Assembly (NCBI RefSeq): GCF_009914755.1
Contig: NC_060925.1
Source of the DNA: the human T2T-CHM13v2.0 reference genome, Homo sapiens
Reading direction: 5' to 3' (one strand)
Length of the DNA: 64,000 nucleotides
How positions within the stretch are numbered: position 1 is the first letter of the stretch; each line of letters begins with the position of its first letter. The notes below the pieces were generated by a model. The model worked only from the letters and a program-made list of their open reading frames with translations, ran no database searches and had not been told where the DNA came from. Below are positions 1 through 64,000 of the stretch, in pieces. A program made the position numbers and the translations under genes.

Positions 1-284
1 TCATTATTTGGTGATAGAGGTGTTACTATCCTTGACTGCTGAAGTAACAAGGTCAGAGAGGTTAGATAATACTCTTAAGTTACCTGGCTTATAAATGAGA
101 GTTTAACACAAGTCTTTAAGATGTCCATACTCTTTCTTGTACCTTGAAAAGAAAAGTAGGCAGAAAATTTAGACTATATTTGAAATGTTGCACAGAGAGA
201 AGTTGAATGGTCACTAAAAGTTAAGTGATCAAGACTAAGCAAAGGATTGCAACTTATTTTTAATTTTTAAAATAGAAGAGAATG

Positions 285-404
285 GGCCGGTTGTGGTGGT
301 TAATGCCTATAATCCCAACTCTGGGAGGCCAAGGTGGGCTGGTGGCTTGAGCCCAGGAGTTCAAGACCATCCTGGGCAACATGGCAAAACCCCATCGCTT
401 AAAA
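285..404 (+). mobile_element. FLAM/Alu left monomer
   Basis: Left-arm sequence only; degenerate TSD atagaagagaatg / atagaggagaatg. Confidence 0.85.
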
Positions 405-1199
405 GATAGAGGAGAATGAGTTTTAATGCAGTAGGGAGGATGACAACATCTAAAGGTTAATTGTGCTTCTTAGTCCTGGAAGAGCCAGGTCAGGACACAA
501 TGGATGGGGGCTCGGTGCAGGGAGTAGAGAAACAGATATGTCAGGGAAAAATGAGAGTAAAAGAGGCAGTTTATACAAATTGTATATATCTGTAAAAGGT
601 CTGCATTGCCTGGAGTTTCCTAAATTGTGGATTAAAGGAGTGGAATTTGTTTCAGAGAAAAATTCGAAATAGGAGATGGCAACACAATAAGTAGTTTCTC
701 TTTATAAAATAGAAATAATAGTGGCATTTACTTTATGGACTTACGAGACCAATTTGTAGTTTATATATAGCGTGATATAAGTATTTGATTTATGATGAGG
801 AAGGTTTAAGCTGCACTAATGAGGAATCAAATAAGAAATACATGCTAAAATGCTATATAATTGTATAAGATGATGCAAATAAGTCATACTTTTATTCTCC
901 TTCATGATCTAGTAGTATTTTTAACCTTGGAGTTGTAAGTACAGTGGGCATAGAAGGACCTATCTGACAGGTTGAGCAAATCATTAAAAGGTGAGGAATT
1001 CCAAGTGTTAAAAGGTATTACTAATTTCTAAGGTGTTGAAGGTGTTTGTTCTATGGGCTAAATAATAGCAAATGGAAGGGAATTATCCCCCATTTAATTG
1101 TTTAGTCCATATGTCCGAATCTTTTGTCTGATACTAAGCACAAAATTTATAGTCTTTTTACATTTATACACATGTATTGGCTTCCTTTTACACTATTAG

Positions 1200-1331
1200 G
1201 CGGTCAAGAAGCAGATCGAGACGGCGGTCACATTCTAAGTCTAGGAGTCGGCGACGATCCAAAAGCCCAAGGCGGAGAAGATCTCATTCCAGAGAAAGAG
1301 GTAGAAGGTCAAGGAGCACATCAAAAACAAG
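1200..1331 (+). CDS. SRSF11: SRSF11 internal coding exon (RS domain), 132 nt, phase 2-2
   Basis: ttAG acceptor 1198-1199, GTatag donor 1332; reads RSRSRSRRRSHSKSRSRRRSKSPRRRRSHSRERGRRSRSTSKT(R), matching SRSF11/p54. Confidence 0.96.
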
Positions 1332-3333
1332 GTATAGCATTGGGTGAGAAAGCAAATTTTAGGGTTCCCAGTACCCCTAGTACTGTGCTACTTAGTAACA
1401 AAAGAGGTGGTTGGGGTGCGGGGCAGAGAAATAGGGCTAGACAGGGGAAGAAACTGTCAATATTTGAGTTTGAGGAGGCTGACGTTTGCTTTCTGGTGCT
1501 TCCTTGTAAACTGAAACTTCAGCTTACAGCTGAGGGCCTAAGTAAAATTTCTTAGTAGTAGGAATTGTTAGCTGTCCTGCTACCTTCTTTCATAAGAAAT
1601 ACCGTAACGTTTTATTTCCATCTAAAAATATATTCAAAAACCAGTCTTTTCGTGTAGAACCAAACACTTTTAAATTAGTATGCCCCCAGTCATTTATAGT
1701 TGTGAGGCATACAATTTCACAGCACTTAATTTTTTTAGCAACTGCTTTTTATCTCTTGCTAAAATATTTATCTTAATTTTCTAGAAGCAACTCTATATTT
1801 GGCATTATTTTGTTCATTTATATATTTAGTTAAATCATGTCATTAAAGTAAGTACAGCTGGGGACACAACATAACTTACTCTTGGGAAGCATAAAACTCA
1901 ACTGATGAGAACAGAAGAGTGGGGGTAGCTTTACTATCATTGTTAAACCTGTAATAATGGGGCTTTTAGTCCTTATGTGCTGCAGAGTGAATCAAACAAG
2001 GTAGATTAATAGAACAGTTATACAAAGGAATTAAGCATTTCTTTAAGGACTTTCTGATTACTAGGAGAAGAGTGATGGATTTAATTACAGGGGAGGAACT
2101 GTTAAATGATGATTGCTACTTGCTGATATTGGAAGAGGTTTGAGAATGACTCGAGTATTAAATTCTGAAAGATTTGACTAGACTCAACGGGAGGCATGCT
2201 TTCAGGTGGAGAATGGTGTTTCTTGAAATAACAATATTTTGATGTAGTTGGACTAGAAAATGAGGTCAGAAAAATATAATGAGACCGATCGTGGAAGGCT
2301 TTGTTGTTCACACTATGCACTTGATCCAGGAGGCAACTGGAATGAGTTGAAAATGGTGAACAGGGAATTAATATTTTCAGGTTTGTACTTTAAAAGATTT
2401 CTGACAGAGTACAGAATCAGTTTATGGAAGGCATGACTGGGACCTACTAGGGGACTGTTCTAGTAATCTAGGAGTTAGATGATAAAGATTCAAATGAAGA
2501 GGGAACCAATGATAAAGATTGAATGAAGAGGGAACCGAGGATGACCAGAGAAGGGAAAAAAATGAAATTGAGAATGCAGAATGGAAAGATTAGCTTAGAA
2601 CAGTAAGAGAGGGATACTTTGATTCTTAAAATTAGAGAATAGTTAAAGAGGGGGGTTGTTATGAGACTTCTCATTCAACAAATATATATCGTTTATCTAC
2701 TCTTTGCTTAGAGTCTTGGGGAGAATGATGATCTTGGGGAAAAAATATTGTGAGGAGTAAAAATTTATAGGAATCTGTAAAAAAAAAAAATTGAGTTACG
2801 GCTGTAGTCAAAATCTGTTGATATTTTCTAATAAGCCCTGAATAGTTCATAATAGCCGCAGAAAAAGAAGCTTGCTTGATCCATGATAGAGGTTGACATG
2901 GGATGTGTGTCTTGGAAGAATATTCATGATATTGATGGATTTTGGTAGTGCTCTATGGGTTTTGGCCTGATAGGAGAGGTGGGTTGGGAAAGTGGTAATC
3001 AGCTGAGAGAAAAAGGAGTCTTGAGGAGCCTAGAGATAGTTAACTTATTGGTGTTTACCAAGTATATTTCAAGCCAACATCCTAGTTATTTTCTCACCCA
3101 TAGTCTACTTTAGTCTACTTGGGAGAAAACCTAGGATAATAGGATTTTAAAAGAAGTTATTGTACTTCAAATATGCCACATAAAGTATTATTTTTAAAAC
3201 AGTTTCTGTCAGAACAACATTTATGCTTTTAAGGATGGGATTAGATCTGATTATATTTTTGTGTTTGTAGTGCTATATAAATTGGCATCAGCTGAGTCTT
3301 CTAATGCATTCATAAATTGTGTTCATTTGTTAG

Positions 3334-3423
3334 AGACAAAAAGAAAGAAGACAAAGAAAAGAAACGTTCTAAAACACCACCAAAAAGTTACAGCACAGCC
3401 AGACGTTCTAGAAGTGCAAGCAG
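3334..3423 (+). CDS. SRSF11: SRSF11 coding exon, 90 nt, phase 2-2
   Basis: tAG 3332-3333, CAG|GTAAGG donor; reads (R)DKKKEDKEKKRSKTPPKSYSTARRSRSAS(R), in frame with its neighbours. Confidence 0.96.
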
Positions 3424-4064
3424 GTAAGGTGGCATTGTGAATTCTTGGCAATTATTTTTTTAACTTTGCTTCTAACAGTATCAGTACGCTGTCAGTATGA
3501 AGTCTTTTCCAGAACATAAGTATTTCAGTGTTGAAAAAAGTTACATTTTGCTGTTATTTAAAGTTTTTAAAAGGCAATTTGTGAAGAATAATGTAGTTTA
3601 TTTTTCTTTTTACTTAATATTTTATGGTCTAGAGTATATTTGAAGTAACATGGAATTCAAGAGAGGTGAGTTTTTCTCTTTATAGTTTAAGTTTTAATGG
3701 CTAAACCATACTGAATTGTTCCATTAAGTAAGCTTATTATAGTAAGCTATATTTATCATCTGCATGTTAGTACTTGAGAATTTTTCTATCCCTTTTAATG
3801 ACTGTTGAATTAATGGGAAGCAATGCAGGTTCTGGTTTGTGTCATTCTTAGACTAATTCTATCTTTAAGCTGTCAGTGAAAATTGAAATGTTGCAGACCT
3901 TACTGCACAAAAAGCACATTTTCATACTTAATTTGGGATTTATATGATAGTAAGGGCTGGACTTCATTCCATTTTTCAGATCTCATTCACATGTTTTGCT
4001 GCAGTGCTTGTTTTATTCATCAACATTACTTAAATTCACTAGGAGAAGGTTCATGCCATATAAA

Positions 4065-5040
4065 AAAAAATAACTGAAATGTATAAAAGACCTAAATGTA
4101 AGAGCCAAAACTATAAAACCTTTAGAAAGAAACAAAAGTGAATCTTTAAGACCATGAGCTTGGTGGTTTCCTAGATATGACTTCAAAAGCATAAGCAACA
4201 GAAGAAAAGAAAATTTTGGAATTCACCAAAAGTTAAAACATTTGTATTTCAAAGGATACTATCAAGAAAGTAAAAACCTAGAGTGCTAGTTAGAAAATTC
4301 TTTATATATTCTCTATTAAGAACTCTTAGAACTCAGCAATAGACAGGCAACCCAATTTAAAAATGGCAAAGAATCTGTAGCCATTACTCCAAAGGAGATA
4401 TGCAAATATCTAGTAAGTACATAAAATCTGTTCAACATCATTAGTCACCAAGGAAATACAAACCAGACCACAGTGAGATATGTCACAGTCACTAGGATGG
4501 TTATAAATCAAAAAGACAGATGATAGCTGAGCCTGACAGATGATAGTAAGTGTTGATTAGGATGTGGAGAAATTAGAACCCTGTGCATTGCTAGTATGAA
4601 TATAAACTGGTACAGGTGTTTTAGAAAACAGTCTGGCATTTCCTAAAAATGTTAAACATAGAGGTTTTTGACCCACCAGTTGTACCCCTGGGGGAAAATG
4701 AAAACATTTTCACAGAAAAACTTTTATGTGAATGTTTGTGGCATTATTTCATAATAGCCAAAAAGTTAACTATCCATTAACAAATGGATAAACAGAATGG
4801 TATATCTATACAATTGAATATTTTTCAGTGATAAATAAGGTTGATACATGCTACAGTATGGATGAAACTTGCAAACATCCATGAAAGGCCGTGTATTGCG
4901 TGATTCCTTTTATATGAAATGCCCAGAATAGGCAAATCTATAAAGATACCAAGTAGATTACTGATTGCTGGGGAGATAGGGAGGATTAGAGTGATAACTA
5001 AAGGGTAGGGAGTTTTTGGGGTGGTGAAAATTTTCTTAAA
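4065..5040 (+). mobile_element. Old L1 (L1M-type) ORF2 end and 3'UTR fragment
   Basis: Typical motifs: aaagacctaaatgtaagagc, ggatgtggagaaattagaaccct, caaatggataaacagaatggtatat, atgcccagaataggcaaatcta. Confidence 0.85.
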
Positions 5041-6082
5041 AACTAAATTTTTAAGCATGAAAATGAAACCAAATGTAAGTACAGAAGGAAATGCTGAATC
5101 AGGCCTGAGGGATAGGTGGCAAAGAGATAGAAAAGATGGAAGGTACTACATATATTTTCTTACCTTAAAAACTGTTGAGGATTTTTTTTTTTACCTGTTG
5201 CTTTATATAATGTACTTGTAAGTGCCTTCTCATGCTGTATTATTGGATCACTCTAAATTAAGGCATCTTCTGTGAGTTATTAAATACCCACTGTGTTTGT
5301 AGTTGTGCTACAGTCTGTTGAAGGACACGGAAATGTAATATAAAATACTTCTTCCGTCTAGAGAATTTGGAGTTTCAGTTACATAAGACAGTAGCAAAAA
5401 GTATAAGGTGCACAGTCGTGACAATGTTTGATAAGTGAATGCTCAGTTATGTGTAACGTTTCCAGGACAAGGGTCACAGAGGGCTGTGTAAGTAGAAAAA
5501 AAGCTTCATTTGGAAATTAGACAACTAAGTACAGGGTTTTTTAAGTCTGATAACTTTTGAGAATCAGGAACAGAATTTTTTTTTTTAAGTTACAGTAAAA
5601 AGGAGGGGAAGGCTGTATATCAGCTGTATATCTTCAAAGTAATTGGTGAAAGCAGGGTTTTGGGGGACTGCAGGAGGGCGATTTTGCTAGAGTATAAGGT
5701 TTCTACCTTTCCACTAACTAGTTCTCTGAATTTCATCTAATGATTTAAAGGTGAATGTGGGGATATTTTATTAGTAACTACCTTCTATATCACATTATTG
5801 AATTATTCTGTACTTACTCTGAACACTGAATGTTTGAACCAAAAACTAACTTCTTCAGTAATAGTTTACTTCACACGTCACCCCTCTCGCATTAGTTTTG
5901 TTAAATCAGTTTTTTCTCAAGCTTAGTATTTCTAACATTTTGTCATCAATTAAAAGAATTACTAGAAATTAGGAGTTTTCTTGAGGGTAGTAAAGGGAAA
6001 GATTCATGGTTTGCAGATGATTATATTACTCATTTAATTGTTTAGCTTATACCAGTATTGTGAAACAATCTTTCATTTTTCT

Positions 6083-6418
<336 letters not shown>

Positions 6419-6467
6419 TAAGATCACACTGTATTTTAAAACCTAGTTTGCACATTTGTGATTCTAG

Positions 6468-6563
6468 AGAGAGACGACGACGAAGAAGCAGGAGTGGCAC
6501 AAGATCTCCTAAAAAGCCTCGGTCTCCTAAAAGAAAATTGTCCCGCTCACCATCCCCTAGGAG
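6468..6563 (+). CDS. SRSF11: SRSF11 coding exon, 96 nt, phase 2-2
   Basis: ctAG 6466-6467, GAG|GTAAGA donor; reads (R)[31 protein letters not shown](R). Confidence 0.96.
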
Positions 6564-6880
6564 GTAAGAATGTTAATCATTTAAATGTATTTTTTATATT
6601 TTTCAGAGGTTTTTCATTTTAAAACTGTCCTGTAGTTTTTCTTTTCAGCAGTTACAGTTCTTAAGAATGTTTTAATGTATTCTCCTTCTGACTTGTGACT
6701 TAAACACCATTAAGGACTGAACATTTTAGTCCTATAAACAAGTTAGTTTTGTAGCCTGTGTTACTTCTCCAAGGTTTTGAAGTTGGATCTTTGCTGTACT
6801 ACTTATATCCTGTGAAATTGAGTCAGGCTCATCATCTAAACAAGTTAAACCTGTTGCTGTACATTTTACTGTCATTCTAG

Positions 6881-7019
6881 ACATAAAAAGGAGAAGAAGA
6901 AAGATAAAGACAAAGAAAGAAGTAGGGATGAAAGAGAACGATCAACAAGCAAGAAGAAGAAGAGTAAAGATAAGGAAAAGGACCGGGAAAGAAAATCAGA
7001 GAGTGATAAAGATGTAAAA
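6881..7019 (+). CDS. SRSF11: SRSF11 penultimate exon, 139 nt (K/D/E/R-rich region)
   Basis: ctAG 6879-6880, AAA|GTATGT donor 7020; reads (R)HKKEKKKDKDKERSRDERERSTSKKKKSKDKEKDRERKSESDKDVK. Confidence 0.96.
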
Positions 7020-7123
7020 GTATGTTTACAAATTGATTTATTTTTATATTTGGGGTGATGTTGGTACTTTCAGAAGTTATTTTTCTTTGGAGAAGTTTAC
7101 TTTTATTATTCTCCTTGGCAAAG

Positions 7124-7321
7124 CAGGTTACACGGGATTATGATGAAGAGGAACAGGGGTATGACAGTGAGAAAGAGAAAAAAGAAGAGAAGAAACCAAT
7201 AGAAACAGGTTCCCCTAAAACAAAGGAATGTTCTGTGGAAAAGGGAACTGGTGATTCACTAAGAGAATCCAAAGTGAATGGGGATGATCATCATGAAGAA
7301 GACATGGATATGAGTGACTGA
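7124..7321 (+). CDS. SRSF11: SRSF11 terminal exon, coding part (acidic tail); NAGNAG acceptor allows a start at 7124 or 7127
   Basis: AAG|CAG| tandem acceptor; reads QVTRDYDEEEQGYDSEKEKKEEKKPIETGSPKTKECSVEKGTGDSLRESKVNGDDHHEEDMDMSD*, TGA 7319-7321. Confidence 0.96.
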   Translation, partial: QVTRDYDEEEQGYDSEKEKKEEKKPIETGSPKTKECSVEKGTGDSLRESKVNGDDHHEEDMDMSD

Positions 7322-8498
7322 ATATTGCCTCTGAGGGAGTCCAACTGTATACCTGCATCAGTGTCATTCCTTTGTGTGATTTCTTAATGCTGTATTTGTT
7401 CATCTCAAACCTAGATGTATACAGCTCTGAGTTATAAATGGTTATAAAGCTCCTGTTACTCATATTAGTTATTTACATCAAAAAGCTTTTAGAAAATGGT
7501 ACGAGGTAACCAATTCTTGTCATGGTGAAATCTGATTGAGTAACCAAGCAGTTTTACTATTCTGGTGCTGCTTCATAACAAAAATGAAAAGCTGCATGCA
7601 TCTACAGCAGGCATGGATTGTTTATGTCGTATGATATCCTTTATTAAGTAAGTTCACTTATAGTATTTCTATAATTTGATTCATTGCCGTAATAGAGCCA
7701 TGTAGGAAATGCACTGATTGCATGTTATTGTGGCAAGAATATCCTAAATGTCATTAAAATCCTCCAACATGATGGATCTACTTATGGTCTTGTTTGTTGA
7801 CATGACAAATTAACATTCTTATAGTTACATCTGGAAATGAGCATTTGAAATAGATAATCCTTTAAGCCTTGTGGCAAAATTTTTGTGGCTTTTGTTTAAC
7901 TTTGAAAGGTTATTATGCACTAACCTTTTTTGGTGGCTAATTAGGGTTTAAATACAGAAACAAGATTTCAAATAAAACTGTCTTTGGCAGTGAGTAAATA
8001 GCATATTTTGAAGTAGAGTTGTATACTTTTTCATAAGATGTTTGGGAATTTTTTTCCTGAAGTAATAATTTATTCCACATCTACATCAGTGAAAGCTATC
8101 TACCTATCCTGAGTCTATCTTAAAGGAAAAAAAGAAAAAAACCTTATCTCTTGCCCTTATTTTGAATTTTCCACTCTTTCATTAATTTGTTTTAAGCTCC
8201 GTGTTGGAAAAAAGGGGTAGTGCATTTTAAATTGACCTTCATACGCTTTTAAAATAAGACAAATCTACTTGATAATGTACCTTTATTTGATCTCAAGTTG
8301 TATAAAACCAATAAATTTGTGTTACTGCAGTAGTAATCTTATGCACACGGTGATTTCATGTTATATATGCAAAGTAGGCAACTGTTTTCTTAGTTACAGA
8401 AGTTTCAAGCTTCACTTTTGTGCAGTAGAAACAAAAGTAGGCTACAGTCTGTGCCATGTTGATGTACAGTTTCTGAAATTGTTTTACAAGACTTTGAT

Positions 8499-8504
8499 AA
8501 TAAA
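8499..8504 (+). terminator. SRSF11 poly(A) signal (proximal/major candidate)
   Basis: AATAAA with upstream TGTA and downstream GT/T-rich sequence (gtatttgtattt). Confidence 0.65.
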
Positions 8505-9544
8505 ACCCTTAAACTTATGTTCATGTTCCTGTAAAACCGTATTTGTATTTATTTACGCTACTGAATGTATGACATTTACCTCATTCATTTTACAAATTCT
8601 TTCCCTTTCTGTCCACATATTTCAGTATAGTAAAAAGAGGAAGTCTATCACTGTAGTGATAATTGCCATCAAAATTGTCAAAAATGATTTAATTTCTATC
8701 CAAAATAGTCCTTTTCTTAGCTTAGTATCATTTTATTGCTTATTTTTTGTGTGGGAATGGGGTTGGATAAAGCAATGAACTTTAGTATAAACAAATCCCA
8801 CCTATATCTAGCAAATTTATATTTTCGGTGAAATACAGATATTTGCCTTTCTGGAGTAGTATAGAAGCTGTCAATATGTATCTACTGTACAGTACTAAAT
8901 AGTATTCATTTATGAAATGAGTAGTGTTTGGGTGGCTGGGGTTAAGGGAAAATGAGACTTGGAATTGTAGCTTTTATCCAAGTTTTGAGTATAAATAGGG
9001 TTTTGTTTTGTTTTTTTTAACCTAAAAACTGAAATGCCATATAGAAAAACAGCATTGTTTTTACAGTTTGTAGTAAGTAACTTTTTAAAGATTTTATCAA
9101 AAAGAATTTTGTCTATAGTGAGTAAAAGAAGTTCTAATAATGGTCCTAATCACTGCATTTTTAAAAAACAAAGTTCAACACAAATGACATTTGTTTTAAA
9201 CTTTAGTAGATAAAAGGTGAACCATGTGACATGGGCATTTTTGTAAGTCAAAAACAAATTTCACATATGGTAAACCTAATATTCACAGTGTGTTCCCTCA
9301 CTTGTAATCTCTGAATACAAATATACTAGCTTTTCTAAAGGGAATCATTTTTTTAAAAGTAGTGCCACTGACAAGATGCTACAGTGAAGATTATCCATTC
9401 TTAGGATATTTATTTTCAGTGAACATTTTCTGCACAAAGGTAGTGTTGCACTGGGACACAAGCCTTTTAACAGATAACCAGTTGAAATCAAACACTGCCT
9501 CCACACCGAGTTCTGTTGTGTATTTGATAGTAAATTGATTTAAA

Positions 9545-9550
9545 AATAAA
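9545..9550 (+). terminator. SRSF11 distal poly(A) signal
   Basis: AATAAA at the end of the unique UTR-like block, followed by GT/T-rich tgttttgtccttatttattt. Confidence 0.7.
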
Positions 9551-9766
9551 AGTGGTTTTTGTTAGAAAAATGTTTTGTCCTTATTTATTTGCTTAAATCC
9601 TTTAGGAGTGAACGAGAGGTGGTAGCTATACAATGAGCTTTTTTAAATGGAAAGATAAGAGTCCAGTCATGCATTTGGTCTTTATTTCATAGAGCTGGAG
9701 ATAACTGTGTTCCTTACCTTCAGTTTCCTACGGGTAAAATGGAAGTGATTGCTACCTTGCAAAGTA

Positions 9767-9858
9767 CAGACATACCTCGGAGGTATTGTGGGTTTAGTTC
9801 CAGACTACAATAAAGCAGTTCATGAATTTTTTTGGCTTCCCAGTGCATATAAAAGTTG
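9767..9858 (-). mobile_element. Tigger1 terminal fragment
   Basis: ta-cagacatacctcggaggtattgtgggtttagttccagac...ttttttggcttcccagtgcatataaaagtt resembles a Tigger1 terminus. Confidence 0.7.
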
Positions 9859-9860
9859 TT

Positions 9861-10125
9861 GGCTGGGCACTATGGCTCATGCCTGTAATCCCAACACTTT
9901 GGGAGGCCAAGGCAGGAGTGCTTGAGCCCAGGACCAGCCTAGGCAACATAGCAAGACACTGTCTACAAAAAAATAAATAGCCAGGTGTGGTGGTGCACAC
10001 CTGTAGTTCTAGCTACTGTGGAGGTTGAGGCAGGAGGATCACTTTGAACCCAAGGAGTTGGGGCTGCAGTGAACTATGATCATGCCACTGCGCTCCAGGT
10101 TGGGTAATAGCAAGACCCCATCTGT
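9861..10125 (+). mobile_element. AluJ
   Basis: Diverged dimeric Alu. Confidence 0.88.
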
Positions 10126-11026
10126 ATCTGTAAAACAGTAATTTTTAAAATGTAGCCTTTGGTGCCTGGGACATTAAATGATAGCTGCTATTTGATTATG
10201 GGGCCCTTAAAAGTTATGTAACTAATAATTTGTGTAGGGGGTAATGTTAAAAGCACAAAATAAATTGCATACCTTTTATTGAAAAGGCTGTGTTGCCCTT
10301 AACTGTTTTCATGAAGATGGATCTTAGGTAAGTTTCCTCGTGGCAATTCTATACATGGAAGACAGAAAAATGCAAATAGGCACTTGGGAAAAGGAAGGAG
10401 AGGATAAAAATTACTGTTAACCTTGGAGCTACATCTTAAAACTGAGTCAGGTTCTGGAGTGTGCATTATACAGCTTATGTCATGCAGATTACAGTATTAA
10501 TACATCAAATTTATCTCTAGCAAAATTATCACTCAGTTGGGCACTAGATGAAGGGTTGGATCCATGCATGCTGTTTGTAGATTGATACACATCTTTTCAA
10601 ATGGAATTGAGATTTCTTTTCCCTCAGTCTGCCTCAAAACCAGCTAATGCATTTCATCCCTGTGCTTCTATTTTTTCTAATCAAGTACATGTGGTTGTGT
10701 TTTAATTAAATATGGGTGTAATGGAATTGTTACTCATACTTTTAAAAGCATTCAGAATGTCTATTAAGGTTTTATTAGCAGAAGTAGTAATTGTACCTTT
10801 ATAAATTTCTCAATGAGACAATTTTTGGAGTGGTAGATATTTTGAATTTCAACCTGTTTTACTCAGTTTTGTTTCTATTCCCATTTTCATTTTATGTCAA
10901 AGTATATGTGAAATTTATTTAGACATTCTTAGCAAAATATCTTAGGTGAGTACCATGACAATTCTTTTATCAGTGGTAATATTCTTTAGAATATACTTAA
11001 GGTTTATCATAGAAGATGGTTAGCAA

Positions 11027-11028
<2 letters not shown>

Positions 11029-11078
<50 letters not shown>
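11029..11078. repeat. (GT)25 microsatellite occupying the tail of an antisense Alu
   Basis: 50 bp of perfect GT. Confidence 0.97.
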
Positions 11079-11079
<1 letters not shown>

Positions 11080-11080
<1 letters not shown>

Positions 11081-11354
11081 CGGAGTTTCGTTCTGTCATG
11101 GTCGTCGCCAGGCTGGAGGGCAGTGATGCAATCTTGGCTCACTGAAACCTCCGCCTCCCGGGTTCAAGCAACTCTCCTGCCTCAGCCTCCCGAGTAGCTG
11201 GGACTACAGGCATGCACTACCATGCCCAGCTAATTTTTGTAATTTTACGCGAGACGGGGTTTCACCATGTTGACCAGGATGGTCTCTGTCTCCTGACCTC
11301 GTGATCCGCCTCCCAAAGTGCTGGGATTACAAGCATGAGCCACCGTGCCCGGCC
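11080..11354 (-). mobile_element. AluS with (CA)n tail
   Basis: TSD gatggttagcaatc 11015-11028 / gatgtttagcagtc 11355-11368. Confidence 0.92.
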
Positions 11355-11553
11355 GATGTTTAGCAGTCTTAAGACAATTTACAGTCTGATATGACTAATA
11401 TTTCTAGGTGACCAATAAAATGTTCTTACAAAAATAATGGAAGTGACACATTCACATCATTCTCAGATTTCTCAATTTATTAAAGGTTATTTTTGCAATG
11501 CACTGTCACTAAAATTAGTACCATGATGTCTTTTTTAAAAAAAAAGCTAGTTA

Positions 11554-13005
<1,452 letters not shown>

Positions 13006-13074
13006 TTAAATACCAAATTTTGGAAGACAAGCATCAAGTAGATTAAGAACATTTTTATCTTTCCACAAAATTAA

Positions 13075-13560
13075 TATATCAATCAGGATTCAGAGAAGCA
13101 GAACCACTAGAAGATATACTTTTTAACAGATATGACATCAACAATGGTGAGACCTAGTTAAGCAGTTTGTAAGGCTTCATCTTTGCATCTGATGCTGGAG
13201 GTTGAAGTTCATTTTAGGCAGTTGGAAAGCAAAGGTGAATGATTGAGGGAGGGATGGTGGCACTAGGAATAAGCTGGAACTAGCCACAAGCACAAGCTAG
13301 AACCACAAACATGGACTGACACTCTGGTCAGATCTCGCTGCTTCTGACCTTGGTGGCATGGATGTCCTTCCAAAGCCAGGACTCTTTATCATGGAGCAAA
13401 ATATAGCTGGCCCATGAGTCTGAGAAGCTGAAGGAGGATTTGGGGACAGTGGAACAACTGCAGGCCCAACTGCAGCCTCATCCCAAAGGAGCAGCAGATA
13501 AGCCACAATGTGTATGAGCTACAAAATTTGTTTCACTTCAGCCCTCCAAAACTCCTACAT
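13075..13560 (-). mobile_element. MLT2-like (ERVL) LTR fragment
   Basis: atcaggattcagagaagcagaaccactagaagata is an MLT2 3'-end-like motif in reverse. Confidence 0.5.
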
Positions 13561-13788
13561 TATCCATATTCATTAGTCATGCATTGCATAATGTTGCCTC
13601 GTTTTGGTCAACAATCGACTGCATATAGGATCGCAGTCTCAAAAGATTATAAAGGAGCTGAAAAATTCCTATTACCTAGAGACATCGTAGCCATTATAAC
13701 ATCCTAGCCCAGTGCATTATGTGTTTGTGGTGATGCTGGTGTATACAAACATACTCTGCTGTCAGTTGTATAAAAGTATAGTACATAC

Positions 13789-14134
<346 letters not shown>

Positions 14135-14421
14135 TTATTACTGGTTTATGTATTTACTATTTATTGTTGCAGTATGTGTGTTCTTATTAAAAAAAAAGTT
14201 ACCTGAAAAACAACCCCAGGCAGGTCCTGCAGGAGGCATTCCAGGAGGTATTGTCATCACAGCAGATGACAGCTCCATGCATGTTATTGCCCCTTAAGAC
14301 CTTCCGGTGGGACAAGATGTGGAGGCGGAAGACAGTGACATTGATGATTCTGACCCTGTGTAAGCCTAGCATAATGTGTGTGTTTTAGTTTTTTTTTTTT
14401 TTGAAAAAGGTTAAAAAGTAA

Positions 14422-14707
14422 GGCCAGGCGCGGTGGCTGATGCCTGTAATCTGAGCACTGGGAGTCCGAGGCCAGTGGATCACGAGGTCAAGAGATCGAC
14501 ACCATCCTGGCCAACACAGTGAAACCCCGTCTCTACTAAAAATACAAAAATTAGCTGGGCATGGTGGCATGCGCCTATAGTCGCAGCTACTTGGGAGGCT
14601 GAGGCAGGAGAATCACTTGAACACAGGAGGCAGAGGTTGCGGTGAGCCAAGATCGCAGCATTGCACTTCAGCGACAGAGACTCTGTCTCAAAAAACAGAC
14701 CAAAAAA
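14422..14707 (+). mobile_element. AluSc-like inside Tigger3b
   Basis: TSD aaaaaggttaaaaagtaa; ggtcaagagatcga diagnostic. Confidence 0.9.
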
Positions 14708-14834
14708 GGTTAAAAAGTAAAAACAAATTTTATTAAATAGAAAAAAGCTCACAGAATAAGGATATGAAGAAAGAATATTTGTGTATAGCTGTACAATGTG
14801 TTTTAAGTGAAGTGTTATTACAAGAGTCAGTTTA

Positions 14835-15194
<360 letters not shown>

Positions 15195-15541
15195 TTAAAA
15201 AATATATCTAGCGTAGCTTAACTGTATGTTTATGAAGTCTACAGGAGTGCACGGTAATGTCCTAGGCCTTCACATTCACTCACTACTCTCTCACTGGCTC
15301 ACCTAGAGCAATTTCCAGTCCTGCAAGTTCCATTTATGCTAAGTGCCCTATACAAGTGTACCATTTTTTATCTTTCTGTATCATTTTCTTACTGTAGTTT
15401 TTCTATGTCTAGATACACAAATATAATGTAAGTACAATTTGTGTAATGCACAAATTGTGTTAAAATTGCCCACAGTACTCAGTACAATAATACGCTGAAC
15501 AGTAATATGCTGAACCAGCTTGTGGTCTCGGAGCAATAGGC

Positions 15542-15547
15542 TTTATT
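15542..15547 (-). terminator. ANKRD13C distal poly(A) signal candidate, inside Tigger3b
   Basis: Plus-strand TTTATT; upstream UGUA (plus TACA 15595) and a U/GU-rich downstream region on the minus strand. Confidence 0.5.
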
Positions 15548-16332
15548 GTATAGTCTAGGTGAGTGGTATGCTATACCACCTAGGTTTGTGTAAGTACACC
15601 CAATATGGTTCTCACAATGACAAAATCACCTGATGCATTCCACAGAACATGTACCCATCATTAAGTGACACACAACTGTATTTAGAACATCCCAATTACT
15701 GTCATCCTTCTTTAGTCATCAAGAACTCTATGTATGGGAGGTACAGGTAAATAAGTGGTGGGTTTTATCTTTTTGGTTTTATGTTAGACAATATTTCTAC
15801 TCTAATTAAAGTCATTTTCACCGCAAAACATGATGAAAACCAAGAATGATTAACAAGCACCTTTCTTAGAAGTTCTTAAGATTTTGCTTCAATATTTTTC
15901 AGTGTGTGGAAAAAGCAAAATTGTAATTCTATGTACCATAGGTACCATTATGACTGAAAGTATTACTCTTCTAAAATGAACTGTAACAATTAAAAAGCTC
16001 ATCACAAGGTAAGCTCACTCTGTAAGGATGGTTTGCATGATGTAAAAAATGTGATTCTTAACATGTTATGAAATTTTTAGGTGGCAACCAGAGTTAGTTA
16101 CTATTGCCCCAGATTTCTGACATAAAATGCTTTGCAAGAGTAGTTTTGGCTAATTTATAGTATACAAACAATCATGGGCTTTTACCAAGCTTAGTTCTGC
16201 TATCTATCTTTACAAGTGACTTAATACCTCCTGTCCATTTCTCTAGTGGGGGCAAGTTTTACACCAGTTGCTTTTCTCTAGCATGTTTGTAAATATGGGT
16301 AATATCAATGAGCAGAAGGAAGCACCTTTAAT

Positions 16333-16428
16333 TCAGCAGTTAAACACAGGTTTGGACTGCACAGGTCCACTTACATGCAGATTTTCAACTGAACCCCTAA
16401 CCTCCATGTTGTTCAAGGGTCAGCTGTA
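16333..16428. mobile_element. MER8/Tigger2-like miniature element in the extended ANKRD13C UTR
   Basis: ggtttggactgcacaggtccacttacatgcagatttt...ttgttcaagggtcagctg-ta. Confidence 0.6.
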
Positions 16429-17137
16429 CTTATTTACAATATTTACTTCAGTCCTTTCATGGCCTGGAAACAGGATCTTTGTCTTCTGCAGACTTAGGGA
16501 AAACTAGGAAGAGGGCTCATTAAATAATCATTATTCATCACCCTCCCCCAGTGTGTGAATAATAAACTGTATGTGAATACTACTATAAAAACCCATTTTT
16601 ATTAGCATGAGTGGGGCTTAATTCCAGTTCTGAGCAGAAGGAAACAGTTTTTCATCTACTAACATGTATCAGCAGACAGATGTGACAGTTTCCAAACCAT
16701 CATCTGTACTTCTTATACTCACAAAAATCAGGGCATCTACTTCATACTACCCTTTTATGAAGTTTGGCAATTCTCTGTATGTGAATATCTACAGAGGGCA
16801 AATTGTCTCATCAGAGAATTATTTTCTCAAAGATGGAAACCATATCTTCTCTGGATACCATACCAGTGGGCAAGAATATTAACCATTTCTAAATGGCTAT
16901 TGAAGATGACTATACGATTGTCCCCCTACCAATTTAAACAGTTTCAAAATCACAAATGGAGAAGAACATATAGAATTTTGTGTACCTACATTGCAAAATC
17001 TTGATTTTTCATGTGGTATTATGAAAACATATGGTGTTTTGACTTATTCATTTGAAACACTGCATATAGCTTCATTCATTAACTGGATTAAAAGGCACAT
17101 TTCGAAAAATCTTCATTAAAAGTAATACTGTGAAAAG

Positions 17138-17143
17138 TTTATT
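17138..17143 (-). terminator. ANKRD13C poly(A) signal candidate (core UTR)
   Basis: Plus-strand TTTATT = AATAAA on the minus strand. Confidence 0.55.
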
Positions 17144-19240
17144 TGCATCGATTAATTCCTTTTTTTCACCATCATAAGAGATATTGACATTTGTTTGCTC
17201 TTTGTGATCAGAGAAAAGACATTTTGGAATGGATAATCTGTTTCTACCATTCTTTAAAGAAAAAAGCTTTAAAAACAAAATTCAAGTGCAAAAATTTCCA
17301 GTAGTCTTCCTACCTCCAGTGTACCCCAGCAAAATATTCATAGCTGTGCTGTTAGGAAATTAATCAACCATAAGCTTCAATTACCCACTTTTTTTCTTCC
17401 CTAAGGTGTCTGTACTTATGAAAACATATATAGCATATTCCTGAAAGTATACCATATTCCTACAAAGTAAGGGAGCCTAGAAGCAACAGTGATCACTGCC
17501 TTTCAGTGTCTCCAACCCCATGTAACCACTGATAGGATAATTCAGTCTCTAAGTCATTTGATCTACCCATTTCCTAAATAACAGCGATCAACTTCTATTC
17601 AACAAAGCTAGTCTGGGTTTACTAACACGTTCCCCCAAAATTCAATAGGTCCATGTAACGTAGTAATTAGGTCTTTCAATTTTTTACTATGATTATTTTT
17701 CTTCATTATAAAATGTATTTAATGTCAACATACGCAATGCATGTATCAGTATGGAAGATGCAGCTTTAAAGATGTTTATTTAAAATTTTTCTTACGGTTT
17801 ATGCTTTGGATTTTTAAATCATATTTTCAATAAGGGTCTCTAAACTCCTTTCAAATTACCTAAAATCCTGAAAAAAGTTTAAGCTACTGGTCAGTCTAAA
17901 AAACTTGACAGATGCATTCTTGAGACATTCATCAGGATACATTTTAAAAACATCAATCTAAGTAAGCTCTTTAATACAACATGATACTTTATAACTGTTA
18001 TACATTAATCCCCCTAATTTATTTTCATACTTGGACCTTCAAACCACCTTGGAATAAATAAGAAAAATTTTAAGTGCAAAAATGAGTAATACATGATTTT
18101 ATCACTTTGGAGACAATGAAATCAATATTTTCCTGTGATTTAAAAAAAATAATAGGAGTAATCAATCTTGTGTATACTTCTGGACTTTAACTTGTAACAA
18201 ATATATTCTGTTAGCATATAAAATGTTTTTATCTTATTTTGAAAGGATTAAATATGTAGGGTTGTCCAAAATATGTGTATTGTTTTTTAAAACTGACACC
18301 AATGCATCCATATTCTACTAAAAACAAACAAAATAATCAGACCGATGTGTACTTATTAGGAAGCAAGTTTAAAAATTTGGATTTTTTTTTAAAGTGCTGA
18401 GATTTGGAAGAGGAATATCTTTAAACATGCTAACCATTACCTTATGATGACCATAACAAGGACTCAAACTCAAGTTTAGAAAAAAAAAAAATAGAGGTTC
18501 TATGAAAGGAAGATTAGTAACAAACATTCAGGTAAAAACAAATAGCACCACAATGAATTGCACTAAGGTGCTAAAGGAGGTACCTTATTCCCTGCAGAGT
18601 GAACGCTCCTTCTGAAATGTATTGCAACATATAAATGCAATTGTTTAATGGTTACCATTTGGTTCATTCATCTACAGAAAATTGCATTCCTTCTAGTTCA
18701 TTATATTGAACAAACATTCAAATTACTGAACTATACATAATGTTACATAGTTTACATTTTATGAAAACAAAGCTCGAAGGAATATTTATAAATGTCACCT
18801 TGCATAAAGATGACAAGTTTAAAAGGGCTCCATATCTCTTAAGACATTTAATTTACGTTAATGGTCCAGGAGTGTTTTAGATATAGATATAGATATAGAT
18901 ATATTTATATGCATATATATTTCAACAAGAAGTGTAAAAATTTTTAAAAACAAATCACAGCACTCATAGCTGCTTCACATACGCAGGTCTTAGGGTCATT
19001 AATGTGTCAAACTATTACATTTATAATATGTATATTTTTAAAAAGACAAAAAATGGCACATCAGAAAACTCGCTGAAATTCTTATTAGAGGCCCATTTCA
19101 CTGTATCGTATTACTGATGTGTCGATTCAATGTGTAATTCCCTTTTCTTCACTGAAAGCATTTGTCCCTTCTATTTGGATCCACTTCTAGGGTCTCTGTA
19201 TTTTCTTTCCTTGGTTAGACGGCATCCTTTTCCACGTCAG

Positions 19241-19371
19241 TTAAAGATCAGGAAAACGGCTTGGGTCTTCCTTGTAGTCATCAGGTATAGTAAAGATGGA
19301 GCCATCAAATTCATCGTATCGAAACTCCTGAAAAGTCACAGTGGCTGTGATTGTGGGAAACACAGGTATAT
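19241..19371 (-). CDS. ANKRD13C: ANKRD13C terminal coding exon
   Basis: ctgtAG acceptor (plus CT 19372-19373); reads (D)IPVFPTITATVTFQEFRYDEFDGSIFTIPDDYKEDPSRFPDL*, TAA at 19241-19243. Confidence 0.95.
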
Positions 19372-20053
19372 CTACAGAGAGAACATCAATGATAGCATTG
19401 TAAAATCAAATGTTAATATTCATAGACTACAAAGTACTATTGGAGATGTCCATACTCCTTAAAATGTAAAAAAAAAAAAAAAAATACTCAAGAACCAGAA
19501 GAATTCAAATATATGTAGTACTGAGTGTGTGTTTCAGGGAGAGTTCTGGGTATTGATTAGTGAGGAGAAAAAGACATTCAGGCATCCAGCATTATATTGA
19601 AAACTCAAGATCCCATGCCTTCCTAGTCTTAAGAATATAATGCCAGATTCTACCAGTCTTTTTTTCTTTTTCTTGGGGCAGAGGGACAGCTACTTTTGTG
19701 CTTTTTGCATTCTGACTTTTTTCTCTTCAGATTATAGTATATTTACTATTCTGACTCTTTGAGCTGATTTATTTTCATTCTTACTAGCCCAAGTAAAATA
19801 CTCTAATCCTTTTCTGTTTTAAAACATTAAAAACAACCTATCACTTAAATGTGTGGGATAAAAACAGTCTCATCAGAAATGGAAAAATATCATACCACCA
19901 CAGCCTAATCTTCCAAATGAAATATATTTCTAGCTGAAATTGTTTAAGTAAAATCTAGCAATTAAAATGAGCAAGTTAATGATTACATAAGAATCAGAAA
20001 GAGTAAAATAAATAAAATGAACAAATACACATTAAATTAAATGTTTAGTTTTA

Positions 20054-20330
<277 letters not shown>

Positions 20331-20592
20331 TCATTTTTAAAAAAACTCTGAAATGAGTATATGAAAGCTAATTCAAGTGTCTACCTAGGGTAAGGGCACA
20401 GAGTAAATTAAGTCTAACTGATATAAGCTAGTATTTTATTGCAGAAAGTTATGTTCTTATGTAAAAAGGAAAACAAAATACCTTAATTAGATTTAAACAC
20501 AATAATCAACATAACAATTATAGAGTTTCCAGTTATTTCTGGGGGAAAAAATTATTCCTTTGTACCTACTATATGCAGATGCTATCCTAATC

Positions 20593-21205
<613 letters not shown>

Positions 21206-22009
21206 TTCTAGGTTTTGGATACACATCACTAAATAAGAAACAAAATTCATGCAATTATAGAGATTACACTGGTTGGGAGGGTCAGACAACAAATAAATGA
21301 TGATGACTATCTAGAAAAAAATAAAGCATGACAGTAGAATAGGGAGTCTCAGTGTTGGGGGTACGAGCTGTTGAATAGGGTGGCCAAAGGAAAACCTCAA
21401 TGAAGGGACTTTTCAGTAAAGACCTGAGATAAGAACAAACCATGCAGTTGCCTGGAGGACGAAAATTCCAAATAGAAGAACACGAAGTACAAAAGCCCTC
21501 AAAGGAAGTATCTGGTTTAATCTCGGAACAGCCAGGAGGCCAATGTGGCTGCAGCCAAATGAATGAGAGGAAGATTAGCAGGCGATGAGGTCAGAGGGGA
21601 AATAGGCTGCCAGATCAGGTGGAGTTTAGGCCAAAAAAAAGACCAGCTTTTATTCTGGATCAGGTGGAAAGCCAACGGAAGGGTGTGACCGGGGTAGTAC
21701 TATAACTGGAGTTTTGGCAGATGTAGTGAGAATATAATACAAGGTGACAAGAGTGAAGAGGGAGATGTGCTCCAGAAGGAGCAGCCAGAGAGGGAGGAAG
21801 AAAACCAAGAGAGAGTCTATCAAAGAAGTCAGAGGAAAATGCAATGACTTGTCTCAGTTATTCATTGAGCCAAGGACTTCAAAATAAGAAAAGTCAAATC
21901 TTGAAGAGATTAGTATAAAAACAGAAAAGTTTCTACTACATTTAACAATAAGGATCAATAATAAATAAACAGGAAGAGAGAATCTGTAATGAACTAAGGA
22001 AGTGAATAT

Positions 22010-24470
<2,461 letters not shown>

Positions 24471-24695
24471 TAAGAATAGAGAGACAAAAGTAGGCTTTCA
24501 AATAGCTTGGCTGTGAAAAGCAAAGATTAAAGCAAGTGCTGGTGGAATTACAGGTGCTTTTTTGTTGTTGTTGTTGTTTTTTGTTTGATTTTAAAAGGGG
24601 AGAGACCTGAGCAAGCCTAACAACTGAGAGGAAAAATGCAGTACAGACAGGTAGAAGGAAAACGAGAAATATGAAGTCACTCATACAGCTAGCTT

Positions 24696-24992
<297 letters not shown>

Positions 24993-25387
24993 TAGCTTTT
25001 AAAAAGAGCTAGGAGGAGAATAGATCCATAATACAAATGAAGACATTACTCAAGCTAAGAAGAGGGGCGCCACTTCCAGTGAGATAGGAAGATGAAAGAA
25101 AAGGTTGGGCTTGGGGCAGAAAAATCTGTATGGGGTGTTGGAAGTAGTGAGGGAGGTCCCATTTCTGATATTCTCTTTTTGTATCAAAGGAAGTAAAAAT
25201 CATCTGCGCTTAGGTTGTAGGAGAAAGTGGTGGGGGAGGATGAAGATTTGATGATGAAAGAGGGTCAAATTTAGTCTTTGAGCAAAATGAGAGAAGAAGC
25301 CAATCAGAGAAAAGACCATTCATAATCAGCACTTAAAGCTCTGGCTGATTCTGAAAACATGTAATTGTGTTAACAATAATTTCCAAA

Positions 25388-25570
25388 ATTTTTTTTTGAT
25401 TTTTTAGTTTTTTTTTAAAATTATTATTATACTTTAAGTTTTAGGGTACATGTGCACAATGTGCAGGTTAGTTACATATGTATACATGTGCCATGCTGGT
25501 GCGCTGCACCCACTAACTCGTCATCTAGCATTAGGTATATCTCCCAATGCTATCCCTCCCCCCTCCCCCC
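25388..25570 (-). mobile_element. Young, strongly 5'-truncated L1PA2/PA3-like 3' end
   Basis: Near-consensus L1 3'UTR with GAG (not the L1HS-Ta ACA) diagnostic; TSD taatttccaaa 25377-25387 / 25571-25581. Confidence 0.9.
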
Positions 25571-26966
25571 TAATTTCCAAATTTTTATAATTTATCCCAG
25601 TTGTGTTTTTTATCCTAAATGTAGAAAAAGAAACGGTGAAAGAGTAAACATACACAGGAGGAAGTTTTACAGGGTTGGTTCAAAAGAAGGACAGAGAAAC
25701 AAAAGAGAAATAGTTAAACAAATACCCCATAACTTTAAGTATACAAGCAAAATATTATTCCTTGTTAAAAATGTGGTTCTACATCAGAGAAATGCCTGCA
25801 AAAAAAGGACTGCAGACTTTTTTCTTCTCATATAATGAAAATATTTCCTTTGCATAAAAATAAATGTATTGTGGGGTTTGATTTGGGTTTGTTTAGAACT
25901 TAAAAATAGATGTGAATACAGAGATAGTTTGAAATTCTCAACTGTTTAACTCCTGTTCTCTATTCTGGTTTGTCATGGGTCTCTTAACAGTACCTAGAAG
26001 GGAGTCTAAAACTCGAAATATTTCCCTCACCATAGAAAATGGCAGTGGAGTTTTAAACTTCTGCAGAAATGCGAACACAAAGATCCCTTATGGCTATGGC
26101 ACACAGCTCTGAATTGCATTAGTTTTCTAACCATTTCTGCCTAAGATCTTATCACTGATTTCTCCAAGTAGACACTGGGTTCCTAGTGCTTTTGAATTGC
26201 AAAGGGCAACTAGAGTGACATTTTGAAAATCACTTATTTAAAAGTCATTTTTCAAAAAAAAAAAAAAAAGTCATTTTTCATCTAGAAAATGTTTATTTCC
26301 AAGTGTGCAAAATTGTGAAGATCAGGTTTAATTTTTAGCAATGAAAACATTTTGGCCTAAGTATTCTGAGATGTGGTTTTAAAAATATTGGATAAAACAA
26401 GATACATCTGAAGAATTACAGCACTCATTAAATACTGAGTGGTTGAATTGATGGATAGTGTTAAAGGAGCTCCTGAAGCTTGAATTAATGCTAAATCTAA
26501 ATCTAAACACCCAAAACACCTTTTAATAGTGTCTTCTTCCTTGGTTTCTGATATGTTAGAAAGAAAACTATATGCAAAAATGAGTGTACTATTTCTAAAG
26601 ATCATTGCTTAAGATGAAATTAAACATTTAGGGCTGAAAAATAAAACGTATGAGTATTACTTTATCCATCAACAGTAACTGCTTACTCCAGAAACATTCT
26701 CACTACACAGAAACTGAAAGCATAGCTGAAAATCTGGGCTAATCTCTAGTCTCCCTATTTCACATGAAAAACATTATTACAATACATCATTAGTTTACCC
26801 ACACTTTTCTTGTGTGAAATAGATCCCTTACATTTAATTTAAATCAAGTAGAATAAGAATTCTCATCAGGCACTTTAAATATTTGACAAAACATAAATAA
26901 ATGCATATAATTACTGAAAAACTTTACGAAAATGTAAGCAACTAGGAAATCTATTTTCCTTTAAAA

Positions 26967-27293
26967 CAGCAGCCCCCAACCTTTTTGGCACGAGGGATCT
27001 GTTTCGTGAAAGATAATTTTTCCACAGACTGGTGGGGACTGGGGAGGGCTTTGGAATGAAACTGTTCCATCTCAGATCAGGCATTAGATTTCATAAGGAG
27101 CGTGCAACCTAGATCCCTCACATGTGAAGTTCACAATAGGGTTCATGTTCCTACAAGAATCTAATGCCACCACTGATCTGACAGGAGGCAGAGCTCAGGC
27201 GGCAATGCTCACTAGCCTGCCGCTCAGCTCATCTCCTGCTGTGCACCCCACTCCTAAAAGGTCACGAACCAACAGAGGTGTTGGGGACCCCTG
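26967..27293 (+). mobile_element. MER1B (hAT-Charlie)
   Basis: TIRs cagcagcccccaac / gttggggacccctg; perfect 8-bp TSD ctttaaaa 26959-26966 / 27294-27301. Confidence 0.9.
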
Positions 27294-27379
27294 CTTTAAA
27301 AGAAATTGCTTATTAAATGTTAATAAACAGCTCCATATTCCTAATGGACACTAAAATTATATCTAATTTTTTCTCTTAC

Positions 27380-27480
27380 CTAATTTTACAGGAAAGCCTG
27401 GAGGAAGCTTCATCTGAACAAATTCTCTAAGCTTGTTAAAGTGCTTGAAGGGAGCTACTACTTCTAAAACATTCAATAAT
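27380..27480 (-). CDS. ANKRD13C: ANKRD13C exon, 101 nt
   Basis: ttcAG / GTAAGA; reads LLNVLEVVAPFKHFNKLREFVQMKLPPGFPVKL, containing the ANKRD13-family LPPGFPVK motif. Confidence 0.95.
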
Positions 27481-28756
27481 CTGAAAAATGGAAGAAGAAA
27501 AAAATGTTTTCATTGTTCAAATTGCCTTGTGTCCTTATGCTTTTCAACTACATGCTTCAAACCTGGACAGTAGTATTGACTTCCAGATACTAAGGATGAG
27601 TAAATTACAGACTTTATTCCTCCTAACTTTTTACTCTATAATGGTTTACAACTTTTGATTGTGCAGCCATAATTTTCACAATTGTTTGATTTTAGGTCCA
27701 TATTTAGATGGACTCAAAGCTAGTAACTAGATTCACTGTTTGGGTGGCTGATTTCCACTGTCAATTTATTGTGTGTGTAAAAGGCTCTTATGTGCTTAAT
27801 ATTCCTTGATTTCCTGCATATTTGATAAATGATTGCTTCTTATCTTTAAAGGGAAACTTGACTCACATAAAATTTCAGGTTATACTGTCTTTCCTTCTGA
27901 ACTACAATTTCATAATATCTCTTAGCATTCTATATCATATTAGTCATTATGCTATAATTTCTTTCATCTTTTGGTTGGATGGATTTCTTTTTTAAGTAGT
28001 AGCATTTTTCTTTGAAAAAAGTCCTACGACTGCTACGTTTCTTGAATTCTTTTGTGCTTGAGAATATCTTCAGTTGCCTCCATACATAAATTAAAGTTAG
28101 AAATACTGACAGATCACACTTTTGTTACTTCAGATAAGTAAAGACATATGAAAAAATGGAAGGCCAGGCTGATTTTATCCCTTTTCTGCCCGGATGCCTT
28201 TGGATTTATCAACAACTGAAGCCCAATAGTTTGATCAGGATAATTTTTGTTACTAATCATTCTGTACCAATTTTTCGTGGAACCTAATGTCATCCTATAG
28301 ATTTAGTTCTTCATTACAGAGAAATTTTCTTCTATCATATTTTGAATATTATTTTGGTTATACTTGGACGCCTTTTAAGTAAAACATGAATGACTCATAT
28401 TGAACCATTTTTGTCCTCCATATCTATTGCTCATGTAATTTCTTTAATCTCTTCTACTGAATTCACCAAGAGTTGTCAAAATTTAATTTTCAGTTACATC
28501 GATTCTGTTCATTATTGTTTCTACTGTATTTGTTTTGTAATAGTGCCATTTAGTGCTCAATTTATTTCCTCAGCTTTACAATCTCCTTTTCATTTCATTT
28601 TACTGTCTTATATTCTCATCTCAGAAAGATCTGCTTTACTGATTTCATGTTCTTTCTTGTTTTCTATGGCATTTATAGGTAATTTTCTTTTTTTTTTTTC
28701 TGAACTTTTAGAACAAATTATTTGTCTGGCATTTGTATGCTGTGTTCTCTATTTCT

Positions 28757-31070
<2,314 letters not shown>

Positions 31071-31244
31071 TCAATACTTTTGCGAACCAGAAAAGTTCTA
31101 GAACAGTGCACACACTATCAAGGCAATGGCTATTTGCTTTTCATTTCAAAGGTCTCAAATGCACCACTGGGGTGCAAATATTATTACAGCCTTTAGGGTT
31201 TAATAGTTTCTTTCATAAACATTTGTAGTTAGTAACAAACTTAC

Positions 31245-31343
31245 AACTCTATCCCTAAGGGAAATTCCTGGCTCATGGCTATCGTAGCTTTAAACGTTTT
31301 CTTACTCTCTTTGCACACCAATTCTCTACCCAGATGAGGAGCT
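31245..31343 (-). CDS. ANKRD13C: ANKRD13C exon, 99 nt, phase 2-2
   Basis: tttAG / GTAAGT; reads APHLGRELVCKESKKTFKATIAMSQEFPLGIE(L). Confidence 0.95.
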
Positions 31344-31769
31344 CTAAAATGGGAGGAAAAAAAATGTTAGGAAACTTTTTCCATAGTCTATCACCTTCCT
31401 AAGAAGCATCTGTCATCTTTCAATGACATTCATTAATATTTCAATTTTTCTTACTCTGTCTACAGAAATAAAGTTATGCTAAAAGGGAATAAGATATGTA
31501 TAAGAAATTAAGACAAGGGCAATAAAAAAGAATAGCAAAGAGTAAAAGTTCAGAAATTATTAGATCTAAACTAATTTCACATTGAATATAATTTTAATAA
31601 CCACTATTTTTAGGAATAAAGAAAATCATTAGTAAAAAAATTTTTAAGGTATTATTGTATATCTTTAAAGTCACTTATTCAATTCAATCTTCTTTACTGT
31701 CTATTACAGCCTCTGCATTGATCAATAAGAAATATTGTGAAGAATAAGGAATTCTATATTAACTATTAT

Positions 31770-32190
31770 CAAAAGAAAATTATCAATGTAGCATAAAGAT
31801 CTAATTGGCTTTTATTTGCAACTCTAGCACAGGACAATACCTAATTCTGTAAAATAGAATGAGCGTTCCAATAAGCTGAAAAGAGGAGGTTATCTTTATA
31901 GACTGAAAAGGCTGAAGTGGAAACGGTGGGGAAAAAAGGTGATCTGGTTATTTCAAAGTTGCTTTCCTTATACAGTTAAAAAAACAGAAGACTTAGTTAC
32001 TATGTTGACTCAGGTTGCCTGGAATGTCCTTTTTTTTTTTTCATTTTAAACTGGCCCATTTCAAAGTTCAGTTTAATTATGTAGTACTTAGCAGAAGTAA
32101 CTACATTCTGGTTTGGTATGGTCTGCTGGTGCCTAGTGCATGCAGGAGGCTAATCTAATACAATAATACCCTCATAAATTTTGTTTAGCA
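31770..32190 (-). mobile_element. MER67/MER31-like ERV1 solo LTR
   Basis: Reverse of TG..AAACAAAATTTATGAGGG...GCACTAGG...CAAACCAGAATG...AACTGAACTTTGAAATGGGCCAG. Confidence 0.65.
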
Positions 32191-32205
32191 CCATAAAATA
32201 TTAAG

Positions 32206-35745
<3,540 letters not shown>

Positions 35746-35769
35746 AAGAGAGAGAGAGAGGGAAGCAGT

Positions 35770-36480
<711 letters not shown>

Positions 36481-37763
36481 TATAATGGAGGCCAAAAGAA
36501 AAGACTGTTTCAATATCACACTACAGAGACTTTGAAGAGAAAGAAGCCTGAAAAAGCCATAAATTTTGTTGGTTAGAAGTCATTGATGATCTCTGAGTAG
36601 CAGCCGAGGGATGTGGAAAGAAAGGAAACAGAGTTTTTTAGTATCAGGCAAGATGAAAGACAATGTTCTTTCCTTGAGAAGCTTATCAAGAGACACAAAA
36701 AGTAAATACTTATAATTGAGGGTGACAGGGGCTATGATATAATTGAGGGTGACAGGGGCTACAGAATGATATAAACATGCACAGAAGAGGTTTATGACAG
36801 ACTAGGGTAGCCAAAAGACGTGGACTGGTTGACTCCTGAATTGAGGAGTCTAAAAAAGAACAAAAGAACTGGTTGAAGGAACTGGGGAAAGCAGAATGGT
36901 GAGAGAAAGCATGACATACTGGGAAATTGCAAGTGTAGTGTGTCTAGTTGTATGAGTAGTATACATGAAGATTAGTAGTAAGAGAAAAGTGGCCAGACAC
37001 AGAAGAGAAAAAGTAGCCTGAAAGGGTTTTACATATGAAGTAGATCACATTTTACTCAGGAAGCAATGGACAAATATTTTGAGCAATACAATATAGTAGC
37101 TAAAACACCAACTGTGGAGCCAGAGTGATCCAATTCTGGCTTCGACAATGACTAGCTGACTTCAAACAAATTACTCAACCTCTTTTGCCTCAGTTCTGTC
37201 AACTATATAACCTCAGAGGGTTTACTGTGATGATAAAAATGGGCTGTTAAATGTAAAGTGCTTAAAATAGTGCCTCACGCATAGCAAGTACTGTATACAT
37301 TTTAGTTACTGAGCATAGCCATTACATGATTCAATCTATTTCAGGGTGATTACTCTGGTGGCAGTGTATTTAGGAAGCTATCTCAGTAATCCAAATGAGA
37401 AATGATAAGGGCATGTTGTTTAAAAATGGAAGGACAGAAAATAGACTAAATAGACTCAAGAGATCCTTAGGATTTTGTGATTGATCAGATATAGAGATAA
37501 CAGGAAAGCTAAGAAGTCTAAGAAGAAATTTCAGGTTGCCAGCTGGGGTAAATAAGGAGATAATGGTGTTACTACCTAAGACAGAGAAAAGAGGAAGGAG
37601 GGAAGAAAGCATTATCTGATTTAGACACACTAAATTTTAGACATCTATGTTTATCCAAGTAGAGGTAGGCAAAAGCACTATAGATGTGGTGATATGACGG
37701 AAGAATAGAGTTAAAGGTATATATCTGGTTGACAGTTACCAGTGTTTATGTACTCACTGATGA

Positions 37764-39300
<1,537 letters not shown>

Positions 39301-40012
39301 TGGAAACGTTTAAGATTGCTGCTCCAACCTAGAACCACAGCAAAGACTAATCCCATACCCACTGAAATCTCTATCTATTAATATTTTAAATATTATATAT
39401 AACATTTTCATGGTAAAGACACATTTGTCATATGATTAGATAACATGGCATGTCACATCATTATATTTTTTCAGGTAATAACTTTTCCAAGTTTCTACCA
39501 TTTCCAAATAAATTCTTTCTAAACAGTACATTATACATTCCCCATCTTAGTAAAGACTGTAATCAATGTAATTTAACCTTTTATTGAGCACTTTATCTCA
39601 TCATTATAAATATCAATTATCATATTCTAAAAATGTCTTTCTAGTTTAAGTTTAAATTAGTCCTTTATTTTTTTCAAGGAATCCCAAATAGATTCAAAGT
39701 CCTTTATTATATACTGACACTTCTTGCTGAATCCTTCAGTGCCTCCTCTATACTGATGCCATGGCTATCTAATGAAACAGGAAGACATAAAGGTTGGTGC
39801 AATACCAGATAACTCTTTAAGTTATTTTGCCAAATCAATTGGCTCTGTAATTGAAATGCCTTCAAGCCTTTCCCTCATAATTAAATGTAAAACTTCTGAT
39901 GACTATTTTCCTTGAAGCATATAGGAAATACTTTATTTCTAGGTTTGTTATTATTCTAATATTTTATATGGCAAAGCTTTCTGAAAGTTTAAGATATTCA
40001 TGTATTTTATTA

Positions 40013-40357
<345 letters not shown>

Positions 40358-42989
40358 TCATGAATAGGGCTTAACTCAATATTCTGAACATATAGTTGGC
40401 ACAGTATAAGTGCTTTTATCAATGACTCTAAGGTATAAACGGAGCATTGTTCCCTACTCCAATGATAACTGGTTACAACAAGGAGCTAAAAATACAAGAA
40501 CAAGTACCCATGATTTAAGAATTTCTGAGCACTTAAATTTTGCTATCAAAAATTCTGTCAAAAATATATACTAAATACTAGAACCACATCTGGGAAGGAA
40601 GAGAAAAAAAAGCAGAAGAGGCACAGTAAAAGTAATCAAATGGCAAATAATTCCTTCTGAATACTACCTATAAGCCATTTCTTGCAGAAATTGAAATAAA
40701 ATTTTGGCTGGGGATGGGGGACAAGAAGAAACCCAAAAGCTATTTATTTATAATAAAGCATATAAATTCATTCCAAAAAGGAATAGACATTTATTTTTAA
40801 GAATGGAAATTCTATTAAAACATGGCTTTAAAATATATAATTTTAATGTATTTTGAAAAAAATAAGAAATCATATATATTTTCTAGATTTTTGAAACTTT
40901 AATAATTCTCCAAAATCAAAAATATATTTTTTACTATTATGTGCTCTACTAGTTTTTACTACATTTACCAATAACATATTCCCAGGATTATTTCTTAAGG
41001 TTTTCCCCACTCTTTCCTGACTTCAACTTCCCAGTATTTTGAAAGAATTGCTAAGACGTGTTAATACCTGAATATACAGAAAGAAGAAACTATAACAAAG
41101 ACAGACTAAGAAGCAAAGAACTTACAGCAAGAACAGGCTTGCAGTCAGGTTCCTAACATAAAAGTCCATCTCTGCTTCTCTATCTTCGTAACTCAGACAA
41201 ATTAACTTACTTAAACCTCAATTTCTTTTTTATAAAATGGGCAATGGCACTCACCTCTTTAGGTCATTACAATAACTAAACCAGATAATATATGGAAAGT
41301 ACTTAGTACAAGGCCCATGCTAACAACTTCAATGTTTTAAGCCAATATCAATAAGAAAGAAAACTTTGTTGAGGTGTATATGAATTCAGTTTTCATTCCT
41401 GTTGTTTTCTTTTTTTAGCCAGCTACGAAAGACATCCAATAAATGTCATTTTTAACCTGCAGAAGCTGAAATTGAGCTTATGGCACTCAACTCAGAATAG
41501 GCCACTGGAGAATCCTTCATTACTCTCTGATAAAATATAATGCTTTCCACACAACTGTCATTAATTAAATACATCTGAGTTACTAACCTACAATTCACTG
41601 TGACTTGAAAATTAATATAGCACATGTCTATTTCTACACTTGATTTGTTCTTATATTGTCAGCTGTGACCTTGAAAGCATCAATTTTCAATACTGATTTA
41701 TAATGTCTTTTTTTTTTTTTTTTTTTTTTTGAGATGGAGTCTCACTCTGTTGCCCAGGCTGGAGTGCAGTAGCATGATCTCGGCTCACTGCCACCTCTGC
41801 CCCCTGGGTTCAAGCAATTCTCCTGCCTCAGCCTCCTGAGTAGCTGGGATTACAGGCACGCACTACCATGCCCACGAATTTTATTTGTATATTTAGTTGA
41901 TATGGGGTTTCACCACGTTGGCCAGGCTGGTCTCGAATTCCTGACCTCAAGTGATCCGGTCGCCTCAGCCTCACAAAGTGCTGGGATTACAGGCGTAAGC
42001 CACTGCACCCAGCTATAATGACTTTTAAAACTTTAAATTTTCAAATCTAGTTCACCATTAAAATGGAAATGTCTCTTGAATTTATTTGATAGGTCTCTCC
42101 TCTTTCACCCCCTGTTGTTTAACCTCACATTAAATAATAGAGTTAAACACTTTTTTTTTTTTTTTTTTGAGACAGAGTCTCGCTCTGTCACCCAGGCTGC
42201 AGTAGGGTGGAGTGATCTCAGCTCACTGCAACCTCTGCCTCCCAGGCTCAAGCAATTCTGCCTCAGCCTCCAGAGTAGCTGGAATTACAGCGTGCCACCA
42301 CACCTAGCTAATTTTTATATTTTCAGTAGAGACAGGGTTTCAGCATGTTGGTTAAGCTGGTCTCGAACTCCTGACCTCAAGTGATCTGCCTGCCACCACC
42401 GTGCCGGCCAAGTTAAACTTATATATACCTTTCTTAAAAAGCTTATTGTGCAGGCTTAAAAGAACTGTACTTCTAAAATTATAAACAAAATACATACAAA
42501 CATTTATTTTCTTCTTTAATGACCACTATTATATATATATAAACTGCTAACAGTTCCATGCTGCTTTCCAGGTGTTAAATTCTGTGTCTGTGTCTAAGAG
42601 AAAAAACAACACACAGCTACCAGTATCTTTCTATAATTACACCTATCAATTCTATTTTGTTGTTCTTGCATCCTATACCTTACCTAATTAAACCAAATCA
42701 AATTATATGTATTGATGAATATCTGATAGAATTACTATTAATATTTTCTTTAAATTTCTTCTAAAAAGATTTATAATTGAACTCTGAGAATATTCTCAAA
42801 TGCAATTCTTCGATTCCTCCTTATCAAAAGTCCAAATAACATATAAAAAGGCACATTTTCTTCATTCTAAAAAAATTTAAAATATAATCTTAAAAGGATT
42901 ACTATGCTGACAAATAACAACAAAATCTTGGTTCCTAGTAATTATTAAATGACTTAAGTCAGGTTGAAAAATAAGACTAATTTTTTTTT

Positions 42990-45610
<2,621 letters not shown>

Positions 45611-46904
45611 ATATTCATCAACTATAAAGTTCAAAATCCTATGGTTTATATGGGAAGTGTTTCCTTTAATTTCTGATTAGAAGTTGAAAGCTTAATTATT
45701 TAATTTAAGTAATATTAGTTTGTTCCATTATGTAGCTATCTGGCATTAAACTATGTTTTAATTTCAACTTGCAAAGTACGGCTGCTTAAAATGCTACTTA
45801 AAGACCTCTTTAACTATTCAAATACATCCGGTTACAACCTCTGCCCTTAAGAAAATCAAGTTGTCTATCGTAAGTTTAAATGTACATAAATCAGACCAGA
45901 AGAGGCAACTGGCAAACAGTCCATGAAACAGCATTCTATAAAGTCTTATTTCCATATACTTATCCCAAATTAGTTTGTTGCCCAAATTATTATTTTTTTT
46001 TTTTGAGACAGTCTTGCTCTGTCACCCAGGCTGGAGTGCAGTGGCACGATCTCCGCTCACTGCAAGCTCTGCCTCCCGGGGGTTCACGCCATTTTTCTGC
46101 CTCAGCCTCCTGAGTAGCTGGGACTACAGGCGCCCGCCACCACGCCCGGCTAATTTTTTTTTTTTTTTTGTATTTTTAGTAGAGACGGGGTTTCACCATG
46201 TTAGCCAGGATGGTCTCAATCTCCTGACCTCGTGATCCACCCACCTCGGCTTCCCAAAGTGCTGGAATTATAGGCCTGAGCCACCGCGCCCAGCCTGTGT
46301 TGCCCAAATTTTTAAAAAAGTAGCATTAACCACCAACACAACAAAATCACTTTTTTCAAAATAACTCTAATAAAATTTAAATCACAATATAAGTCCAAAG
46401 AGATGGCCTTTTGTCTGGCCAACAATGGGAGAAGACAGCAGCCCTGTCAAAGACTGAGCTCAGCATTCCCGCTATTAATTCATCTCCATTTCTATTTCCT
46501 GAGTGCATTTTGTCAAGTATTTCCTACTGACTGAGAGATCAGTAAATACTAGCAGGCTCCTGGAAAAATGAAGTCTGGTGAAGCTTTATCCCAAAGTCAG
46601 AAGAAAAATTAGGAGCACAAATGAGATGTGGCAGGAAGGGGATAGGATCACACTAAAGTGGCATGATCACAATTTTAAACATTTTACATAATGTACTCAA
46701 CTAAACTATGGCTGATTCACTCAATATATGATCTTTCTAAATATTAAAATGTTTTACTGACAAACATAGTATTACCATGAATTAGTTGAAACCTGGCATA
46801 CTATTCTGGAAACTTTGACCATCACTAAAACATAGAATCCAGGACAATACTATAGGGAAAGGACTAAACATTCCAGCAATTCAAGCCTCTTTGTAGTATG
46901 TAGT

Positions 46905-47520
<616 letters not shown>

Positions 47521-47604
47521 TATACAAATGGCAGTAAAACATTAACATCTGGGAAATTTTTTTTTTTTTGAGACGGAGTTTCGCTCTTGTTGCCCAGGAT
47601 GTAG

Positions 47605-47883
<279 letters not shown>

Positions 47884-48116
47884 TGACTCTAGTATTTTTT
47901 TGGAAATATAAAATTATACAAATAAAAAATAAATTTAAGAATGCATCTAAATTCACTTCACAGAGGAATAAGATTTGAGGAGCAGTTACCATGTCTCATA
48001 CATCTTTTATTTCCTAATTTCTCCTCCCCTTTCCTTACTGTCACACAATTCTTTGCATATAGCATGCTTTCAGTAAACATATGCTAAACAAGAAACATAT
48101 GGGAAGGTGTAAGTCA

Positions 48117-48655
<539 letters not shown>

Positions 48656-48907
48656 TTAGGTTTCACGCTTTTAATCTATTTATTAATGAAGACTCAAAGA
48701 TAAAGTACAGATTCACAAAAAAATCCCAAAAGACATTTTTTTGTCTTCATAATAATGACATCAACGAAATGAAGATTCACAGAAAAAGGTAACACACAGT
48801 AAATAAAAGCTGTGAGTACATTTATATACTTACTGAATGCCACCAAGAATGAAATCTATCCCCTCTCTTCTTAGAAAACTACAAATTAGAAGAATTAAAA
48901 ATTATAC

Positions 48908-49069
48908 CTCAAAATTCTGTTCCATTATGTTTCCACCTTTACTCAAACTCTCCATGATGGCCTTATTTCGAAGAATATCCTCTTCACTGAGATGTTCTCT
49001 TCTTTTCCTTGATTCTAAAACAAGTCCATTCACCAGGTAAAAGTCTGCCAAAAAGTTTCCTACTCTTTC
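48908..49069 (-). CDS. ANKRD13C: ANKRD13C exon, 162 nt, phase 0-0
   Basis: tttAG / GAG|GTATAA; reads ERVGNFLADFYLVNGLVLESRKRREHLSEEDILRNKAIMESLSKGGNIMEQNFE. Confidence 0.95.
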
Positions 49070-50859
49070 CTAAAACAAAACCAAATATTTAAAAGTAAAA
49101 TTTTTAGGTTAAAAAAAGTGTCAAGGTAATATATTTTTCCATAAATATGTAACATGTAGGTGAAAATAAATATTCCTTTGGTACTTGAAATTATCAAACT
49201 ATCTTACATTTTCTAGGTTATACAACATATACATCTAAGTTATTCAATAAGTTGAAAAATACACAAAAGCATACATTTCAAATCAGTAAAGAGAAATTTA
49301 AAATACATAAAAATGTATGGTAGTTAATTTGCAAATGATTTTAAATAAAATTGCCACATAGCATTTCTTCAGATCCTACTCCCAAGTAGCACAAAGCTAT
49401 CTCAAAACTATTAAGCTGGCAGTCAAATATCACGAGTAACAAGGAGGGGTCAGGGATAACACTGTTCCCATTTTATAGATAGAAAAAAAGTGGAATAAAA
49501 AGAAATAAATAGTCCACGTCACACAAGAATCTCTAGTACAACCAGAATTAATGACCTGTTCACATTCTCTATTCTCTAACAGGCACCAAACTTCAAGTTA
49601 CAGCTGCCTGTTTTCAACAAAGAAAAGAGGAAAAGAGTACCCTTGCTCACCAATACAATTAAAGTGTTTTAGGGAAACTCAAGTGGTGTAAAGGACATCA
49701 AAAAAAGTCATTACTTTCTTTCAATAAAGTCCTCTTAAACCTTCAACATTAACTTTTACCTTTTTCAGACCCACAGGTATTCAGAGTTTGAAATACCTTA
49801 CTTAAAAAAAAAACAAAAAAAAGATAAATAACTTACTGAAAACAAGCTTCCCATTTCTATCTGCATGCAAATCACATGTCTCCACCCTGCTGCTGTTTAC
49901 TGACATTTCAAAACTACATGTTCAGAGTTGTGTTCCAGTCCACCTTGCAAAAAAAGCAAAGCATTCTGCACCTGTTTCTACCTACAAAATGGGAACCATA
50001 AGTATTACTGACTCCCTCCTTACCTGTCAAAGATTTAAGAAGATCACCTAGATGCTTCAAGAGCTTTGAGCTGCTTAGCAGTAGTACTAGATGATTAGCA
50101 GTTTCAATTTTTATCTTCTCTTGAAGTGATCCATCTAATGCTGCCCAGAAGAACAAAGTACAAACAAATAAGACTTTAAAGCCAACAAATGGACTGCAAT
50201 GTAGGACCTCACAACTGAGAATGCTATAATGCCATTAGGCTTAGAGAGGAAAATCAGTGAGCTTAGATTTCCTAACAGAATTTATCTGTGGCTGGGAAAT
50301 AACCAGGTGGTAATTATCAGTTTTTGAAACCTTATAATGAAAAACCACTTAGTAAATGTAAATTATCATATCAACAAAATGTTAAGTGTGTATTCCCCAT
50401 TACCCAGCCACTTAATTTCTTGCTACTTATAACAGGCAAAGGCATGTAAAAGGATGATAAACACATCATTTATAATGGCAGAAAACTGGACACAAATGTG
50501 ACTATTCATTTAAATGTCCAAAAACAAGACTGAATATGTTAAGTTACAGTATATCCATCATATAGAATACTATGCAATTGCTAAAAAGAGTGAACTAGCA
50601 CTACATGTACTGGTAAGAGAAGATTTCTACGACATACTAAAGAATGAGGAAAAAAAGCCAGCTGCAAAACAGTAGATACGATATGACACGACACTTTATG
50701 AAAAAGTAAGCATCAACAACAAAAGGCTACCTATTATTATGAGCTCATATTTACATATGGAGAGCATAAAAAAGGTCTGGAGGATATAAAAACTGGTGAC
50801 ATTCTGCAAGGGGATGTGGGACTGTGGGCAGTGGCCAAGGAGGGCTTTTTAGCTTTATG

Positions 50860-51588
50860 TATAAAGTTAAATGATAATTTTATGTGTCAGCGTGGCTACG
50901 CTATGATGCCAGGTGTTTGGTCAAACGCCAGTCTAGATGTTGCTGTGAAGGTATTTTTTAGATGTGATTAACAATCAACGGACTTTAAGTAGAGCTAATT
51001 ACCCTACATAATGTGGGTGGGCCTAATCTAATCAGTTTGAAGGCCTTAAGAGCAAAAACTGAGGTTTCCAGGAAAAAAAAAAGCAATTCTGCCTCAAAAC
51101 TGCAACACAGAAACCCTGCTTGAGTTTCCAGCCTGCAGATTTCTTTTTCTCTCTCTTTTTTTTTTTTGGACAGGAGTTCACTCTGTCACCTGGGCTAGAG
51201 TGCAGTGGTGTGATCACTCACTGTGGCCTCAACCTTCTGGGCTCAAGTAATCGTCTCACCTCATCCTTCCAAGCACCTGCGACTATAGGCTTGTGCCACC
51301 TCAGCCATCTAATTTTTAAATTTTTTGTAGAGTCAGGGTCTTGCTATGTTGCCCAGGAGGCCAAGCCTGAACATTTCTAACTCAAGAGCACAATATCCAC
51401 TCTTTACTAAATTTCCAGCCTGCTAGATTGCTCTACATTTCAGATTTGCCAACTCCTACAATTTCATGAACCACTCCTCAAAATAAATCAATTTCTTCCT
51501 TCTCCTCTCTCCCCCTTACTCTTTTTTTCTTCCTCTCTCCACTCCCCTTCTATCTACTGGTTTTGTTTCTCAGAGAACCCTAATAATG
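50860..51588 (+). mobile_element. MLT2D-like ERVL LTR with partial antisense AluJ (about 51140-51357)
   Basis: ttatgtgtcagc, gtctagatgttgctgtgaaggtatttt, aatgtgggtgggcct, ggttttgtttctcagagaaccctaata. Confidence 0.8.
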
Positions 51589-51749
51589 CTATTTTTCTTA
51601 TTTCTCCATTGAGAATATATTCATTTCATTGTGTATAATAAAAATAAATATAATTTTTAATAGAAGTCAATCTTGACCCTGACTTGATGTGGTCACTTAC
51701 TGTTAAATTTAAAATTTTATAAACATGCTTCTTCATACAGCTCATTCAA

Positions 51750-52045
<296 letters not shown>

Positions 52046-52649
52046 ATAAGCCACCACGCCTAGCCTCAAAATTTTCCGAATATATATTTGAATAGTCTTA
52101 TATAACCTCTTGCTGACAGATACAATGGGAATTATGGAAATAATTTACACTAATGGGGAAACTTCCCCCGAGATTTGATTTAACAATTCTACAGTGTTGC
52201 AGAAATGTAAGGTTATTTAATCTTACTCATATGTATAGAATACAAGAAAAAAATATTAAGTAAATGAGAAGTCTAAAGTAGGGAGACAAACAGGTTCAGG
52301 GAAATAGAGTCAAGTTTATCCCTTTTTGTAGTCTTCTTATCGAATAAAGCACTAGAAATATAATGGAATCATGTGAAAACATTGTTCCCTGTATAATAAC
52401 AAGACAGCTAGCAATAAGAGTCCTTCCTGACACAGAATTCAAATGAGCTCAGCTTTCTTTCCTGAATTCTCCAAGGACACATTCTGACTCTAACCATCCA
52501 TTATAATTCCTTATCTGGATTCAAGGAAGAGAGAAAAAAACTACTTGGAGACAATTCTGTAAGCTACTTCTTGCATTTCCATCACGTTATTTTGGAAATA
52601 TTAAATACCGAACAATGCTTAAAGTTTAAAAATCTAGATTTGCACATAC

Positions 52650-52781
52650 TGTTTTATCTTCCCGAAAAAGCCATCCTGTCTGGGCACGCGTGAAAGAAAT
52701 TGATTTTGTTGATAAAGTTGCAGAGTAAATATCACTGCTCATTAAAATATCCACCTCTTCTTCTGTTTCCATCTCTGATTC
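52650..52781 (-). CDS. ANKRD13C: ANKRD13C exon, 132 nt, phase 0-0
   Basis: cccAG / GTATGT; reads ESEMETEEEVDILMSSDIYSATLSTKSISFTRAQTGWLFREDKT. Confidence 0.95.
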
Positions 52782-53807
52782 CTGGGATGTGAGCAAAAGT
52801 TAAATATAAAAATCTAGGTTTTTCAAAAGTTCTTAGTACTACATATGAAAATATCAACAATTATAATGGTACCAATTTTTAAAGACAAAAAGGATAGTTT
52901 CTAAATAATGTGAAGTGTTACTTACTCTAAAAAGAATTAGATGTTTAAATTGTACATATTAATATCTTCTCTAAGTTAGCATTATGACTAATTATGAATC
53001 TATAAAAGCAGGACACATGAAATACGGTACTATTATCCTGTTATAGATATGTAATGGAAGCAGTACTAGATTACCCATTATAAAACTGTATAGTCCATAG
53101 AGCAATTTTTAAAAACAACTTTAAGAATTAACTTGACAGATCTGAGAAAAAAACCCAGATAAAGGATATTTTTCTTTCAATACAGATTAATCTTACTTTA
53201 GTTCTTCTTAATGCAAAGATCCACCACTGTCATTTGAGCCTTTCTTTCCCAATAAATTGTAAGTGGAAGAAAGGAAGAACTGAAGGGAGGGATAGAAGAA
53301 GGGAAGCAGCAGAGAGGGAAGGAAGGAAAAGAAGCAAGAAAGGATCTTTTCTGTATTCCTTATAAAATGGAAAGGAATCCATAAATATCAACCGTAATTT
53401 CTAAACTTAATGAGTAGTCATGCTTCAGGTTTTATCCTGTACATATTCCCTAGTGCTGGTATATAATAATTGAGCAATAATTATTTTTTATATGAGAAAA
53501 AAGGAAAGTTTTGTGCTTGCTTCAGGGACAGAAGACTAAATGATCAAGTACAGAAGAGTAAGTGAGCAGGTATAAGATGAGATTCTATTCCATAATAGGC
53601 CAAGAAAGATACCCTAACTAATATTTAAGACGTTATAAGGAAGAAAAAAGGCAAAACCTAGGGAGTTGTCTGGAGAATAATAACAGTCCCTAGGGTTTAC
53701 AATAGTTAGAGCCTTCATTCTCCAAACCTCCTTATTTCTAGGTTCCCAAGAGGCCCATTTTCTATTCTTCACCATCTAACTTTAACCTACATAGAGTCCC
53801 TTTCTGA

Positions 53808-54111
<304 letters not shown>

Positions 54112-54153
54112 CATATAGTCCCTTCCTGAATTTCCAAAAACAATACCATTGGC

Positions 54154-54470
<317 letters not shown>

Positions 54471-55254
54471 AATAGCAATGGCTTGGGCCTGGGACAGTAC
54501 CATTTCCTCTACCCCTACAAGTAAAGAATGCAAAATCTTGGTGTTACTGCTAAAGCCATAATAGGTGAAAATGTATTCCTGGTAACCCAAATTAATTCTG
54601 AACACAATATTCTTTAAAAAAAAGTTAGGTTGCAGTAGTTAAACAGAACTGTTAAACACTATACTTCAAATATATTATGAATCAAGTAGAATTTTATATA
54701 TTAGCTTGGAAACTGAACACTGTATAACCCATTGTCTATGAGCAAATTTGCCTTACATTTCAAACATCCTATTTTCAATAAACTTTTGGAACAGAATTCT
54801 TATATAAATCAGAGACTATCTCTTAACCACATCACTGAAAAAGATCTGCTGTTTTAATTAATTACATTGCTTCAACATTTAATGAAGTTATTACTTATAC
54901 ATACATACATATTAGGATAAACAACAAGTATTCTCTGCCCTAAGGAATACTGCTCAAAATTTATCTTTCCTGTATTGTAGGCATTATAAAATACATAATA
55001 CATATATGTATGTATACATACATACCTTAATACTAGTACATACATACCTTAATACCTTAAAACTGGTACCCTTAATACCAGTTCTTTGGTAATACTATGA
55101 CATCCACAAATACTTATGGACTACTAGCCTTAACTTCTAGCTTCTCTTTCAAGACCCTATTTCCAATTCACTTATTGCCTAGTTGGCTATCCTGTTGTCA
55201 TTTCATAAGTAAGAGGTCAAATTATTTAATAAATATCTGAGAGGCTCACATATG

Positions 55255-55456
55255 AGTAAGCAAACTATAATCAGCTGCCTGTTTTTATGAATAAAATGAT
55301 AATGGAATATACTCATTTATTTACATATTGTCTGTGGCTGCTTTTAACAACAGCAGAGTTGAGTAGTTGTGACAGAGGCCATATGGCCCACAAATATATT
55401 TTAATATCTAAAAATATTTATTATCTCTTCCTTCACAGAAAGAGTTTACCAACCTA
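55255..55456 (+). mobile_element. MER58A-like
   Basis: gcagagttgagtagttgtgacagaggccatatggcccaca...agtttaccaacc. Confidence 0.7.
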
Positions 55457-55479
55457 TAGCGTAGAATGTACTGATGCTG

Positions 55480-56700
55480 TATTAGATAACAGGGAATACA
55501 ACAAAAAGAACCCCACGCCCTTGAGGAGCTTAGACCAATAGAAGGGAAAAAAGCCATGTCAGTAAATGTAACATTAGAAGCTTTATGGTTCCAGATTTAA
55601 TAGGAACATAAGGACAACAAAAGTCATTTGGTGGGAGAGAAAGTAACACCAAGTGCATGCCCTACAGGTGTGAGGGTGCAAAAAGAAAAGCATTCCAGGA
55701 AGTGGAAAGAACATGAACAAAGGAATAAAGGCCCAAATAGCCTGGCACATCTGACAAACTGCCAAGAGTGCAGTATGAGGGTATCTAAAATAGTAAGGTA
55801 AGAAAAAGGCTAGAAAGGTGAGCAAAACTCAGGTGACAAAAGGAACCATGCCGTGCTAAGGAGATTAGATTTCACTCTTTAGGTAATGGGGAACTTTTTA
55901 AGTATCTCTAAGTAACTAAGGTTTCATAAATGTGTTTCTAAAGTTTAATGTATCTCCAACATGTGGGATAATTTAGAAGCAGATGAGAAGGGAGCCAGGA
56001 AGATCATTTATAAGACTTTCCAATGGTCCAGTTGAGAAATAATGAATGTTTAAATTACAGTAGTGACAGTGTGAATAAAAGAGGAATAATAATGAGACAT
56101 TAAGGAGAAAGAAATGACCAGATATGTGCTCTGATGAGAAAACACAGAGTACAAGAAAAGATATCAAAAATAACTCCTAGGTTTCTAACTGAATAGAGAA
56201 TGACATCATTCTTCAAAAGAGGAAAAACAGGAAAAAGAGCAGGTTTGGAGGAAAAGTAGCAAGGTTAGTTTTAAATAAGGTGAATTTTGAGGTACCTGGG
56301 AGACACACATGATATCCATTAGGCATTTAAACAGATAAGCCTCTACTCAGAACTGTATGGACACAAACATATATTTGTAAATCATCAACCTATAGGACTG
56401 TGGGAATGGAAGGGATTATTCTGGCAGTTTGTAAAAATGAGAACCACATCAAGGGCATATCAATGGTTTTTTAACACAAAGATATGGCATGAGAGAAGGA
56501 AAATCATGTCGTACTTGAAGAGGGAAAGGACAGAGAAAGGAAAGGTAGCCAAAGAGTTAGGAAAAGTAAGACTGCAGACAGAGCCAAAAGAAGTATTCAT
56601 ATTAAGGAGATAAAATAAAGATGGTCAACAACATTAAAAGAAGGTAAGATAAAAAGATAATACATGGTAAAGGTCCAGCACAGGTTCAACAAATGAAAAC
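55480..56700 (+). mobile_element. L2 fragments
   Basis: agcattccaggaagtggaaagaacatgaacaaagg, gagcaggtttggagg, tgaattttgaggtacctgggagaca; similar L2 pieces at about 21220-21720 and 37320-37760. Confidence 0.55.
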
Positions 56701-56825
56701 TATAAATGAGAATGAAGAGAAGTTGGAGTTCATTGATCTAGGAGATAATCAGTTGAATTCTCAGCAGGCTCAATGGACCGGTCAAGATGGAGACCAGAGG
56801 ATAGAAATATAAAAAATGAAAATAG

Positions 56826-57137
56826 GCCAGGCGCAGTGGCTCACGCCTGTAATCCCAGCTCTTTGGGAGGCCGAGGTGGGTGCATCATTTGAGGTCAGGA
56901 GTTTGAGACCAACCTAGCCAACATGGTGAAACCAAGCCTCTACTAAAAATACAAAAATTAGCCGGGCTTGGTGGCGGGCGCCTGTAGTCTCAGCTACCCT
57001 GAAGGCTGAGGCTGAAGAATTGCTTGAACCTGGGAGGCGGAGGTTGCAGTGAGCCTAGATCACGCCACTGCATTTCAGCCTGGGTGACAGAGCGAGACTC
57101 CAGTCTCAAAAAAAAGAAAAAGAAAAAAGAAAAGAAA
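56826..57137 (+). mobile_element. AluSz-like
   Basis: Full dimer. Confidence 0.9.
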
Positions 57138-57282
57138 GCTAGTGGTCAGGAAACTATAGCTTTAGGAACAAACCATCTCAATTATACCTTAAGCTTTTAA
57201 GCAAATTATACTGAGGTTTTGCTAAAAACCTATACTTTTTTTTTAATGATTTAAAGGAATATTGATAAGACAACATGCTCAC

Positions 57283-57427
57283 CTCATGATGTATTCGCTG
57301 ATAAACTTTTTGTTCATTGTCTAATACTACAAAAGATTCAGAGGGCGCCGCATCCCCATTGAAAATGAAGCTTAGATCCCCTCGTTGGCACTTCATGTCA
57401 GTAAAGTCTATGAGAGTTGTGTCAAGC
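57283..57427 (-). CDS. ANKRD13C: ANKRD13C exon, 145 nt
   Basis: cacAG / GTGAGC; reads (R)LDTTLIDFTDMKCQRGDLSFIFNGDAAPSESFVVLDNEQKVYQRIHHE (contained in ORF 57178..57438). Confidence 0.95.
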
Positions 57428-57661
57428 CTGTGAAACATGGGTAGATGATAAACTCTGACAAATATAATTTTGATAAAACTTCACTAATAATTAAATAAGC
57501 TGTTCCTTTTAAACTCAAACCAAGATGCTAATACCATATTGCAAAGTCAAATTTATAGATAAAAACAAATTTATAGATAAAAACTAAATTTAAAATATTC
57601 TATTAAAAAACAAAACTACTTAAAGATATAATCCATTTTAGCTATATTTCACTTTTCTGAA

Positions 57662-57753
57662 TATACATATATATTTTCTGAATATATATACACACACATA
57701 TATATATATATATATACACATACACACACACATATATATATACACACACATAT
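57662..57753. repeat. Compound (TA)n/(CA)n microsatellite
   Basis: Alternating purine-pyrimidine tract. Confidence 0.9.
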
Positions 57754-58660
57754 TTCATTGACCCAGAAAAAAAGATGTTTCCCCATATTTGGGGTATTTC
57801 CCTTTCTGCTCCCTTGTTTCCTACCATTTCCCTTACTGTAGCTACTCAATAAAAGTGAACGGGGAAGGAAGAAAAGGAACACAGACCTGTCTGACATTAT
57901 TCGATCCCTTTAAGACCAGGTTGCTAGCTCAGCAGAGTATTTAAGACCAGACAGCAATGGATGGACCACATTCTTGGAATTGAGAACTCCTCTTCTGATA
58001 TACACCCGTAACCTTATGCCTAACCATCTGATACCAAACCTTGCTTTATCCTTCAACTTGATAAACCATTTAAATTCTTGGCCTTTGTATTTGACTTCTC
58101 AGATTTGGACTAATACTCTCTTTCCCAACCAATATCTCCACACCCTGGAAACCTTACAGATCATTCTGTATCTAATACTCATGGATTCACACATTTGTGT
58201 GTTTACTGTTCTCTTTGGTAACCTGGACCTGTCATGGTCTAGCCTAATGCGCTGGTCTCAAACAGTATTCCACAAAGCACTACTTGCCGAAATTAGGAAA
58301 AATACTGAAAATAAAAAGTTTACAATACACTGACGTGCTTCAGTCTTGCACATGGCTTTATAAATCACCAGATCAGGATCACCCCAGCTAATGGCTGCTC
58401 AAAACACACAGTCCTAAAGCCAAGAAACTGGTTGGCCCTGCTGTCAAAGGATGCTGATCACATCCCCAGGAAGCTCCTTTAAGGCTCCGTGAAAAATCCA
58501 CCCTGGCTACTGAATTTCTAATGCAACTGTAAGAATTCATTACTCTGTAGGTTTTTCAGTTCTCATCACAGACAAGGCAAAGTGAGTTGGTATTCTTGGT
58601 TTCCCTAGACAGGAAAAACAGAAATAAAACATGCCTCACATGCTGCATGAAAATAATAAC

Positions 58661-58780
58661 TAGGGTTACATAGAATTTATCATCAAAATTAATAAATCTA
58701 AGAATGAAAGTGACACTACTGACAATTCTGCCAGGAAAACAGGGGTGAGCCAGAGCAAAGAGGGAAGTATGGTTGCCTTA
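58661..58780 (+). mobile_element. MER94-like (hAT-Blackjack)
   Basis: tagggttacatagaatttatcatcaaaa ... gtatggttgcctta termini. Confidence 0.6.
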
Positions 58781-58961
58781 TGTATCAAGAAGCCCTAAAA
58801 AAGTAACTCATCAACTCACACAGGGGCGGCGGGGGGGCGGGGGGCTGCCTGTTGCTTTATAGCTGAATTCTAGCTTTTAGTCCACTCCCAGAAGCTAGAA
58901 TTCAGCTTTACTATTAAATAACACCTATCATTGCTTGAGCATGTGTCCTAAAAGAAAATAG

Positions 58962-59357
<396 letters not shown>

Positions 59358-60567
59358 TTATATGTAAGTGCACTATTTGGGCTCCAAGCTTCAGCTATCA
59401 GGGAATGTTATGCTCTACATAAAAGAAGAAATGGGCTAAAACAGTCTTCTGCCTCCATTCCCTGCTTGCCCATCATAGGTGAAAGTGGTAGTGGGTTGCC
59501 AGGAGTGGAGATGAAAAGGTGAGTAAAGAGATGCACAGAAAGACAGATAAAGAAAGACAAAGACAGACTGACATGGTGACCTTTGAGATTTTAGATCTAG
59601 CGATATGTAAAATTAGTTATAGAAACTTCCCAGTTATATAAATTAATACAGCCTATTTTTATTTCATTCGTGTTTCTATAATTTTGCAATAAAAAGGGTA
59701 ATACATTTTCTGTATATCCCTGACATATTAGATGACCTGGTAAGCTGCATCACATATGCCTCAGTAAATAATGTTAATTATCACGATAACATTTTAAAGT
59801 CCTCACTAGTCCTTGGCTTTAAGCCTATGAACCTAAATATTTTTAATTTTTCCCATGTAATTAGCCATGAAGAACAATAAGTTCTTTATACAAATGCAAA
59901 GATTTGAATAGAAAGTATTATTTTTAAGAAGAAAGCCTGAAAAAATGCCAAATAACACTGAAAAAAGGAACTAAAGGCTTCACTTCAGACAAGAAAATCC
60001 TGAAGTAAGACAAAAAGTGTACAAATATACTTTCAATCAGTGATTACAGATTACCTCTTAATTATTTGTATTTATGGTCAAAATCTTTGTTAGTACTCTC
60101 AAGAATAATGTTGCTCACACTTTCCTATTTCTACTAAAGTATTAGTTTCTCTTTGATACCAGAGAAGACATTTCAAATGATTACATGGCTGCCATGAAAT
60201 AAAAGTCAACTTAAAGATTTCTCTTTGAATATATTTTAAAATTTAGCTTTATTAAAATGGTGTTAAAAAATTGTCTCATGACATTTAAAATAGCAAGTTT
60301 TTATTTAATGTTAACAGATTTTTTCCTTTAGATTCTCATCACCTAGGCAAAAAACCTTTTGTCATACATCCTAAAAGCTATCCTCTCCATTAATCTGGTA
60401 AGCCTTGTTTGATGAGAGCTTTAGAACCTATCACATTTGTCCTTCATCCTTAGTTACTAGTAAGCCCCATGTCTAGTATCTTGCTAAGTTACTAACTTCC
60501 CCTTAACCTACAACTTTTCTCACAATTTTTCTCCCCCAGGCTTTTGCCCTCATGTTCCTGTTTTAAC

Positions 60568-61660
<1,093 letters not shown>

Positions 61661-62745
61661 AGAAATATCTACCTTAACCAAATTCTATTGCTTAAGGATA
61701 ATTACCCTAGAATTTACTTCCAACTAAAAGTTATTGCTTCACTAATTCAAAATACTAAACAATAAATTTCTCAGAAATAGCTGATTTTTAAAAACTTCTG
61801 CTTTGTGTCATGGTGAGAAGAACAACAAACAAGAAGTCAGAAGTCCTGGTTCAGCCATTAATTTGTAAAATGCTCTTGTAAAAAAAATCACTTAACTTCT
61901 CTTTCTCATCTCTAAATTAAGACTTTATATGAGATAATCCTTCAAGTTATTTCTAGTTCTAGACCCTTAAACTTTCAAATTAATATTCTGGAGATATACA
62001 GACACACACATACACAAAATTATATATATACATGTATACTATTTATAAATATACCAATATATGCACATATATACATAAAAGTTGGCATACTAACTAGCAT
62101 TATATATACTTTACAAATAGATAATTTATAAATATGGCTATATTATTATAAAGCAAAATAAAGAATCATGTAAGTTAAATAGATGTATTTTCTATCAGAT
62201 TCAAACATTAATCTTAGTTATAAAAGGAACAGAATGAGGAAAATTAAAATTAGCCTCAAAATATTCACTGGATTGGATAGATCAATGAATGAACAGATGA
62301 ACGGATACACGGATTAGTAAACAGGGGAAGGAAAGACATGAAAGAGATGGAGAAAAAGGCAAGAATTGGGTCTTCCTTATGTGTCCCTTATTCCTTAATA
62401 AATCCAGGATCAGGAAGGTAACCACTGTAAATCTTCTTAATATTACATCAAGATCCTCACTGTTTGCCTTCTGGATAGTCTGTAGTTAAATAAGAATAAT
62501 ATCTTTGCTTTAGTCAAGATTTTATGTCTTTTCCACTTTGAGTTTGTTCTCTAAGTAATAAAAAAATAAAAAAAGGTTCTATGTCTTTGGTTTTTTATCT
62601 ATTATGTCTCGAATGAGATAAAATATTGTGACTCTGTTACAGCATTTTAACGTCATAAAACACATGTAAGTTATGATTACAGGGAAAAAAATCTTCCTCT
62701 AAATCTCAACTTTCTTTTACTGAGAAAAAAATCAAATCACCTTAC

Positions 62746-62812
62746 CTGATATTGATACCTTGTTTGTATATTTTACATGCATCGGAAGGCAGAATTCGGG
62801 AAAGTAAAGGCA
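62746..62812 (-). CDS. ANKRD13C: ANKRD13C exon, 67 nt (5'-most exon in the window; gene continues past the right edge)
   Basis: tacAG / CAG|GTAAGG; reads (V)PLLSRILPSDACKIYKQGINI(R), start of the ANKRD13 GPCR-chaperone-type domain. Confidence 0.93.
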
Positions 62813-63776
62813 CTGTATTTTTAAAAACAAAAGGTAAAAAATAACTACCTAAATTTTGAGATATTTACAAACTTTTAAATTAAAAGAGTAATGTGACATT
62901 CTGTTATCAAATTATAATAATTTCCTTTCAAATAGTATTTTTCCATTTAAAAATAAATAAAATTTAAAAGGCAATTTTGAGCAACTTCAAATATCTACTA
63001 TTTACTTGTAATTTCTGTATAGTTTACTATACTCCCATCCCACCCACAAACAAGGGTAGCAGAGTCAATATGATGCCACTCAGGTACAGACTGCATATTA
63101 TAGATGAGTAAACAATAACCCTATGGTAACTAAACCCTCCTGAATGGGTAACCAGATAGACCTGAACCTTATCTAATTTTGTAAATATAATTTGGAAAAA
63201 TTGCAGTAAAGTAATGTGTATAATAGAAAGAGACATCTTTGAAGTGAGACAGTTAAATTTGAGTTTGAATCCCAAATATGTGCCTTGGTTATTTAGACTC
63301 AATGTACCTGAGTTTCAAAATCTGTAAAATGGGAATCATACTATTTATCTATAGATTTCTACATTCCTATGTTGCTATCTATAGCTCATATACATGCCAC
63401 AAGCCATATTCTGATAGTTTTTTATTATTTATTATCTGCTATTTTGGGGAGATAGGAGTTATTCTACAGATAAATAAAGCTGCATAACAGGCTATAATAA
63501 ACTACCACGTACAAAGAAATGAAAGAAATGTGAAGCTCAAAATTCTTGAAATTAAGACCATATCAGAGGTACATGTGTACATAAGTGTGTGTGTATCTGT
63601 CTGTGTGTAAGATACGGCAGATATATCTTACAAAATTTAGTGTTTTTAAAATGGGTGATAAATTAACCTGAGTTAGAAACAAAGACTCTAGAGAAAATTA
63701 AAGGCTAATTTCTTAGTTAACTTTTTCAAAAGCATCAACATTTTCTAATTAACATTAAAGATAAATACCTAATGCA

Positions 63777-63958
63777 GGCCCGGTATGGTAGCTCACACCT
63801 GTAATCCCAGCACTTTGAGAGGCCAAAGCGGATAAATCGCTTGAGCCCAGGAGTTCAAGACCGGCCTGGGCAACATGGCGAAACCCCATCTCTATCAAAC
63901 ATACAAAAATTAGCCAGTCTCATAAACCAGTCTCAAATAAATAAATAAACAAATAAAA
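63777..63958 (+). mobile_element. Alu left arm joined directly to an Alu 3' end (right arm missing)
   Basis: ...aaaattagccagtctcataaaccagtctcaaataaataaa. Confidence 0.8.
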
Positions 63959-64000
63959 TTTTTAAAATAAAAAAAATTTTAAATGCTGTAAAAAAGTACC

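What the first reader, a model, noticed from the sequence alone, without database searches (positions are those of the whole stretch)
3633..3665. Candidate 33-nt poison microexon in SRSF11 with downstream RBFOX/QKI motifs
Seen: 209 nt after the 3423 donor there is a long U-rich tract with a branch-like CTTAAT (ttatttttctttttacttaatattttatggtctAG, AG at 3631-3632), then 33 nt, then a near-perfect donor GAG|GTGAGT (3665/3666). The segment has the same geometry as the real exons (starts with A, ends with AG, phase 2-2, length divisible by 3). In frame it reads R-V-Y-L-K-STOP (TAA 3646-3648), well upstream of later junctions, so it is an NMD substrate. TGCATG (RBFOX) sits at 3761-3766 and ACTAAT (QKI-like) at 3852-3857, and the region is TE-free up to about 4065. 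Established: SR-protein genes self-regulate through conserved poison exons, downstream UGCAUG promotes inclusion, and SRSF11 itself helps regulate neural microexons. Inference: a tissue-regulated AS-NMD switch, or, if it escapes NMD, an SRSF11 truncated within the RS domain. I cannot tell whether it is already annotated.
Basis: partly seen in the sequence, partly recalled or inferred. Interest (0 to 1): 0.8.

Follow-up and report, generated by a model that had tools for sequence, protein, structure and literature searches.

The report
Annotated stop-codon mini-exon in SRSF11
The 33-base segment is a real alternative exon of the human splicing-factor gene SRSF11 that is already in the RefSeq annotation; including it puts an early stop codon into the message, which is ordinary for this gene family, and nothing here shows that it is a regulated switch.

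Summary
The hub's gene table already lists 3633-3665 as an exon of other SRSF11 transcripts, so it is annotated. The stop lies 113 and 252 nt upstream of two later exon junctions, so the inclusion isoform is a textbook NMD candidate.

The regulated-switch reading has no support. Half of all 33-mers in the SRSF11 introns of this window carry an in-frame stop. Similar AG...GT geometries occur 24 times in the window. The motifs are single copies near chance frequency. The segment is longer than the 3-30 bp microexon definition seen in one abstract and has no UGC before its acceptor.

The SRSF11 poison exons in the passages I read appear to lie upstream of this window, and no passage names this exon. 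The chr12 processed pseudogene lacks it. Conservation, junction reads and CLIP could not be tested.

Verdict: already known, low interest.

The parts
3334..3423 (+). SRSF11 exon 9 of NM_001350605.2 (upstream constitutive exon; ends in phase 2 with AG)
   Evidence: Hub gene table; sequence; translation; donor CAGGTAAGG matches the consensus at 8 of 9 positions
3599..3632 (+). U-rich tract and 3' splice site (AG at 3631-3632). Branch-point candidates by the yUnAy rule are A3612 (TTTAC) and A3617 (TTAAT)
   Evidence: Pyrimidine fraction 0.65 over -20..-4, within the 0.59-0.76 range of the five SRSF11 acceptors in the window. The branch points are inferred from a recalled consensus and were not tested
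3633..3665 (+). 33-nt alternative cassette exon, listed in RefSeq as an exon of other SRSF11 transcripts
   Evidence: Hub gene table
3646..3648 (+). In-frame TAA stop codon, reached after R-V-Y-L-K
   Evidence: the stop is 17, 113 and 252 nt upstream of the three downstream exon junctions
3663..3671 (+). 5' splice site GAG|GTGAGT
   Evidence: 8 of 9 consensus matches. This ties the best of the 11 annotated internal donors in the window (3 of 11 reach 8, none reaches 9). The 9-mer occurs twice in the window against 0.31 expected
3659..3680 (+). Small predicted hairpin (8 bp, 2 of them G-U) pairing the purine-rich exon end and the donor G with the downstream UUUCUCUU
   Evidence: Present in both the MFE and centroid structures, but the 191-nt region folds no better than shuffles (z -0.45; 68 of 200 shuffles fold at least as well). 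Noted only; probably chance
3761..3766 (+). Single TGCATG (RBFOX-type hexamer), 96 nt downstream of the donor
   Evidence: It is the only + strand copy in intron 3424-6467. There are 15 + strand copies in the 64 kb window
3852..3857 (+). Single ACTAAT (QKI core ACUAAY) with no nearby UAAY half-site
   Evidence: There are 34 + strand ACTAAY in the window, 3 of them in this intron
6468..6563 (+). SRSF11 exon 10 (downstream constitutive exon)
   Evidence: Hub gene table

Best explanation
Positions 3633-3665 are a genuine, already annotated, minor alternative cassette exon of SRSF11. It lies 209 nt into the intron between exons 9 and 10 of NM_001350605.2.

Inferred splicing steps: U2AF-type recognition of the U-rich tract and AG at 3631-3632, and U1 pairing with the near-consensus donor GAG|GUGAGU, define the 33-nt exon. 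The short 209-nt upstream intron may help.

Shown by sequence: inclusion keeps the phase, but the fifth new codon is TAA.

Inferred from the 50-55 nt rule: because two exon junctions lie 113 and 252 nt downstream of the stop, the mRNA should be degraded by EJC-dependent NMD. Each inclusion event therefore removes one productive SRSF11 message.

My lean, not shown: inclusion is low, and the exon is an unproductive by-product or at most a small contributor to SRSF11 dosage. It does not look like the gene's dedicated autoregulatory device, which the passages I read describe as ultraconserved poison exons that appear to lie upstream of this window.
For: - The hub RefSeq table lists 3633-3665 among the exons of other SRSF11 transcripts.
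- Splice signals and frame were read directly. The donor matches the consensus at 8 of 9 positions, tying the best annotated donors in the window. The acceptor's pyrimidine content falls within the range of SRSF11's constitutive acceptors.
- The stop is 113 and 252 nt from later junctions.
- The single SRSF11 processed pseudogene found (chr12, locus L002) joins exon 9 directly to exon 10. This fits the exon being absent from the dominant mRNA.
Against: - No RNA-seq, NMD-inhibition or conservation data could be reached, so the inclusion level, NMD sensitivity and selection are all untested.
- A near-consensus donor and a TGCATG at +96 (P=0.024 for a random position) are what a regulated exon would also show.
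- The papers speak of 'two poison exons' without coordinates in the text I saw, so I cannot formally exclude that this exon is one of them.
- One pseudogene is a sample of one transcript.
Confidence: 0.8

Rival explanations
1. A dedicated, tissue-regulated poison exon. RBFOX proteins bind UGCAUG 96 nt downstream (QKI possibly binds ACUAAU at +187) and promote inclusion in brain and muscle, lowering SRSF11 through NMD.
For: - TGCATG lies downstream, where RBFOX enhances inclusion by the established RNA map (recalled). It is the only + strand copy in the 3-kb intron, and P=0.024 for a random position to have one within 101 nt.
- The donor is strong.
- The flanks are single-copy.
- SR genes are known to use poison exons (passages).
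Against: - There is one copy of each motif, chosen after the fact. The window-wide TGCATG count is at expectation (31 against 34.88). ACTAAY within 192 nt has P=0.10, and no bipartite QKI partner lies nearby.
- An in-frame stop is expected by chance in 51% of intronic 33-mers.
- Equally good AG...GT geometries are common (24 in the window).
- None of the 11 papers opened names this exon. Its 20-mer and my estimated hg19/hg38 coordinates are found in no held paper.
Confidence: 0.12
2. The inclusion isoform escapes NMD and makes a C-terminally truncated SRSF11. It would end in ...SRSASRVYLK and lack the last 143 residues, with a function of its own.
For: Translation shows that such a protein would keep everything encoded up to exon 9. 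The hub table does not say whether the transcripts carrying the exon are coding models or non-coding NMD candidates.
Against: Two exon junctions lie more than 55 nt downstream of the stop (113 and 252 nt), which is the standard NMD configuration. No such protein is mentioned in any passage read.
Confidence: 0.05
3. It is not a functional exon at all: a chance pseudo-exon that entered the annotation from rare mis-spliced transcripts.
For: Matched-quality AG...GT pairs are frequent: 16 on the + strand and 8 on the - strand, against 8.8 expected per strand. Of those 24, only 3 coincide with annotated splice sites by coordinates in the hub table (3633-3665; 33290-33333; 50024-50073). The chr12 pseudogene lacks the exon.
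Against: RefSeq models rest on transcript evidence. The donor is as good as the best real donors in the window.
Confidence: 0.05

Closest known systems
Ultraconserved poison cassette exons of SR-protein genes, including SRSF11's own published ones (Lareau 2007 and Ni 2007 as cited in the passages; Leclair 2020 as cited)
   Same: A cassette exon in an SR-family gene with an in-frame stop upstream of later junctions, so the inclusion isoform is unproductive and an NMD candidate.
   Different: The published SRSF11 exons are described as mouse 'exon 4' and as ultraconserved exons between splice-graph exons 5 and 9, which I read as upstream of this window. This exon sits in the RS-domain region between exons 9 and 10. 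Its conservation, NMD response and autoregulation are untested. It is much shorter, at 33 nt.
Neural microexons controlled by SRRM4 with SRSF11 and RNPS1 (Gonatopoulos-Pournatzis 2018, seen only as cited)
   Same: A very short exon whose length is divisible by three, lying in a gene of that pathway.
   Different: It is 33 nt, against the 3-30 bp definition in the abstract of PMC9929638. It carries a stop instead of coding. No UGC lies in the 40 nt before the acceptor. No UCUCUC or CUCUCU hexamer occurs in the intron before position 6100.
RBFOX-dependent AS-NMD exons in RNA-binding-protein genes (recalled: Jangi et al. 2014; a similar statement for GPATCH8 appears in PMC6811834)
   Same: A PTC exon in a splicing-factor gene with a UGCAUG in the downstream intron.
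   Different: There is one motif copy at chance-like frequency. No conservation or CLIP evidence was available here.
Low-level, poorly conserved unproductive splicing ('noisy' PTC exons; general knowledge, recalled)
   Same: An intronic segment with adequate splice sites and a stop that is expected by chance in half of such segments. It is absent from the retrocopied mRNA.
   Different: The donor is unusually close to consensus, and the exon is stable enough in transcript data to be annotated.

Membership tests
SR-gene poison exon (AS-NMD) | Alternative cassette exon inside an SR-family gene | tested here: met
   The hub RefSeq table lists 3633-3665 as an exon of other SRSF11 transcripts. Splice signals were read.
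SR-gene poison exon (AS-NMD) | In-frame premature stop more than 50-55 nt upstream of a later exon junction | tested here: met
   TAA at 3646-3648; 113 and 252 nt to the exon 10/11 and 11/12 junctions.
SR-gene poison exon (AS-NMD) | High or ultra-conservation of the exon and flanking intron across vertebrates | not testable with these tools
   No vertebrate genomes or conservation tracks are held. The only available check was that 3424-4065 is single-copy in the human assembly.
SR-gene poison exon (AS-NMD) | Inclusion isoform rises when NMD is blocked | not testable with these tools
   No expression data. The papers that measured Srsf11 NMD isoforms refer to another exon.
SR-gene poison exon (AS-NMD) | Inclusion is promoted by the gene's own protein or by other SR proteins (feedback) | not tested
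   Only a partial UUCUCUU run follows the donor. No exact UCUCUC or CUCUCU hexamer occurs before position 6100.
Neural microexon (SRRM4/SRSF11/RNPS1 type) | Length within the microexon range (3-27 nt recalled; 3-30 bp in the abstract of PMC9929638) | tested here: not met
   33 nt; abstract listing.
Neural microexon (SRRM4/SRSF11/RNPS1 type) | UGC motif close upstream of the 3' splice site | tested here: not met
   No TGC in 3593-3632. The motif is attributed to SRRM4 in the supplement table of PMC12129014.
Neural microexon (SRRM4/SRSF11/RNPS1 type) | Preserves the open reading frame | tested here: not met
   In-frame TAA.
RBFOX-activated exon | (U)GCAUG in the downstream intron within about 300 nt | tested here: met
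   TGCATG at 3761-3766, 96 nt after the donor. Chance for a random position is P=0.024 within 101 nt and 0.068 within 300 nt.
RBFOX-activated exon | Motif conservation, CLIP binding, and response to RBFOX levels | not testable with these tools
   No such data are held.
QKI-regulated exon | Bipartite site: ACUAAY plus a UAAY half-site within about 20 nt (rule recalled) | tested here: not met
   The ACTAAT core is present, but no TAAC or TAAT lies in the 25 nt on either side.

The most novel reading that the evidence does not exclude
SRSF11 carries a further, so far undescribed regulatory poison exon inside its RS-domain region, distinct from the ultraconserved upstream ones. A downstream RBFOX site would switch it on in brain or muscle. 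This would add a tissue-specific dosage control, or a truncated protein lacking the last 143 residues, to a factor that itself helps splice neural microexons.
Probability: 0.1. Interest if true: 0.4.

Novelty: already known. Interest (0 to 1): 0.15.

Why it matters
If it were a regulated switch, it would add a tissue-specific layer to the dosage control of a splicing factor involved in neural microexon inclusion. As the evidence stands, it is one more annotated stop-codon-bearing alternative exon in a gene family where unproductive isoforms are the rule, and the published SRSF11 poison exons appear to lie elsewhere in the gene. The useful lesson is methodological. A stop codon, a tidy AG...GT geometry and single RBFOX or QKI hexamers are all expected at appreciable frequency in AT-rich introns. 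They do not separate a functional poison exon from background without conservation or expression data.

Tried and rejected
- **Key papers not held:** the ids I tried for Leclair 2020 (id taken from the reference lists) and for Ni 2007 (id recalled and possibly wrong) are not held. The primary descriptions of SR-gene poison exons were therefore not read.
- **Literature search for this exon:**
  - SRSF11 with 'poison exon' found 35 papers, 25 listed. SFRS11 with nonsense-mediated and ultraconserved found 1. SRSF11 with microexon and NMD found 14. SRSF11 with 'unproductive splicing' found 21. Rbfox with Srsf11 and nonsense-mediated found 40, 20 listed.
  - I opened passages in 11 papers. None names a 33-nt exon or an exon between exons 9 and 10.
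  - A 20-mer of the exon is in 0 held papers.
  - Six estimated hg19/hg38 coordinates are in 0 held papers. They rest on the hg19 gene span in a supplement and, for hg38, on a recalled span.
- **Supplements:**
  - PMC12129014 holds one Srsf11 row, 'decreased inclusion of poison exon', with no coordinates.
  - PMC12052203 holds only imaging values and the gene span.
  - Supplements of the bioRxiv preprints are closed. They may hold exon coordinates that bear on which exons are meant: the event table of 10.1101/798009 and the figures of 10.1101/2023.11.21.568046.
- **Retrocopies as a record of mature mRNA:** only one was found, on chr12, and it lacks the exon. This is weak evidence.
- **RNA structure:** the fold of 3590-3780 is no better than shuffles (z -0.45). 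I rejected it as an explanation.
- **Cross-species conservation:** no vertebrate sequence collection is on hand, so it was not tested.
- **Spliced protein isoforms:** they were not sent to the protein search tools, because that would need joined sequence.

Full report
**Observation.**
- Exon 9 of SRSF11 ends at 3423 with donor CAG|GTAAGG.
- 209 nt later comes a U-rich tract (3599-3630) and AG at 3631-3632.
- A 33-nt segment follows at 3633-3665.
- Then comes GAG|GTGAGT.
- TGCATG is at 3761-3766 and ACTAAT at 3852-3857.

Joining exons 8 and 9 with the segment by coordinates gives ...SRSAS-R-V-Y-L-K-stop, with TAA at 3646-3648. Frame 0 of the segment is open, and frame 2 also has a stop.

**Annotation.** The hub's RefSeq table for T2T-CHM13 lists 3633-3665 among the 'exons of other transcripts' of SRSF11. 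That settles its open question about annotation and makes the feature already known. In T2T coordinates the exon is chr1:70,125,633-70,125,665. The offset is confirmed, which places exon 9 at 70,125,334-70,125,423.

**Is the sequence evidence above chance?**

The donor is good.
- It matches the MAG|GTRAGT consensus at 8 of 9 positions.
- That ties the best of the 11 annotated internal donors in the window: 3 of 11 reach 8, and none reaches 9.
- The exact 9-mer occurs twice in 128 kb of both strands against 0.31 expected, and 2 of 100 shuffles reached 2.

The acceptor is ordinary. Its pyrimidine fraction is 0.65, against 0.59-0.76 for the five SRSF11 acceptors and 0.59-0.94 for the eight ANKRD13C acceptors.

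The whole geometry is common.
- With cut-offs set at the segment's own values, the window contains 16 such short AG...GT pairs on the + strand and 8 on the - strand.
- Simulations gave 8.82 (sd 3.07) per strand in 100 Markov runs.
- Four of the pairs lie in the SRSF11 part of the window.
- Only 3 of the 24 coincide with annotated splice sites.
- An earlier run with a slightly higher cut-off missed the segment itself because its fraction is 0.647.

An in-frame stop carries little information. 2703 of 5261 (51%) 33-mers from the three SRSF11 introns in the window have one in this phase.

**Motifs.**
- TGCATG is not enriched in the window: 31 matches on both strands against 34.88 expected, and 75 of 100 shuffles reached 31.
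- On the + strand there are 15 copies, one of them in this intron.
- A random position has a TGCATG within 101 nt downstream with P=0.024, and within 300 nt with P=0.068.
- A random position has an ACTAAY within 192 nt with P=0.10.
- ACTAAT has no TAAY partner within 25 nt. The bipartite QKI rule is recalled.
- No TGC lies in the 40 nt before the acceptor. No UCUCUC or CUCUCU hexamer occurs in the intron before position 6100.

The TGCATG at +96 is a fair lead. As a single, post hoc motif without conservation or CLIP, it is not evidence of regulation.

**Consequences of inclusion.**
- The stop is 17 nt from the junction with exon 10, 113 nt from the 10/11 junction and 252 nt from the 11/12 junction.
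- By the 50-55 nt rule (established knowledge), the isoform is an NMD candidate.
- If translated, the protein would lose the 143 C-terminal residues encoded by exons 10-12 and end in VYLK.

**Other evidence.**
- The stretch 3424-4065 matches only itself in the assembly. That is compatible with no young repeat, with the tool's caveat about common words.
- Exon 9 has one other match in the genome, on chr12 at 83% identity.
- That locus (L002) is a processed pseudogene covering exons 8-12. It joins exon 9 directly to exon 10, without the 33 nt. This fits a minor isoform, but it is a sample of one.
- The RNA fold of 3590-3780 is unremarkable: z -0.45, and 68 of 200 shuffles fold at least as well. 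It contains a small 8-bp hairpin (3659-3680) over the donor, which I treat as probably chance.

**Literature.** SRSF11 AS-NMD is well known, but it is described elsewhere in the gene.
- PMC5311500 (passages) uses mouse 'Srsf11 including exon 4' as an established NMD target. It shows that isoform rising in Upf2 knockout cortex and after thapsigargin.
- bioRxiv 10.1101/2023.11.21.568046 (passages) places ultraconserved PTC exons between splice-graph exons 5 and 9.
- PMC6811834, 10.1101/2022.12.06.519414, PMC3973340, PMC12129014 and 10.1101/2025.11.25.690524 (passages) mention SRSF11 poison exons or cell-type-specific splicing without coordinates.
- 10.1101/798009 (passages) concerns a mouse Srsf11 intron-retention event.
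- PMC12825443 (one passage) only cites Leclair 2020.

None of these passages names a 33-nt exon or one between exons 9 and 10. The exon's 20-mer and my estimated coordinates are in no held paper. I therefore claim only that I found no description in these searches. Leclair 2020 and Ni 2007 were not held under the ids I tried, Lareau 2007 was not looked up, and preprint supplements are closed.

**Conclusion.** The best-supported reading is a real, annotated, minor cassette exon that yields an unproductive, NMD-candidate SRSF11 transcript (confidence 0.8). The 'microexon' label fails the length, UGC and coding criteria. Conservation, junction usage, NMD response and protein binding are the decisive data, and none could be reached here.

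Noticed in passing
window 7122-7127: Tandem NAGNAG acceptor of the last SRSF11 exon (AAG|CAG|G). The hub table lists both 7124 and 7127 as exon starts, and the short form drops one glutamine. PMC4132704 (one passage) reports SRSF11 as the one tandem-splice-site case with a significant isoform shift between culture states, but the passage does not say which site.
   Followed up: partly
L002 (G000 C12:19182978-19186063), about 1372-2370: Processed pseudogene of SRSF11 on chr12, 83-92% identical to exons 8-12. It was copied from an mRNA that skipped the 33-nt exon and used the 7127 (minus-CAG) acceptor.
   Followed up: partly
window 6447-6467: Annotated alternative acceptor 21 nt upstream of exon 10. 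It is in frame, replaces R with S and inserts LHICDSR, for a net gain of 7 residues inside the RS region.
   Followed up: partly
window 3659-3680: The purine-rich exon end (AAGAGAGG) can pair with the UUUCUCUU run just after the donor, forming an 8-bp hairpin over the 5' splice site in both the MFE and centroid folds. The region as a whole folds no better than shuffles.
   Followed up: no
window 10441-10641: The RefSeq 'silencer' element in the SRSF11-ANKRD13C intergenic stretch holds three of the window's 31 TGCATG matches (10481 and 10563 on the - strand, 10565 on the + strand).
   Followed up: no
window 933-990, 1830-1847, 5722-5750: Three other short AG...GT pseudo-exons in the SRSF11 part of the window match the same crude criteria as the annotated 33-nt exon. 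None is listed in the hub table.
   Followed up: no
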